Assembly: GCA_034520565.1 (NCBI GenBank)
Contig: JAXHNL010000002.1
Location: forward strand, 928,001 to 992,000
Direction of reading: 5' to 3'
Length of the DNA: 64,000 nucleotides
From: Halodesulfurarchaeum sp.
GTDB lineage: Archaea > Halobacteriota > Halobacteria > Halobacteriales > Halobacteriaceae
Shown piece by piece: positions 1 through 64,000 of the stretch. The notes below the pieces were generated by a model that saw nothing but the letters and a program-made list of their open reading frames with translations, was not told where the DNA came from and did not search any database. Each line of letters begins with the position of its first letter. The stretch's first letter is position 1. The translations under genes were made by a program, and so were the position numbers.

Positions 1-2
1 TG

Positions 3-869
3 GTGGTATTTCTCGGCACCGGACTCGTCGGGCTCGGGCTCTCGTTGTATCCGATCGCTCGCATCACGGTTCTCACCGACATCTTCCCGGACGCGGTCGG
101 GAGCGCACTGGGCGTGACGATGGCGACCGGCGACACGGGACAGACGGTACTGCCGCCACTCGTCGGTTTCCTCGCGGCCGCGGTCGCGTGGCAGGTCGGG
201 TTGGGGGTTCTCGTTCCGGTTTTCCTCCTGTTGGCCGCGCTGGTCTGGGTCGTCGTGCCCGACGGAGCGCCCTCGGAGGAAGACGCACTGTCGTTCGACC
301 GGGCTCGGGCCGTGTTCGTCGAACTTCGGACTCGTTCGATGGCCCTGGTTACTGTCGTCCTCTTCTTCTACATCCTCGTTTGGCAGTCCTTCACCGGCTT
401 TTACCCGACCTACCTCGTCGAGATCAAGGGCCTCTCGCCGTCGGTGGCCGGCACGGTCTTTGCGCTGTTCTTCGGCGTCGGCGTCGTCGTGAAACCGATT
501 TCCGGGGATGCATACGACCGCTTCGGCATGCGAGCCTCGCTTCTGGCCGTGCTCGTCGGCCCCGTCCTCGGGCTCGCGATGCTTCCCTTCGTCGAGGGCG
601 TCGTCGCGTTGATCGCTCTGACGGCGCTGGTCAGCACGATGCTGGGGTCGGGAGCGATCACCCAGTCCTACCTCGCAGAGGAGATCCCGGCGGAGATCCG
701 GGGCACCGGACTCGGCGTGGTCCGCACGACAGCCGCGTCGATGGGCGCGGCCGGTCCCGTACTGTTCGGGCTGCTGGCAGACGGTGGCTATTTCGACGAA
801 GCGTATCTCGTCCTGGCCGCCCTGATGGTCCTCATTCTGGGACTGACGTCCCTGCTGCCCCGACCGTGA
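3..869 (+). CDS. MFS transporter (5'-truncated by window edge)
   Basis: Many TM helices; MFS motif-A-like SGDAYDRFGMR; ends TGA at 869. Confidence 0.85.
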   Translation: MVFLGTGLVGLGLSLYPIARITVLTDIFPDAVGSALGVTMATGDTGQTVLPPLVGFLAAAVAWQVGLGVLVPVFLLLAALVWVVVPDGAPSEEDALSFDRARAVFVELRTRSMALVTVVLFFYILVWQSFTGFYPTYLVEIKGLSPSVAGTVFALFFGVGVVVKPISGDAYDRFGMRASLLAVLVGPVLGLAMLPFVEGVVALIALTALVSTMLGSGAITQSYLAEEIPAEIRGTGLGVVRTTAASMGAAGPVLFGLLADGGYFDEAYLVLAALMVLILGLTSLLPRP

Positions 870-904
870 GGATTGTCCGCCGGTGAAGTTCCGCAGTCGG
901 TGGC

Positions 905-2575
905 TTACTCCGCGTCCTCGACCGGTGCGTTCGGCGCGTTCAGTTTCACACTCTCGATCCCGTCCCTGGCACTGCTCCGGCTCGTGTATCCCTGTCCGCT
1001 ATCGGCCATAATCTGGCCGTTCCGGTGGCGCAATCGCCATCGCGTCGCTCCGGATTTGTCCTCGAAGAGTTCGAATGCGGCCGACCCGATTTCGAGCCGG
1101 TCGGCGTCGGGAACGTACGTGCGAACTCGGTCAATTGCCTCCTCGAGGGCACGCTTCGAACTGTATCCCTCGCCGCTGTCGGCCATGATCTCGTCGTTTC
1201 CACCACGGAGCCGGAAGCGATGTTCTCCGGCTTTGTCGGTGTAGGTTTCGAACTCCATCTCTTCGACGTCCGTTCGAATCGTTTCGATGGCCCGGCGGGC
1301 GTTCCCGCGGCTCGCATAGCCCTCGCCGCTGTCGGCCAAGATGTTCCCGTTCCGGTGGACGAGCCGCCATCGCCACTGCCCGGCCCGGTCCTCGTAGACT
1401 TCGAACGCGGTCGGGTCCGGCCAGAGGTAATCCGCCGGTCCGACGGAGGCTTTGACCCGATCGATCGCGTTCCCGGCCTCGTGTTTCGAGCTGTATCCCT
1501 CGCCGCTGTCGGCGATGATCTCGCCGTTGTCGTGGCGAAGCCGCCAGCGGTAGCCTCCCTCCCGATCCTCGTAGCGCTCGAACGTCGCATTGCTCTCACG
1601 AGTCTCGACCGGCTCGAACGTCTCCTCGGTTTCGGGAAGGTCCTCCTTTTTCTCGTAGAGGAGGACCGGCGCACCGTACGCGTCACGCCGGACGGCTTCC
1701 AGTCCGCTCTGGGCGTTGTGCATCTGGGTGTATCCCTGGCCGCTGCTGGCGATGATGTTACCGTTTCGGTGTCTGAGCCGCCACCGGTACTCCCCGGCCC
1801 GATCTTCGTACAGTTCGACGCGGCTCTGACTGGTGGCGATCGTCCGCAACCGTGCGGCGAGATCGTGTTCGTCGACTGCCGTGTCCGCGAGCTGTTCGCG
1901 AACCTCCCCGAGGACGGCCGCGAGGTCCGCTTCGTCCGCTTTGACGTCACCCACCCGGTCCCGAATCGTTCTCAGGACGACAGCGAGGTCGGATTCGTCG
2001 GCTTTCGCGTCCACGAGTTGCGCTCGGATGACGGCAAGGACTTTCGCGAGTTCGGCTTCGTCAGTCTCGGTGTCTTCGAGCGCCGATCGCAGGGCCTCGA
2101 GTTCCGATGCGAGTGCGCTCACTTTGGCTTCGAGTTCGGCCCGGTCGGTGAGCATCGGGACGAAGACGGCGCCGATGGCCATCAGGGCGAGCCCCCCAAG
2201 GTAAAGACCGATGATCGTGGTGTGACCGGTGTACTGGCCCCACTGTTCGGGATACGCGGCCACGAACCAGAGGATCGCGATTGCGTTCAGGGCCAGCCCG
2301 GCCCACACGAGCCAGGTCGCTTCGCGTCGCAGTGGAAGTCGAATGACCGGGCCGGCAAAGACGAGGGCGAGTCCAGCGGCCGCCAGGACGTACGCCCACT
2401 GCCGAAATGCAGCCGCCGGACTACTCGCGAGGAAGAGGAGTACCCCGAGAATCGCGAGTATCGTGCCGACGGCGAAAAGCCAGTATCCCTGGACCTCGTC
2501 GTCGGTCGACGGTTTTCCCACGTGCGTTCGATACCACTGGTGCAGTGTGCTGTTGCTCGTGGTCGTCGAATCCAT
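905..2575 (-). CDS. Membrane-anchored coiled-coil protein with five tandem DUF1508/YegP (HVO_2922-like) domains
   Basis: Likely start MDSTTTS (2575); about 4 N-terminal TM helices; four 21-aa coiled-coil repeats; five copies of a FE.YED.AG..RWRL.H.NG.I.ADSGEGY-type motif. Confidence 0.85.
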   Translation of the reverse strand: MDSTTTSNSTLHQWYRTHVGKPSTDDEVQGYWLFAVGTILAILGVLLFLASSPAAAFRQWAYVLAAAGLALVFAGPVIRLPLRREATWLVWAGLALNAIAILWFVAAYPEQWGQYTGHTTIIGLYLGGLALMAIGAVFVPMLTDRAELEAKVSALASELEALRSALEDTETDEAELAKVLAVIRAQLVDAKADESDLAVVLRTIRDRVGDVKADEADLAAVLGEVREQLADTAVDEHDLAARLRTIATSQSRVELYEDRAGEYRWRLRHRNGNIIASSGQGYTQMHNAQSGLEAVRRDAYGAPVLLYEKKEDLPETEETFEPVETRESNATFERYEDREGGYRWRLRHDNGEIIADSGEGYSSKHEAGNAIDRVKASVGPADYLWPDPTAFEVYEDRAGQWRWRLVHRNGNILADSGEGYASRGNARRAIETIRTDVEEMEFETYTDKAGEHRFRLRGGNDEIMADSGEGYSSKRALEEAIDRVRTYVPDADRLEIGSAAFELFEDKSGATRWRLRHRNGQIMADSGQGYTSRSSARDGIESVKLNAPNAPVEDAE

Positions 2576-2660
2576 ATCGTATATTGACACGTCCGGACCA
2601 AATAACTCTATGCCTCCCCGCCATTCCAACGACGATTACTGATCATGCACCTGAGTCCGG

Positions 2661-2689
2661 GATTAATTACAGTTAATCAAATTTTATAT
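2661..2689. promoter_or_regulatory. Inverted repeat GATTAA-N6-TTAATC plus TATA box in a divergent promoter
   Basis: gattaa(2661-66) ttacag ttaatc(2673-78); ttttatat at 2682-2689 lies about 25-30 nt before ATG 2714. Confidence 0.5.
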
Positions 2690-2713
2690 GGCTGGGCCGT
2701 GTGACCACCGGTA

Positions 2714-2914
2714 ATGAGCGATTACACGACGATTTCTCTCAAGAGAGAGTTCGTGGAGGACGTCGAGGCGTACATCGAGGACGAACCCTTCAGCTCCGTC
2801 AAAGAATTCGTCAAACACCTCCTCCTCCGGGAAATGGAGTCCGAGGAGGGCATTTCGGAGGCGGAGGCCAAGGCCCTCGGACAGAAACTCCAGGACCTCG
2901 GGTACGTCGATTGA
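2714..2914 (+). CDS. Ribbon-helix-helix (CopG-like) transcriptional regulator
   Basis: YTTISL beta-strand followed by two helices (FSSVKEFVKHLL); haloarchaeal LQDLGY tail. Confidence 0.75.
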   Translation: MSDYTTISLKREFVEDVEAYIEDEPFSSVKEFVKHLLLREMESEEGISEAEAKALGQKLQDLGYVD

Positions 2915-3127
2915 ATGACTGGGAACCGCCAGCGGGCGAGTACTTCCCTCTCGCGGTACGACGCGATCCTGCTCGCGATCCCGGCGCTTTTCCTCGCGAC
3001 GGGGCTTGCAGCGACGGTCTTCGACGTGAACCACCTGCTTGCACTCGCCACGGCCTCCCTCGCGAGTGGACTCCTTGTCGCTGACTCCCTCTTTTTCAAC
3101 CCGCCGGTCGAGAGCGGGATTCGCTGA
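2915..3127 (+). CDS. Small two-TM membrane protein
   Basis: ATG immediately after the RHH stop; two hydrophobic helices; SRYD..L..IP...LF.NPP pattern. Confidence 0.65.
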   Translation: MTGNRQRASTSLSRYDAILLAIPALFLATGLAATVFDVNHLLALATASLASGLLVADSLFFNPPVESGIR

Positions 3128-3174
3128 ACGGGCTTTTCGAAAGGGCAAGGTGGCTGCCGTCCGAGGCGTTTCTC

Positions 3175-3453
3175 ATGGCTCCAACCGTTGATGATCGCCG
3201 GAACGAGATCCGCGAGGCTGTCGGTCGCCACGCGAGGATCGAGTCGACGGCGTTCACGAAGGAAGCCCTCGCGGCCATCTGCGAGGCAGTCGGGGAGCCC
3301 GTCGAACCGGGCCGGATGCCGTCGAAATCGACGATGCGGGCCCGGATCCTCCAGGCCATCGATCCGGAGGCAGAAGCCCCTTCGAACCCCTTCGATCGGG
3401 CCTTTCGCAAGGCCGAACTCGATCGGATCGCCGCAGCACTGAACGGGGAATAG
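3175..3453 (+). CDS. Hypothetical protein (92 aa)
   Basis: Acidic, helical composition typical of haloarchaeal proteins. Confidence 0.65.
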   Translation: MAPTVDDRRNEIREAVGRHARIESTAFTKEALAAICEAVGEPVEPGRMPSKSTMRARILQAIDPEAEAPSNPFDRAFRKAELDRIAAALNGE

Positions 3454-3515
3454 CGGCCGGCCCCGACGGGGTCTCGTCGACGGGGTATTTCACCTTGTGG
3501 CCCGACAGGGTTCGT

Positions 3516-4028
3516 ATGGCCGCGCTGGCAACCGCATTTCGGCGATTTCCACGTGACCGGCCGGTTATTTCACTGCTCGTGAGCGTGCTGGCCGTCGAAA
3601 TCGTCGGGGCCTCGGGCGCCGTGTTCACGGTCCAGGGGCTGGGCGAATGGTACGGATCGCTCACCCAGCCCGCAATCGCGCCGCCGAACTGGCTCTTCGG
3701 CCCGGTCTGGACCACGCTGTTCGGCCTGCTGGGGATCGCCGTCTGGCTCGTCTGGCGACGCGCCGAAGACTCCCCGGAACGGGTCCGCCTTGCGATGGGG
3801 GTCTTCGCGATCCACTTCGCGTTCAACCTGGCGTGGTCGGCCGCCTTCTTCGCGTTGCAGGCGATCGCTCTCGGGCTGGCGGTGATCCTCGTCCTCTGGG
3901 CTCTCATTCTCGCCACCATCTGGGCCTTCGACCGGGTCGATCGACGGGCCGCTTTGCTCCTCGTTCCCTACCTCTTGTGGGTCACCTTCGCCACCCTCCT
4001 CAACTACCAGTTCTGGATCCTCAACTGA
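3516..4028 (+). CDS. tspO: TspO/MBR tryptophan-rich sensory protein
   Basis: WYGSLTQPAIAPPNWLFGPVWT and LLVPYLLWVTFA motifs; five TM helices. Confidence 0.92.
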   Translation: MAALATAFRRFPRDRPVISLLVSVLAVEIVGASGAVFTVQGLGEWYGSLTQPAIAPPNWLFGPVWTTLFGLLGIAVWLVWRRAEDSPERVRLAMGVFAIHFAFNLAWSAAFFALQAIALGLAVILVLWALILATIWAFDRVDRRAALLLVPYLLWVTFATLLNYQFWILN

Positions 4029-4198
4029 GCCGTGTCGAGTGCAACGCCTCGTTCCTGGCCGAGCGGGTGGAATTCCTGGCCGTCGAAGGTGACCTTTTTG
4101 CGGTCGGTCCCGAAACGGTCGGCTATGGGCGTCGATCGACCGCGTGACAGTTCCGAACCGTCGGTCAGTGATCGTCCGGACCGGAGGATTCGAGACCG

Positions 4199-5509
4199 AT
4201 GAGGAGGAACTGGTTGGTCTCGTGGGGACTGGGAGCGGTCTCCTTTGGCGGGGCCTCTTTGCTCGTTCCGCTTTACATCGTCCGTCTGGGGGCATCACCT
4301 TTCGACCTGGGGATCATGGCCGCCGCGGCCGCGATAATCGCCGCTCCCGGTGCCATTCTCTTCGGGCGGCTGGCGAGTGGAGCGAGTCACCGCCGGGCAC
4401 TGGTACTTCTCACGCTGGCGACGGCGACGGTCACGCTCTCGGCGATACCGTTGCTCCAGTCGATTCGTGGCGTGATCGTGGTGAACACGATATTCTGGTT
4501 CGTTATCGCCTCGGTCGGGCCGGTGGTCACGATGCTCGTCGTCGAGAACACCCCCGAATCCGAGTGGAGCACGCAAATCGGCGTGGTGAACACGTACTAC
4601 GGCTATGGGTGGGCCGGCGGCCTCGTGCTCGGGATGGTCTGGCCGCTCCTCGGGACCCGGCTGTTCGAGGCGGCATTGGTAGATCGGGGGCTGTTCTGGC
4701 TGCTTGCCGGCGTGGCCGGACTCAGCACACTGAGTGCGGCCTGGACGTTGCCGAAGCCGGACCCGGCAGATGACGTCACGACCGCGCGGACGGCCCGTCG
4801 CGTCGCCAGGTTGCTCGCCCGTTCCGGCCGGCACGTCCGCGGGGCGACTTTCGTCTTCCCGGCGAACCGTCTCTACTGGTCGACTCGGGGTTTCCGCGTG
4901 TCCAAGCTGGGTGCCATTCTCGATTCGACACTTTCGGTCTTTCTGCTCGCGTCGGGCCTGTTTTTCGCCGGGTTCGCCGCATTTTGGGCGCCGCTCCCCC
5001 ACCTGCTTGCGGGGGTTGGCTACGATTCCGGCCACATCTTCGGCCTGTACCTCCTCTCGAGTCTCTCGGGGGCGGTGCTTTTCGAACCGGTCGGCAAACT
5101 CGCGAGGCGCACGGACGAGTGGTGGTTGGTCGGGGGCGCACTCGCGGTTCGTGGGGTCCTGTTTCCGATTGTCGCGGTTGGGGCGGGACTGGGGCTTACG
5201 GCCCTTGGAATCGTCCTCCTCGGGGGCCTGCTTCTGGCGGTGGGAATCACGTGGGCCGTGATCGCCGTGGTCGGGACGACCATCGTCACTCGCCTCGCCC
5301 CGCCGGGTCTTCGCGGGGAAGCACTCGGGAGCTACGTGGCAATCGGCGCGGTCGCCGGCGGGATCGGAAGCGCGCTTGGCGGCTGGCTGGCGACGTTCGG
5401 GTTTCTCCACGCGTTCGCCGTCGCGGGCGGGCTGGTGCTTTCCGGATCGCTCCTCGTGGTTTCGTTGCGGGACCGCTCGACAGAACCGCCCTCGAAGGGG
5501 GACGGCTGA
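4199..5509 (+). CDS. MFS transporter
   Basis: About 12 TM helices; FGRLAS...RR loop; APPGLRGEALG. Confidence 0.85.
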   Translation: MRRNWLVSWGLGAVSFGGASLLVPLYIVRLGASPFDLGIMAAAAAIIAAPGAILFGRLASGASHRRALVLLTLATATVTLSAIPLLQSIRGVIVVNTIFWFVIASVGPVVTMLVVENTPESEWSTQIGVVNTYYGYGWAGGLVLGMVWPLLGTRLFEAALVDRGLFWLLAGVAGLSTLSAAWTLPKPDPADDVTTARTARRVARLLARSGRHVRGATFVFPANRLYWSTRGFRVSKLGAILDSTLSVFLLASGLFFAGFAAFWAPLPHLLAGVGYDSGHIFGLYLLSSLSGAVLFEPVGKLARRTDEWWLVGGALAVRGVLFPIVAVGAGLGLTALGIVLLGGLLLAVGITWAVIAVVGTTIVTRLAPPGLRGEALGSYVAIGAVAGGIGSALGGWLATFGFLHAFAVAGGLVLSGSLLVVSLRDRSTEPPSKGDG

Positions 5510-5929
5510 TCACCGAAGGACGCTCTTCGCGTAGGCCCCGGCGAGCATCCCGGCGATCGCGACGAGTATCGGGTAGTTTCCGATCCCGACGCTGGCGTAG
5601 GCGGCGCCCGGGCAAATGCCCGAGAGTCCCCACCCGACCCCGAAGAGGACCCCTCCCAGCAGGACGTCATGGTCCATCGACCGGAGCCGCTTCGTGTACG
5701 CGGCTCCGGTGAGCGGCGCGGTTCGATCGAGCCGCGTACCCACCGCGATGGCCAGCCCGGTCACGACCGCGCCGCCGCCCATGACGAAGAGCAAGCCGAA
5801 GTCCGCAAGCTGGAGGAAGGAGAGCACGACCTCCGGACGGGCCATCTGGCTGATCGCCAGGCCGAACCCGAACAGCAACCCACCGAGATAGACCACGACG
5901 TAGAAGCCGAGTCCCCGGTCGCCGTTCAT
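5510..5929 (-). CDS. YeeE/YedE-family sulfur-compound transporter subunit
   Basis: GGLLFGFGLAISQM..PEVV and GGVLFGVGWGLSGICPG motifs. Confidence 0.88.
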   Translation of the reverse strand: MNGDRGLGFYVVVYLGGLLFGFGLAISQMARPEVVLSFLQLADFGLLFVMGGGAVVTGLAIAVGTRLDRTAPLTGAAYTKRLRSMDHDVLLGGVLFGVGWGLSGICPGAAYASVGIGNYPILVAIAGMLAGAYAKSVLR

Positions 5930-5963
5930 CGGCTCACCTCCCGGGCGGGGACCCCATCGCCGG

Positions 5964-6455
5964 TCATGGTGTCACCCCGAGCGCCATGACCCCGAGGGCG
6001 GTTCCGATCGCCACGAGGAGGAAGACGATCACGTTCGTGATCGAGGTCTCCGAGAGCGAGCCGACCCCACAGATCCCGTGGCCGGACGTACAGCCCTTCC
6101 CGAGACGGGTTCCCAGCCCGACGAGGAAGCCGCCGACACCCAGGCGCCAGAGTTGCACTTCGGTCGTCCAGATTCCCCCGCCACTGACGACCGTGAAGAG
6201 GACGGCCCCCGAGACGATCCCGGCGGTGAAGACGAGTCGCCAGCCACGGGAACGCTTCAGCGGGAATCGATTGAGCGACGGCCGACGGGAGACGTAGCTC
6301 AGCGAGGATTCGAGCACCGTACTCGCACCCGGCGTGAGTCCGGTCAACGCGTAAATGAACGAGACCCCGAGCCCGATGAGCACGCCCCCGACCGCGTAGT
6401 GGAGCACCCCGTTTGGAAACAGCGACGCGAGAAGCTCCGGTGGAACGAGGGCCAT
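5964..6455 (-). CDS. YeeE/YedE-family sulfur-compound transporter subunit
   Basis: GGFLVGLGTRLGKGCTSGHGICG signature. Confidence 0.9.
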   Translation of the reverse strand: MALVPPELLASLFPNGVLHYAVGGVLIGLGVSFIYALTGLTPGASTVLESSLSYVSRRPSLNRFPLKRSRGWRLVFTAGIVSGAVLFTVVSGGGIWTTEVQLWRLGVGGFLVGLGTRLGKGCTSGHGICGVGSLSETSITNVIVFLLVAIGTALGVMALGVTP

Positions 6456-6457
6456 GG

Positions 6458-7651
6458 TTAGCTCGTCGTTGCGCCCTGGCTCGCCGCGCAGTTGTTCGGC
6501 CCGAGTTCGATGCGGAACGCTTCTGTCTCGTCGATCGCCCGATGGCCGAGGTTGGCGTCGATGATCGTCTCGTAGTTGGCCGGTCGCGGAGGCATGTTCG
6601 CGAGAATGTGCTCGACGAAGTCCTCCTTTGCCATCGACAGTGCCGGCATGGTCTTCCGGAGGTCGCCCAGTCTGGCCGTGTACGTCCCGTCAGTGGCCGG
6701 CTTCTCGTTTTCGGCTCGATGGCCCCCGGCGACGATCACGTCCGGATCGAGGGAGAGGAGTTTCTCTTGCAGACTGTCGTAGAGCTGTCGTGCAGCCTCG
6801 GGGGCACCTTCATCGCCGGCTTCGAGGTCCGGACGGGCGACGCTGCCGACGAAGAGACTGTCGCCGGTCAAAATTACGGCCCCGTCGACGAGATAGCTGG
6901 TCATGCCGGTGGTGTGTCCCGGCGTGTGGATGGCCTCGATGGTCACTTCGCCGACCTCCACCGTGTCGCCGTCATCGATCTGGGTGAGGTCGGCCTCGAC
7001 TTCCATCCCCCGCTCGACGGTCGTCTGGGGAACGACTCCCTCGACCCCGGCTTCCGAAAGCGAGCCCACGCCGCTCACGTGGTCTGCGTGGCAGTGGGTG
7101 TCGATGGCGTACTCGAGGTCGGCCTCTCGAGCCGCGCTATCTTCGAGATATCGGTCGGTAAACGCCCTGAGCGGGTCGATCACGGCGGCCTCGCCGTCGG
7201 ATTCGACCAGGTAGGACAGACAGCCGGTCGAGGGGCGGTGGTACTGGACGACCGTGGCGTTCCCATCGGACGCGCGGATCTCGGTCGCGTCGTAGAGACT
7301 CGCCCACGCGTCCATCCCGCCCTCGAGGGTGACGGCCTCGCGGCCGGCGTCCTCGAGCAGGCCGGCGACGTAGGCACTCGCGTCGCCTTCGGCACAGACC
7401 ACGACGAGCGGATCGCCCTCGGGACTTCGTTCGACCGTCTCGGCTTCGTTCTCGAGGAACACGTAGTAGGGGATGTTTTCGACCTCGACGGCCTCGCCGT
7501 CGATGTGCCACGTTTCGAAATCGCCTTCGACACGGACGTCGAGGATCGAGACCGGGTCGCCGTTCTCGATTCGGCTGCGCAGCGTGGCCGGGCCCATCGT
7601 TCCGGCCCGAGCCTCGGCATTAGGCAGGCCATCGGGGTCGGATTCGTTCAT
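6458..7651 (-). CDS. Rhodanese-MBL-fold (persulfide dioxygenase-like) fusion protein
   Basis: N-terminal rhodanese (ILDVR, VVVCAEG); MBL motifs THCHADH, HTPGHT, TGDSLF; C-terminal ELGPNNCA. Confidence 0.88.
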   Translation of the reverse strand: MNESDPDGLPNAEARAGTMGPATLRSRIENGDPVSILDVRVEGDFETWHIDGEAVEVENIPYYVFLENEAETVERSPEGDPLVVVCAEGDASAYVAGLLEDAGREAVTLEGGMDAWASLYDATEIRASDGNATVVQYHRPSTGCLSYLVESDGEAAVIDPLRAFTDRYLEDSAAREADLEYAIDTHCHADHVSGVGSLSEAGVEGVVPQTTVERGMEVEADLTQIDDGDTVEVGEVTIEAIHTPGHTTGMTSYLVDGAVILTGDSLFVGSVARPDLEAGDEGAPEAARQLYDSLQEKLLSLDPDVIVAGGHRAENEKPATDGTYTARLGDLRKTMPALSMAKEDFVEHILANMPPRPANYETIIDANLGHRAIDETEAFRIELGPNNCAASQGATTS

Positions 7652-7711
7652 TAGTGGTCTCGATTTGTTTGGTCCCCAGGGCTAAAAACCCTGAGTGAAC
7701 GTGCAAGGGAT

Positions 7712-8500
7712 CTACACGTCCCGCCGCCGGAACCACTCGGCGCTGGCGATGAGGAGGCCCAGCGCCACGGCGAGGAGGACGAGCGCCCCGGCGACGTCGT
7801 ACTCCCCGTCGACGAGGATCGCCGCCGGATCGTAGTACCGCGTCGGGCTCAACGCCCCGAGCCACTCGACGTCGGTGTTGTAGGTCACCGTCTCGAGGGT
7901 GAAAAGGCCGAAGAGGACGCCCAGGCCAGCACGCTGTGGAATGTCGGCCCGATCGAAAAAGACCGAGAGAAGGAGACCGATTGCCGCGGCAACCAGCAGG
8001 TACGGGACTGACAGGGCATGGAGCATGACGACGTCGAACACGGGGAGTGACTCCCCGATCGAGTGGACGGCGACCAGCAACACGACCGGCATGAGAACGT
8101 TGATCGCGAGTATCGGCACGAGCAGGGAGAGGTATTTCTCCACGACGATCCGGACCCGGGAGACCGGTGTCGCGAGCAGGGTATCGATCCGGCCCGATTC
8201 GACATCCGCCGCGATCAATCCGCCACCGAGGTAGGTGACATAGAGCCCCAGCATGAGGATCCAGATGAACTGGTAGATCTCGGCGGCGAGAAACCCTCCG
8301 ATCGTGGTGATCGACTCGATGGCGAAGGCACCCTGGAAGGCCTCCGGGAGCGATTCGGCGTACTCCTCGAACGCGGCACCACTGGCCTCGATCGAGGGAA
8401 ATACCCAGACGAGCATGAAGATGTAGAAACTCACGATGACGAGAAGCGTGGCCGTCCCCCTGGCCCGCTGGCGCGCCTCGTATTTCATGATCTCTAGCAT
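7712..8500 (-). CDS. ABC-2 type transporter permease
   Basis: Six TM helices; IAADVESGRIDTLLATPVSR motif. Confidence 0.88.
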   Translation of the reverse strand: MLEIMKYEARQRARGTATLLVIVSFYIFMLVWVFPSIEASGAAFEEYAESLPEAFQGAFAIESITTIGGFLAAEIYQFIWILMLGLYVTYLGGGLIAADVESGRIDTLLATPVSRVRIVVEKYLSLLVPILAINVLMPVVLLVAVHSIGESLPVFDVVMLHALSVPYLLVAAAIGLLLSVFFDRADIPQRAGLGVLFGLFTLETVTYNTDVEWLGALSPTRYYDPAAILVDGEYDVAGALVLLAVALGLLIASAEWFRRRDV

Positions 8501-8584
8501 GGATCCACTCCTCCGGTTGGGTCCGCCAGTCGTTTCCCTGCCGTCTTCGCCCGGGGTGAGTACAGAGACAGCGGGGTTCCTCGC

Positions 8585-9469
8585 TCAGACATGGTCCTCC
8601 CCGTAGTAGTGCATGAATATCTCCTCGAGGGGCGGTTCCTCGATCTCCATGTCCACGAGCGAGTACCCGGAAAGTGTCCCGAGCAGTTCGTTGTAATCCC
8701 CGGTGAACGTGAACCGGGTAACCGTGCCAACCTGTTCGAACTCGACGACCCCTTCGAGGTCGAGGTCCTCGGCCGACAGCGGATCCTCGGTGTGGATCCG
8801 CACGCGTTTGCCCCCCTTCGACAGGAGCGACTCGATGTCCTCGAGGGCCACGAGTTTCCCCTCCCTGATGATCCCGACCCGGTCACAGGCCCGCCTGACC
8901 TCGCCGAGCACGTGCGAGGAGAAAAAGACCGTCGTTCCGGCCGCCCGCTCGTTCCTGAGGAACTTGTTGAGCTGTTCCTGTTTGAGTGGGTCCAGCCCGC
9001 TGGTTGGCTCGTCCATGATGACGAGGTCCGGATCGTGCATGAACGTCTGGATGAGCCCCAGCATCTGCCGGTTGCCGCTCGAATAGGTCCTGATCTTCCG
9101 GTCGAGAGGCGGATCGAAGATGTCGGTCATCTCATCGAGGCGCTCGCCGCCCTTCAATTTCGCCTGGTACTCGAGGAATGACCGACCGGTGACCGACTCG
9201 GTGAAGGCCAACTCGCCGGGGAGATAGCCGATGTTTCGCCGGGCTTCGCGCAACGCTTCGGCGTCGGTGATGTCCGCCCCGAGGACCGTCGCCGTCCCGC
9301 TGGTCGGCGAGATAAATCCCAGTAGCTGACGGATCGTCGTCGTCTTCCCGGCCCCGTTCGGACCGAGATAGCCGAATATTTCCCCCGCCTCGACGCCGAA
9401 CGTGAGGTCGTCGTTCGCGAGCGTATCCCCGTAATCCTTCGTGAGCCCGGTGACGTCGATGACGGTCAT
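8585..9469 (-). CDS. ABC transporter ATP-binding protein
   Basis: Walker A GPNGAGKTT, signature YSSGNRQ, Walker B VIMDEP, H-loop SSH; start set at MTVIDV. Confidence 0.93.
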   Translation of the reverse strand: MTVIDVTGLTKDYGDTLANDDLTFGVEAGEIFGYLGPNGAGKTTTIRQLLGFISPTSGTATVLGADITDAEALREARRNIGYLPGELAFTESVTGRSFLEYQAKLKGGERLDEMTDIFDPPLDRKIRTYSSGNRQMLGLIQTFMHDPDLVIMDEPTSGLDPLKQEQLNKFLRNERAAGTTVFFSSHVLGEVRRACDRVGIIREGKLVALEDIESLLSKGGKRVRIHTEDPLSAEDLDLEGVVEFEQVGTVTRFTFTGDYNELLGTLSGYSLVDMEIEEPPLEEIFMHYYGEDHV

Positions 9470-9474
9470 GTCGC

Positions 9475-11379
9475 TCACCGGTTGAGCCACCACCAGCCGC
9501 CACCCAGCAGGCCGATTACAACGACCGCGAGTCCCGCGATCAGTATCGAGCTTCCCGTGGTCTCGCCCCCGCCATCGACGGTTATCGGCACGAGGTGTGG
9601 CCCATCGACCACCGTTCGGTCAGTCTCCGTTTCCGCAGTAAGGTTCAGGGCGAGCGTGTCGGTCGTCTCGATGCCATCCTCGGGGGTGGTAACCTCGAAG
9701 GCCACCACTGCTGATTCGCCCGGTTCGAGGCTCGCCACGTAGGCGGTCGGTGACTGGCTCTGGTATGGCGGTTGGGCTGTCAGGCTGGCCCGGATGTCCT
9801 CGAAGGACTCCGTGCCTTCGTTGGTAATCCGCACCCGGAGTTCGTTCGAGCTGTCGAGGTCGAAGGTGTTGTTCACCGGCTCGACGGTGAAGAGGTCCCC
9901 GGCGGTTGCCAGTTCGGCCCAGATCGTCGTGGTCTCGCTCCGGGCGGCCTGTCCGCCCTCGCCCGCGTATCTGACTTGTACCTCGAACGACTGGGAGGTC
10001 CGGTCGTCCCCAGCAACCCTGAGTTCGGCGCTCACTGTCGTCGATTCGCCCGTTCCGAGCGTGCCGACGGCGCTCCATCCATCGGTGACCTGCACGCCCG
10101 GGGTCCTCGAGGTGAGGGCGACGACCGCGTTTTCGATCGGTTGCTCGCCGGTGTTCGTCACCGTGGCCGAAAGCACCGGTCCCGGTCCAGTGTGGGTCAC
10201 GAAAACGTCGCTGTACTCGAACACCTCGACGGCTGTCACCGGGATTCCGACCGCGATCGGCCCGCTCTCGGACTGGATGCCGGCGGGATGCTCGAAGGCG
10301 AGAGTGGCTCGAATCGGAACCGACCCGGCCGAGACGGATTCGGCCGCGCCGACTGCCACGCTGACGGTCCGTTCCTCCGTTGGCGCCCATTCGCCGACGA
10401 AGTGCGTGGCCGCTTTCGCCCCGTCGAGCGTCAGGCCGGACCCGGTCGGTTCGAGGCGGAGCACGGCCTCACTGAGCGTCGTCTCCCCACGGTTCTCGAG
10501 TGTCAACTCGACGGTCCCGGTCTCGCCCGGTGAGACAGTCCCCGTGGTTTCAGCGACACCGAACCGGGTCGTTTCGGCCGGAGCGACCCCGATCGTTCGA
10601 GTCGGAGTTTGCGTCGTGATCCCGTTCGCGTTTCGATAGGACGGGGCCACCTGCAGGTCGTACGGCTGGGCCAGGGCCGCTCGCGTGGCCGTGACGGCGA
10701 CGGTCGCCCGGGCCGTGTCACCCGGTTCGAGGGTGCCGAGGAAGGTCGACGAACGGGCCTCGCCACCGACGGTCAGCGCCGCGTGCTGTGAGGAAAGCGC
10801 GACGCTCGCGTTCCGCGCCGGCTGTGAGCCGTCGTTTGCCATCGTGAGCGTCACCGTTCCGGTTTCGCCGGGATGGAGGTCGACGTCGACCGATTCGATC
10901 GCGAAAATCGGCCGTTCGGGAATCACGACCCTCGCCGTGACCGTCTCGGTCTCCCGTTCGTCGCCGTCGTATTCGTACGTAACCGCAAGTGGGAGGTGAT
11001 AGGTGCCGCCGGGAGCGCTGGCCGGAACCTCGATCCCGAGGTCGACGGTCGTGGATTCGCCGTCGGCGAGCCGGCCGAGCTGTCGTTCCCCGGAGGCGAC
11101 CTCGATCGGCGTCGATCCGCTCTTCGCCGTGACTTTCACGTTCGAAGCCGGTTTGACCTCGTCGTCGACGTCCGCGGCATCGTTCGTGAGCGTGACGGTG
11201 AGGGTCTGGGTTGCCCCCGGCTGGAGTTCCGGTTCGGGGACGCTCGTCTCGAACCGCGGGTCTTCGGCTGCCGAGACCGGCAGGACGAACAGGCTGCCGA
11301 CGACCAGGAGGACGAGCAACACGCCAAGGGCGCGTCGGGCCAGGGAGGGTGTGGAGGGCGAGAGGCGGTGACGCGACAT
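9475..11379 (-). CDS. COG1361 S-layer-domain / Ig-repeat surface protein
   Basis: Signal peptide, repeated beta-rich domains (..N.G...L.PGE), C-terminal TM anchor; coupled to the ABC exporter genes. Confidence 0.85.
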   Translation of the reverse strand: MSRHRLSPSTPSLARRALGVLLVLLVVGSLFVLPVSAAEDPRFETSVPEPELQPGATQTLTVTLTNDAADVDDEVKPASNVKVTAKSGSTPIEVASGERQLGRLADGESTTVDLGIEVPASAPGGTYHLPLAVTYEYDGDERETETVTARVVIPERPIFAIESVDVDLHPGETGTVTLTMANDGSQPARNASVALSSQHAALTVGGEARSSTFLGTLEPGDTARATVAVTATRAALAQPYDLQVAPSYRNANGITTQTPTRTIGVAPAETTRFGVAETTGTVSPGETGTVELTLENRGETTLSEAVLRLEPTGSGLTLDGAKAATHFVGEWAPTEERTVSVAVGAAESVSAGSVPIRATLAFEHPAGIQSESGPIAVGIPVTAVEVFEYSDVFVTHTGPGPVLSATVTNTGEQPIENAVVALTSRTPGVQVTDGWSAVGTLGTGESTTVSAELRVAGDDRTSQSFEVQVRYAGEGGQAARSETTTIWAELATAGDLFTVEPVNNTFDLDSSNELRVRITNEGTESFEDIRASLTAQPPYQSQSPTAYVASLEPGESAVVAFEVTTPEDGIETTDTLALNLTAETETDRTVVDGPHLVPITVDGGGETTGSSILIAGLAVVVIGLLGGGWWWLNR

Positions 11380-11552
11380 GATTGCAAACTCGCGTGGTGT
11401 CCCTATAAGCATGGGTGACTATTTGTTCAGTCCCGTCTGCTGGCATTCCTCGCCCGTTTGGACGGGGATCCGCAGAACTGTGTATCCGGCAAATATTCCG
11501 GGACGACCGCGGGTCGCCACCCTTATACCCCTATCCCGTGCTACGGAGGTGC

Positions 11553-12428
11553 ATGCTGACGGTCACGGCTCCGGCGACGAGTGCGAATCTCGGGAGCGGC
11601 TTCGACGTCTTCGGCGTGGCGTTCGACCGTCCCCTCGACGTGGTCCGTGTCGAGCGGGCCGAAGCGACGACCCTCGAGGTCGAGGGCGTCGGGAGCCAGT
11701 ACATTCCGACAGATCCCGAACGCAACACCGCCGGGGTCGTCGCAGCGGAACTCGGCACCCCCGCGCACATCGTCATCGACAAGGGAGTCAGGCCGGCATC
11801 GGGGCTGGGCTCCTCCGCGGCCAGCGCCGCCGCGGCCGCCGTCGGGCTCTCGGAACTCTACGATACGGGTCACACCCGCGAGGAACTGGTCCGCATCGCC
11901 GCCGAGGGCGAGGCGGTGGTTTCCGGTTCCGCCCACGCGGATAACGTCGCGCCGGCGATCCTCGGCGGCTTTACAGTCGTCCGCGAGAACGGCGTCGAAT
12001 CCGTCGACGCGACGGTTCCGCTGGTCGCGTGTCTCCCGGAAACCGTCGTTTCGACCCGGGAGGCCCGGCAGGTGCTTCCCGAGCGGGTCGACCTCTCGGC
12101 GATGACCGAGACGGTCGGCAACGCCGCCACGCTCACGATCGGCATGCATCGCAACGATCCGGAACTGATCGGTCAGGGGATGGCCGAGTCGGTGGTCACG
12201 CCGGCCCGGGCGGCACTCATCGACGGCTACGACGAGGCCGTCGCGGCGGCCAAAGCCGCCGGCGCGACGGGGGTCACCGTGAGTGGGGCGGGGCCAGCCC
12301 TGCTTGCCGTCACCCACTCCGGGGACCAGCGAGCGGTCGCGGCCGCAATGGTCGACGCCTTCGAGGCAAAGGGGATCGAGGCCAGAACGTTCTCGACGAT
12401 GATCGGGGACGGCGCGCAGATTCACTGA
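11553..12428 (+). CDS. thrB: Homoserine kinase
   Basis: APATSANLGSGFD, GHMP motif PASGLGSSAAS, HADNVAPA, SGAGP; GGAGGTG SD before the ATG. Confidence 0.96.
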   Translation: MLTVTAPATSANLGSGFDVFGVAFDRPLDVVRVERAEATTLEVEGVGSQYIPTDPERNTAGVVAAELGTPAHIVIDKGVRPASGLGSSAASAAAAAVGLSELYDTGHTREELVRIAAEGEAVVSGSAHADNVAPAILGGFTVVRENGVESVDATVPLVACLPETVVSTREARQVLPERVDLSAMTETVGNAATLTIGMHRNDPELIGQGMAESVVTPARAALIDGYDEAVAAAKAAGATGVTVSGAGPALLAVTHSGDQRAVAAAMVDAFEAKGIEARTFSTMIGDGAQIH

Positions 12429-12895
12429 TCGACGCCGTGGGAACGATCGACATCGTGGGAATGCTCGTGTTGGGTATCCACCCGATCCGCCTCGACGACG
12501 GTCAGCTTGACGTTGTGGACGCCCTGTAACGGCCGAAGACGGGAGACCAGCGACTCGATTCGCTCGCCCGGACCGTCGACAGCGATCGACTCCAGACAGA
12601 GGTCGTGGCTGAGGTGGACGTGATGGACGGCGATGATTGTCTCGGTGAAGTCGTGTTGGAGTTCGGTCATCGTGTCGGTCACGTCCCCGTGCTCGTGCTC
12701 GAAGAGGACCACCACCGTCCCGCTGAGATTGCCGGAGAGCCCGGTCTGCTGTTTGAACTCCGTGAGAAACGCCCTGAGTGCGTCCCGTGTCGCCTCGGAC
12801 CGGCTGTCGTACGCTCCGGCCTCGACCACCGCGTCGAGTTCGGCGAGGAGTTCCGGCGGGAGCGTGACTGACATCCGGTCGACGTCCCTGCTCAT
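12422..12895 (-). CDS. nikR: Nickel-responsive regulator NikR family (RHH + ACT-like)
   Basis: RMSVTLP...SRSEA.RDA RHH; QH...HHVHL...CLESI nickel-site residues; His-rich tail. Confidence 0.85.
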   Translation of the reverse strand: MSRDVDRMSVTLPPELLAELDAVVEAGAYDSRSEATRDALRAFLTEFKQQTGLSGNLSGTVVVLFEHEHGDVTDTMTELQHDFTETIIAVHHVHLSHDLCLESIAVDGPGERIESLVSRLRPLQGVHNVKLTVVEADRVDTQHEHSHDVDRSHGVDQ

Positions 12896-12961
12896 GGGCG
12901 TGTCTTTTTCGGGCACCGAGTTAACTGTGCCCGTGAGTTAGAACCCGACGCGACTCCCGAT

Positions 12962-13951
12962 CTATCGGTCCGACAGCCGGTCGAGAATGGCCTTCGTGAC
13001 CGACTCGGTCGTCCCGTTTCCACCCAGGTCGGGGGTCCGCGGGCCGGATTCGAGGGTGTCCTCGACGGCGGAACGAACCCGTTTGGCGGCTCCGTCCTCG
13101 CCGAGATACTCGAGCAACATCGCCGCGCTCAACACCATCGCGCTCGGGTTCGCGATCCCCTCGCCGGCGATGTCGGGAGCCGATCCGTGGACCGGCTCGA
13201 AGAGGGCCCGGTCCGGGCCGACGTTCGCGCTCGGAAGCAGACCGAGGCCGCCGACCAGGCCCGCCGCGAGGTCCGAGAGCACGTCCCCCGCGAGATTGGG
13301 GGTGACGATCACGTCGAACTCCTCGGGGCGGAGGATGAGGTGCATCGCGAGTGCGTCCATGAGCACCTCGTCGGTCTCGACGCCGCGGTTCTCCGCGACC
13401 CGAGCGACGGCGTCCCGGAACCGGCCGTCGGTCTCGCGCATTACGTTTGCCTTGTGGGCGATCGTGAACGCGTCGAGGCCGCGATCGGTCACGTACTCGC
13501 AGGCGTATTCCGCGAGCCGCTCCGAGGCATCGTCAGTGACGACCCGTGTCAGCGTGCTCAGGTTCTCGGAGAGTCGGTCCTCGTGGCCCGAATACACGCC
13601 CTCGGTGTTCTCCCGGAGGAAGACGAGGTCGGTGTCGGGTTTGACTGCGTCGACGCCGGGATAGGTTCGGGCCGGCCGCACGTTGACGAACGAATCCACG
13701 GCCGACCGGAGCGGGAGGATGACGTCTGCGGCGGTCTCACCGGCTGCGCCGAAGAGCGTGGCGTCGGTCGAGGCGGCCAGTTCCCGGGTCTCCTCGGGGA
13801 GTGGGTCACGGCCCTCCGCAGCCACGTGGTCGCCTGCCTCCGCCTCGACGAACTCGACGTCCACGTCGACGGCTTCGAGAACCGACACGGCAGCCGGCAT
13901 GACCTCGTTCCCGATGCCGTCCCCCGGGATCACGCACACTTCGACGGTCAT
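12962..13951 (-). CDS. leuB: 3-isopropylmalate dehydrogenase
   Basis: [35 protein letters not shown]; operon context. Confidence 0.93.
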
Positions 13952-14595
13952 CGTGCCTCCGGGATCTCTCCGCTCTCGATGTAGGGAAGTGCCTGGGCTC
14001 GCTCGCGGACCGCCTCGAAGTTCGCCCGCATGACGGCGGTCGTGTCCCAGGTCCCCTCGGAGAGCGCCTGCTGCTGGGCGCCGTCGATCTCGACGTCGAT
14101 GGTCGTGTCGCCGTAGGTCACGGTGGCCGCCTCGACGTCGATCTCGATCTCGCCGTCGGGATTGTCCTCGATCCAGTCCTGAATTTGTGTGACCGTCTCG
14201 GTGTCTGCAGTCACCGTCGGGAGTCCCAGTGCGAGACAGTTCCCGCGGAATATCTCGGCGAAGGACTCGCCGATCAGGCCCTGGATGCCCCAGCGCATCA
14301 GCGCCTGTGGGGCGTGCTCCCGGGAGGATCCCGAGCCGAAGTTCGCGTTGACGGCCATGATCGAGGCCGTGCGGAACTTGTCGTCCTCGAGGGGATGGTT
14401 CTCGGCCTCGGCTCGCTGGTCGTAGAAGGCGTACTGGCCCAGTCCCTCGAAGGTGACGACCTTCATGAAGCGGGCCGGGATGATCTGGTCGGTGTCGATG
14501 TCGTTGCCGCGGATGGGAATGCCGGTTCCGGACACTGCCGGAATCCGCTCGGCTGGCGGTTCGTTTCCTCCCTTTCCGCCGTCCGTCCCGTTCAT
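13948..14595 (-). CDS. leuD: 3-isopropylmalate dehydratase small subunit
   Basis: [24 protein letters not shown]. Confidence 0.96.
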
Positions 14596-16010
14596 GCCGG
14601 TTTCACCTCCGTGAAGGAGCGGATATCAGTCACTTCTCCGGTCACCGCCGCCGCCGCGACCATCTGTGGACTCATGAGGACGGTCCGCCCGTCCTTCGAG
14701 CCCTGCCGTCCGATGAAGTTGCGGTTCGATGAGGAGGCAGATACTTCGTCGCCCTCGAGCTGGTCCTCGTTCATTCCCAGACACATCGAACAGCCCGCCT
14801 CGCGCCATTCGAAGCCGGCCTTGCGGAACACCTCGTCGAGTCCCTCGGCTTCCGCTGCGGCCTTCACTCGCTGGCTGCCGGGGACGACCATCGCCCGAAC
14901 ATCGGGGTGGACCTCCCGCCCCTCGAGCACCGCCGCAGCCTGTCTTAGGTCGGAGAGCCGGCCGTTCGTACAGGTCCCGAGGAACGCGACGTCGACGTCG
15001 TATCCGTCCATCGTTTGGCCCGGCTCGACGCCCATGTGCTCGTAGGCCTGCTCGGCCGTCTCCCGCTTGTCCGCGGGCAGGTCCTCGGGCACGGGAATTG
15101 GCTCCGAGATGCCGACGACTTGCCCCGGGTTGATGCCCCAGGTGACCGAGGGCTCGATCGCGGACCCGTCTATCTCGACTACGTCGTCGTAGGTTGCATC
15201 TGGGTCGGAGCTGATCGATTCCCAGTAGGCTTTGCGCTCCTCGAGGGCCTCGCCTTCGGGGACTGCCTCCCGTCCCTCGAGGTACTCGTATGTGGTCTCG
15301 TCGGGGTTGACGTAGCCGGCACGTGCGCCACCCTCGATTGACATGTTACACAGCGTCATCCGCTCGTGCATCGACATCGACTCGACCACGCTCCCCCCGT
15401 ACTCGTAGACGTAGCCGACACCGCCGTCGGTGCCCAACTCGCGGATGATCGACAGTACCACGTCCTTCGCGGTGACGCCCTCGCCGAGCTCGCCGGTCAC
15501 CTCGATCTTTCTGACCGCCTGTTTCTCCATCGCGACCGACTGGGTCGCGAGCACGTCCCGGATCTGGCTCGTGCCGATCCCGAAGGCCAGGGCCCCGAAC
15601 GCGCCGTGGGTGGCGGTGTGACTGTCTCCACAGACGATCGTCATGCCCGGCTGGGTCAACCCCTGTTCCGGACCGATGACGTGGACGATGCCCTGGTTGC
15701 CGGTCTCGGGGCCGGAGAATCGGATGCCCGCTTCCCGCACGTTCTCCTCGAGTTCTTCGAGCATCGTCTCTGCGGCCCCGTCCCCGAACGGCCGCGAGCG
15801 GTCCCCGGTCGGGACGATGTGATCGACGGTCGCGTGGGTCCGCTCCGGGAAGGCCACCTCGAGAGACCGCTCCCGGAGCATGCCGAATGCCTGCGGGCTC
15901 GTGACCTCGTGGATCAGGTGGAGGCCCACGAACAGCTGGTCCTGGCCCGTCGGAAGCGTTTCGACGAGGTGCTCGTTCCAGACGTGATCGTAGAGGGTGC
16001 CCTCACTCAT
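14592..16010 (-). CDS. leuC: 3-isopropylmalate dehydratase large subunit
   Basis: [34 protein letters not shown]; start MSEGTLY overlaps the ilvC end. Confidence 0.96.
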
Positions 16011-17013
16011 CGTCGGCCCACGCGAACATCGATCGCAGTCGTTCGCCGACGTCCTCGATCTCGTGGTTCTCTTCGGCGTTTCGCTGCTGGGTGTAGGCCG
16101 GGCGCCCGGCCTGGTTCTCCGCGATCCACTCGCGTGCGAACTCGCCGTTCTGGATCTCCTCGAGGATCGCCTCCATGTTTGCCTTGACGTCCTCGTCGAC
16201 GACGACGTCTCCGCGGGTGAGTCCGCCGTATTCGGCGGTATCCGAGACCGAGTTCCACATCTCACCCAGCCCACCCTCGTACATCAGGTCGACGATGAGT
16301 TTGAGTTCATTGAGGACCTCGAAGTAAGCCATTTCGGGGCTGTAACCGTTCTCGGTGAGGGTCTCGTAACCGGTCTTGACGAGGCTCGTGACGCCGCCAC
16401 AGAGGACGGCCTGCTCGCCGAAGAGGTCGGATTCGGTCTCCTCCTGGAAGCTGGTCTCGATGACCCCTGCTCGTGCACAGCCGATGCCCTGCGCGTAGGC
16501 CAGTGCCTCCTCGAGGGCCTCGTCGGTGGCGTCCTGGTAGATCGCGACCAGTGCCGGAGTTCCCTCGCCGGCCTCGTAATTGCGCCGCACGAGGTGACCG
16601 GGACTCTTCGGTGCGACCATCGTTACGTCGACGCCCTCGGGCGGTTCGATCTGGTTGTAGTGGATGTTGAACCCGTGGGCGAACTGGAGGGTGTCTCCGG
16701 GATCGAGTTCGGGTTCGATCTGCTCGTAGACTGCGGGCTGGACCGTATCGGGGACCAGCATCGAGACGACGTCGGCCTCGGCGGCTGCCTCCGTCGGCGT
16801 CGCGACTCGGAGGCCGTCTTCTTTGACTGCGGCCCGTGTATCCGAGCCGGCTTTGAGCCCGACGACCACGTCGACCCCGCTCTCAGCGAGGTTCTGTGCG
16901 TGGGCGTGGCCCTGGCTGCCGTAGCCGAGGACGGCGACGGTCTTCTCGGTGATCTTGGAACTGTCCGCGTCTTCGTCGTAGTATACCGGTCGGGTGAATT
17001 CGTCGTCTGTCAT
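16003..17013 (-). CDS. ilvC: Ketol-acid reductoisomerase
   Basis: [44 protein letters not shown]. Confidence 0.96.
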
Positions 17014-17600
17014 GTGGTGGATTGCGTGCCGCTGGCGAGGGCGGCGGTGCCCGTGCGGGCGACTTCGTGTACGCCGAACTGTTCGAACGCCTCGATCGCG
17101 GCGTCGATCGCTGCTTCCGTGCCCGTCAATTCGACCGTGAGGATTCCGTCGTCGCATTGGAGGGTCTGCCCGTCGTACATCTCCGCGAGCGCGGCGACCC
17201 CTGCCGGGTCGTCGCCGTCGACCTTGATGAGTGCGAGTTCGCGCTCGACGGCTCCCCTGACTTCCCGGACCGACCAGGCGTGTACCTCCTTTCTGAGCTG
17301 CCGTTTGGCCTGCTCGATGCCCGGTTCGTCCTCCTCGACGACGATGGTCATGCGGGCTTTCGACTCGTCGATGGTCGGCCCGACGGTTAGACTCTCGATG
17401 TTGAGCTGTCGTCGCGCGAAGAGCCCGGACACGTTGGCCAGGACGCCGGGCTCGTGATCGACGAGCGCCGAGATCACGGCCCGCCGCTCCTCGAGTTCGG
17501 CCTCGGCCTCCGGGTCGATCCGGATCCCCTGGGCGTTCCGGCGGCCGGCGGGCATCTCCCGTTCGTCGGGAGCGGCCCCTTGCATCCGTTCTCCCGTCAT
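17010..17600 (-). CDS. ilvN: Acetolactate synthase small (regulatory) subunit
   Basis: ACT domain [26 protein letters not shown]; ERELALIKV; EVARTG. Confidence 0.93.
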
Positions 17601-19387
17601 AGGTGATCGGCCCCCAGTGCGAACCGCGCGTTGTTGCCACCGCTTGGCACCATCGGGTACACGTCCGCCACGGGATCGACGTGGAAGTCGATCACCGAGG
17701 GGCCGTCGTAGGCGAGTGCCTCGTCGATCGCGTCCGGCACCTCGTCATAGCCCATCACTCGCAGCCCCTGGGCCCCATAGGCCTCCGCCAGCGTCGCGAA
17801 GTCCGGGCCCCAGTCCCACTTGCTCTCGTAGCGCCGTTCGTCGTAGAAGGCGTCCTGCCACTGCCGGATCATCCCGACGTAGCTGTTGTTCAGGATGGCG
17901 ACGGTGATGTCGAGTTCCTCTCGCACCGCCGGCGCGATCGCCTGGCTGGTCATCAGGAAGGAACCGTCGCCCTCGAAGGCGATGACCTGCTTCTCGGGGG
18001 CGGCCAGTTTGGCCCCCACTGCAGCAGGAGCGCCATAGCCCATCGTTCCCAGCCCGTTCGAGGAGACCCAGGTCCGGGGCTCCGTGTAGGTCCAGTACTG
18101 GGCGGCCCACATCTGGTGTTGCCCGACGCCGGTGGTGACGATCGCGTCGTCGGCTGCGGCTTCGTTCATCGCTTCGACCACGAACTGCGGTTTCAGCGGC
18201 TGGTCCTGTGGCGTCTCGTAGCCCATCGGATACTCGGCTTTCCACGATTGAGTGCGGTCCCGCCACGCATCGGCCGGCGGTTCGGTCGGCATGGCCCCGT
18301 GTAACTGCTCGAGAACCGCCCCGGCGTCGCCGATGAGCGGGTACTCGGCGTGGATGTTCTTCGAAATCTCGGCCGGATCGATATCGACGTGGATGACTTC
18401 TGCTCCGGGTGCGAACGTCTCGATGCCGCCGGTCAACCGGTCGTCGAAGCGGGTGCCCACACCCAGCAGCACGTCGCAATGGCTCAACGCCATGTTGGCG
18501 TAGCCAGTCCCGTGCATGCCGCCCATCTCCATCGCGAGTGCGTGGTCCTCCGGGAAGGAGCCCAGGCCCGGCATGGTCGTGACGACCGGGATGCCGTACT
18601 CCATGGCGAATTCCCGGAGTTCCTCGCTCGCCTCGCCCTTGATCACGCCACCGCCGGAGAGGATGAGCGGTCGCTCGGCGTTCGCGAGTGCCTCGGCGGC
18701 CGCAGCAACCGTCTCGGAGTCGGCCTCTGGGCCCGGCACCTGATACGATTCGGGCGTGGTCGGCATTGACGGCTCGACGTCGGTTTCGCCCTGTGTCACG
18801 TTCTTGGGGAGATCCACCAGCGTCGGCCCCTGCCGTCCCTCCTTGGCCAGCGCCATGGCGGTTCCGACGTCGTCGCCGACGGAGTCGGGATTCGTGGCAA
18901 AGATGTTGGCCTTGGTGATCGGGGCAGTGATGCCCATCGTGTTCGTCTCCTGGAAGGCGTCGTTACCGACCATCTCCTGGGCGACCTGGCCGGTCAGCGA
19001 GACGACCGGGTCCGAATCCAGGTTGGCGTCGGCGATCCCCGTGACCAGGTTCGTCGCGCCCGGTCCCGAGGTGGTGATCGTTACCCCGGGATCGCCCGAG
19101 ACGATCCCGTAGGCGTCGGCCGCGTGGGACGCACCCTGTTCGTGGGCCATCGAGACGTGGTGGATGTCCGAATCGTGGAGGGCGTCGTAAACCGGCATGA
19201 TCGCCCCGCCCTGCACGCCGAAGGTTATCTCGACGTCGGCTTTCTCGAGGGCCGTGACGACCGAGTGGGCGCCGGTCGTCTGTTCCTCGTCTGCAGTCGT
19301 TTCACTCGTTTCACCTGTTTCGGCCGGCGAGTCCGCTGACTCCGCCGGCGGGTCGGTCGGTTCCGGTTTCGGTTGGGGTTTGCTCAT
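17597..19387 (-). CDS. ilvB: Acetolactate synthase large subunit
   Basis: [35 protein letters not shown], ThDP motif GDGSF...NN. Confidence 0.96.
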
Positions 19388-19824
19388 TGGTTTCCGTGGG
19401 CGTGATCGGTCAGTTGCGAATCGATACCCGCTGTCCCGTTCGGATGGACCCTGCTCGGGGCAATATCGGCCTGCCGAACGAGACGATCTGGAGAAGGTGT
19501 TACTGGGGGCCCGGGGCCCCTACGATCGCGATGCTGGCCGCACATGCCACGGAAATCGACTGCTGGCGAACGTGGGCCATTGTATCCCCATAGTGGGAAA
19601 CGAGTCGATTTATGCGTTCCGGTCGGTCCGGATCGTGGGTCCGCGTTAGGTCCGGATCGTGGGTCCGCGTTAGGTCCGGATCGTGGGTCCGCGTTAGGTC
19701 CGGATCGTGGGTCCGCGTTAGATTCGGATCGTGGCTCCACGTTAGGCGCGGACCGCAGTCTCGCGTTGGACCGTGGTCCTGCGTGTATTGGCGGGCTTGC
19801 GGGCCCGTTCCGCCGGTGGCTCAT
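19384..19824 (-). CDS. Putative 146-aa disordered ORF bridging leuA and ilvB, containing PNADPRSG repeats
   Basis: ATG overlaps the leuA stop (ATGA, 19824-19821) and its TGA overlaps the ilvB start (ATGA, 19387-19384); composition is Arg/Pro-rich and atypical. Confidence 0.3.
   Translation of the reverse strand: MSHRRNGPASPPIHAGPRSNARLRSAPNVEPRSESNADPRSGPNADPRSGPNADPRSGPNADPRSGPTGTHKSTRFPLWGYNGPRSPAVDFRGMCGQHRDRRGPGPPVTPSPDRLVRQADIAPSRVHPNGTAGIDSQLTDHAHGNQ
19500..19580 (-). CDS. Putative leader peptide MAHVRQQSISVACAASIAIVGAPGPQ upstream of ilvB
   Basis: ATG about 30 nt downstream of TATA-like GCATAAA (19615-19609); Ile-Ala-Ile-Val codons run directly into a GGGGCC-CCG-GGCCCC hairpin. Confidence 0.45.
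   Translation of the reverse strand: MAHVRQQSISVACAASIAIVGAPGPQ
19625..19768. repeat. 24-bp tandem repeat (VNTR) GGTCCGGATCGTGGGTCCGCGTTA
   Basis: Four perfect copies (19625-19720) plus two degenerate copies, with no spacers. Confidence 0.92.
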
Positions 19825-21041
19825 GCCTTGACCTCCGTCGAAGCGGCGGCTCGATCGACGCCGACGGCGGCCGCAAAGCGGTGGAGATCCTCGAGCGTGA
19901 TCGTGTGTTTCTCCGCGGCCCGGTTTTTGACCCGCTCGGTGATCTCCCCGACTTCCTCCTCGGTCGGGGCGTAGCCCGCCTCTTCGAGGTGTTCGCGGAC
20001 CGCGTTCTTGCCGGTGTGCTTGCCCAGGACGATCGCTCGCTGGGCACCGACCATTTCGGGGGTCATGATCCCCGGTTCGAAGGTGTCGGCGTTCTCGATC
20101 ACGCCGGCCGCGTGGATGCCGCTCTCGTGGGAGAAGGCGTTCTCCCCGACGATCGACTTGTTCGGCGGGATCGGCACGCCCGACTTCTCCTCGATGATCG
20201 CCGCGATCTCTGAGATTCGGGTCGTGTCGATGCCGGTGTCCACCCCGTAGATCGACTCCGCGGCCATGACGACCTCCTCGTAGGCGGCGTTGCCGGCCCG
20301 CTCGCCGATGCCGTTGACCGAGACCTGGGCCTGGTCGGCCCCGGCTTCGATGCCGGCGATGGCGTTCGCGGTCGCCATCCCGAAGTCGTCGTGCGTGTGC
20401 ACGTCGATCCGGGCGTCGGTGTGTTGGCCGACGAAGCCGATCAGGTCCGCGAACCGCGAGGGACTCGCGACCCCGGTGGTGTCCGGGATGTTGACCCAAT
20501 CGACGTCGACCTCGTCGACGGCCTCGAGGACGTCGGCCAGGTACTCCCGATCGGTACGCGTGGCGTCCATCGGGGAGAACATGACCTCGGCGTCGCTCGC
20601 CTTGGCCTGTTCGACGGCCGCGACCGAGCGCTCTTTTACCTCCTCGCGGTTGGAGTGCATGGAGTCCTCGATCTGGACGTCGCTGGTGCTCGCGAAGACG
20701 TGGATCATGTCCACGCCCGAGTCGATGGCGGCCTGCACGTCGGACTCGACCACCCGGGCGAGGCCCGCGACCGTCGTCTCCGTAAACTGCGTGATCTCCT
20801 GGATGGCCTCGAACTCCGCGTCGCTGTTGGCCGGGAACCCCGCCTCGATGACGTGGGTCCCCATCTCGTCCAGTACCGTGGCTATCTCTCGCTTGTCCGC
20901 CCTTGAAAAGGAGGTGCGCGGGGTCTGTTCGCCGTCACGTAGGGTCGTATCGAAGATCCGGACCGAGTCGAACTCGCTACGTGTAGCTAACGTGCCCTGG
21001 AAGAACTCGACCGCCCGAGCTTGCGCCGAGCGACTCCTCAC
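19821..21041 (-). CDS. leuA: LeuA-family 2-isopropylmalate/citramalate synthase, short form; start uncertain
   Basis: DTTLRDGEQ, HTHDD, GIGERAGN, AFSHESGIH; about 400 aa with no C-terminal regulatory domain; no in-frame ATG before the catalytic motif (GTG at 21041). Confidence 0.9.
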   Translation of the reverse strand: MRSRSAQARAVEFFQGTLATRSEFDSVRIFDTTLRDGEQTPRTSFSRADKREIATVLDEMGTHVIEAGFPANSDAEFEAIQEITQFTETTVAGLARVVESDVQAAIDSGVDMIHVFASTSDVQIEDSMHSNREEVKERSVAAVEQAKASDAEVMFSPMDATRTDREYLADVLEAVDEVDVDWVNIPDTTGVASPSRFADLIGFVGQHTDARIDVHTHDDFGMATANAIAGIEAGADQAQVSVNGIGERAGNAAYEEVVMAAESIYGVDTGIDTTRISEIAAIIEEKSGVPIPPNKSIVGENAFSHESGIHAAGVIENADTFEPGIMTPEMVGAQRAIVLGKHTGKNAVREHLEEAGYAPTEEEVGEITERVKNRAAEKHTITLEDLHRFAAAVGVDRAAASTEVKA

Positions 21042-21051
21042 TTCGTGTCAT
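20977..21051 (-). CDS. Promoter-proximal uORF MTRSEESLGASSGGRVLPGHVSYT overlapping the leuA 5' end out of frame
   Basis: ATG about 29 nt downstream of TATA-like CTTATCAA (21082-21075); leuA is in the +1 frame relative to it. Confidence 0.5.
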   Translation of the reverse strand: MTRSEESLGASSGGRVLPGHVSYT

Positions 21052-21297
21052 CAAGTACCTCGAACGTCTTGCCGTTGATAAGTCTTCCCTTCGTCGTCGG
21101 TTTCGGTGGTCGGTTGCTCGGGTTTGCGTTTGCGTCCGGTGTAACGGTGCGGCGTGTTCCAGACGGTTCGAGTCATGACACTCCCGGTTCCCGCTGGGGT
21201 CAGGCCCACGATCATTTTCTCCTCCGTGTGGACATTTTCCTCCGGGCGAGGAAGGGTACATTTTTCTCAGGGAGAAGCAAACGTCGCGTCGGAACCG

Positions 21298-22218
21298 ATG
21301 GATGAGGAGGCGTTGATTGACATCGGCCTGTTTCTCGCCTACGCCGTGCTCGGAGCGTCCTCCTTCGTCGGGGCGAAGGCCGGATTACCGTATTTCCCGC
21401 CACTCTTGTTCGGTGCACTCAGGCTCGACCTGGGTGCCGCGTTGCTCGTCGGCTACGTGTATGCGACCCAGTCCTACTGGACACCCAGGACCCGAACGGA
21501 CGTCGTTTCCACGCTGATTACCGGCGTTTTTACCGTCGGCTTGGCGATTCCGTTGTTGTATCTTGGCCAACAGTACGTCACCAGCGGCGTCGGGTCGGTC
21601 GTGTACAGCTTCACTCCCATTTTGACGGGCGTGGCTGCAATCGGACTGTTACCCGGCGTGAAATTCGGTTTCACCGACGCAATCGGCTTTGTTTTCGGAC
21701 TGGTTGGGGTAGCGGTCGTCGCCGGTGTCGACCCGGGGAAATTGGTCACCAGTGACGTGCGCGGGGTCGCACTTATCTTCGGAAGTGCCTTCGTTTTCGC
21801 ACTCGGGAACGTGGTCGTCCAGCGCATTCGGCCGTCGTTACCGAGCCTCACGCTCACCGCCTGGGGGCTGGTCCTCGCCGCGCTCACCAGTCACGCGATG
21901 AGTCTCGCGACAGGTGAATCACTCACAGCAATCCAGTGGACGACACAGGCGTGGCTCGCCCTCATGGTCACGGGCGTTTTTGCGAGTGCGCTTTACTACG
22001 CCATCCACTTCGAGCTGGTGAGTCACATCGGGTCGACGCGGACGAATCTCGTGTACTACCTGATGCCGATCTCGGCGACGATCGCTGGATGGCTGCTGCT
22101 TGCAGAGCAGATCACACTGCCGACGATCACCGGTTTCGGATTGATCTTCGTCGGGTTTGTCTCACTAGAATACCAGTCGTTGCGCGCGGCGGTCCGCCGG
22201 GAATCGGCCGCTGACTGA
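21298..22218 (+). CDS. DMT/EamA-family transporter
   Basis: Ten TM helices in two EamA repeats (PPLLFGALR; LMPISA..GWLLLAE). Confidence 0.88.
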   Translation: MDEEALIDIGLFLAYAVLGASSFVGAKAGLPYFPPLLFGALRLDLGAALLVGYVYATQSYWTPRTRTDVVSTLITGVFTVGLAIPLLYLGQQYVTSGVGSVVYSFTPILTGVAAIGLLPGVKFGFTDAIGFVFGLVGVAVVAGVDPGKLVTSDVRGVALIFGSAFVFALGNVVVQRIRPSLPSLTLTAWGLVLAALTSHAMSLATGESLTAIQWTTQAWLALMVTGVFASALYYAIHFELVSHIGSTRTNLVYYLMPISATIAGWLLLAEQITLPTITGFGLIFVGFVSLEYQSLRAAVRRESAAD

Positions 22219-22305
22219 CTCAACCGCTTCGATACGGGGGTGAGTACGGGGACGTCCCGGTGTCGTGAAAGAGACGTCGAGTAACGGGTCGCCACGTGTC
22301 AGAAA

Positions 22306-22554
22306 TCAAAACCCGTCGACGATCGGGACCTGGTCGGGATCCAGGTCGTCGGACAGGACCAGCTCGTCGACGAGGGCATCGTCATCGACCGTCACCATTC
22401 GCATGCCGTCGCTGAGTTCTCTGACGTCGACGCGGTCGTCGGTAAGCACCGTCCCGGTGAGCAGGAAGAACTGGCCGCTGGTATCGACGGCGAAGAAATT
22501 GCCGTCGTCGTCGGTATACTCGGGATGCAACTGGAAGTGCTGGTCGGCTGCCAT
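22306..22554 (-). CDS. Small acidic hypothetical protein
   Basis: Strongly Asp-rich 82-aa ORF with haloarchaeal composition. Confidence 0.6.
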   Translation of the reverse strand: MAADQHFQLHPEYTDDDGNFFAVDTSGQFFLLTGTVLTDDRVDVRELSDGMRMVTVDDDALVDELVLSDDLDPDQVPIVDGF

Positions 22555-22635
22555 CGTCCCGCGGTTTGCCGGATTTCGGGATAAACGCCTCGTTTGCGAG
22601 TTGCCGTCGCTTGCGGGAGGGGGGCGCTGTCCGCC

Positions 22636-23940
22636 TCAGGTGACCGCGAGCGGATCCTCGAAGAGCCGAAGCGCGACCTTCGAGAGCACGGACACACCGA
22701 TGGGGAGACTGGCCTCTTCAACGTCGAACGTCGGCGTGTGATAGTCCCCGGGGTGGGTCGTTCCGATCCCAATGAGCGTGCCGTACCCCCCGCTGTCGCT
22801 GACGGCCTCGAGCAGATACGTGACGTCCTCGCTGGATCCCATCTCCATCCATGGGGTCACCTCGGAAACGCCGTCGACCTCGCCCGCGATTTCGGTCACC
22901 AGTTCGACCAACGCGTCGTCCGAATCGTGTCTGATCGATTGCCCGATCGTTCCGTACTCGACGGTGCACTCGTGCATGTCGGCGGCGGATTCGAGGATCC
23001 GCTTGACGTTCGCTCGCATGTATTCCATCAACTCGGTCGTCTCCCCGCGAACCTCGACTTCCGCCCGCACGCGATCGGCGATGACGTTCGTTCCGTTCTC
23101 CGAGGAGACCTGCCCGACGTTGATTCGAGTCGAGCCCTCCCGGTGCCGCGGAATTCCATAGAGGTTTTGGCCGGCCGCGAGGAAGGCCTGGAGGGCGTTT
23201 TCGCCCTCGTTCGGCGCGAGTCCGGCGTGGGCCTGTGTCCCCTCGAACTCGAATTCCATTCGATTGAGTGCGAGGGCCCCACGTGCTCCCGCGACGACCG
23301 CCCCGGTCGGCTGGCCCAGTCCGACGTGGGTCCCGAGCATGTAATCCACGTCCGCGACGTGCGGGCCGTTGGCCATCGCCTTCCCGCCACCGAGCAATTC
23401 CTCTGCAGGCTGGAAGAATACCGTGAACGTGCCCTCGAAGTCACTGTTCGCGAGCGTCTCGATGGTTCCGAGCCCGAACGTGATGTGTGCGTCGTGGCCA
23501 CAGGCGTGCATGTAGCCCTCGTTCTCCGATCGAAACCCCGCCGAAGCGGGGACGTGATCCGGATCCGTGGATTCCGTGACCGGGAGGGCGTCGATATCCA
23601 CCCGGAGGCCGACGGTTGGCCCGTCGCCCCGCTCGAGGACGGCCACGACGCCCGTCTTTCCGCCTTTGATCGCATCGAAAACCGCAGACGTGCCTTCGTA
23701 GCGATCCCTGGCCTTCGTGAACCATTTCTCGAGTTCCGCTGCATCCGGGACGCCGAGTCGCTGTGCGGGGTCGAGGGCGTCGGCGCCCACGAAAATCTCG
23801 TCGACGCCGATGGACTCGAGTTCGTCGACGATTCGGACTGTCGTGAGAAACTCCCGCCACCCGGGTTCGGGATATCGATGGAAGGATCTCCGAAGGTCGA
23901 GGAGTCGACTCCGGTCCGGTGTCGTATCGCCACCTGTCAT
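22636..23940 (-). CDS. M20D amidohydrolase (AbgA-like)
   Basis: LRRSFHRYPEPGWREF, RVDIDALP, MHACGHDAH, FQPAEE, SED, YHTPTFD. Confidence 0.92.
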   Translation of the reverse strand: MTGGDTTPDRSRLLDLRRSFHRYPEPGWREFLTTVRIVDELESIGVDEIFVGADALDPAQRLGVPDAAELEKWFTKARDRYEGTSAVFDAIKGGKTGVVAVLERGDGPTVGLRVDIDALPVTESTDPDHVPASAGFRSENEGYMHACGHDAHITFGLGTIETLANSDFEGTFTVFFQPAEELLGGGKAMANGPHVADVDYMLGTHVGLGQPTGAVVAGARGALALNRMEFEFEGTQAHAGLAPNEGENALQAFLAAGQNLYGIPRHREGSTRINVGQVSSENGTNVIADRVRAEVEVRGETTELMEYMRANVKRILESAADMHECTVEYGTIGQSIRHDSDDALVELVTEIAGEVDGVSEVTPWMEMGSSEDVTYLLEAVSDSGGYGTLIGIGTTHPGDYHTPTFDVEEASLPIGVSVLSKVALRLFEDPLAVT

Positions 23941-24116
23941 ACGTTGGTGGTAGGCGGCGTCGCTTCGAAGTACCTTTTCCCCGTTACAGGCAGTTTGATG
24001 GCTCGAATCCGATATCATCGGGACGGCACAGACGATTCGTCCACGTTTGCAAGTTCCATCGAGCCACTCAATCGTTATGAGGTTGCGTACCAATACTATA
24101 CGCAAATGACGGGTTC

Positions 24117-26408
24117 ATGAATCCACCAGGAGAGCCAATCCGCGTTCTGCTCGTGGACGAGGACGCGGATTTCGCGGACATGGCCGCGACGATTCTGGAG
24201 CAGAACGAACGATTCGTCGTTGTGACAGCAAGCAGCGCGAAAGAGGGACGTTCTCACCTCGACGAAGCCGATGTTGACTGTATCGTCTCGGACTACAAGA
24301 TGCCCGAACAGAACGGCATCGAATTTCTCGAAGCCGTCCGCGAGAACCATCCCGACCTCCCGTTTATCCTCTTCACTGGCAAAGGGTCCGAGGAAGTCGC
24401 CAGCGAGGCACTCTCTGCCGGGGCGACGGATTACCTCCAAAAACGAGCCGGAACCGAACAGTACGACCTGCTTGCAAACCGCATACGAAATGCCGTCGAT
24501 CAGTATCGGTCGACCGAACGGACACGAGATCTCGAACGAATCCGCACCCTCATCTCCGATATAACCCAGGAGCTCGTCCATGCCGAGGCGCAGTCGGTTC
24601 TTGAACAACGGGTCTGTGAACGGTTCACCGCCGCAGAGCCCTATCGGTTCGCCTGGATCGGTGAGATCGACGAGGAGGACGATATCGTATGGCCACGCAC
24701 GTGGGCTGGGATCGAGCGGGGGTATCTCGACGACCTCGAAATCGCCATCGACGACTCCCCGGAAGGGCGGGGACCAACCGGTGAAGCGGTAAAATCGGGG
24801 ACAATCGCCGTCCAGCAGAATATCTCCGAAGACGACGAGTACGAACCGTGGCGGGAGGAGGCCATAAAACGAGGATATCAGTCGAGTGCCGCCGTCCCAC
24901 TCGTTCGGAATGACATCTGGTATGGCGTTCTCAACGTGTATGCCAATCGTTCATATGCGTTCGATGACCAGGAACGCGACTTGCTCGCGGAGTTAGGAGA
25001 CGACATCGCACACGCGCTCGCCCGGATCGAGAACGAGCGCGAACTTCACCGATACGAGGCCGCAGTCGAAGGGGCCACGGACATGTTAGTGGCCGCGGAC
25101 GGGGACCGACGCGTTCTCTTCGCAAACGAGCACTTCCGAGAGCGCTTCGGGCGACCCGTGGGTGACCTGTGTGGAACTCACCTCCGAGAAATCGTTGGAG
25201 CGGTGGAATTCGAGGAACTCGAACCGCTGTTCGAACGGAGCCTCGATGGGGAACGAGTCCAATTCATTCGGGATATATCGACTGACGGGGATGAAACTCG
25301 CATCCTCGATGTTCACTTTTACCCGCTTTTGAAACGTTCAGGAGATGAAATTACGGGGGTCGTGGCGTCACTGCGGGACGTGACGACACACGAACTGCAA
25401 AAGCGAAAACTGCGCGAGTTCAAGCAAGCGGTGGATGCGGCGGGACAGGCCATCTATATGACCGATCCTGCTGGAGATATCACGTACGCAAATCGGGGCT
25501 TCGAAGGTATTACCGGATACTCGCCGGAGGAGGCCATCGGACGGAATCCGCGTCTCCTCAAATCGGACAAGATGCCGGACGGGTACTTCCAGGGTCTCTG
25601 GGAGAGCATTACGAGTGGCGATATCTGGGATGGTGAAGTCGTCAATCGTCGGAAGAACGGTGAGTTATATTACGCTCATTTGACAGTGGCTCCAGTCACG
25701 AACGATACGGATGACATCGAGGCCTACGTCGCCATCCAGACGGATCTCACGGAGCGCAAGGAGCGCGAGGACCACTTGCTCGCCCTCGATCGGATGCTTC
25801 GCCATAATCTCAACAACGAGTTGAATGTCGTCCTGGGACGAGCGTCGATGATCGAAGAAGCGGGGTCCGGGAACGTTGGGGACTACGCAGAAGCGATTAT
25901 TGAAGCGAGCAATCGGCTGCTCGTGCAGGCAACCAAAGAACGCGAGATCGTGCGAATACTTACCGAGCCACGGACGCCGACATCGCTCGATCTCACCCAA
26001 CTCATTCGGTCCATTACAGCGCGGCTGCAGGAGGAGTATCCTGCGGCGGGGTTCGAACTCGACCTGCCTGCCGAACTGGAGATATCCACCATCCCCGAAA
26101 TCGAACGTGCCATCGAAGAGTTACTCCACAATGCCATGGTTCATGCAGCGGACGGGAAACCGACGGCTCGAATCGCCGTGACCGAAGCCGAAGGCAGCAT
26201 CGAAATCGAAATCGAGGATAGCAATCCCACAATTCCGCCCGAGGAGCGGGCGGTTCTTTTGGGTGACAGCCACATCGACGCGCTGACGCACACGAGCGGA
26301 ATGGGGTTGTGGCTCGTGAAGCGTATCCTCACCCGAGCGGGTGGGAAACTGACATTTGATAGTAACGGATCGAGCGGAAACCGGATCACCGTCGTGCTCC
26401 CCACCTGA
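24117..26408 (+). CDS. Hybrid sensor histidine kinase (REC-GAF-PAS-PAS-HisKA/HATPase)
   Basis: REC (CIVSDYKMP), GAF (FAWIG, SSAAVPL), PAS (ITGYSPEEAIGRNPRLL), H-box LRHNLNN, GMGLWLV. Confidence 0.9.
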   Translation: MNPPGEPIRVLLVDEDADFADMAATILEQNERFVVVTASSAKEGRSHLDEADVDCIVSDYKMPEQNGIEFLEAVRENHPDLPFILFTGKGSEEVASEALSAGATDYLQKRAGTEQYDLLANRIRNAVDQYRSTERTRDLERIRTLISDITQELVHAEAQSVLEQRVCERFTAAEPYRFAWIGEIDEEDDIVWPRTWAGIERGYLDDLEIAIDDSPEGRGPTGEAVKSGTIAVQQNISEDDEYEPWREEAIKRGYQSSAAVPLVRNDIWYGVLNVYANRSYAFDDQERDLLAELGDDIAHALARIENERELHRYEAAVEGATDMLVAADGDRRVLFANEHFRERFGRPVGDLCGTHLREIVGAVEFEELEPLFERSLDGERVQFIRDISTDGDETRILDVHFYPLLKRSGDEITGVVASLRDVTTHELQKRKLREFKQAVDAAGQAIYMTDPAGDITYANRGFEGITGYSPEEAIGRNPRLLKSDKMPDGYFQGLWESITSGDIWDGEVVNRRKNGELYYAHLTVAPVTNDTDDIEAYVAIQTDLTERKEREDHLLALDRMLRHNLNNELNVVLGRASMIEEAGSGNVGDYAEAIIEASNRLLVQATKEREIVRILTEPRTPTSLDLTQLIRSITARLQEEYPAAGFELDLPAELEISTIPEIERAIEELLHNAMVHAADGKPTARIAVTEAEGSIEIEIEDSNPTIPPEERAVLLGDSHIDALTHTSGMGLWLVKRILTRAGGKLTFDSNGSSGNRITVVLPT

Positions 26409-26787
26409 CTGATGCATATCACCTCTCGGTCAGCATTCTCCCGAGTTTCGAGGGAAATCGGTCGGGAGTCGGCGTCTGTTGTGGTACCCAATGACCGATC
26501 AGCGTGATGTATCCAGTACGAAAACTGAGAATCGTTCGTTCTATCGATTATGGCGTGCACGATACTGAGGCAATCTTGCACGAGACGTTCGAATAGCAGA
26601 CAGACACGGGTCTCGCTCAAACCGGCAAGTGCGTTTCCGAGAAAATTGCCCCGAGTCACAGTTCGAGTCGACTGGGTGGAGTGTGGTCGGCGACGGTACG
26701 GGCTCGTGGAGACGGACGACGGAATTCGACGCGACAATACGGTCTGTGTGTCGGAACGTTCTTTTTGTTGGCGCGACCACATGTGGT

Positions 26788-27375
26788 ATGTCCTCGTCAG
26801 ATCACCTTGACGACCTTCCGGTCATCGAGAGCGCTCTCGCTGGCGCCGCCGCGTGGATGGCCGGCTATGTCCTCACAGCCCTCATCGTCCTCGCTCGGAT
26901 GGGAGACACACAACTGGGCGAGATAGCTGACGGCGTCGGCGACGGTGGCAGCGGCATCGACTTCGTCGGCTGGGTGTTCTTCAATAGCCACTTCGTCGAT
27001 ACGGTCATCGAGGCTGGCTTCCTCGGAGTGGGCGGATCGAACGCGGTGTCGTTTATCGGCGGTGACGGGTTTACGCCGCTTCTGTACCTGATTCCGGTGG
27101 CGCTTTTGGTCGGTGCCGGACTGGCCGTCGGTCGCTCGCTCGGTATCACCGAGACTGACGACGGAGCGGTCGCCGGCGCACTCGTCGCCCTGCCGTATCT
27201 GGTGCTGTCGGCAGTTGGCGCGATGGTGTTCCGTGTCTCGACGGAAGCGCTCGGTAGCAGTTTCAGCGGCCAACCCGATCTCCTGCCGGCGATTCTTCTG
27301 GCAGGACTCGTGTTCCCCGCCGTCTTCGGCGCTATTGGTGGTATCGTCGCCGCGAACACCGGGACGGGACGATAG
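26788..27375 (+). CDS. Hypothetical membrane protein
   Basis: About five TM helices; VGWVFFNSHFV, LAGLVFPAVFGAIGG. Confidence 0.75.
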   Translation: MSSSDHLDDLPVIESALAGAAAWMAGYVLTALIVLARMGDTQLGEIADGVGDGGSGIDFVGWVFFNSHFVDTVIEAGFLGVGGSNAVSFIGGDGFTPLLYLIPVALLVGAGLAVGRSLGITETDDGAVAGALVALPYLVLSAVGAMVFRVSTEALGSSFSGQPDLLPAILLAGLVFPAVFGAIGGIVAANTGTGR

Positions 27376-27705
27376 TGGGCGGTTCGGCTCACTGAGTCAC
27401 TGGGCGAAGCGATAGAGACAGGGGCAGGCAAACGGGTTCTGCTGACCGATTCGTGCATCAAGACGCGGGAGGACACTCCCTCTCGACCTGGCTCGGCCGG
27501 TTCCGGATTCGAAATCGGCGGATCACCTGCTGGATATGTGCCCCGAAATCCGCACGACCACACAAACTCCCACCAGTGACGAACGCCGGTCGTCACGCTG
27601 CGAGTGGATTCCCGAGTACCGAATACGAAATTCCGAATGGCCCCAGTCGGTGTTCCAGACACCGGGACCAACACGGCTTTGAGACCGGCCATCTTCCCCC
27701 CGAAC

Positions 27706-28365
27706 ATGTCGGCGGATGACATGCCGTGGTACCTCGCTCCCTTGCCGCGGCAGATCGAAGACTTGGCCCTCCGGCTGGCGGTCCCCATTGCGCTGATCAA
27801 CCTCGCCGGGACCGCCTTTGGCTTCTGGTACTACCAGTACCAGTTTGCCCTGACGCCGATGGTCGCCTGGCCGCTGGTTCCGGACAGTCCGCTTGCGACC
27901 ATGTTCGTCGCCTTCTCGCTTCTTGCCTACCGGTTCGGCTACGAGGCCGACTGGCTCCACGCCCTCGCCTTCTTCGGGGCGCTCAAACTGGGCCTCTGGA
28001 CGCCGTTCGTCCAGCTGTTCCTCAACGGCCCCGAGGGGATCGCCGCGTGGCTCTACGTCTTCTTGATACTGAGCCACCTCGCCATGGCCGCCGAGGCGTT
28101 CGTCATCCACCGCTATGCCACCTTTTCGATTCCGGCGGTCGCGGTGGCGACTTTCTGGTACGGTCTCAACGACGTCGTCGATTACTTCGTGCCGGTCGCC
28201 GGACAGGTCCATCACACCCTCATTCGAGCCGAACAGGTCGTCGGCGGGTTCAGCCACGACCTCCCGGCTCATGACTTCGCTGCGGCCGCAGCGGTCGTGT
28301 TGACCCTGCTGGCGACGTTTCTCGCACTCTCGACCCGGATCTCCGAACTCGAAGGCTCGAGGTGA
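27706..28365 (+). CDS. DUF1405 family membrane protein
   Basis: INLAGTAFGFWYY, VPDSPLAT, KLGLWT, SHLAM, NDVVDY. Confidence 0.85.
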   Translation: MSADDMPWYLAPLPRQIEDLALRLAVPIALINLAGTAFGFWYYQYQFALTPMVAWPLVPDSPLATMFVAFSLLAYRFGYEADWLHALAFFGALKLGLWTPFVQLFLNGPEGIAAWLYVFLILSHLAMAAEAFVIHRYATFSIPAVAVATFWYGLNDVVDYFVPVAGQVHHTLIRAEQVVGGFSHDLPAHDFAAAAAVVLTLLATFLALSTRISELEGSR

Positions 28366-28448
28366 CCGGACCACCAGCCGAACCGAGATCGAAGCGGAAG
28401 CGTTTGGGTGCCGGAGGTTCAAGTACTAGAACGAAGCAATCGCCGCTC

Positions 28449-28976
28449 GTGACCCGGGGCTCGCGGACGGACCGGGCCCACCCACGACCGGCGAGAAACC
28501 CATGTCCAACACTTCGCGAACCGACCCGATGGCTGTTCGACGGCAGCGACCCCCGGGGCGATCTCCCCACAGCCGAGGCCGACGCGGTCGAATCCATGCG
28601 GATCGAGTACGAAGAACCGCTGTACGCACCCCTTCCCGAGACGGCGGTGGAGGCCGTCCGGGAGCTGTTCCGGGGGTTTCACGCCCACACGCCGTACCGA
28701 CGACTTGCCACGATCGAACAGGCAGACGATCAGACGATCCTCGTCACCGGGGAGAAGCGATCGAGCAAAAGCGACGCCGATGGGTTCGAACCCCACATCC
28801 ACGATCGGGACGTCGAGGCGATGCAGTCCGAACTGACCGACTTTTTCGGCCCGCTCTGGCGCGTTCGACGCCGGTCGGGAGCCGCGGGACGGGACCCGAT
28901 CGAGGGTCGGGTGGTCATCCGTCGCGTCGTCGGTCGACGGTTTCACCATCCCGGGACCGAAGGTGATCGACAATGA
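28449..28976 (+). CDS. Hypothetical protein, first gene of the AAA/VWA operon; start uncertain (28362, 28449 or 28596)
   Basis: Stop overlaps the AAA ATG (ATGA); TATA-like TTCAAGTA about 25-30 nt upstream of GTG 28449. Confidence 0.55.
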   Translation: MTRGSRTDRAHPRPARNPCPTLREPTRWLFDGSDPRGDLPTAEADAVESMRIEYEEPLYAPLPETAVEAVRELFRGFHAHTPYRRLATIEQADDQTILVTGEKRSSKSDADGFEPHIHDRDVEAMQSELTDFFGPLWRVRRRSGAAGRDPIEGRVVIRRVVGRRFHHPGTEGDRQ

Positions 28977-30043
28977 CCGATTCGGGGGAGGAACCGAGGG
29001 AGACCGTACCGACCTGGACCGAGGACGAGGCGTATTACGATCTCGACGGGTTGCGGGTCGACGTCGATCCCGACCGACTGCTCGCCGGGCGGCCCACGGG
29101 CAAATCGCATGCCGGACTCCGCGTGCTCACGGACGACCATCCGGCCGTGCCCGAAATCGAGGTCCCCTACTTCCCCGCGCCACTGGATGGGGTCCCTCGT
29201 AACACCGAGGAGACGTTCTTCCGGGCGCTGTCGCTCGACAAACCGGTCATTCTCGAGGGCGAGGCCGGGACGGGGAAGAACCACCTCGTTCGGTCCGTCG
29301 CGTCGACGGTCAATCTCCCCGTCTACCGCCAGGAGTTCGGTGCGGACACCTCCGTGCTGGACGTCGTCGGGGAGAAGGACCTCGACGGGCAGGGTGGTAC
29401 CTACTACATCCTCGGGCAGGCCGCGAAGGCCGCGATCTTCGGCGGGATCTACGTCGCCGACGAACTCAACATGGCCAGCGGGTCGGTCACCGCCTCTCTC
29501 CACCCCCTGTACGAGGACCGGGGCAAGCGGGAACTGCACCTGCGCGGGGTTGGGCGCACGCTCAGAGACCTGCCCGCCGGCGAGGAGTGGGACCCCGAAA
29601 CACACCTCGGGCGATACATCCATCCCGACTTCCACGCGACGGCGACGATGAACCCCCTCCACTACGCCGACACCGCCGAACTCAACGACGCCCTCCGCTC
29701 TCGGTGTGTCGTGATCGAACACCCGTATCTCGCCGCGAGCGAGGACGACGAGGCCGGGATCGAGACCGAGGTGGAACTGCTCAAGACCGAAACCGGCGCG
29801 ACAGACGAGGGTCGGTTGCGCGATCTGGTCCGCTTTGCCGCGGTCCTCCGGGAAGCCAGGCGAGAGGCAAACGCCATCACCACGCCGATCGGGCACCGGG
29901 AACTTCGGGACACCGTCGAGATGGCCGGTCCGGACGAGGAATTTATGGCCTACGGCGAGGCCGCTCGCGTGAAGTTCGTCGGCCAGGCGGCCTTGAAAAG
30001 CGACAAACAGTTCATCAGGGACGCGATCACCGACGAACTCTGA
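28973..30043 (+). CDS. MoxR-type (CbbQ/NorQ/CobS-like) AAA+ ATPase
   Basis: Walker A GEAGTGKN, Walker B YVADELN, sensor-1 TMNP, Arg finger LNDALRSRC. Confidence 0.9.
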   Translation: MTDSGEEPRETVPTWTEDEAYYDLDGLRVDVDPDRLLAGRPTGKSHAGLRVLTDDHPAVPEIEVPYFPAPLDGVPRNTEETFFRALSLDKPVILEGEAGTGKNHLVRSVASTVNLPVYRQEFGADTSVLDVVGEKDLDGQGGTYYILGQAAKAAIFGGIYVADELNMASGSVTASLHPLYEDRGKRELHLRGVGRTLRDLPAGEEWDPETHLGRYIHPDFHATATMNPLHYADTAELNDALRSRCVVIEHPYLAASEDDEAGIETEVELLKTETGATDEGRLRDLVRFAAVLREARREANAITTPIGHRELRDTVEMAGPDEEFMAYGEAARVKFVGQAALKSDKQFIRDAITDEL

Positions 30044-30079
30044 CCGTGGCCGCGGCACTGCTGTGCCGTCTTTCCCATC

Positions 30080-31996
30080 ATGACAGTACCGCTCACGCCC
30101 GACCTCGATCGGGACGCTCTCGTGACCGCCCTCGGCCGGACCGTGGACCGGCAGGCTGTTCGCACCGGTGAGGCCCGTCGTCGGCGACTCCAGAAGAACC
30201 TCCGGCGACTGTCCCGTGCCTGGGAGACGACGGTGGAAATCGACGAGGAGCTCCCCACGACGGCTCTCGAATCCACGGGGCCGGGGGACGATCCCGAATA
30301 CGTGGTTACGATCACGGGTCGCCGGGTCCCCCAGCCGGTGACGGAGTACGACCCACGAGCCTGGGACTGGCTCGTCCAGCGGGCTCTCGCCGTCCACGAG
30401 GCCGGGCACATTCGGTATACGGACTACGCGGACTGGGCGTCCCGACTCGATGCGGTCGATTCCAGGGACGAGGGCGTCGCCCATACGCTGCACAACGCCC
30501 TGGAGGACGCCGCGATCGAGACCCAGATCGCCGACCGCTGGTCGAACTACCGGGAGCCCCTCCGGGCGCTTCGGGCGAACCTGCTCGAAAACGCAACCGT
30601 CGGCATTCCGGACCCCGAACAGGGCGGTTTCGTCTATCCCCTCGTCCACGCCGTTCACGCCTCGATTCTCGACGGCTGGCTCGAGGCCGTTTACGGGCTG
30701 GAGTTCGGGGTGCTCGATTCGTTGCTCGATCCGACGGATCCGGCCCATCACTTCACGCCCGGTTCGGCCGACCGGGCCCTGTTCGAGACCGAGGTCGTGC
30801 CCCATCTTCCGGGCGTCGTCGAAACGGTCAGGGAGACGCCGGCGGCCGCGGTCCGGAACGAGACGATCTTCGCGTTCGTCAGGCGGGTCCTCGACGTACT
30901 GGACGAAGCTGATGTCGACGGCCGAAGCCAGCAGAAGGGTCGGGCGGACGCGGGTGAAACTGGCGGCGGCATGCCGGACGATTCCCGGGACAACGACTCG
31001 GGGGAGAACCTGGCGGAAGCCGACGCACTCGGCGGGTCCGGTGACGAGGAAGCCGACTCGCTGGCGGAGGCGCCCCGGGACGTCCCGTCGACGGCCCCCG
31101 GCGCGGTCGAGACGATCCCGGACCTCCAGGCCCGGGCCGTCGGGGAGGCCGCGGACGACGCCCGGGCGGAGGCAGGGGTGACCGACGCCGAACTGGACGA
31201 ACTCGAGACGCTGCAGGACGGGATCGCCGGGAGCGGCACCCGGGCCGGTGACGGGCTTCGCTCCGCCGACATCATGCTCCCGACGGAGGACTGGAATGCC
31301 GACCAGGCCGTCCTCGAGGGGATCGAGGCGGACTACCGGCGGCTTGCCCGGCTTTTCAGGAACCGGTTGCAACACGAGCGACGAACTGCCATCACGCGCG
31401 GGACCCGGCGGGGACGCCTCGATCCACAGCGGCTCTATCGCACCGGCGTGGAACCCATGCCGGGGGACCTCAAGCGCAACCGCGAAACCCCCGAGGAGAA
31501 GGCCTATCATATGGCGTTCGTCCTCGACCGGTCGGCCTCGATGGGCCGGAAGATCCGGGAGGCGGAACTCGCCCTCGGCCTGTTGATTTACGCCCTCGAG
31601 GAGGTGGGCGTGGAGACGGAAGTGTTCGAACTGTACGACTCGGCCGTTCGACTCGCCAAGCCGTTCGGGATTCCAGCTCAGTCACGGGAGGACCGGCTCT
31701 TTCACGGCCGAACTGGTGGTGGAACGCCGCTATCGACGGTCCTGCGGGTCGTCCGGACGCGACTGAACCACGAATCGGTGCGGGGAACTCGGCGGGCGAT
31801 GTTCGTCGTGACCGACGGCAAACCGGCTGACCCCCGGGCGTTTTCCGAGACGATCGCCGCGACGACCTTTCCCGTCCTCGGGGTCACCCTCGCCGGGAGG
31901 CAAACGACGGGGACCTATACCCGGTCGGTCGCGGCGAAACCCGGGGCCGAGCTCACGGAGAAATTGCGCCAGTTGGCGACGGAAGTCATGCTGTAG
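30080..31996 (+). CDS. VWA-domain protein (CobT/NorD-like) with N-terminal HExxH motif
   Basis: AVHEAGHIRYTD...HNALED; acidic linker; GRLDP; MIDAS VLDRSAS / GGTPL / VVTDG. Confidence 0.88.
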   Translation: MTVPLTPDLDRDALVTALGRTVDRQAVRTGEARRRRLQKNLRRLSRAWETTVEIDEELPTTALESTGPGDDPEYVVTITGRRVPQPVTEYDPRAWDWLVQRALAVHEAGHIRYTDYADWASRLDAVDSRDEGVAHTLHNALEDAAIETQIADRWSNYREPLRALRANLLENATVGIPDPEQGGFVYPLVHAVHASILDGWLEAVYGLEFGVLDSLLDPTDPAHHFTPGSADRALFETEVVPHLPGVVETVRETPAAAVRNETIFAFVRRVLDVLDEADVDGRSQQKGRADAGETGGGMPDDSRDNDSGENLAEADALGGSGDEEADSLAEAPRDVPSTAPGAVETIPDLQARAVGEAADDARAEAGVTDAELDELETLQDGIAGSGTRAGDGLRSADIMLPTEDWNADQAVLEGIEADYRRLARLFRNRLQHERRTAITRGTRRGRLDPQRLYRTGVEPMPGDLKRNRETPEEKAYHMAFVLDRSASMGRKIREAELALGLLIYALEEVGVETEVFELYDSAVRLAKPFGIPAQSREDRLFHGRTGGGTPLSTVLRVVRTRLNHESVRGTRRAMFVVTDGKPADPRAFSETIAATTFPVLGVTLAGRQTTGTYTRSVAAKPGAELTEKLRQLATEVML

Positions 31997-32196
31997 TCGT
32001 GGCTGCCGGTTGCTTGCCAATCGCGATGGTGGATCGTCTCAGTCGAAGACGTGGGTCCGGGCCATGACCGGACCGTCGGACCGCTCGCCGATCCCCGAGA
32101 CGGCGATTCCGCCGTCTCGGGCTCGAGTTCTCCGTAAAATCGGTCAGTTCGTCCAATCGACCCAATGGCGATTCTCTGCACGAAACATAACCGGAT

Positions 32197-33144
32197 CTAT
32201 CCGCGTCTCTCCGTCGCGTGTGTCCGCACCCACAACTCGCCGATCCGGGACAGCCGGATCCGGTATGACTTGCCCTCGGCCTTCCGCTCGATGTACCCGA
32301 CCTCACCCGGGCCGAGCCGGTCCACGTTGTAGATGACTTTCGAACGGAAACTGTCGGTGTACTCCTCTTCGAGGTCTGCGGCGAGGGTTTCGGCGAGGTC
32401 GCTGATCGAGGCGAACTCGCCGTGTTCGCCGAGGGTGAACAGGATCAGCTCCTCGAAGGGTTTGACGTTGGAGAAGGGGGCGACGGGCAATTCCTTGACG
32501 TGACTGCCGTCGATCTCCTTCGTGCCGATCGTGGTGCCCCGCTCGTCGAACTCCGCTCGAAGGGCCCGGGCGGATTTGAGACGCTCGTCGATCCGATCGG
32601 GATCGATTCGAACGGTCCCTTCGGTATCCATCTCCTCCCGGAGGGCCTCGAGCAGGTCGATTTCGGCCCGGAGTTCCTCGGCGAGTTCGGTCTCGAGGTA
32701 CTTCTCGGGGGCGGTGTAGTAGGTGTGAATCCGGTCGCGGTCGGCCTCGCGTTCGACCATCACCGAGTGGGCGGCGGTGGCGAAGGCGAAACTCACCGGT
32801 CGGGGCATCGAGGAGACGTTCACCCACACCTCACGGCCCGCCTCGAGCTCCGCGGTGATCGCCGCGAAGGCCACCTCGAAGGCCGTGTCGTAGTCGTACA
32901 CGTCCTCGATCGTCATGCGCTCGGTCCGCGCCCCGAGGAGGTTCTCGAAGTCCGCCTCGAGTTTGCCGGCCAGTCGCTTGGAGTACTCCACGTTGCCCTC
33001 GCTCCCGACGGCCCCCTGGAGGAGGACGACCCGGTCGACCGGGAGCTGGTCCCGGACCAGCGGGGCTATCAGTCGGTCGTAATCGAAGCCGACGGGAACG
33101 ATGTGGGTCTGCGGTCTCGCGGCGTCGGGTTGCTCCTCGGTCAT
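32197..33144 (-). CDS. HFX_2341/DUF6293-family regulator (CARF-like Rossmann domain + wHTH)
   Basis: THIVPVGFDYDR, VWVNVSSMPR, C-terminal wHTH (SISDLAE...LSRIGELW); start abuts the symporter stop. Confidence 0.8.
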   Translation of the reverse strand: MTEEQPDAARPQTHIVPVGFDYDRLIAPLVRDQLPVDRVVLLQGAVGSEGNVEYSKRLAGKLEADFENLLGARTERMTIEDVYDYDTAFEVAFAAITAELEAGREVWVNVSSMPRPVSFAFATAAHSVMVEREADRDRIHTYYTAPEKYLETELAEELRAEIDLLEALREEMDTEGTVRIDPDRIDERLKSARALRAEFDERGTTIGTKEIDGSHVKELPVAPFSNVKPFEELILFTLGEHGEFASISDLAETLAADLEEEYTDSFRSKVIYNVDRLGPGEVGYIERKAEGKSYRIRLSRIGELWVRTHATERRG

Positions 33145-34667
33145 CACTCGCGCACCTCGATCAGGTCCGGATCGGCCCCCGGGGCCGGCTTCGAGTGCCG
33201 GGAGGCGACGACAGTGACGACCGTCCCGAGCAGGATCGTGTACAGGGAGATTCCCCACCCGAAGTAGCTCGTCGCGAAGAGGGACACCCCGGAGACTGTC
33301 GTTTCCGGGAGGAAGTTGAACGCGAGGTAGAGCCCCTGTGATCCGAGGATGCCGGCGAGTATGCCCGTTCGAGTCGTCCCTCGCCAGTAGAGTGCGAGAA
33401 TCACCGGCCCGGCCAACTGCGCGAATCCGCCGAAGGCGAGGTCGCCGATCTCGACCAACAGCGAGCCGACGGTGGCCGCCCCGATCCCGCCGCCTTCGGC
33501 CCAGAAACTTGCGAGCAGGGCGGCGACCGCGAAGACGACGACCCCGATCCGGCCCAGCCGGTCCTCCCGGCGCTCGGAGAGGTCCCGATCGACAAAGGGT
33601 CTGTAGAGGTCCCGCGTGAAATAGGAGGCACCCGAGAGGAGCATCGAATCCGAGGAGGACATCATCGCCGCGATGGCCCCGGCGATGACGAGCGCGGCGA
33701 ACCACGTCGGGGTGTAAACCTCGAGGACCAGCGGAAGGACACTTTCCCCCGCGGCGACGTCGGCTTCGATCCCGAGCCCGGCAGCCCAGGTGCCAAGCAG
33801 GAACGCGGGGACGAAAAGCAGGAGCACGAGGACCGGCCAGAGGGTAAACGACCGTTTGAGGACCCGCTCGGACTTCGCGGCGAAAAACCGCTGGTTGATC
33901 TGGGGGAACATCGTCACCCCGAGCGCGATCGATATCGCGAACGTGAGCATGAACTGGGGGGTGTACGCCCCGCCACCGAGCGCGAAGAACTCCGGCGCAT
34001 TCGCCTGGATGCCGGCGTTGATCGTTCCGATGCCGCCGTCGACGGCAAGGAGCACCCAGCCGAGGGCCACCCACACGACGCCGAGCATGAAGACTCCCTG
34101 GAGCGTGTCGGTCCAGGCGATACCGCGCATTCCCGCGAGCGTGACGTAGACGATCATGAAGACGGTGATGAGCGTCGCGCCAGCCCAGAAGGGTACGGCG
34201 CCCTCGGTCAGCCCGGCAATGGCCGCCCCGGCACCGATCTGCTGGAGCATCACGTAGGGAAACAGCCAGAAGAGGGAGATGGCGGCGACCAGGCCGCGAA
34301 GGCCGCGGGAGTTGAATCGGTCATCCAGCAGTTCGCCGAGGGTCACGTATCCGGAGCGCTGGCCCATGAGCCACTGCTTGTACCCGACCAGGTACCACAG
34401 GACGGCGAAGATGAGTCCGTCCATCAGCCCCATCACGAGGATCCACTCCGGGCCGAGCGAGAACGCGGTGTCCGGCCCGCCGAAGAACGTGAACGCCGAG
34501 AGCAACGTCGCAAAGACCGTAAAGAGCAGGACGACCGTCCCGAAACTCCGGCTCGCGAGGTAGAAGTCCTCCGCCGTCCGCTCGGTCACGCGATAGGCGA
34601 CGAGCCCGACGCCGAGCGCGAGGAGGAGATAGCCGACGATGATCCCGAGCTGGAGTCCCACACTCAT
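33144..34667 (-). CDS. Sodium:solute symporter (SSS family)
   Basis: DFYLASRS, ATLLSAFTFFGGP, AWTDTLQG, AAMMSSSDS; about 13 TM helices. Confidence 0.92.
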   Translation of the reverse strand: MSVGLQLGIIVGYLLLALGVGLVAYRVTERTAEDFYLASRSFGTVVLLFTVFATLLSAFTFFGGPDTAFSLGPEWILVMGLMDGLIFAVLWYLVGYKQWLMGQRSGYVTLGELLDDRFNSRGLRGLVAAISLFWLFPYVMLQQIGAGAAIAGLTEGAVPFWAGATLITVFMIVYVTLAGMRGIAWTDTLQGVFMLGVVWVALGWVLLAVDGGIGTINAGIQANAPEFFALGGGAYTPQFMLTFAISIALGVTMFPQINQRFFAAKSERVLKRSFTLWPVLVLLLFVPAFLLGTWAAGLGIEADVAAGESVLPLVLEVYTPTWFAALVIAGAIAAMMSSSDSMLLSGASYFTRDLYRPFVDRDLSERREDRLGRIGVVVFAVAALLASFWAEGGGIGAATVGSLLVEIGDLAFGGFAQLAGPVILALYWRGTTRTGILAGILGSQGLYLAFNFLPETTVSGVSLFATSYFGWGISLYTILLGTVVTVVASRHSKPAPGADPDLIEVRE

Positions 34668-34909
34668 TGGCGATCACCACTGTGTCCGTCATCGTGGGTC
34701 GGGGCTGGTCGATCCGTGATCCAGAGCCCCCATGCACGAGTGGCGAAGACCCGGAAGACGATTGCGGCGAATCCCAGCCACGCGATATGCCACCACAGCC
34801 AGATGGGGAGGCCGGCGACCACCCGCTGGGACCCCCAGAGGAACCAGGGGATTGCCAGCCCGACGAGCCCGAGAAAGGTGAGTGCCCAGCCGATCGATCG
34901 ACGGTCCAT
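34664..34909 (-). CDS. DUF3311 small membrane protein (SSS partner)
   Basis: IPWFLWG...GLPIWLWWHIAW; ATGA overlap with the symporter. Confidence 0.82.
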   Translation of the reverse strand: MDRRSIGWALTFLGLVGLAIPWFLWGSQRVVAGLPIWLWWHIAWLGFAAIVFRVFATRAWGLWITDRPAPTHDDGHSGDRQ

Positions 34910-34967
34910 TGGTACGTAAACGAGATTCGATCGACTAATAGTCTGTCGATTCGCATTCGATAGCCAC

Positions 34968-34992
34968 TATTGAAGAAAATAACTCTTCAATA
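34968..34992. promoter_or_regulatory. Perfect inverted repeat TATTGAAGA-N7-TCTTCAATA
   Basis: AT-rich palindrome about 60 nt upstream of the DUF3311-SSS-regulator operon. Confidence 0.55.
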
Positions 34993-35529
34993 AGGCCGCC
35001 TTTGGAATGAGAATCAGTCCGGCGGCTCCGGTCCCGGGGCTGCTCTGAAGGCCTTCTTTAGGGATCACCTCGGTCAACGAAGTCATCGGTCCTGGGGATC
35101 CTCGGTGCCGCAGGGTCGAAACACAGTCAAACGGGGTCTCGATGGGGCCGGGGGAGATCGTCAACACGACTGGTCGGGGAACAGCCTGACCGATCGGTCC
35201 ACGGACTGATGGTCGTCGAAATCTTCGATCGCCGCCCTGTGTGCCGACCCCGTTTCCGGGGAACTCGTGGTGGGAACGGAGCAGCGAGTAGTTCCGGACC
35301 CTCGCTTTCCACGAGGGCGGATCGTCACTGTGACGGGACGATCTCGAACACCCGAATACCGGAATAGCGGCAACGCGAAAATTTAAGCCCACCCCAAATA
35401 ATGGGGAAGTATGTCGACGCCGTCGAGGATGAATCTAGGGGATGGAGATGGGATTCATTCTCGAAAACCCTCCACATTGGGATCATCGAAATGGACACCT
35501 TTTTCCGCGCGCTTTGGTAACCAACCACT

Positions 35530-36258
35530 ATGACCACCGGACCAGACACGTCCTCGGAAGCGGCCGATGACAGCTGGTCCGAAAGCGGGGCATCGCTATC
35601 GGTGGACCGGCAGGGATTGACGGCGACGTTCGTCATCGAGACGGACAAGCCCTGTCCCGCACTCGAACTTCGAGGCGACAGGGCCGGAGGAACGATACGG
35701 ATGGAATCGCTGGAGGGCCAAGAATGCGTCCTCGAAATCGCGACGGACGACCTCGACGAGGCGTGTGATCTCGTCAAAACGATGGGGGGCTCGTGTAATT
35801 GTGACTCGGAACGGGAAGGGGATCTGCCGGAGGATGGCGTTCTCAAGATCACACACGACCGGCGCCATCACTGCATCTGTGACGTATTCGAGAGTTACGG
35901 ACACTACCCGAAGCTTCGAACGACCGCCAACAAGTCCCTGCAAATGGAGGTAAAACTCGCGGATCGGGACACTCTCCCTTCGCTGGTCGAAGACCTCAAC
36001 AGGGCCGCCGAGTCCGTTCGTCTCGCGGATCTGACGAGTGCCAAACCGGAGCACTCGGAGGACGTCACGCTCGATTTGAGTGTCCTGACCGAGCGCCAGC
36101 GGGATTTCTTCCGACGGGCCGTCGAGGAAGGACTCTTCGAGGACCCGCGACGCATAACGGTTCGAGAACTGGCCGAGAAACTCGACATCTCGGCCTCGGC
36201 AGCCTCCAGGCGGCTCCGACGCATCCAGACGAAGCTCTTCTCGCAGTTCGAACTGTAA
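35530..36258 (+). CDS. dmsR: DmsR-like transcriptional activator (Cys-rich N-domain + Bat-type HTH)
   Basis: PCP, CNC and CICDVF cysteines; C-terminal LTERQ...G.FE.PRRIT..ELAE.L.IS HTH; lies upstream of the reductase operon. Confidence 0.75.
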   Translation: MTTGPDTSSEAADDSWSESGASLSVDRQGLTATFVIETDKPCPALELRGDRAGGTIRMESLEGQECVLEIATDDLDEACDLVKTMGGSCNCDSEREGDLPEDGVLKITHDRRHHCICDVFESYGHYPKLRTTANKSLQMEVKLADRDTLPSLVEDLNRAAESVRLADLTSAKPEHSEDVTLDLSVLTERQRDFFRRAVEEGLFEDPRRITVRELAEKLDISASAASRRLRRIQTKLFSQFEL

Positions 36259-36541
36259 GGAAATCAAACATCACTTCGACGGCGGAACGAGGCCCGGTAT
36301 CACTGTCTTCGGTTCAAGAACCCCTCAACGTGTTGAGTCCATAGTTTTCCCCCCATCTTGGCAATATAGGGATAGTGCGTATCCCGACTGAGGACACTCC
36401 CTCCACGAACGCCCCGCCGGTCGAACCAGGGAGCCACAGGTTTCTCGAACCCACCGCAATTCATCAGTTTCAGGGTTTCGGACACACGGGTGCAACGCCC
36501 TCGAAACACGGTGCACTTTCGGCCTCGAACGGAGGTCTCCG

Positions 36542-36706
36542 ATGAGTCGGACAGGGCCGGACCACCGGAAGTTCCAGTTCAACTGCCCGCGCTGTGATTT
36601 CGTGACGATCGTCGATACGGGCGTCAGGGAGGACATGCTGGCGGCAGGATGTTATCTCTGTGGTGCAGCCGTCAAAGCCCAGCAGTTCACCCCGGTTCCT
36701 CCGTAA
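36542..36706 (+). CDS. Small CPxC...CxxCG zinc-finger microprotein (54 aa; absent from the ORF track)
   Basis: Translates as MSRTGPDHRKFQFNCPRCDFVTIVDTGVREDMLAAGCYLCGAAVKAQQFTPVPP; GGAGGT SD upstream. Confidence 0.75.
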   Translation: MSRTGPDHRKFQFNCPRCDFVTIVDTGVREDMLAAGCYLCGAAVKAQQFTPVPP

Positions 36707-36908
36707 CTGCTATTCGGCTTCGTCGAGTCGATTCCTCGGGAAGAGCCGCCGAAAACGAACGGGATGGTGGGTACCGTTGAGCCATTTCTCCGTGCCTGGC
36801 ATTCGGATTCACAACCTGGCTTTGCAACCTTTACTTAAACCGGTTCAAATGTGCGCCTCCCCCCTTACCCGCCTCTAGCAATTACACATCTCTACAGGGG
36901 ATTATACC

Positions 36909-37151
36909 GTGTACAACCAAGGCGAGCCACACGCCATCAGGGAGGACGACTTGGCCAAGAAGGCCGAGGACGTTCTCGAGGACGTACCGTTCGACACTGA
37001 CCTCGGGGAACGACTCGCGAGAGACGCCCAGCGGGTTACTCGGGGCGAACTGTCCCGTGAGGAGTTCCACCGGATACACCACAAGGCAGTGATGGAGGAA
37101 TTCGGCATGGACGAGCGAGCGACGAAACCGGAGGGGTTCGACGATGAGTGA
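36909..37151 (+). CDS. dmsE: DmsE-like small acidic protein
   Basis: FDTDLG..LARDAQRV..GELS.EEF....H..V.EEFG.DER; overlaps the start of the catalytic subunit. Confidence 0.7.
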   Translation: MYNQGEPHAIREDDLAKKAEDVLEDVPFDTDLGERLARDAQRVTRGELSREEFHRIHHKAVMEEFGMDERATKPEGFDDE

Positions 37152-39930
37152 GGAGGACGATACCGGACTCGACCTCACCCGACGTGACGCGATGAAGGCC
37201 GGTGGGGTGGCCGCTGCCGGGCTGGGTCTCGGTGGTGCGTCGTCGAAGCTCGGCATCTTGGACGCCGAGGCACAATCGACTCTCGAAGAGGAGACCGTCA
37301 ATACGGCCTGCTGGATCGGCAAGATGGACTGTGCGATGGAGGCCCACAAGGTTGGCGATCGGGTCGTCCAGTTCACTGGTCACCCTGACGATCCGCGAAC
37401 GGGGGGCGGGATTTGCCCGAAGGGCCAGGCACAGATCGCGCAGGTCTACAACCCATACCGCATCAAAGCGCCGTTGAAGCGCACGAACGAGAAGGGACAG
37501 CTCGGCGAGTGGGAGGAGATCTCCTGGGACCAGGCGATGGAGGAGATCGGCGCAGACCTCAAAGAGAAACTTCAGGACGACCCCAAGCGCGTCGTCTTCC
37601 AGGTCGGCCGGAAGAAATCGCCGCAGTGGCAGGAAGACGCCTGGGTGACCGGGACGAGCAACAAGTACGGCTCGATGGAGAAGTACGGACACGGGGCGAC
37701 GTGTTCGGACTCCGGCTACCGCGGGCAGGAGCTCACGTTTGGAACTCACGGGGTCTCCGAGACCGACTTCCGGAACTGCGAGATGATGATCGCGTGGGGG
37801 CACAACATCACCCGGGGTGGCGGTGCCCACCACTGTGCGCTGACCTGGCCGCGCCAGATCTCCGAGGCACGTGACGACCAGGGAATGAAGGTCGTCTCGG
37901 TCGACCCCCAGCGACGCTCCGCGGGCTCGTACGCTGACAAGTGGCTCCCGATCGAGCCCTCGACGGACCTCGCGTTCTGGAGCGCGTTCAACCACGTGCT
38001 CGTCCGCGAGGGGTACATCGACGAGATGTATCTCACCCGATCGACGAACGCACCGTGTCTCGTCGCGACCGAGGGCGAGAACGAAGGGGAGATCCTCCGC
38101 GCCGAAGACGCGGAAGATCCCGCAGAATCGTGGAAGTGGCCCCGCGGCGAACTCGTCTGGGACCAGAAAGCTGGCGAGCCTGTTCCCCAGGAAGAGGCGT
38201 CGGCACCGGAGAACATCGCCCTCGAAGGGACCTACGAGGTCGACGGCGTGGAGGCGAAACCCGCCTTCCAGCTGTACACGGAGCACATCGAACAGTACGA
38301 CCCCGAATGGGCGGAGTCCATCGTCAACCGCACGGACCTCGATGGGACGCCCGGAATCACCGCCGAAGACATCGAAGACCTCGCGATTGAGTGGGGTGAG
38401 ACCGCACAGATCGGTGCCACCGTCGAGATCAACGGCGAGGAGCTCCCGTATCGGCCCGTTGGGATCCACGGCTACCACGTCGCACAGGAAGAACAGGGCG
38501 TCATGGCGACTATCGCCCAGTATCACGCCGCCATGCTCGTTGGCGCGGTCGACGCGGTCGGCTCGACGCGCATCCGGAAAGGAAAGGACGACGGCCCCTC
38601 CGATTACCGTGCGGGCTTCCGCGATCTGGCGTACAACCCCGAGAAGATCACGCCGGAGCCGAGTGGTCCATCGCTCGGCGGGAGCATGTTCCATCCGATC
38701 GACTCTGGTGGGTACACGCAGACACCCGTCAGCCTCAACAATCCCGAGAAGTACAATCTCCCCTACGAACCCGAGGAGATGGCGTTCGTCGTCCAGATGG
38801 CGAACCCGGTGATGCAGGGGCCGAACACGCAATCCCAGATCGAGGCATACAGCAAACTCGACACGGTCGTCGTCGTGGATCCGTGGATGAGTGCCACTGC
38901 CGACGTGGGTGCGGATTACGTGCTTCCGGCGGCGACGGCGGACAAACTCCAGGGCCCGACTGGCGGTAACGACGGCTACGCGGACATCAGCCACATCCGG
39001 TTCCCGGCGATGGAACCGATGTGGAACTCGCTCCCGGACGCAGAGATCTTCATCAAGATGGCCGAGGCCGTCGACGCGAAGGAGGAGTACCTCGCCGACA
39101 TCAACGACGAACTCGGCATCGACGGGACCGAATACGCGTTCGATCCCGTCGAGGACCAGGATTACTTCGACGACCCATCGGCGTTCCTCGAGGAAGGGTT
39201 GGATCGCTGGGCGCAGAACAAAGGAAAGAGCCTCGACTGGTTCCGCGAGAACGTGATGGTCGAGGAACACGATGTCGGCAGCGGCGTCCGCTACGCCTAC
39301 ACTTGGGGCGACCGTGACGAGTGGGGCGAGTTCAACCCCTACGCCGTCAAGCACGACTTCTACAGCGAGACGCTCCTGAAGATGGGCGAGCGCGTTGAGG
39401 AACTCATGGAACAGGAAGGCTTCGACCCGGTGGAAGACTTCCCGTACGTGCAGGACTACAACGCCTTCCCCACGTGGCGGGACCCCACGATGTGGGACTC
39501 CATCGACGAGGGGTACGACCTCTCGATGATCAGTGCTCACCCGATCGAGCACAAACAGTCGCGGTCGTCGAACAACGAACTCTTGAACGAGATCCATCCC
39601 CGCAGTCACGTGCGGATGAACGCCCAGGACGCCGCCGAACGCGGCATCGAAGACGGCGACGAGGTCGTCGTCACGAGCCACAACGCACAGACGGGTGAAG
39701 TGGTCAATGATGTGGAGGGCGTCGCGATGGTGATGGAAGGCATGAAACCGGGCGTCATCGACGTTCCTGCCCACCACGGCCAGTTCAAGGATCCCGTGAG
39801 CGAAGCCCTCGACGAGGGACCGAACATCAACTCGGCGTTCCCGAACGGACCCGGATACCTCGGTTTCGACAACGGGCACGCCTTCCACGTGATGACGAAG
39901 GTCGAGAAGAAGGGGGGTGACAGCGAATGA
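37144..39930 (+). CDS. dmsA: Tat-exported molybdopterin oxidoreductase catalytic subunit (haloarchaeal DmsA-like; substrate not certain)
   Basis: Tat signal LTRRDAMK; CWIGKMDC...ICPKG; HGATC putative Mo ligand; ADYVLPAA; C-terminal MNAQDAAERGIEDGDEV. Confidence 0.85.
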   Translation: MSEEDDTGLDLTRRDAMKAGGVAAAGLGLGGASSKLGILDAEAQSTLEEETVNTACWIGKMDCAMEAHKVGDRVVQFTGHPDDPRTGGGICPKGQAQIAQVYNPYRIKAPLKRTNEKGQLGEWEEISWDQAMEEIGADLKEKLQDDPKRVVFQVGRKKSPQWQEDAWVTGTSNKYGSMEKYGHGATCSDSGYRGQELTFGTHGVSETDFRNCEMMIAWGHNITRGGGAHHCALTWPRQISEARDDQGMKVVSVDPQRRSAGSYADKWLPIEPSTDLAFWSAFNHVLVREGYIDEMYLTRSTNAPCLVATEGENEGEILRAEDAEDPAESWKWPRGELVWDQKAGEPVPQEEASAPENIALEGTYEVDGVEAKPAFQLYTEHIEQYDPEWAESIVNRTDLDGTPGITAEDIEDLAIEWGETAQIGATVEINGEELPYRPVGIHGYHVAQEEQGVMATIAQYHAAMLVGAVDAVGSTRIRKGKDDGPSDYRAGFRDLAYNPEKITPEPSGPSLGGSMFHPIDSGGYTQTPVSLNNPEKYNLPYEPEEMAFVVQMANPVMQGPNTQSQIEAYSKLDTVVVVDPWMSATADVGADYVLPAATADKLQGPTGGNDGYADISHIRFPAMEPMWNSLPDAEIFIKMAEAVDAKEEYLADINDELGIDGTEYAFDPVEDQDYFDDPSAFLEEGLDRWAQNKGKSLDWFRENVMVEEHDVGSGVRYAYTWGDRDEWGEFNPYAVKHDFYSETLLKMGERVEELMEQEGFDPVEDFPYVQDYNAFPTWRDPTMWDSIDEGYDLSMISAHPIEHKQSRSSNNELLNEIHPRSHVRMNAQDAAERGIEDGDEVVVTSHNAQTGEVVNDVEGVAMVMEGMKPGVIDVPAHHGQFKDPVSEALDEGPNINSAFPNGPGYLGFDNGHAFHVMTKVEKKGGDSE

Positions 39931-40772
39931 CACAGCTCGGAATGGTCATCGACACGGACTCCTGTTTCGGCTGTCGGGCGTGTCAGGAGGCCTGTAAGGT
40001 CGAGAACAACACCCCGCGCGGGGCGTTCTGGATGCACGTCTTCCGGTACGAGGAGGGCGAGTATCCCGACGTCGACCAGGGCTTTATGCCCCGTCCGTGC
40101 CAGCACTGCTCGGAGCCCTGGTGTGCGAACGTCTGTCCCACCGGTGCGCGGTTCAAGCGCGAGGAAGACGGCATCGTCCTCACGGACTACGACCGGTGTA
40201 TCGGCTGTCGGTACTGCGAGGTCGGCTGTCCCTACGGGGTCAACTACGCGCAGTTCCAGAACGCCGAGAAGGCCCAGTACGGAGTCCCGAACGATACGCC
40301 CCCCGGAGACGGGCACTGGTCGGTCGACCAGGAGTCCGATAAGGTCGACGAGAAAACGCCGTGGCGCAATCCCGTGCACGACGAACCCATCGCCCCGCGC
40401 AACAATCACGCGTCGGGTCCCCAGCCCACCGGCGTCATGAGCAAGTGTACGTTCTGTGTCCACCGGCAGGACTCCGAGGATAAACAGGGAACGACCGCCT
40501 GTGCGGAGACCTGTGCCGCCGATGCGATCAAGTTCGGCGACATGGACGACCCGAACAGCGAACCGAGGAAGTACCTGCGGGAGAATCAGGGAAAATCCCG
40601 GTTCAAACTCCTCGAGGACCGGGGGACAGAGCCGAACATCGTCTATCTGGGACACGAGCCGTCGAAAGAGGCCCGCCCGATCGAGGACTCTGACACGTTC
40701 AAAGACCCGGAAGAAGCGATCGAGATCGAACAGCATCCGCCCGACTCACGCGAGACGGAGGTGGGTCAATGA
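39927..40772 (+). CDS. dmsB: 4Fe-4S electron-transfer subunit
   Basis: CFGCRACQEAC, CQHCSEPWCANVCP, CIGCRYCEVGCP, KCTFC...C...C. Confidence 0.92.
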   Translation: MTQLGMVIDTDSCFGCRACQEACKVENNTPRGAFWMHVFRYEEGEYPDVDQGFMPRPCQHCSEPWCANVCPTGARFKREEDGIVLTDYDRCIGCRYCEVGCPYGVNYAQFQNAEKAQYGVPNDTPPGDGHWSVDQESDKVDEKTPWRNPVHDEPIAPRNNHASGPQPTGVMSKCTFCVHRQDSEDKQGTTACAETCAADAIKFGDMDDPNSEPRKYLRENQGKSRFKLLEDRGTEPNIVYLGHEPSKEARPIEDSDTFKDPEEAIEIEQHPPDSRETEVGQ

Positions 40773-42058
40773 GCACTCAAACGCCCGCGGAGATGGAGAA
40801 GTTCCTCGTCCTGCTCGACCGACCGAGCGGACGGTTCCTGGGCGCAATGCTCCTCGCGGCGATCGTGGCGATTGCCGGCATCGCCGTGTGGCTCATGGAA
40901 GTCAGCGGTGCACACCTCTCGAACCTCGGCAACTGGGGGACTGCCGGCCAGGTGCCGTGGGGACTGGACATCGGCGTTTTCGACTGGTGGACCGGAATGG
41001 CCATCGGGGCGTTGGTGCTTTCGGGACTGATCCGGATCCTCCGTGCGGACGGATACCTTGGATTCGCCCGAATCGCCGAATTCCTCGCACCGCTCGGGTT
41101 CCTCGGTGGATTCCTGCATATCCTCTTCGACATGGGACGACCCGCACGCGTCTTGAACACGGTCATCCACGTCCAGGTCCAGTCACCGCTGTTCTGGGAC
41201 ATCGTCCTCATCGGCGGTCTCGTCGTGCTCTCTCTGGTGTACCTGTTTGCAACCGTCCGTCAGGATCTCGGCCATCTCGTCGCTGACGGCGTCCTCGAGG
41301 ATAGCGGCCTCCACGGGCTGCTCGCCGGATCCGGATCGAAGACGGACGGGGGACGGATCGTCTGGTGGTTGGCTGCGATTATCCTGGCGTTCATTCCGGT
41401 GGTTGGCGGTGGTCTGGTCCCATGGGTCTGGAGCCAAATCGGGATGAGCATGAACTGGTTCGGTGCGGTCCAGGGACCGACCTTCCTGCTCATGAGTCTG
41501 GCAACGGGATTCACCGCCGTCCTGTTCGTCGGAAGCGTGCTCCGGGCCATCTACGGGTGGTCGGACGTCTTCTCGAACCAGCGGCTCATGTTGTTGGGTG
41601 GGGTTACCGCAGGCGTGGGCTTTTTCTACCTCGTCGCGACGCTGTTCGAGATCCAGAGTGGTTCGTTCGCGCCAGTCATGGCCCCACCGGACATCGGAAC
41701 ACTCCTGGTCCCACACGGGGCCGGTACCATCCTGCTCCTTGCAGTGGTGGCCATCGCCATCCCGGCCATCGTCCTCGGCATGCAGATCGTGTTACAATCG
41801 TTCAACAACACGACCACACTCGTCGCGACCCTGATCTTGCTCCTGGGAGTGCTCTCCATGGAGGCCATTCTCGTGGTCGTTGGCCTGTCCCACTCCGAGC
41901 TGCTGTACCCCGTCGGGGAATACGTCCCGTCGCTCGCCGAGTGGGTCCGGGTCGCAGGCACCATCTCGCTCGTGGCCTTCGGGTTCATGGTACTTTCGGC
42001 ACTGCTCCCGCTGATCCCGATCCGGACAGATATGGCGGCCGAATCCGACTCGAACTGA
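40769..42058 (+). CDS. dmsC: NrfD/PsrC-family membrane anchor
   Basis: VPWGLDI, DMGRPARV, SPLFWDI; about ten TM helices. Confidence 0.88.
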   Translation: MSTQTPAEMEKFLVLLDRPSGRFLGAMLLAAIVAIAGIAVWLMEVSGAHLSNLGNWGTAGQVPWGLDIGVFDWWTGMAIGALVLSGLIRILRADGYLGFARIAEFLAPLGFLGGFLHILFDMGRPARVLNTVIHVQVQSPLFWDIVLIGGLVVLSLVYLFATVRQDLGHLVADGVLEDSGLHGLLAGSGSKTDGGRIVWWLAAIILAFIPVVGGGLVPWVWSQIGMSMNWFGAVQGPTFLLMSLATGFTAVLFVGSVLRAIYGWSDVFSNQRLMLLGGVTAGVGFFYLVATLFEIQSGSFAPVMAPPDIGTLLVPHGAGTILLLAVVAIAIPAIVLGMQIVLQSFNNTTTLVATLILLLGVLSMEAILVVVGLSHSELLYPVGEYVPSLAEWVRVAGTISLVAFGFMVLSALLPLIPIRTDMAAESDSN

Positions 42059-42109
42059 CAACCAGACCAAACGGACTATCGGTCTGGACCGGACTTCACT
42101 AACTACCTG

Positions 42110-42742
42110 ATGGCAGAAATGAGCGAAGACGAAACAGGGCGCGTGTACCGCATTCTGGCAGCGGCGTATCTGGAGCCCCCGACCGAAGAGTGGGTATCGG
42201 ACATGAGCCGGTGGGCCGAATCGTGGCTCGAATCGGATGCCGATTCGCTCACCGCCGACGTAGCCGGGCCGCTCGAAACGATACGCGAGACGGAATCCGA
42301 CGAAATCGAGACGTTCAACGCGGAGTTTACGCGATTGTTCCGTGGTTCGACGAACCACTCGGCTCCGGATCCACCGTATGAATCACTCTACATGGACGGG
42401 GCGATTTACGGGCAATCGACGACCGCCGTTCGAAACGCCTACAGAAATGCCGGCTTCGACATCGAGGACGAGGACCGTCGGGAGCCTGCAGATCACCTCG
42501 GCATCGAACTGGAATTCCTCGGCGAACTCCGGTCGCGGGAAGCCGCCGGCGACGAGGAGGCTGCCGCGTTACAGCGCGCGTTCATCGACGGACATCTCGG
42601 CCGGTGGATCGGCGACTTCGAGGACGAAGTCATGGCCGCCGATCCCGTGCCGTTCTACGGTGCAGTACTCGAGCTGACGACCTCCCTGATCGAGGCAGAA
42701 TCCCAGCGGCTCGATGGAGTGACTTCGGGAGAGAGCAACTAA
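42110..42742 (+). CDS. dmsD: TorD/DmsD-family maturation chaperone
   Basis: FTRLF, PPYESLY, EPADHLGIELEF, FIDGHLGRW. Confidence 0.92.
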   Translation: MAEMSEDETGRVYRILAAAYLEPPTEEWVSDMSRWAESWLESDADSLTADVAGPLETIRETESDEIETFNAEFTRLFRGSTNHSAPDPPYESLYMDGAIYGQSTTAVRNAYRNAGFDIEDEDRREPADHLGIELEFLGELRSREAAGDEEAAALQRAFIDGHLGRWIGDFEDEVMAADPVPFYGAVLELTTSLIEAESQRLDGVTSGESN

Positions 42743-42971
42743 CGGCGACCGCTCGGTCGCTCCACTGGCACTCGGCCGTTCCGTGCCGAGTTTCGAGCGG
42801 ACACCGAACAATCGGGAGTGGCGGGGAGATGAGTCATCTGTACCGATGACCTCATTTCCATGTTACCAATCGCTTTTCCCGACGAGCCCGAACCAGCAGG
42901 AACGACTGAACGCCGCCGAGCCCGACGACAGCTATTAAAGCGGCCCATTCGTCTTTCGAACTGACACGAAC

Positions 42972-44234
42972 ATGGAGGACACGGCGAAATATCTCATCCA
43001 CGCGGACTTCGTTGCGGACGGCGTCATCGAGCGCAGCGACGTCGTCGGGGCCGTCTTCGGCCAGACAGAGGGGCTCCTGGGTGACGAACTCGAACTCCGT
43101 GACCTCCAGGACTCGGCCAAACTCGGCCGCATCGACGTCGAAGTCGAGAGCACCGGGGGCCAGTCACGCGGAACGATCACGATCGCGAGTAGCCTCGACC
43201 GGGTCGAGACCGCGACGCTCGCCGCGGCACTCGAGGCGATCGAACGGATCGGCCCGAGTCAGGCCGCAGTGGAGGTCCAGCGCATCGAGGACGTCCGGGC
43301 CGCAAAGCGGCGTGAGGTCGTCGAACGGGCGAAAGAACTCCTCGCGACGGCCTTCGACGAACAGGTGATGGACAGCCGGGCCATCCTCGAGGAGGTCCGG
43401 GAGTCCATCCGAGTCGAGGACATCATCGAGTACGAGGGCCTCCCGGCCGGGCCCCGTGTCGGGGAGAGCGACGCGGTCATCGTTGTCGAGGGCCGGGCCG
43501 ACGTCCGGAACCTCCTGCGCTACGGGATCAAGAACGCGATCGCCGTCGAAGGGACGGACATCCCCGAGCCGGTCGCCGATCTCACGCGGGACCGAACTGC
43601 CACGGCGTTTCTGGACGGCGACCGCGGCGGCGAACTCATCCGGGAGGAGCTCATGCAGGTCGGCGATCTCGATTACGTTGCCCTCTCCCCGCGGGGCCGC
43701 TCCGTCGAGGACCTCTCCCGAAACGAGGTCCATACAGCCCTCCGGGAGAAGGTTCCGGTCGAAGCACTCGAGGCGAACCAGGCGGCCGATGGGGAGGACC
43801 CACCCGTTTCGAGAGCGACCAGCTCGCAGTCGAGCGCGGACGGTGGCGGCGCCGTCGCAGTCACCGCCGAGACGTCCGCAACCACCGCGACCGAAGCACC
43901 TGCGAGCGACCAGACGGGGCCCGAGGAACCCGCCACCGAAACATCCGAAGCTCCCACGCTGGCCGAACACGTCGAAGCCGTCACCGGGAGCGAAACGGTT
44001 CGGATCCTGGACGACGGGGCGGCGCTTCTCGCGTCAGGGGACGCTTCCGAGGCCCGCTCGCTGCTTGCCGACGCCGACATGGAGGCACGAACCGTCGTCA
44101 TCGACGGGGTCGTCTCGCAGAAACTCCTCGATCTGGCCGCCGAACGGGGTCTCTCGACGATCTACGCCAGCGAACGCGGGGCCATCGTGAAACAGCCCGC
44201 GTCGGTTCGGATCCGCTCACTCGAGGAGCGCTGA
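42972..44234 (+). CDS. dnaG: Archaeal DnaG-type primase / exosome-associated protein
   Basis: [28 protein letters not shown]; [22 protein letters not shown]. Confidence 0.96.
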
Positions 44235-44271
44235 ATCCGGTCGGACCTCGTTTCGACGGCCAGACGGGCGT

Positions 44272-45597
44272 TCACACCACGAGCAGTGACACGAGCGCCC
44301 CGGCAACTCCACCGGCGCTCGTCGCGATGAAGTTCACGGCCTGGTTGCCCACGTACTCCCCCTCGATCGTCGCGCCGGCAATGCTGTCGACTGTCATGCC
44401 GAGGAGTCCGCCGATGACGACGACCGTCACTCCGATCGGCGAAATCGGGAGGGCCGCAACGGCCAACAAACCGATGAGTGCAGCCCCGGCGGCGCCGGCG
44501 AGTTCCCCCTGCCAGGTCACGGCCCCGTCAGTCCCCGGCGCGACCCGCTCGAAGGTGGTGAGGAGTCGTGGGTCGTCGTACAGTCCGCCGATTTCGCTCG
44601 AAAGCGTGTCCGCGAGTGCGGTCGCCACGCTTCCCGCAAAGGCATAGACCAGCACCACACTCGAGACCGGCAGGCGAGGGTGAGCGGCGAAGAAGAGCAG
44701 GGCGACCAGCGCGGCCAGGGAGTTCCCCAGGACGTTGCCGGTGCCCCGGGCCCCTTCGTTGGCCTCGGCGACCCCGCGCTCGACCTTCTTTCCGTACCGG
44801 TACTTCGTGGCGAGCCCGCCGATGCCGAAGAAGGCGATCAGGACGACGAACCAGCCGTAGCCGCCGAGTACCACCGCCAGAAGCGAGAGGAACACCCCGG
44901 TGAGCATCCCCGGAATCGACGCCGTTTCGAGGGAGATCGAGAGCCAGCCAAAGAGGAAGGAGACCAAGAGGGCGACGAAGACCGGCGTCCAGGAAACGCC
45001 GACGGCGAGGTCGAACAGCAGCCAGAGGAGCAACGTCCCGAATCCGAGCACCAGCGGATCGTTCCGGGCGACGAGCACCGATCGGAGCAGGGCCCCCAGG
45101 AACGCCGCGCTTGCGGCGACGAACAGGACGTACGGCGTCAATGCCGCCCCATCCGTCAGCGCCCCCAGGACGAGCTGCCCGAGGATTCCGGCGGCTCCGC
45201 CGGCGAACACGAAGCCGGCGGTCGAGGCGACTGCTCCCCGGCGATTCGTTTCGACGGCCCGTCGCCCGAGGTCTCCGAACCCGATCGTGAGCATCGTCGT
45301 CACGTAGACGGGCGCCGGCAGCTCGACGGCCGGAACGAGTGCGGCCAGGGCCCCGGCCGTGAGCGAAAACGAGATGAGCGTTCGCAGTCGACCGTCCTGC
45401 ACGTCGACGGCGGTCGATAGCACGTCGAAGAGAGTTCCCTCCCGCAGGAGTGACCCGAGTACTGCCACCGCGAGAAAGATCGTTACCGTCCCCCATACCG
45501 AGAACGCGACGGCCAGGGACACCGTGGAAAGTGCCGCAAACGCCGTTGCCCGGGAAAGTGGACGGTTCACGCTCTCGGAGTTTTCGGGCCGGCTCAC
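44272..45597 (-). CDS. DUF92 (TMEM19-like) membrane protein
   Basis: RGTGNVLGN, ADTLSSEIG, PGTDGAVT..G, DS..GAT.EG, NQAVNF. Confidence 0.9.
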   Translation of the reverse strand: MSRPENSESVNRPLSRATAFAALSTVSLAVAFSVWGTVTIFLAVAVLGSLLREGTLFDVLSTAVDVQDGRLRTLISFSLTAGALAALVPAVELPAPVYVTTMLTIGFGDLGRRAVETNRRGAVASTAGFVFAGGAAGILGQLVLGALTDGAALTPYVLFVAASAAFLGALLRSVLVARNDPLVLGFGTLLLWLLFDLAVGVSWTPVFVALLVSFLFGWLSISLETASIPGMLTGVFLSLLAVVLGGYGWFVVLIAFFGIGGLATKYRYGKKVERGVAEANEGARGTGNVLGNSLAALVALLFFAAHPRLPVSSVVLVYAFAGSVATALADTLSSEIGGLYDDPRLLTTFERVAPGTDGAVTWQGELAGAAGAALIGLLAVAALPISPIGVTVVVIGGLLGMTVDSIAGATIEGEYVGNQAVNFIATSAGGVAGALVSLLVV

Positions 45598-45661
45598 TTA
45601 AGAACCTCGAAGCGGGCCGCCCATCCATGCCGGTTTTGTGCCGGGGCGCCCAATTGGGCCT

Positions 45662-46270
45662 GTGGCCCTCTACGACCGCTATCTCGCGTTTCGGGTTCGT
45701 CTCTCCCCGGGGCAACCGCCGGCCCACGTCGCGCTGGTCATCACCGAGCGGGATCTGCTGGAGCGAGGGGCCTACGGGAGCCTCGAACGCTTCGTCGAGC
45801 TGGCCTTCGAGGTCGGGGCCGAGCGGGTGACGGTCTACGTGAGCGTGCTCGACGCGGCGGTCCTCGAGACCGTCGAGCGATCGGTTCGCCAACTCGACTT
45901 CCCCCGCGAGGTGGCCATCCGTGACCCGCGGACGCCGGAACCCGGAGCGGCCCCGATCCAGATCAATCTCGGGTTCGGCGGCAAAGAGGAGTTCGCGACT
46001 GCCGTGCGGTCGATCGCCGAGGCGGTCGAGGCAGGCGAACTCGATCCGGATTCGATCACCGAAGCCGACATCGAGAACCGGCTGGTGTTCGCCGACGAGC
46101 CGGATCTGGTCATCAAGACCGGCGAGGAGCGGCTCTCGGATTTCATGATCTGGCAGTCGGTGTACTCGGAGCTGTACTTCACCGACGTCAACTGGCGGGA
46201 CTTCCGGGATCGGGAGTTCCTCCGTGCGGTCCTCGAGTACAAGCAGCGAACGCGACGGTTCGGCCAGTAA
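45662..46270 (+). CDS. cis-prenyltransferase-like protein (UppS paralogue lacking the catalytic DGN motif)
   Basis: HVALVITERDL, PDLVIKTGEERLSDFMIWQSVYSELYF, C-terminal RRFG; start placed at GTG 45662. Confidence 0.85.
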   Translation: MALYDRYLAFRVRLSPGQPPAHVALVITERDLLERGAYGSLERFVELAFEVGAERVTVYVSVLDAAVLETVERSVRQLDFPREVAIRDPRTPEPGAAPIQINLGFGGKEEFATAVRSIAEAVEAGELDPDSITEADIENRLVFADEPDLVIKTGEERLSDFMIWQSVYSELYFTDVNWRDFRDREFLRAVLEYKQRTRRFGQ

Positions 46271-46309
46271 TCCTTCGAACTTTTTGTCCTGTCGCTCATC
46301 GGGGGCGGT

Positions 46310-48739
46310 ATGGCAGTCGATCGATCCGGGACGGACGGCGGCACCCCAAACGAGGCCCCGTCTACCGACTCGGCTCAGGTCGAGACGGAACTCTCGCGGG
46401 ACATGTCCCTTTTCGACATCACCTTCATCGGGGTGGGCGCGATGATCGGGGCCGGGGTCTTCGCACTCACCGGGTTCGCCGCCGGGCTCGCCGGTCCCGC
46501 ACTGATCCTGGCCTTCTTTTTGAACGGCGTCGTCGCCCTCTTTACGGCGGTTTCCTACGCCGAACTGGGTGCCGCATTTCCCGAAGCGGGCGGGGGATAC
46601 CTCTGGGTGAAGGAGGCCCTGGCCGATCCGAACGGGTTCTATGCCGGCTGGATGAGCTGGTTCGCCCACGCGGTGGCCTGTGCCCTGTACGCGGTCACCT
46701 TCGGCGTCTTCCTCACGGAGTTTCTCGTTTACGGGGGCGTCCTCGCCCCGGACTTCCACCTCCTCGGCTTCGTCGGGCGGGAACTCCTCGACAAGGTGCT
46801 GGCCGTCCTGATGGTCGGGTTTTTCGCCTTCATCAACTACCGTGGGGCCGAGGAGACCGGGAAAGCCGGGATCGTCGTCACCGTGATCAAGGTCGCGATT
46901 CTGGGCGTGTTCGTCGCGTTCGGGATCCTCGCCACCGTTCAGACCCCGGACTGGCCCCAGAAGTTCCTCGCCAATCCGGGCTTTGCGCCGAACGGGGTCG
47001 TCGGCATCGTCGGCGCGATGGGCTTTACGTTCATCGCCTTCGAGGGCTATGAGATCATCGTCCAGTCCGGCGAGGAGGTCGTCGATCCGGGTCGAAACAT
47101 CCCGAAAGCGGTCTTTTATTCCCTGTTGATCGTCGTGCCGATCTACGTTCTCGTCGCCTTCGCGGCCATCGGCGGAATCGAGGCCCTCCCCGCCGTCGCC
47201 GCGCAGGCCGGGCTCCCGGTGGACGCCCCGACGTGGCAACTCCTGGGAAACCTCGGCGAACTCGGCATCATCGAGGCGGCCGGACAGTTCGTCCCCTACG
47301 GAGTTCCGCTGTTGCTCGTCGCCGGGTTGGCCGCGACGATGAGCGCGCTCAACGCGACGATCTACTCTTCCTCCCGGGTGGCCTTCGCGATGGGTCGCGA
47401 CCGCTCGTTGCCGTCGGCTTTCAGCCGGGTTCACGCGGAGAAGCGAACGCCCCACGTGGCAATCGTGCTCTCTGCGGTGCTGATCGCGGCGATGTCGGCC
47501 ATTCTTCCGATCGAGGCCGTCGCGGCCTCGGCGGACATCATGTTCATCCTGCTGTTCGTGCAGGTCAACTGGACGGTCATCACGATGCGGAAGACCCACT
47601 CCGACCTCGATCGGACGTTTCTGGTCCCGTACATGCCGTGGCCGCCGTTGATCGGGATCGCGCTGTTGGTCCTGTTGACGCCGTTTCTCCTCTCTTCGCT
47701 GGGGCTGCAGATCGGACTGGGTCCCGACTCGCATGGCTTCATCGCGCTCGTGGCGACGGCCATCTGGATGGTGATGGGCCTCTTGCTCTACTACGGCTAC
47801 TCCGAGCCACAGGAGGAAGCAAAGCTGGAGGAAGAGGCCCCGACGGTCGTGGCCGAACAGGCCCCGGCCGAGGAGATGGCCGAACGGGAGGGGCTGATTC
47901 TGGTCCCGATCGCGAACCCCGAGACCGTCGAGCAGTTGCTTCGAACGGCTCTGGACCTCGCCGAGGAACGAAACGCCACAGTCGAGGTGGTCAACGTGGT
48001 CGACATTCCAAAACAGACCCCGGTTTCGGAGGGGCGGCGCTTCGTCGACGACGAACGGCAGATTATCGAGGACGCCCTGGCTTTTGCGGCCGAGACGGCC
48101 CCGGAGGTTCCGGTGAGCGCCAAGATTCGCATCGGGCACGACGTGGCCAAAGCCATTCGCAATACGATCGAGCAGGACGAGGCCGATCTGGTCCTGCTGG
48201 GGTGGCGTGGCCGGGGTCGCCGTCGGGATTACGTCCTCGGGAGTAACGTCGACCGGGTGGTGAAAGACGCCAGGTGTGACGTGCTCGTCGAGCGAATCGG
48301 GCCCGCGGACGGGGCGGTCGACTCGATTCTCTTACCGACAGCCGGCGGTCTCCATGCGGAACTCTCGACCGAGGTTGCCGGGGCCATCGCGGCGCGGAAC
48401 GACGCCACGGTCGAGCTGCTTTACGTGCGGTCGGGCGAACCGGATCAGGACGCCGCCGCCCAGGAGATCCTCGACTCGGCGGCCGCAGCGCTACCGGACG
48501 TCGAGACCACGACGACCATTCGCGACGAGCCGAGCATCGCTGACGCGATCGTCGACGTGTCGGCCGACCACGACCTCACGGTCGTCGGTGCGGCCGGCGA
48601 GGGCCTGCTCAAACAACTCGTCTTCGGAGCGATCCCGGAGGACGTGGGCCGGCGGGCCGAAAGCACTGTCATTATGGCGAAACGCGACCTCGGCATCACC
48701 TCCTGGGTGACCCGGTGGTTTCGGGGCCGTCGGTCGTGA
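46310..48739 (+). CDS. APC amino-acid permease with two C-terminal USP domains
   Basis: GVGAMIGAGVF, YAELGAAFPEAGGGY, FIAFEGYE; ILVPIANP and ILLPTAGG USP-like domains. Confidence 0.92.
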   Translation: MAVDRSGTDGGTPNEAPSTDSAQVETELSRDMSLFDITFIGVGAMIGAGVFALTGFAAGLAGPALILAFFLNGVVALFTAVSYAELGAAFPEAGGGYLWVKEALADPNGFYAGWMSWFAHAVACALYAVTFGVFLTEFLVYGGVLAPDFHLLGFVGRELLDKVLAVLMVGFFAFINYRGAEETGKAGIVVTVIKVAILGVFVAFGILATVQTPDWPQKFLANPGFAPNGVVGIVGAMGFTFIAFEGYEIIVQSGEEVVDPGRNIPKAVFYSLLIVVPIYVLVAFAAIGGIEALPAVAAQAGLPVDAPTWQLLGNLGELGIIEAAGQFVPYGVPLLLVAGLAATMSALNATIYSSSRVAFAMGRDRSLPSAFSRVHAEKRTPHVAIVLSAVLIAAMSAILPIEAVAASADIMFILLFVQVNWTVITMRKTHSDLDRTFLVPYMPWPPLIGIALLVLLTPFLLSSLGLQIGLGPDSHGFIALVATAIWMVMGLLLYYGYSEPQEEAKLEEEAPTVVAEQAPAEEMAEREGLILVPIANPETVEQLLRTALDLAEERNATVEVVNVVDIPKQTPVSEGRRFVDDERQIIEDALAFAAETAPEVPVSAKIRIGHDVAKAIRNTIEQDEADLVLLGWRGRGRRRDYVLGSNVDRVVKDARCDVLVERIGPADGAVDSILLPTAGGLHAELSTEVAGAIAARNDATVELLYVRSGEPDQDAAAQEILDSAAAALPDVETTTTIRDEPSIADAIVDVSADHDLTVVGAAGEGLLKQLVFGAIPEDVGRRAESTVIMAKRDLGITSWVTRWFRGRRS

Positions 48740-48741
48740 TC

Positions 48742-49818
48742 TTAGAACAGGCTATCCAGCTCGTCGGTCTCGAAGGCAGTCTTCCGGTCCGGCCCGGTGT
48801 CAACCGTCTCGGCTGCCTCGCGGGCACGGTCCATGAAGGACGTGAGGCGGGGCGAGCCGGCGATCCCCGAGAGGACCACGATGACCGCGATCCGCTCGCC
48901 CGAGAGCGGGAAATCACCACCTCTGACCAGCATACTCCCCGTTTCCTCCTCGACCCACTTTCGGGCGCGCTCGACACCCTTCCGCGAGAGTCGTTCCGGG
49001 TCGCCGGCGACGATCACGAGTGCCGACTCCGCCGTCGTCGTCTCGGGGACGCTCATGTCGGTCAACAGCGCCCGCCGGGCCGTACTTGTAATCACGTTCA
49101 CATTTTCGCCGGGATCCGGGGAGGCGTCCGCGGCGGCGTAGCCGATCGCAGCCATCGACCCCTCCTTGAGCGTGTTGATCACCTCGCTCGAATCGACGAC
49201 CGATTCGCCCACTCCTTCGACGGCCTCGCCGGCGGCGAGTACCAGCCCGAACCGCCGGGCGATCCGATCGTTGATGGCCCCGAAGGACTCGGCGACGGAC
49301 TCGCCGGTCTGGCGCCAGGCGTCGTTTTCGACGAGCACCAGCGAGTCGGTCTCCCGGGCAAACGTCTGGAGCGACTGGCCGGCGTTTTGCAGGTAGATCC
49401 CTCCCTCGTCCCGGCCCGGCAGAATGCCGAGTCCGTAGACCGGTTTGTCGTAGAGTCTGCGGAGTTCCCTCGCGAGCACCGGCGCGCCGCCGCTCCCGGT
49501 GCCGCCGCCGAGCCCGGCGACCAACACGATCGCTTCCGTTTCCGGCTGGACGATACCGTCGAGCCCCGCGAGCACCTCGCCGACGTCGGCCTGCATGATC
49601 GACGCTCCGAGTTCGTTGTCCCCGCCGACCCCGTGGCCGCTGACGCGATCACCCCCGATCAGCATCGTCTTCGCGTCGAGTCCCTGGAGGTCGGCACGCG
49701 CGGTGTTCACGGCCAGGACGCCGCGAACGGCGTCGTAGCCGGCCTGGCGGTCGGCGTCCCGGATCGCTTCGGCGACGCGGCCCCCGGCCTGTCCGAGTCC
49801 GATCAGGGCGGCTTTCAT
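48742..49818 (-). CDS. cetZ: CetZ tubulin/FtsZ-superfamily GTPase
   Basis: MKAALIGLGQAGG, AVNTA..DL, GVGGDNELGA, AGLGGGTGSGG, VVDSSEVINTL. Confidence 0.88.
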   Translation of the reverse strand: MKAALIGLGQAGGRVAEAIRDADRQAGYDAVRGVLAVNTARADLQGLDAKTMLIGGDRVSGHGVGGDNELGASIMQADVGEVLAGLDGIVQPETEAIVLVAGLGGGTGSGGAPVLARELRRLYDKPVYGLGILPGRDEGGIYLQNAGQSLQTFARETDSLVLVENDAWRQTGESVAESFGAINDRIARRFGLVLAAGEAVEGVGESVVDSSEVINTLKEGSMAAIGYAAADASPDPGENVNVITSTARRALLTDMSVPETTTAESALVIVAGDPERLSRKGVERARKWVEEETGSMLVRGGDFPLSGERIAVIVVLSGIAGSPRLTSFMDRAREAAETVDTGPDRKTAFETDELDSLF

Positions 49819-49917
49819 AGGTGAGTACTCGCAGGGTCGTGACAATAACGTTGGGTACCATTAGTTGATTGCCGGATCTTTCCCGGTACAGCCCGTCTCA
49901 ACGCCAGGGCGGCACGG

Positions 49918-52041
49918 TCAGGAACTGGCACCCCATCCGGTCAGATTCGTGGTCGCGGTCGGCTCGAGGGCGTCGCGAACGTTACCCTCGCGTACCCCGA
50001 GCGGCGAGAGGACCGCCGCCGCGGCCCGGATCGCCCGATTCCGGTAGAAGGCGGCGTCGTAGGTGTCGACCGGCTCGTGGGCCAGCCGGACCCGGTCCCG
50101 CGAGTCCTTCGCGTCGTCAACCACGACGTAGTGGACGTCCTGGCCCGGATCGACGTCGATCCCCCGCATCCGGGAGCGTTCGAGTGCGGCCACGTTTCGG
50201 GTGGACTGGGTGTACGCCCCGAGGGGCTTCGAGACCCGGTTGGTGAGCTGGAGCCGGCCCGGGTCGACGGCCCCGGTCTCGAGGTCGTCGAGCCACGCTC
50301 GAAGGGTCCGAAGGACCGGTTCCGGGGCCCGGTGCTCGTCGAGTGCCTCGAGCAGCGCTCGCTGGAGCGCCGCGACCCACGCACAGGTCGAACGCTGGCG
50401 CAGCTCGATCCCCCGAACTTTGTACAGGTCCTCGCCCGGCGCCGGGTCGCTGCGGCGGCCGAAGTACTTGGTGAGTGCCCCTTCCTCGCTCTCTTTCGTC
50501 GGGACGAAGGCCACCCAGTCGTAGGCCGCCTCGTATTCCAGGTCGATGTCGGTCCGCTCGGAGACGGTGGTTGCGATCGTCCCGAGTGGCTGCTGCTCGG
50601 TGCCCGCCCGCGGAGTCACCCAGATGGAGTCCACGATCCCGTGGAGTACGCGATACCCTCCCGCTTCGAGGTGGTCTTTGGCCGCGAGCAGGAGTCGCCG
50701 GGCAGAGGCGTTGATGGCCTCGTGGGCCTCGATCCGGCCGAACTTCGCATTCGAGAAGCCCTGGTAGCCAAAACAGGAGACGAGGATCCACTTGAGTGCC
50801 TCCGAACGCCCCTCCAACGCCGCGCGGCGCTCGGGGTCCTCACACGCCCGCAGTTCGGCCTTGATCGCTTCCCGGTCCTCGATCAGCGGCTCGAGGACGT
50901 CCGGGAGATAGCCCCGCTCCGTACAGATCTCGTAGCCCAGTCCCGGGACCGTCGTCGAGTCCTCGCAGTCCCCGCGGATCGTCTCCGGAGAGATGTTCCG
51001 GGTGACGATGATGTTCGGGTACATCGAGGCGAAGTCGAGTTCGTGGACGTCCTCGTGAAAGCCTACCTCGGGCGAGAGGGTCGTTCCGCCCCGGTCGGCC
51101 GCGTGCAGCTGGGTCATCGTCTTGAACTGCTCGTGGCGCCACGAGCGCCATGGGACGAGCACGTTCCGGCGGCGGGCCTCCCGGATCTGGATCGCGGTGA
51201 GGACGTTGCCGATGGAGGCCCATCCGAGTTCCTGGAGTGGCTTCCGGGATCGCTCGACCAGGTCGAGGACGCCCTCGAGGTTCGTCTGGCTGTAGAAAAA
51301 CGTGTTCGAGCGGTCGATGATGGCCCGGCCGGGGACGGCATACCGGGCCGGGGAGTGACCCACCTGTCCGTAACTCTCGTAGGTGGACTGGCCCGCGAGC
51401 TGTCGATAGCCCGGCTCCCGCCCGACCGATATCGGCCCGCGGTCATGTTCGGCGGCCACGTCGAACAGCTGGGCGATTATGTCGGCACTCGAGACAACGA
51501 GTACGTCCGGATCGACGGCGTGGAGCCGGTCGAGGACGGTTTCGAGCACGGCGAGCCGGTCGCCGGTGACGCGCTGGTCACCGACGCTGACCTCGCGGAA
51601 GCCGCTTTTCCCGCCCATTTCGGGCACTGGAACGTCGATTTCGAGCGTCTCGAGGTCCCGCTTCGGGACCGGCGAGCAGTCGGTCTCGAGACAGTAGCGG
51701 AACTGGCGGGAGAAATCGACGTCGTAGAGCCGCAGCGTGCCGGGTCGCTCCATGTTCGCGATCTGCGGGGCGAGCGCGTCCACGCTTTCGATGTGTCCCA
51801 TCTCGACGGCGAGCACCTCGCGTGCCTCGTGGCGCCAGCCCGGTCGCTTTTCGGCGACGGTGACGTCGGCGACGTTCGGGTGGACGGCGAGGTTCTCCCG
51901 AACCGTTGCAAGCGTGTCCCGGTCCTCGCTACCGACGTGGATGGTCGGTCGGTAGTCCGCGTCGATCGTGGCGGTCGCACCGTCGGTCGTCGCCGTCCAC
52001 CGACGGACGCGGCCGTCATCGAGGAAGTCGACGGTGAACAT
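49918..52041 (-). CDS. polB2: Family B DNA polymerase, PolB2 group
   Basis: Motif A DFASMYPNII; altered motif B LKWILVSCFGY; motif C HGIVDS; no recognisable exonuclease motifs. Confidence 0.9.
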   Translation of the reverse strand: MFTVDFLDDGRVRRWTATTDGATATIDADYRPTIHVGSEDRDTLATVRENLAVHPNVADVTVAEKRPGWRHEAREVLAVEMGHIESVDALAPQIANMERPGTLRLYDVDFSRQFRYCLETDCSPVPKRDLETLEIDVPVPEMGGKSGFREVSVGDQRVTGDRLAVLETVLDRLHAVDPDVLVVSSADIIAQLFDVAAEHDRGPISVGREPGYRQLAGQSTYESYGQVGHSPARYAVPGRAIIDRSNTFFYSQTNLEGVLDLVERSRKPLQELGWASIGNVLTAIQIREARRRNVLVPWRSWRHEQFKTMTQLHAADRGGTTLSPEVGFHEDVHELDFASMYPNIIVTRNISPETIRGDCEDSTTVPGLGYEICTERGYLPDVLEPLIEDREAIKAELRACEDPERRAALEGRSEALKWILVSCFGYQGFSNAKFGRIEAHEAINASARRLLLAAKDHLEAGGYRVLHGIVDSIWVTPRAGTEQQPLGTIATTVSERTDIDLEYEAAYDWVAFVPTKESEEGALTKYFGRRSDPAPGEDLYKVRGIELRQRSTCAWVAALQRALLEALDEHRAPEPVLRTLRAWLDDLETGAVDPGRLQLTNRVSKPLGAYTQSTRNVAALERSRMRGIDVDPGQDVHYVVVDDAKDSRDRVRLAHEPVDTYDAAFYRNRAIRAAAAVLSPLGVREGNVRDALEPTATTNLTGWGASS

Positions 52042-52045
52042 GTAC

Positions 52046-52333
52046 TCACTCCGGGGCGTTCGTCGCGTCAGCCACCGTCGCCTGCAGGGAATCGATTCGC
52101 GCTTCGAGGGTAGCGATCCGGCGCTCCTGTTCCAGGCAGATCGAGAGGAGGACGGCGTCCATCGGGTCGGCCGGGTTCTGGAAGCCGGCCGCGTCGGCGT
52201 GGGCCCGGGCGTGCTCGAAGAGCCGGTCGAAGGGATCGTGGTTTCGCCGCCGGAGGGTGTGCCGATAGTCGCTCCAGCGCTCTTCGAGGGTACGGAGCCG
52301 GTCGCGGTAGGTCGGGTTGGTGCGCCCCATCAC
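52046..52333 (-). CDS. Small helical PolB2-associated protein (arCOG07300-like)
   Basis: MGRTNPTYRD...DRLFEHARAHADAAG; sits between the RadA-like gene and polB2. Confidence 0.78.
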   Translation of the reverse strand: MMGRTNPTYRDRLRTLEERWSDYRHTLRRRNHDPFDRLFEHARAHADAAGFQNPADPMDAVLLSICLEQERRIATLEARIDSLQATVADATNAPE

Positions 52334-53004
52334 GGGCTCACCCGGGCTGTGGGCTGCTGTGCCCCCTGTGCCTCGTGGAGCGGCCGTCGTGCTCCGAGGA
52401 TCCGGGCCCAGTAGGTCAGGGTCGTCTGCACGGTGGGGCCGCGCTCGGGGTAGACCAGCGTCTCGAAGTCCGGGCCCCGGAACCGTGGGCCGAAAGCCGT
52501 CTGCTCGACTTCGATGACGCTCGTCGCGAGCCGCTCGACCGGCGCGCTGAACGCGTCCGCGGCGGTCCGGGTCGCGAGGACGGGCAGTTCCCGCTCGCGA
52601 GCGTACCGGGCCAGCCGGGAGAGGGTCTGGAGGAGGAGCTCCTCGGGTTCGGCGCCCCGGATATCCTCGTCCCGGTAGCGGGCGTCGACGGCCGGTACGA
52701 CCATGAGACTGGTTTCTCCGGTCAGTGCCTCGACCGCGTTCCGGACCAGCGCCCGGTGCTGATAGGCCGTGAACCCGCGGGCGATGTGGATTCGGTCGAG
52801 CACCCGCTTTGCGGGCGCGACCTCGGCGAGGTGGACCGAGGTTCCGTGGCCGTCCGCGTCGATCCAGACGGCTGACCCGCCCTCGAGGAGCAGGTGATCG
52901 AGCACGAGGGCGTGCAGCGGACCGGTCGCTCGTCCGTCCGTTTCGAGGAGCTGGACCCCGTCGCGCAACTGCGGCAGTTCGGGGATGGACCGCGAATGCT
53001 GCAT
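52330..53004 (-). CDS. Degenerate RadA/RecA-fold protein (ImuA-like)
   Basis: AVWIDADG, LDRIHIARGFTAYQH, LARYARERELPVL RecA-like core; Walker A lost. Confidence 0.75.
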   Translation of the reverse strand: MQHSRSIPELPQLRDGVQLLETDGRATGPLHALVLDHLLLEGGSAVWIDADGHGTSVHLAEVAPAKRVLDRIHIARGFTAYQHRALVRNAVEALTGETSLMVVPAVDARYRDEDIRGAEPEELLLQTLSRLARYARERELPVLATRTAADAFSAPVERLATSVIEVEQTAFGPRFRGPDFETLVYPERGPTVQTTLTYWARILGARRPLHEAQGAQQPTARVSP

Positions 53005-53068
53005 GGGTGATCGGAGCAGTCCCGAACCGAAAAAGCGGCCATGGACCGTTCCGACCCTTCCGGACCGG

Positions 53069-54112
53069 TCAGTCCGGCCGCGGGGCGTCCTCGACGAGGC
53101 GGTACTCGCGGCGCTGGGCGGCCCCCGAGGCCGCGAGGAGGTCGTACTGTTCGAGCTTCCGGACGTACTTCCGGACCGTCCGTCGCGAGCGCGGCTCGTC
53201 CATTCGTTCGGCATATCGCTCGTAGATCGCCCCCGGGCTGAGCGGCCCGGCCGCCGCGAGGAGGTCGTAGATCGCCCGCTGGTGGTCGTTCAGCCGGTCG
53301 AGGGTCGCCCGGCGCACGTCGTGGCTGGCCGCGTCGATCGCCGCTGCCACGTGCTCGGGCTCGATCCGCTCCGTGCCGTCCTCGACGGCCCGCCGGGCGG
53401 CCCCCTCGAGTGCAGCGATAGCGTCGCGAGCGTTGCCGTTCGCGGCCCGGGCGATGTCGACGAGCAAGTCGTGCTCGACGACGTCGGGCTGGAGGCCGTG
53501 TCTGGCCCGCTGCTCGAGGATCGGTTCGAGTTCCGCGGCCGTGTAGGGGACAAAGGGTACCTCGACGAAGGTGCGGAGCCGGGACTGGATCCGCTCGTCC
53601 AGTCCGGCAGTCACGCCGGCCCGATCGTTCGCGGTCACGACGACCGCGAGGTCGGGCGTCTCGTAGAGATCATAGAGCACTTCGGGTTCGGCGAGCTGGT
53701 CGGCCTCGTCGAGGACCACGACGACGGGCGTCTCGATCGCCCGGAGGGCGTCCTGGAGTGCCGCCGCGGCGTGGTCCCGGGTCCGCACCCGTTCGCCTTC
53801 GATGGCCTCGACGATCCGGTAGAGGACACGGTAGCGGGAGTGCTCGGACCAGCAGTTGACGACGGCGGTGTGTATGTCACCGGCGTGGGTGGCGAGTTTC
53901 TCGAGGAGGTAGCGACTCCCGCTCGTCTTGCCCGTCCCGGAGGGGCCGGCGAGGAAGAGTCCGGATGCGGGTTCGCCATCGAGGATCGGCTCGAGGGCCG
54001 TCGCCATCGTGTCGAGTTGGCCCTCCCGGGAGTGGAAATCCGCCGGCACCCAGTCGGCATGGAATACCGTTCGGTCCGCGAAGATCGCGCCCCGGTTGGA
54101 CCGACGCAGCAT
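53069..54112 (-). CDS. orc1/cdc6: Orc1/Cdc6-family AAA+ ATPase with C-terminal wHTH
   Basis: WVP.DF.SRE, Walker A GPSGTGKT, VNCW, Walker B VLDEADQL, LDERIQSRL, GNARDAI, RTVRKYVRKLEQY. Confidence 0.92.
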   Translation of the reverse strand: MLRRSNRGAIFADRTVFHADWVPADFHSREGQLDTMATALEPILDGEPASGLFLAGPSGTGKTSGSRYLLEKLATHAGDIHTAVVNCWSEHSRYRVLYRIVEAIEGERVRTRDHAAAALQDALRAIETPVVVVLDEADQLAEPEVLYDLYETPDLAVVVTANDRAGVTAGLDERIQSRLRTFVEVPFVPYTAAELEPILEQRARHGLQPDVVEHDLLVDIARAANGNARDAIAALEGAARRAVEDGTERIEPEHVAAAIDAASHDVRRATLDRLNDHQRAIYDLLAAAGPLSPGAIYERYAERMDEPRSRRTVRKYVRKLEQYDLLAASGAAQRREYRLVEDAPRPD

Positions 54113-54135
54113 GGGCGATCGTCGGTGATCGTCGG

Positions 54136-54169
54136 CCTAAACGGCATGCCTACCGTGGTGAAAGTGAAA
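54136..54169 (-). promoter_or_regulatory. TTTCACTTTCA motif (54169-54159) plus TATA-like TTTAGG (54141-54136) upstream of orc1/cdc6
   Basis: Plus strand reads tgaaagtgaaa, an exact match to the motif I recall upstream of UV-induced genes in Halobacterium; about 50 nt before the ATG. Confidence 0.7.
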
Positions 54170-54341
54170 CTTGCAAGCCGATACCGGTCAGAACCGTTCC
54201 GTTCGAGCGCGACAACGGATCGACTGCCCGGATATTCCGACTGAAACGGTCCATTTCGGCTGTATCGACACGATTACTAGAAGTCTAATGTATGAAAAAA
54301 CTCTTAATCACCTGACGAAATCGTCTAGTGGATTAGGACGA

Positions 54342-54773
54342 ATGCACGATAACATTTTGATCACCTCCGACGGAAGTGACCGGGCCGAACAGGGCGTCAA
54401 GTACGGTCTCAAACTCGCCGAGGAGACGGGAGCGAAGGTGCACGCCCTGTACGTGGTCGAAACGAAAGCCGCCTACATCTTGACCGTCGGGATTTCGGAC
54501 GACGAGATGACCGAACACGAGGCCTACGGCGAGGACGTCGTCACGGAGATCGTCGAATCGGCCGCCGATCGCGATCTGGAGGCCGTCGGAGTCGTCAAAA
54601 AGGGAAAACCCGCCGAGGAGATCGTCGAGTACGCCCGTAACAAGGATATCGACATGATCATCATGGGAAAACAGGGGCACGGAGCCGTGGAGAAGTACAT
54701 CGGGAGCACCTCCGAGAAGGTGATGCGGATGGCCGGTATTCCTGTCACCATCGTCGGACGATCGCCGGTCTAA
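54342..54773 (+). CDS. Universal stress protein
   Basis: ILITSDGS, GKPAEEIV, IIMGKQGHG, IGSTSEKV. Confidence 0.92.
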   Translation: MHDNILITSDGSDRAEQGVKYGLKLAEETGAKVHALYVVETKAAYILTVGISDDEMTEHEAYGEDVVTEIVESAADRDLEAVGVVKKGKPAEEIVEYARNKDIDMIIMGKQGHGAVEKYIGSTSEKVMRMAGIPVTIVGRSPV

Positions 54774-54839
54774 CCGGATGAACCCGCTGCCCGGTCCGAC
54801 TGAAGCCGTTCACAACAATCAAAGGCACGCGGATCAGGG

Positions 54840-55073
54840 ATGAAGACAGACGGACTCGACGCGATGAAATCGAAACGACCGACCTCTCGAACGCTATTGC
54901 GGGTATTTCTCCTGCTCGGTGGCGGTCTTTCGTTCGGGTATGGTCTGTGGGCGGAGGTGACTCGGTTCATCGGTCTCGGAGCGCTCGCAGCGGTTCTCGG
55001 CGGGGGTGGACTCGTTCACCGTCGATGGGAGCGCCACAAGCCCGAGGAACCAGATTCGGAGGCGAAGGGGTAA
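54840..55073 (+). CDS. Small two-TM membrane protein
   Basis: Two hydrophobic helices; co-oriented between the two USP genes. Confidence 0.55.
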   Translation: MKTDGLDAMKSKRPTSRTLLRVFLLLGGGLSFGYGLWAEVTRFIGLGALAAVLGGGGLVHRRWERHKPEEPDSEAKG

Positions 55074-55076
55074 TCG

Positions 55077-55229
55077 ATGGCCGAACTCGTCGCCACCATG
55101 GCAACCGTCGCACTCGTCGTCTTGCTCGGGGGTGCCGCCGTCTTTTTCCTCCGGGGGGAGTACTTCTTCGCCGGCTTTCTCCTGACGCTCGTCGCCTTTG
55201 CAATATACGTCCGCGAGAGAAACAGGTAG
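55077..55229 (+). CDS. Small two-TM membrane protein (50 aa; absent from the ORF track)
   Basis: MAELVATMATVALVVLLGGAAVFFLRGEYFFAGFLLTLVAFAIYVRERNR; starts 3 nt after the previous stop. Confidence 0.6.
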   Translation: MAELVATMATVALVVLLGGAAVFFLRGEYFFAGFLLTLVAFAIYVRERNR

Positions 55230-55422
55230 GTGTCATCTCCCCGCGTCGGTCGAGCACGCCGAAACTCGTCCTGTTTTCGCCGGTTGTGGGTTCCGGTCGC
55301 GGTTGCTGGGTTCGTTCGTGGAGGGACGAGCTCCAGTGACCGGACGATCGAGGGTGGAACGCACACCGCCACAGGAAGTATACAAACTTATTTTTATTTA
55401 TTCCTCCGTTTATCATACGAAG

Positions 55423-55848
55423 ATGTACGACACGGTCCTTATCGCGACTGACGGGAGCGAGGAGAGCGAGCCGATCGTCGAGAACGCCCTCGATATGGCC
55501 GAAATGTTCGACGCCGAGGTCCACGCGATCTTCGTCGTCGAGACGAAGGCGAATTACATCCTCACGATGGGGATTTCCGAGGGGGAACTGGAGAATTACC
55601 GTGCGATGGGCCAGGAAATCGTCGATGACGTCGTCGCCCGGGCCGAATCTCGGGGACTCGACGGGAAAGGCGTGGTTCGAACCGGGAAAATCGCCGACGA
55701 GGTCAGTGAGTACGCATCGGAGGCCGACGTGGATGGGGTGTTTATCGGCGAGCGGGGTCACGGAAAGACCATCGACAAGTACGTCGGATCGAACACGGAG
55801 AAAATCGTCCGCCAGTGTTCGAAACCTGTGACGATCATCCGCGTCTAA
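55423..55848 (+). CDS. Universal stress protein
   Basis: VLIATDGS, FIGERGHG, VGSNTEKIV; AT-rich promoter at 55380-55415. Confidence 0.92.
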   Translation: MYDTVLIATDGSEESEPIVENALDMAEMFDAEVHAIFVVETKANYILTMGISEGELENYRAMGQEIVDDVVARAESRGLDGKGVVRTGKIADEVSEYASEADVDGVFIGERGHGKTIDKYVGSNTEKIVRQCSKPVTIIRV

Positions 55849-55973
55849 CCGCCGGGAGAGCCACGGGCGCGGGCTCCTCGTTGACCGTCGTTCTGCTACA
55901 TTCGAAACGGCGAACCCGTAACGGCTGACCGACGTCGATCGGTTTCCCGCCGGTCAAAAATATCAGTCGGTCG

Positions 55974-57782
55974 TCAATCGCCGGCTTCCACGACCGTATC
56001 CTCGTCTCGCTTGTGGATGCCCGTGACGATCTCCCCTTGCGAACTTTCGACGACGACGCCCTCCTCCGCTCTGAGTTCGTCGATCCGATCGCGGAACTCT
56101 TCGGAGCGCATGATTTTGACTTCTTCGGCGAGGCCCTTCCAGATGGCGTAGATCATGAACAGGAGGATCGCCAGGAACGGCAGTCCGCTCGTGATCGCGG
56201 CCGCCTGCAGGGCATTGAGGGCCTGATCGCCCCCAGCGACGAGCAATGCGATGGCGACGAGTCCCTCGGAGGCCGCCCAGAAGACGCGGCCACCGACTGC
56301 TGCCTTGTGCTTTCCGCCGGAACTCAGGTGATCGAGCACCAGTGATCCGGAGTCGGAGGACGTGACGAAGAACGTCGTGACGAGGATGATGGCGATCGAC
56401 GAGAGGAACACCGTCCCCGGGAACTGCTCGAACATGGCGAACATCGCGACGTCCAACCCGAGTTCGTTCAGTGCCGTCATGACCGGGCCGCCGGCTTCAC
56501 CGGTCGCCTGGAGCACGTCGAGTTCCATCTTCAGCGCCGACCCGCCCAGGGCGCTGAACCAGACAAAGGACAGGATGACCGGAATCATCATGACGCCGCC
56601 GATGAACTCCCGGATGTTCCGCCCCTTCGAAATTCGGGCGATGAACATGCCGACGAACGGCGACCACGCGATCCACCACGCCCAGTAGAACACCGTCCAG
56701 TCGGTGAGGAAGGTTCCGGCGCCACCTCCGTCAGGTGCGTACCAGTGTCCCTGGAAGTACGGCCCTTCTATCGCGCCGCTGAAGAAGGACAGTTCGACGA
56801 GGTTGCTGAGGTACGCTCCGATCCCCTGTGGGATCGCCTCCAGGATGAACATGGTGGGCCCGAGGATGATCGTCGCCACAAGGAGCGTAATCATCAGGAA
56901 GAGGTTGACGTTGCTCAACCGGCGAATCCCCTTGTCGATGCCCAGGTACACCGAGACCGAGGCTATCGCCGTAATAATCATGATGAGGACCACCTGCGTG
57001 CCGACACTGAACGGAATGGCGGGGAACCCAGCGATGGATTCCCCCATGTAATTCAATCCGCGGTTGATCTGCAAGGCCCCGAGACCGAGCGACGTGACGA
57101 GACCGAACAGCGTCGCAAAGATGGTGAGGATGTCGATGACGTGTCCACCCCAGCCGTAGATGCGTTCCCCGAGGACGGGCCAGAAGATCGAGCGGAAGGT
57201 GAGCGGGAGCCCACGGTTGTACGAGAAGAACGCCAGACTGAGCGCGACCAGTGCGTACACTGCCCATGGATGGACCCCCCAGTGGTACAGCGAGACACCG
57301 AGTGCGACCTCGGCGGAGGCCTGGCTGAGTGGCTCGGCCCCGAGATGTGGCATCTGGTAGTGCCAGATCGGTTCTGCGACACCGTAGAACATCAATCCGA
57401 TCCCCATCCCGGCACTGAACAGCATCGCGATCCACGATATGTCGCTGTATTCCTGCACACCGTCGACCCCGCCGAGACGGATATTGCCGTACTTACTGAT
57501 GGCGAGATAAATCATGAAGATGATGATGATGTTCACGCCGAGGATGAAGAACCACGCGAAGTATTCACCGAGCGTTTCCCGTGCGCCGTTGAACATTTCA
57601 CCGGCGGTGTCCGGGAAGAGCAAGGAGAGAACGATGAAGAGGACGATGACGCCGCCGCCGATCAGAAAGACCGGCGGATTGACGTCGAACCCGAACCCCT
57701 TCCAGTTGTTCTCTCCCGGCTCGTGACCCGTGTCTATGTGGAACAGTTCGCCTTGGATTCCTCGTTTGCCTTCATCAGCCAT
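55974..57782 (-). CDS. BCCT-family (betaine/choline/carnitine) transporter
   Basis: MLFSAGMGIGL, HWGVHPW, WTVFYWAWWIAWSPFVG.FIARISKGR, FFVTSSDSG. Confidence 0.95.
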   Translation of the reverse strand: MADEGKRGIQGELFHIDTGHEPGENNWKGFGFDVNPPVFLIGGGVIVLFIVLSLLFPDTAGEMFNGARETLGEYFAWFFILGVNIIIIFMIYLAISKYGNIRLGGVDGVQEYSDISWIAMLFSAGMGIGLMFYGVAEPIWHYQMPHLGAEPLSQASAEVALGVSLYHWGVHPWAVYALVALSLAFFSYNRGLPLTFRSIFWPVLGERIYGWGGHVIDILTIFATLFGLVTSLGLGALQINRGLNYMGESIAGFPAIPFSVGTQVVLIMIITAIASVSVYLGIDKGIRRLSNVNLFLMITLLVATIILGPTMFILEAIPQGIGAYLSNLVELSFFSGAIEGPYFQGHWYAPDGGGAGTFLTDWTVFYWAWWIAWSPFVGMFIARISKGRNIREFIGGVMMIPVILSFVWFSALGGSALKMELDVLQATGEAGGPVMTALNELGLDVAMFAMFEQFPGTVFLSSIAIILVTTFFVTSSDSGSLVLDHLSSGGKHKAAVGGRVFWAASEGLVAIALLVAGGDQALNALQAAAITSGLPFLAILLFMIYAIWKGLAEEVKIMRSEEFRDRIDELRAEEGVVVESSQGEIVTGIHKRDEDTVVEAGD

Positions 57783-58104
57783 ACTGTCACCTCGCTTTGT
57801 TTCGTCCCGTCGCAGTTGTCTTGAACATACGTCTTGGTCACAAGTCGGTTGGTCGCGGTCTTATCGCACGGTTCAAATATTCGGACGACAGCTCCCTTTG
57901 CTCCGCTCTGTCACAACCCATGCGAACCTATAACCGAAACTCAAGTGCAGCGACTTCATTCTTTGGTTGTCTGTTCGAAAGTGGCTCGAACCCGTCGCCC
58001 GTCTCGCATCTACCGGACTCGCTTGCCTGACAACTGTTCTCACTGAGCTGCCGGGTGTGACCGCTTCGTTCCAGTGGCAACCGGTCCGCCGAGAGGACGA
58101 CAGT

Positions 58105-58410
58105 TCAGGTCTTCCAGACCACGATTCGTCCGAACCGGTACGGGCGGAGGAAAAAGGAGCCGAAAAAGAGGACGGCCCCGATTCCGAAGTCGAGACCGGC
58201 GACGGCGAGAAGTATTGGCGCGCCACCGGACCAGAACGGAACCGCCATCACGATCGTCATCAGCACGACGAACACCAGAAAGAGCCCGAGGGCCACCCGT
58301 TGGACCTCGGCACGTGGGTTGAAACCACAGGTGGGACAGGCCGTCTCACCCGCCGGAACCGGGTTTCCGCATTTTTGACACGGTCGCTCATCCGAACCCA
58401 GGGACGTCAT
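58105..58410 (-). CDS. Small zinc-ribbon membrane protein
   Basis: CQKCG...CPTCG followed by two TM helices. Confidence 0.7.
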   Translation of the reverse strand: MTSLGSDERPCQKCGNPVPAGETACPTCGFNPRAEVQRVALGLFLVFVVLMTIVMAVPFWSGGAPILLAVAGLDFGIGAVLFFGSFFLRPYRFGRIVVWKT

Positions 58411-58463
58411 ACAAATGCCTCGCCCCACCGTGGCTTAAGCCTGGTGAGACGGGTCGGTGAGGA

Positions 58464-59414
58464 CTACTGGAATGCGGCTGGACGCTCACCGGGCAGCCGA
58501 TCTCGGTCGTGTGGTGCCTCGAAATCCAGATCGGGCCCCCGGGCCACGATCCGTTTGGGATTGAGCTGGGGGTGTGTTCGGTAGTAGTGCTCCGTGATGT
58601 GGGCCATGTTCACCGTCTCGGAGACGCCGGGAAGCTGGTAGACGTCGCGGGTGTGGCCCCACAGGTTGGGATAGTCGCGGATCTGCCTGACGTTGCACTT
58701 GAAGTGGGTGTGATAGACCGAATCGAAGCGGGAAAGCGTGGCAAAGAGGCGCAGGTCGGCGAGGGACAGCTGTTCGCCAACCAGATACCGCCGATCGGCG
58801 AGACGGTCCTCCCACCGGGAAAGCGCCGCGAAGAGGTCATCGATCGCCTCGTCGTAGGCGGCCTGTGAGTCCGCGAATCCGGCCCGGTAGACGCCGTTGT
58901 TGACCGTATCGTAGAGTTCCGCGACGACTCGGTCGATTTCCTCGCGTCGATTTTCGGGATAGAGTTCGACGGCCCCGTCTCGGCGGGACTCGAAGGCGGT
59001 CGCGAGCATGCGCATGATCTCGATCGACTCGTTGTTGACGATGGTCTCGTGGGTCCGATCCCAGAGGACAGGCACGGTCGGCCGATCCGCGTAGCGCTCG
59101 TCGGCGAGGTGGTACACCTCCTCGAGGTAGTCCATGCCGTTGACCGTGTCCCGCGTGCAGCCGTCCTTTTCGGGAGTGAACTGCCAGCCCCGCTCCTCGC
59201 GATACGGGTCCACGACGTCCATCGAGATGACGTCCTCGAGACCCAGCAGTTTTCGGACGAGTGCGGCTCCGTGAGCCCACGGACACGCTCGCGAGATGTA
59301 GAGGTGATACCGGCCCGGTTCCGGCTGGAAGGCGGCGTCCGGGTCGTCCCTGATCCGGTCCCGGAAGACCGCCTCCTGGCGTTCGAATCGGCCGACCTCG
59401 TCGGACTTGAACAT
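58464..59414 (-). CDS. Glutathionyl-hydroquinone reductase (Xi/omega-class GST, YqjG/ECM4 family)
   Basis: RYHLYISRACPWAH, TVPVLWD, IVNNES, NNGVYRAGFA, RFDSVYHTHFKCN. Confidence 0.93.
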   Translation of the reverse strand: MFKSDEVGRFERQEAVFRDRIRDDPDAAFQPEPGRYHLYISRACPWAHGAALVRKLLGLEDVISMDVVDPYREERGWQFTPEKDGCTRDTVNGMDYLEEVYHLADERYADRPTVPVLWDRTHETIVNNESIEIMRMLATAFESRRDGAVELYPENRREEIDRVVAELYDTVNNGVYRAGFADSQAAYDEAIDDLFAALSRWEDRLADRRYLVGEQLSLADLRLFATLSRFDSVYHTHFKCNVRQIRDYPNLWGHTRDVYQLPGVSETVNMAHITEHYYRTHPQLNPKRIVARGPDLDFEAPHDRDRLPGERPAAFQ

Positions 59415-59539
59415 ACCGGCGTCTCGGTGCGGCGCCGTAAATAGGCGGTGTCAGCGGCAGTTTCGGACCGGTTTCGTTCCGACCCGGATTTCGCTGCCGA
59501 CCCAATTACGTCGAACCCGGGTGCTCGATGTCGATGTGA

Positions 59540-60175
59540 TCACTCCGAGTCCGGGTGCTCGATGCCGGCGAACATCGTGTCCACCCCGGCCTGCTCTGCC
59601 GTCATGACCGAGGGGTGGACCGCGACGCCGATGACGTAATCGTCCTCGTGGGCGACCCGGAAGAGGTGAACGGTGACGTCGACCTCCTGGCCGGCGAACT
59701 CGGTCGTGGCATCGAAGACCGAGACGGTCGCGTCCTCGCCGAGGACGGTCACTGTGCGGTTGTCACGAAACGTCGCGTCCGAGAATCCAGCCTGGCCCGC
59801 GGCGACCGTGTCGAGGAGCTGGCGCGGTCCCATCTTGCCCACGGGGTTCACGGCCTGGCCCGCCATGGTCATCTGCGGGGTCGAGACCACGGCCACGGTC
59901 CCGACGGCGTCAGTGGTCGCTATCGCGAGGTCCCGCTCGTAGGTGGCGATCCAGTTTTCCGCTTCGATGGTCCGTTCTTGACCGAGCGCCTCGACGGTCC
60001 GGTTGATCGATTGGCTCTCGACGCCGACGAGCTCGTACTGGGCGTCCTGCTGGGCGGTCTCCGAGACGGTCGCCGCGTCGGCCGTGAATTCGAGGGTCTC
60101 TCCAGTGAGGAGTGCACACCCACTCAGGGCAACGAGTGCTGCAAGTGCCACGACAGCCAGTGTCCGTCGGTTCAT
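59540..60175 (-). CDS. Lipoprotein (DUF6517-like)
   Basis: MNRR + hydrophobic stretch + lipobox LSGC; STP...G...NP; HEDDYVIGVAVHP. Confidence 0.78.
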   Translation of the reverse strand: MNRRTLAVVALAALVALSGCALLTGETLEFTADAATVSETAQQDAQYELVGVESQSINRTVEALGQERTIEAENWIATYERDLAIATTDAVGTVAVVSTPQMTMAGQAVNPVGKMGPRQLLDTVAAGQAGFSDATFRDNRTVTVLGEDATVSVFDATTEFAGQEVDVTVHLFRVAHEDDYVIGVAVHPSVMTAEQAGVDTMFAGIEHPDSE

Positions 60176-60224
60176 ACCCTCCATAGGAGCCCGAGACATC
60201 TCAACCTTGCCGTGGGAGAGCCGG

Positions 60225-61139
60225 TCAATCGGCAGCCGAATCAGTCTCCTCGACCGGCTGTTCGCCGTCGGGGAGGGTCTCACCAAGCCGCTCGAGGACC
60301 CGCCGTCCCTGCACCTCGTCGCCGAGCGCGCGGACCAGTGCGAGGGCCCGCTGGGTCCGAGTCTGCCGCCAGGAGGCCTCGCGGGCCTCGTAGGTCCGGA
60401 TCGCCCGGAGGAAGTCGACCTTCGAGAACTCCGGCCAGTATGGCGTACAGAAGAAGGCGGCGGCCTCGTTCCCGTTCGCATACCAGGGCAGGAAGTTGCT
60501 CGTCCGCTCGTCGCCGCCGGTCCGGACGATGAGGTCGACATCCCGCATCGACCCGTGGTAGAGCCGCGACTCGATCGTATCCACGTCCACCGTTTCGGGC
60601 TCGATCTCGTCCTCGGCGACGCCACTTGCCACTTCCCGGGTGACATCGAGCAGGGCGGCCCGGCCGCCGTAGGCGATGGCGACGTTGAGCGTCAGGGCGT
60701 CGTACTCGGCGGTCCGGCGCTGGGCGTACTCGATGGCCTCCCGGACCCGCTCGGGCATTCGGTGGGTCTGGCCGAGCACCCGGATGTCCACCTCGTCCTC
60801 GTGGACCCGGTCGCTGTCGGCGAACTCGTAGAGCTTCTCGGCGAGCAGATCGAAGAGGTGTTCGCGCTCCTCGGCGGGCCGGTCGAAATTCTCCGTGGAG
60901 AAGGCATAGATGGTCAGCTCCTCGATCCCCAGTTGGGCACACCACTCGAGGACGCGCTCGGTGGTTTTTGCCCCGGCTTCGTGGCCCTCCTTTGCCGCTT
61001 CGCCGTGTTCGCGGGCGTAGCGGCGGTTCCCGTCCTGGATGATCGCCACGTGCGTGGGCGCCCCCGAGATCTCCCGGTGGAGCAATCGCTCGTAGATGGC
61101 CCGGAAGCCGCGGGTGACCCACTCTCGCATCGTTTGCAT
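60225..61139 (-). CDS. uppS: Polyprenyl diphosphate synthase (cis-prenyltransferase)
   Basis: HVAIIQDGNRR, YAFSTENF.RP, AYGGR, RTGGDERTSNFLPW. Confidence 0.95.
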   Translation of the reverse strand: MQTMREWVTRGFRAIYERLLHREISGAPTHVAIIQDGNRRYAREHGEAAKEGHEAGAKTTERVLEWCAQLGIEELTIYAFSTENFDRPAEEREHLFDLLAEKLYEFADSDRVHEDEVDIRVLGQTHRMPERVREAIEYAQRRTAEYDALTLNVAIAYGGRAALLDVTREVASGVAEDEIEPETVDVDTIESRLYHGSMRDVDLIVRTGGDERTSNFLPWYANGNEAAAFFCTPYWPEFSKVDFLRAIRTYEAREASWRQTRTQRALALVRALGDEVQGRRVLERLGETLPDGEQPVEETDSAAD

Positions 61140-61292
61140 CGATGCCCCCGGCGTCCATGAGTTTTCCGCTTGAATCGCCGGTCACGATTGTGAGCCTGCT
61201 TCGTGTCGTTTCGGCGGTCCTGCCACGGACCGTTCGGGCTCCGGCGTCGTGGAGACCGGAGCGGCTAAACGGACCCTCGCCCAATCACGACT

Positions 61293-61709
61293 ATGGCCGA
61301 GGCAGTCGACACCGAACTCTACCAGGAGGCGGTCTCGCTTCTGGGTCCGGGCGAGGCCGAACTCGCCGGGATCGTCGTTCACACGGACTTCGATGGGACC
61401 GAGGAGCCGGCGATGAACGAGTTGATGCTCTCGATCGGCGAGCGGATCGCCGACCAGCTCCAGGACGGCGAGATGTACGTCTATGCCGGCGAGGACGACG
61501 ACCGCTTCGGTGCGGGACAGTTCCACGGCCGACGGCTGGGAGACGATAGCGTCATCTGGGAGTGTCAGCAACTGCTCCGCGAGCACACGTTCGACCTCGT
61601 CTTTTACTGGGAACGGGTCGGCGAACAGGGGGCCATCGTCTCCGCGGTGAACGAACTCGTCGACACGGTCGTTCCGATCACCGAAGACGGGTTCGTCGTG
61701 CCGGAGTAG
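61293..61709 (+). CDS. Conserved haloarchaeal hypothetical protein (DUF5778-like)
   Basis: LYQ....LL.PGE..L.G..VHT, FHGRRL, WECQQLLR..TFDLVFYWE. Confidence 0.75.
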   Translation: MAEAVDTELYQEAVSLLGPGEAELAGIVVHTDFDGTEEPAMNELMLSIGERIADQLQDGEMYVYAGEDDDRFGAGQFHGRRLGDDSVIWECQQLLREHTFDLVFYWERVGEQGAIVSAVNELVDTVVPITEDGFVVPE

Positions 61710-61844
61710 GCGGTGGCGTCAGCCTCGCTCTGTCCGTGATCGGCGGTGGCCCAGTCCGGGACTGGTCGGGCCGGCCCATCCCGCCCAATCGGCCCTCCGT
61801 GCCGGAACGGAAGCTCGTTTCACGCTTGCACTCCACTGGACGGT

Positions 61845-62117
61845 ATGGGAGAGACACTCGCGGCCGAAACCGTTCGGAACCGACTCCCGGAGGGCTGGAC
61901 GTACGAGGACGACCACATCGTTCGAACCGTCGACTTCGACTCGTATCTCGACGGGGTGGACTTCGCGACCGCGGTCGCCGAACTCGCCGACGAGGCCTTT
62001 CACCATCCACGAATCGTGATCGAGTTCCGTTCGGTCACCGTCGAGTTCACCAGCCACGATGTCGGTGGCGTCACCGAACGGGACCTCGAACTCGCCGAAC
62101 AGGTGGCACAGCTGTGA
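61845..62117 (+). CDS. Pterin-4a-carbinolamine dehydratase
   Basis: AFHHPRI, TSHDVGGVTERDLELA. Confidence 0.92.
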   Translation: MGETLAAETVRNRLPEGWTYEDDHIVRTVDFDSYLDGVDFATAVAELADEAFHHPRIVIEFRSVTVEFTSHDVGGVTERDLELAEQVAQL

Positions 62118-62187
62118 ACGCTCCCGAACACACCCGTTCGGGGCCCAACGCAAAACACTTATCCGCCCGTTGACAACTGATACTCGA

Positions 62188-62838
62188 ATGGAGCCCGAGG
62201 CCTACGATTTCTGGTTGCTCGATCTCGACGGGACGCTGGTCGACACGGAGTGGGCCTACACGCGGCGGGTCTTCGACGCGGTGGGCGAGGAATTGGGATA
62301 CCACTTCACCGACCAGGAGGCACGCTCGCTCTGGCACGGACTCGTCGGCTCGCGGGACGCCCATCTCGAGCGGCTGGGCTTCGAACCGGTCGAGTTCTGG
62401 GAGACGTTCCACGCGGTCGAAGACCCGAAAGAGCGGGCCGCGGCGACCTACCTCCACGAGGACGCGGCGTTCGTCGCGGACCTCGAGGTTCCGGTCGGGG
62501 TCGTCACTCACTCCCAGCCGTTCCTCGCCGAACCGGTGATGGAGACCCTCGACATCGCCGACTGGTTCGACACGGTTGTCACCTGCTCGGAGGATCTGGG
62601 CTGGAAGCCCGACCCGACCCCGCTCGAAGCGGCGATGGACGAACTCGATGTCGATCCCCACGAACAGCAGGGAGTGATGGCCGGCGACGCGGACACCGAC
62701 GTCGGCGCGGCCTGGAACGCGGGCCTCGACGCCGTTCACGTCGAGCGCCACGGGGCCTGTGAGCGTGGCAAGTGCGTGCTGGGGGATTATCGCGTCTCGA
62801 GCTTTGCGGAGCTGTGGTCACAGTCGGCCTCGGACTGA
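62188..62838 (+). CDS. HAD-superfamily hydrolase
   Basis: DLDGTLVD, VVTH, WKPDP, AGDADTDVGAAWNAG. Confidence 0.92.
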   Translation: MEPEAYDFWLLDLDGTLVDTEWAYTRRVFDAVGEELGYHFTDQEARSLWHGLVGSRDAHLERLGFEPVEFWETFHAVEDPKERAAATYLHEDAAFVADLEVPVGVVTHSQPFLAEPVMETLDIADWFDTVVTCSEDLGWKPDPTPLEAAMDELDVDPHEQQGVMAGDADTDVGAAWNAGLDAVHVERHGACERGKCVLGDYRVSSFAELWSQSASD

Positions 62839-62912
62839 ACCATTACGAGCTGTTCTGCCCCACGATCACTCGTGATTCTCAGCACGGGACACGATCCGCC
62901 CCTTCGAGCCCT

Positions 62913-64000
62913 TCAACAACTTTCCACTCCCCATCGCTCGACGGTCACGATGTCCCCAGCCGCGACGACGCCCCTCGATTCCTCGACCTGCACCCAGCCG
63001 TCGATTCCCGGAAGCGACGGGAGCCCACCCCGAGGTGCCTCTCGGGCAGTCGTGTGGCTGTTGTTCGCCCCCGACCCGTCGATCGTCACACCATGGACCG
63101 TTCGCCGGCCGCGTTCGCTTTCGAGGTCGGCCGAGAGGGTGGCTTGCACCGTCGGCACATCGATGGCTGCCGCTCCGATCAGCCCCCCGAGTGCGGGTCT
63201 GACGAGCACCCACGCCACCACGAGCGCGGCGATGGGCGTTCCTGGAAGCATCGCGATCGGCGTCCCGGACACGACGCCCACGCTCGCGCTATGGCCGGGG
63301 CGCAGCGCCAGTCCCCGGACCACTACCTCGCCCATCTCGTTGACGACGGCGGGAAGCAGATCTCGTGCACCGACCGACGAGCCGCCGGTCGTGACGATGA
63401 GATTCGCGTCCAGGTCGCGTTCGATCGCGTTCCGGAGTGCCGCCTCGTCGTCGGTCACGACCTCCCGGTACCGGGCCGTTCCACACCACTGCCTGATAAG
63501 GGTCGAGCCGACGAGCCCGTTCGTCTCCACGACCTCGCCCGGACCGGGATCTGTTTGGACGAGTTCCTCCCCGGTGGGAACGACAGCCACCGTGGGCGAT
63601 TCGATCACCGGGACCGACCGGATGCCGGCGACTTTGAGGGTCCCGAGGTCGCCCGCCCGGAGTCGATGGCCGGGTTCGAAGAGCGTCGCTCCGCCCTCGA
63701 GGTCCGCACCGATCGCCGTGACGTACTGTCCCACCGCGGCCGGTTCGGTGATCTCGATTCCGTCCTCGGTCTCCGTCACCGATTCCACCATGACGACGGC
63801 GTCGGCTATCTCGGGGACGGCCGACCCCGTGTGAACCCAGGTTGCCTCCCCCGGACCAACGGGTTCTGCTTTCGTCTCGAGTTCGACCGGCGTCTCGGGG
63901 CTGGCGTCGGTTGTGTCTGTAGCCCGGATCGCATAGCCGTCCCGCTCTGACCGGCGATAGTGCGGCTGGGGTCGCTCGGCCCGGACCGCGTCCGCCAGGA
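62913..64000 (-). CDS. moeA: Molybdopterin molybdotransferase (5' end beyond the window)
   Basis: DGYA near 63930-63945, VVPTGEEL, ETNG, TTGGSSVGARD, LRPG, LPGTP, DGWV. Confidence 0.9.
   Translation of the reverse strand, partial: LADAVRAERPQPHYRRSERDGYAIRATDTTDASPETPVELETKAEPVGPGEATWVHTGSAVPEIADAVVMVESVTETEDGIEITEPAAVGQYVTAIGADLEGGATLFEPGHRLRAGDLGTLKVAGIRSVPVIESPTVAVVPTGEELVQTDPGPGEVVETNGLVGSTLIRQWCGTARYREVVTDDEAALRNAIERDLDANLIVTTGGSSVGARDLLPAVVNEMGEVVVRGLALRPGHSASVGVVSGTPIAMLPGTPIAALVVAWVLVRPALGGLIGAAAIDVPTVQATLSADLESERGRRTVHGVTIDGSGANNSHTTAREAPRGGLPSLPGIDGWVQVEESRGVVAAGDIVTVERWGVESC

Follow-up and report, generated by a model that had tools for sequence, protein, structure and literature searches.

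At which codon does translation of leuA begin, if the ATG best placed behind its TATA-like box is out of frame with the enzyme? This question is raised by the window studied here, that is, a whole stretch of 64,000 nucleotides from Halodesulfurarchaeum sp. (contig JAXHNL010000002.1). It touches an issue listed as open in a paper on 16 curated haloarchaeal genomes, namely the start of leuA2 (HVO_1510), for which slippage or a CTG start was considered (Pfeiffer and Dyall-Smith, 2021, Genes 12:963, PMC8305020). In the main text of that paper, leuA2-type genes, which belong to the same gene family as the one in the window, form an ortholog set without consistent canonical starts and have been called as pseudogenes, and the frameshift idea is a speculation. 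It was the only paper on the topic returned by our literature search on a leuA frameshift start. A sequence-only reading of the window proposed a +1 frameshift at GUU-CUU-C out of a short upstream ORF, and this proposal is followed up here by comparison of LeuA loci.

Reading frames and signals around the leuA start

On the minus strand, the candidate initiation codon ATG (21049..21051), which is kept in relatives, opens a frame-0 leader ORF (20977..21051) with the predicted product MTRSEESLGASSGGRVLPGHVSYT* if no shift occurs. This ORF has 24 codons, ATG ACA CGA AGT GAG GAG TCG CTC GGC GCA AGC TCG GGC GGT CGA GTT CTT CCA GGG CAC GTT AGC TAC ACG followed by TAG, the stop being at 20979-20977. 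The LeuA frame (GTC GAG TTC TTC CAG GGC ACG = VEFFQGT) is +1 relative to it, and the part that would be used after a shift, encoding a short-type 2-isopropylmalate synthase, occupies 19821..21005 (minus strand). Upstream, the LeuA frame is blocked by TGA TGA (21053-21048), and its sole ATG, GTG or TTG before DTTLRDGEQ is the GTG at 21039..21041, located 10 nt past ATG 21051 on the same strand, a rival ordinary start that would give a 406-aa product. Reading of the minus strand therefore confirms that ATG 21051 is out of frame with leuA, that the leuA frame is exactly +1 and that it offers no ATG before DTTLRDGEQ, only GTG 21041. From TAG 20977 to DTTLRDGEQ, ATG, GTG and TTG are absent from the LeuA frame, as in most relatives; a uORF with reinitiation, which requires a main-ORF start at or after the uORF stop, was rejected because none is present.

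The putative shift site GUU CUU C is located at 21000..21006 (minus strand), with the Val codon at 21006-21004 and the Leu codon at 21003-21001, and the +1 codons across it are UUC UUC. We infer that the NUU codon would occupy the ribosomal P site and the Leu codon the A site. Conceptual read-through with one four-base step (GTTC = V) leads to an open product of 409 residues, MTRSEESLGASSGGRV joined to FQGTL..., whose frame-0 N-terminus is carried by no database protein. Among 48 database relatives, the annotated starts are scattered 3-56 residues before the conserved FF, in line with the remark in the sequence-only reading that annotated haloarchaeal LeuA starts are often uncertain around EFFQGTL.

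A TATA-like box, CTTATCAA, is found at 21075..21082 (minus strand), at -31..-24 counted from the A of ATG 21051. In 98 Halobacteria loci, the stretch at -33..-27 from the out-of-frame ATG is AT-rich (AT 0.82-0.97), and the context of the frame-0 ATG in relatives is TAC(A/G)ATG. This placement points to a leaderless transcript starting at the frame-0 ATG.

Two further signals lie between this ATG and the site. One is a leader hairpin (21010..21035, minus strand) with the arms CGCUCG at 21032-21027 and CGGGCG at 21017-21012. Over 32 nt, each of the 91 distinct Halobacteria sequences has a predicted folding energy of <= -9.9 kcal/mol (mean -14.7 kcal/mol, median z -2.1), and their stems vary in sequence and retain complementarity, an apparent covariation judged from the individual folds. 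The sequences were folded singly, because the hairpins occupy three registers with differing loop lengths; RNAalifold on the ungapped alignment of the 91 sequences returned no consensus structure, and an Rfam scan of 20800-21300 with E up to 10 matched no family. The other signal is a G-rich tract, CGGGCGGUCG (21008..21017, minus strand), complementary to the 3' tail of 16S rRNA, the host genome's own 16S 3' end being ..GGAUCACCUCCU, with a predicted duplex energy of -8.7 kcal/mol in this window. Averaged over loci, the most stable duplexes with GGAUCACCUCCU are predicted for 10-nt segments whose 3' end lies 1-2 nt before the P codon, with minima of -8.9, -8.6 and -7.3 kcal/mol in three sets (-8.6 and -8.9 in the LeuA sets), compared with roughly -1 to -4 kcal/mol at other positions. 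A consensus scan found no terminator-like site at the leader, and leader-peptide transcription attenuation was rejected, since the leader overlaps the gene and the only hairpin lies inside the leader.

The LeuA protein matches HMGL-like PF00682 at 1e-79, including the RDGEQ motif, and HCS_D2 PF22617 at 2.9e-24. It ends at about residue 406 and has no Pfam match to the LeuA_dimer domain, which agrees with the claim that the C-terminal leucine-feedback domain is lacking. The further suggestion that recoding replaces allosteric feedback does not generalise, as the leader is shared by LeuA proteins of other families with an open frame of about 510-520 aa. The scores for NF002085 (450.9 vs. 517) and TIGR02090 (407.7 vs. 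484.75) are both below the curated cut-offs, and NCBIfam cannot separate LeuA from its paralogue CimA, which also matches NF002085; the two labels are based on a tree and PMC8305020. Identity over the first 60 residues was clear for CimA-type proteins and ambiguous for LeuA-type proteins outside Halobacteria, which the full-length tree resolved: the window's LeuA falls in the LeuA-type clade and CimA forms a separate clade, each with 100/100 support.

Conservation of the layout in LeuA and CimA loci

The census was confined to the window's own archaeal phylum, as delimited in the genome collection used, and the LeuA sample comprised 100 distinct loci of Halobacteria and Marine Group IV together with 88 loci from other families. 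An [NUU][Leu] codon pair in an ATG-started ORF, with LeuA at +1, occurs in 99 of the 100 Halobacteria/Marine Group IV loci, and the remaining one (L003) is cut by the contig end. Alignment of the leuA 5' regions does reveal the constant out-of-frame upstream ATG that had been envisaged, 12-21 codons before the site in 99/99 usable loci, and the frame-0 stop is located 7-12 codons past the GTT in relatives. The same layout is present in 56/88 LeuA loci of other families (f12 2/2, f18 8/8, f19 4/4, f21 4/4, f22 6/6, f23 3/3, f25 12/12, f27 2/2, f28 2/2, f31 3/3, f34 4/4, f35 2/2 and f37 4/4). Overall, this frame relation is seen in 155/188 LeuA loci, which come from a wide range of assemblies, some of them complete genomes; the codon pair occurs in only 2/32 control loci of ordinary-start families, both with ATT as the P codon. 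On these counts, the layout is conserved far beyond chance.

The site itself is constrained in a characteristic manner. Among the 99 Halobacteria/Marine Group IV loci, the codon before Leu is GTT in 97 and CTT in two, the Leu codon is CTT in 98 and CTC in one, and the C at 21000 is near-invariant (97/99). Both GTT and CTT are minor codons in the host genome (12.6% of Val and 9.4% of Leu codons, respectively), yet nearly invariant here. Throughout the LeuA leaders, the P codon is exclusively GTT, CTT or TTT, followed by C or T, and the next frame-0 codon is always leucine with varying letters (CTT, CTC, CTA, TTA or TTG), while the LeuA-frame residue overlapping it may be F, Y, S, L or W. In two f25 loci, the Leu codon is immediately followed by the stop of frame 0 (MRDRFL*). 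Ahead of NUU, the codon is CGA in 96 and CGG in three of the 99 loci, and CGT, CGC or CGA in other families; these changes are synonymous (Arg) in frame 0 and would exchange E/G or V/A/D in the LeuA frame. Past the site, CAG, GAG and AAG specify Q/E/K in the LeuA frame and P/R/Q in frame 0. Judged by this substitution pattern, the coding frame switches at the shift site. A rare leucine codon, UUA, lies four codons past the shift (20988..20990, minus strand), where TTA is found in 57/99 loci; TTA makes up 1.6% of the Leu codons in the host genome.

CimA, which belongs to the isoleucine pathway, has the same leader with an isoleucine codon in 64/80 loci (36/37 Halobacteria loci and 28/43 others), for example M..DRFI.. 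or ..GREI... Among the leaders placed in the tree, the codon is Ile for 9/9 in the CimA clade and Leu for 13/13 in the LeuA clade, and four CimA leaders have the frame-0 stop immediately past the sensing codon. The complementarity to the anti-SD is weaker in the Halobacteria CimA sets. Some CimA leaders re-pair poorly at the P site (GAA to AAA; UGU/AUU in f18), and therefore slippage may not be the universal step. The proposed sensitivity of the recoding to branched-chain amino acids gains comparative support from this always-Leu codon in LeuA leaders and Ile codon in CimA leaders. We are inclined, with some reserve, to place the leuA leader in an ancient family of 'frameshift attenuators' in this archaeal phylum. 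With similar reserve, we suggest that such short leader ORFs set how many ribosomes enter the enzyme frame by means of the anti-SD tract, a P codon rich in U and one 'hungry' codon that is cognate to the pathway, Leu for LeuA and Ile for CimA. A genome-wide scan of the host genome for similar layouts gave 180 mostly spurious matches, with leuA ranked 6th, and was uninformative on further members.

A putative leucine-sensing +1 frameshift and its rivals

Based on the comparisons above, it is highly probable that leuA is expressed by a programmed +1 ribosomal frameshift, and the frameshift probably acts as a leucine sensor. A programmed shift that doubles as such a sensor is, with reasonable confidence, the best explanation of the whole. 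The mRNA would be leaderless, its 5' end coinciding with ATG 21051 or adjoining it, and the ribosome would initiate at this ATG in frame 0 and read 15 codons through the hairpin. At the shift site, GUU (Val16) would then fill the P site, and CUU (Leu) would be the codon awaiting decoding in the A site. With charged tRNA-Leu(GAG) plentiful, CUU would be decoded and translation would stop at TAG 20977 after a 24-residue peptide, and therefore no LeuA would be made. With charged tRNA-Leu(GAG) scarce, the A site would stay empty and the peptidyl-tRNA-Val would move one base onto UUC; Phe-tRNA would then read the next UUC, and the LeuA frame would continue to the 409-residue enzyme (...GGRV-FQGTL...). 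The G-rich tract, ending 2 nt before the P codon, would be a stimulator like that of prfB, and the upstream hairpin may be a second stimulator in Halobacteria. Genes for tRNA-Val(GAC), tRNA-Leu(GAG) and tRNA-Phe(GAA) are all present in the host genome. LeuA itself contains leucine; therefore, only partial starvation could be sensed.

Then, could the CUU codon itself be the one that slips, as the sequence-only reading suggests? In such a scheme, which we consider unlikely, tRNA-Leu(GAG) would slip from CUU to UUC in the P site with the rare codon CCA in the A site, giving ..GGRVL-QGTL.., and leucine would not govern the shift, which would either be constitutive or depend on tRNA-Pro(UGG). The pairing speaks for it: +1 re-pairing is good for UUU and CUU, and all three pairs (G.U, A-U, G-C) survive a move from CUU to UUC, against two of three for GUU, and the first-position mismatch of tRNA-Val(GAC) on UUC counts against slippage at GUU. 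A slip of tRNA-Leu from CUU to UUC would also be the simpler explanation of the near-invariant C at 21000 (97/99 loci), which follows CUU. The next frame-0 codon is an A-ending minor one in 96/99 loci (CCA 79, CGA 10, CAA 5, GCA 2; CGC in 3), CCA representing 12.9% of Pro codons in the host genome, and the RVLQGT product would be unchanged in L051 (CTC G) and L082 (CTT G), the two Halobacteria loci that deviate. However, L051 (CUC G) cannot re-pair either, and neither can UUA, UUG and CUA, followed by C, U or G, in other lineages, yet the codon is always leucine. Moreover, the frame-0 stop comes right past the sensing codon in the two LeuA and four CimA leaders mentioned above, and slippage at CUU does not predict the replacement of Leu by Ile in CimA leaders. 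We prefer to regard the Leu codon as the 'hungry' A-site codon and not as the slipping P codon, because UUA, UUG, CUA and CUC elsewhere cannot re-pair at +1. Consequently, the proposed shift at GUU-CUU-C is supported by the comparison as to its place, and not as to the role of CUU as a P-site slip codon.

It is very unlikely that no recoding occurs at all, that is, that LeuA starts at GTG 21041 or at a near-cognate codon (CTG or ATC in relatives) and the ATG ORF is incidental or a regulatory uORF. GTG 21041 is in frame, the public annotations of relatives are all in-frame, and an in-frame CTG is one of the two options given in the main text of PMC8305020. In seven same-genus loci away from contig edges, the position carries GTG in four and CTG in three. 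However, this position, which reads S/T (AGT/ACT) in frame 0, is not conserved as GTG beyond the genus, and no other in-frame start or near-cognate is conserved positionally: the commonest candidates are ATC at -2 (40/98), CTG at -8 (22/98) and GTG at -7 (7/98), against 98/98 for the frame-0 ATG in the same loci. Non-AUG initiation in frame (ATC, CTG or ACG) was rejected on the same ground. No in-frame ATG, GTG or TTG precedes DTTLRDGEQ in 40/100 Halobacteria/Marine Group IV loci, and 22/56 site-bearing loci of other families are without a canonical in-frame start. In some loci, the LeuA frame opens just 5-9 codons before the site, or 3 codons in f18 and f25. Two further points argue against a conventional start: the upstream substitutions are synonymous only when read in frame 0, and it is with the frame-0 ATG that the TATA block is aligned. 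It had been held that an in-frame ATG in relatives would speak against recoding; none is conserved positionally in Halobacteria/Marine Group IV, but such an ATG is retained in f22, f23 and f31 at -8/-9, in f37 upstream and in one f27 genome at the site. Given the in-frame GTG here and the in-frame ATG in several families, the shift is therefore not obligatory everywhere.

A pseudogene or an indel at the frame break is hardly credible. The depth of the metagenome assembly that yielded the window is modest (word depth about 5.7 in run X1). However, 20989-21040 is also covered by contigs of an independent study (runs X3 and X5), which are identical at the site with no indel, and this excludes an assembly error. 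The frame relation recurs in 155/188 loci, complete genomes among them, and the downstream frame is intact and conserved. Transcriptional slippage was also rejected, because GTTCTTC has no homopolymer and the T-run in other families reaches merely T6.

Relation to known systems

Several points appear to go beyond the main text of PMC8305020: the location of the shift site, the hairpin and the anti-SD tract, the presence of the layout in families outside Halobacteria, the Ile-codon leader of the HVO_0644-type paralogue and the matching start problem in CimA. If the shift is real, it would explain a long-standing annotation problem, the scattered starts of Halobacteria LeuA, and the cell would make LeuA only under a shortage of leucine. 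Since one paralogous leader has a Leu codon where the other has Ile, the sensing hypothesis lends itself to a direct test in Haloferax volcanii or Methanosarcina.

The leuA leader could then be an instance of +1 frameshifting at a sense codon (a 'hungry codon') put to use in nature, by which the cell would gauge its supply of a single amino acid. To our knowledge, and in the literature searched, no amino-acid-responsive recoding switch has been described in archaea. Shifting to +1 at a 'hungry codon' is favoured when the A-site aminoacyl-tRNA is limiting, as would be the case at leuA, and the yeast Ty1 site is CUU AGG C; such cases are laboratory-starvation errors or depend on a constitutively rare tRNA, and their natural use is unclear (Atkins et al., 2016, PMC5009743). 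The accessible text of that review mentions neither isopropylmalate nor leuA nor leucine.

Two other systems bear comparison with the putative leuA switch. The autoregulatory +1 frameshift of prfB, which encodes bacterial release factor 2, has a stop codon in the A site. Like prfB, leuA has a short ORF in frame 0 close to its 5' end and, as computed here, a Shine-Dalgarno-like tract shortly before the P codon. An NUU codon in the P site would be a further parallel in so far as it re-pairs at +1, GUU retaining two of three pairs; by analogy, the slow A-site codon would be one whose decoding factor relates to the product or pathway of the gene itself. Unlike in prfB, the putative A-site codon specifies an amino acid (Leu in LeuA leaders, Ile in CimA leaders) and the sensed molecule would be a charged tRNA, the host is an archaeon, the mRNA is probably leaderless and an extra upstream hairpin is present in Halobacteria. 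In bacterial leu/ilv attenuation, the speed of the ribosome on a leader ORF with end-product codons sets the expression of the biosynthetic genes. The leuA leader is likewise a short ORF with a codon for the end product of the pathway, and it could represent the translational counterpart, in archaea, of this bacterial attenuation. However, it has a single sensing codon and not a run, many lineages have no separate initiation site for the enzyme, and what changes would be the frame in which one and the same mRNA is read, rather than the choice between terminator and antiterminator.

Leader of leuA in the window and in Halobacteria

On the minus strand of the window, a leader ORF of 24 codons (MTRSEESLGASSGGRVLPGHVSYT) runs from the ATG at 21051-21049 to the TAG at 20979-20977, and leuA is read in the +1 frame relative to this ORF (frame 0). 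That the ATG is out of frame, as the sequence-only reading had claimed, agrees with the in-frame stops TGA TGA (21053-21048), which close the LeuA frame directly upstream, and with the GTG at 21041 being the sole ATG, GTG or TTG of this frame before the catalytic DTTLRDGEQ motif. The product counted from this GTG (406 aa, HMGL-like and HCS_D2 domains) is below the NCBIfam LeuA cut-offs (NF002085, 450.9 vs. 517), and the domain search found no LeuA_dimer domain in it, which bears out the claimed absence of a C-terminal feedback domain. In the same genome, a 154-aa open frame (L203, G000:C2:869532-869786, minus strand) weakly matches NF002085 (E 7.7e-4), only at positions 408-496, the C-terminal regulatory part; it may encode a separate LeuA_dimer-like protein, the LeuA of this genome having no such domain.

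The ilvB gene (17597-19387) lies downstream of leuA, and the ~430 nt that separate the leuA stop from the ilvB start include a tandem repeat with a 24-nt unit (GGTCCGGATCGTGGGTCCGCGTTA, 5.1 copies, 94% matches, 19625-19746). Divergent from leuA is an EamA-family transporter gene (21154-22218, plus strand, Pfam 1.4e-32), whose possible start region is ~100 nt away from the TATA-like box of leuA.

The Halobacteria set consists of 100 distinct 5' regions, drawn from 30 loci in 41 related genomes together with the 80 best of 527 relatives in named assemblies. G TTC TTC is present in the LeuA frame in 96 of them; the other four, which have GTT CTC G, GTT CTT G or, in two Marine Group IV genomes, CTT CTT C, still show the layout. 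The general layout rule, that is, NTT followed by a Leu codon in frame 0 within an ATG ORF and LeuA in +1, is satisfied by 99/100 loci, the other (L003) being truncated by its own contig end. The alignment of leuA 5' regions that had been suggested as a check thus yields an out-of-frame ATG 12-21 codons before the site in 99/99 qualifying loci, and the CGAGTTCTTC.AGGGCAC stretch is almost invariant in nucleotides. This ATG has the context TAC(A/G)ATG, with an AT-rich block at -33 to -27; a haloarchaeal TATA box at such spacing would set the transcript start at the ATG itself. The LeuA frame opens as few as 5 codons 5' of the site in some loci, and 40/100 have no in-frame ATG, GTG or TTG whatsoever.

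The substitution patterns differ before and after the site. The frame-0 codon 5' of NUU is CGA (96 loci) or CGG (3), which is synonymous in frame 0 and E/G in the LeuA frame, and the next one further 5' (GGT, GAT, GAC, GAA, AAT or GAG) encodes G/D/E/N in frame 0 versus V/I/T/N in the LeuA frame, while the codons 3' of the site (CAG, GAG, AAG and others) encode Q/E/K in the LeuA frame versus P/R/Q in frame 0. Therefore, the frame switch is pinned to GUU CUU C (21006-21000). A UUA Leu codon (20988-20990, minus strand), four codons past this site, occurs in 57/99 Halobacteria loci; TTA accounts for 1.6% of Leu codons in the window's genome, and the UUA also generates a TAG in the third frame.

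Passages of Pfeiffer and Dyall-Smith (2021; PMC8305020) point to start-codon problems among the leuA2 orthologs of haloarchaea. Two options are offered there, a CTG in frame and an ATG out of frame combined with slippage, and the authors speculate that leucine dependence may be involved. Full-text searching on this topic gave nothing besides this paper, and the 300,000 characters covered of a 2016 recoding review (PMC5009743) do not mention isopropylmalate, leuA or leucine. A database search with the predicted N-terminal sequence gave 48 relatives, all with annotated starts in the LeuA frame and none carrying the frame-0 part; they start anywhere 3-56 residues before FF, in line with the uncertain LeuA starts mentioned in the sequence-only reading. 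Overall, the +1 frameshift in leuA is very probably real, and its leader quite likely senses leucine.

Leaders in other families and in the CimA-type paralogue

A survey of 201 genomes across the phylum gave 88 LeuA 5' ends from outside the order, where LeuA-type matches have open frames of ~510-520 aa. The same leader layout was found in 56/88 (families f12, f18, f19, f21, f22, f23, f25, f27, f28, f31, f34, f35 and f37), for example, M..RDRFLQ.* (GAT CGY TTT TTA CAG), ..YCLLHR*, ..GHLLF.. and MGECVLQRK*. In these site-bearing loci GTT, CTT and TTT are the only P codons, and a leucine codon (CTT, CTC, CTA, TTA or TTG) invariably follows in frame 0, overlapping a LeuA-frame residue that can be F, Y, S, L or W; in two f25 leaders (MRDRFL*) a frame-0 stop follows the leucine codon directly. 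In the remaining 32 loci (f20, f24, f26, f29, f32 and f33), an ordinary ATG is located 6-19 codons ahead of DTT, and the layout rule gives only 2 chance-like matches among them, both with ATT as P codon. Relatives with an in-frame ATG, which would speak against frameshifting, do exist in some positive families (f22, f23 and f31 at -8/-9, f37 upstream, and one f27 genome at the site). Of the 56 loci, 22 are without a canonical in-frame start, like the 40 in Halobacteria. Judged by these sequences, the frameshift is not obligatory everywhere. The mcrA gene is present in f18, f19, f22, f25, f27, f28, f34, f35 and f37 and was not found in f21, f23, f31 or Halobacteria; therefore, the layout occurs both in lineages that have mcrA and in lineages that do not.

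The second family member was examined as a control. The CimA-type paralogue of the window's genome (L201, G000:C1:99321-100781, 510-aa open frame, 487 aa matched) has a leader outside the window (L201:1461-1496), ATG ACC ACG GAT CGA TTT ATT GCG ... TAG (MTTDRFIAGAN*), and its enzyme frame opens at the TGA within ATGA. Among 80 CimA loci (37 from Halobacteria and 43 from other families, including L204-L282), an Ile leader is present in 36/37 of the former (15 of ..RFI.. type and 21 of ..G(R/C)EI.. type with a hairpin upstream) and 28/43 of the latter (e.g., MRDRFIC*, VRDRFI*, M.AWDRFIG*, MRDCIIRK..), seven of these 28 starting at GTG and one (L269) having an ambiguous start. In family f37, two genomes have the LeuA-type gene next to the CimA-type gene in divergent orientation, with 230-290 nt between them (G152:C1:1598575-1601431; G167:C1:1967079-1969939), and in both the LeuA-type gene has its Leu leader. 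The ML tree of 27 full-length proteins has two clades (100/100 support), with Ile leaders in 9/9 of the CimA-type and Leu leaders in 13/13 of the LeuA-type. According to passages of PMC8305020, disruption of Haloferax HVO_0644, which belongs to the CimA-type clade, causes isoleucine auxotrophy, and HVO_1510 is assigned to LeuA. Thus, the putative sensing codon is that of the pathway's end product, and it is chiefly this match that speaks for a hungry-codon sensor, which would hold that codon in the A site.

Putative mechanism and candidate stimulators

In the best-supported model, scarcity of Leu-tRNA would leave the ribosome with NUU in the P site and with an unoccupied A site at the Leu codon, and a +1 shift would then place UUC in both sites; conceptual read-through gives a trans-frame product of 409 aa, MTRSEESLGASSGGRV followed by FQGTL.... 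GTT and CTT are minor codons in this genome (12.6 and 9.4% usage), nonetheless near-invariant at the site, and the tRNA genes required by the model are present. However, re-pairing of tRNA-Val after a P-site slip has a first-position mismatch. Out-of-frame decoding in the A site without slippage is possible, because re-pairing is poor in some CimA leaders. The invariant C at 21000 would better suit the slip of CUU to UUC proposed in the sequence-only reading than a GUU slip; the end-product match argues for the Leu codon being in the A site. The in-frame GTG at 21041 is a further doubt on the frameshift model; among the Halobacteria loci, no in-frame start or near-cognate is conserved in position, the best being ATC at -2 (40/98), CTG at -8 (22/98) and GTG at -7 (7/98). 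A sequencing indel at the shift site is contradicted by contigs from X3 and X5, metagenome runs of an independent study, which span 20989-21040 with no indel there. One contig in each run, coming from a relative, has a compensating +1/-1 indel pair just 3' of the site (20981-20985), with the overall LeuA frame preserved.

As for candidate stimulators of the proposed P-site NUU shift, the leaders have a common core, (G)AGGGAUYGN-NUU-codon, in which the codon before NUU switches between Arg and Cys (CGY/UGY), and this alternation argues for an RNA-level constraint. In Halobacteria, there is additionally a hairpin with its 3' arm terminating a few nt ahead of GUU, predicted at -9.9 kcal/mol or lower in 91/91 distinct sequences (mean -14.7, median z -2.1); its stems occur in many different versions that are complementary by sequence (CGCUCG/CGAGCG, CCUCUGAC/GUCAGAGG and CGUCGG/CCGGCG, among others). 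The 3' end of the genome's own 16S rRNA is GGAUCACCUCCU, and the mean predicted duplex energy of this tail with 10-nt segments of the mRNA reaches its minimum where the segment ends 1-2 nt short of the P codon, at -8.9 for LeuA of other families, -8.6 for LeuA of Halobacteria and -7.3 for CimA of other families, compared with about -1 to -4 elsewhere; the value for leuA in the window is -8.7. Such a tract, with predicted 16S-tail pairing just 5' of the P codon in leuA leaders and in the cimA leaders of other families, resembles the arrangement of prfB.
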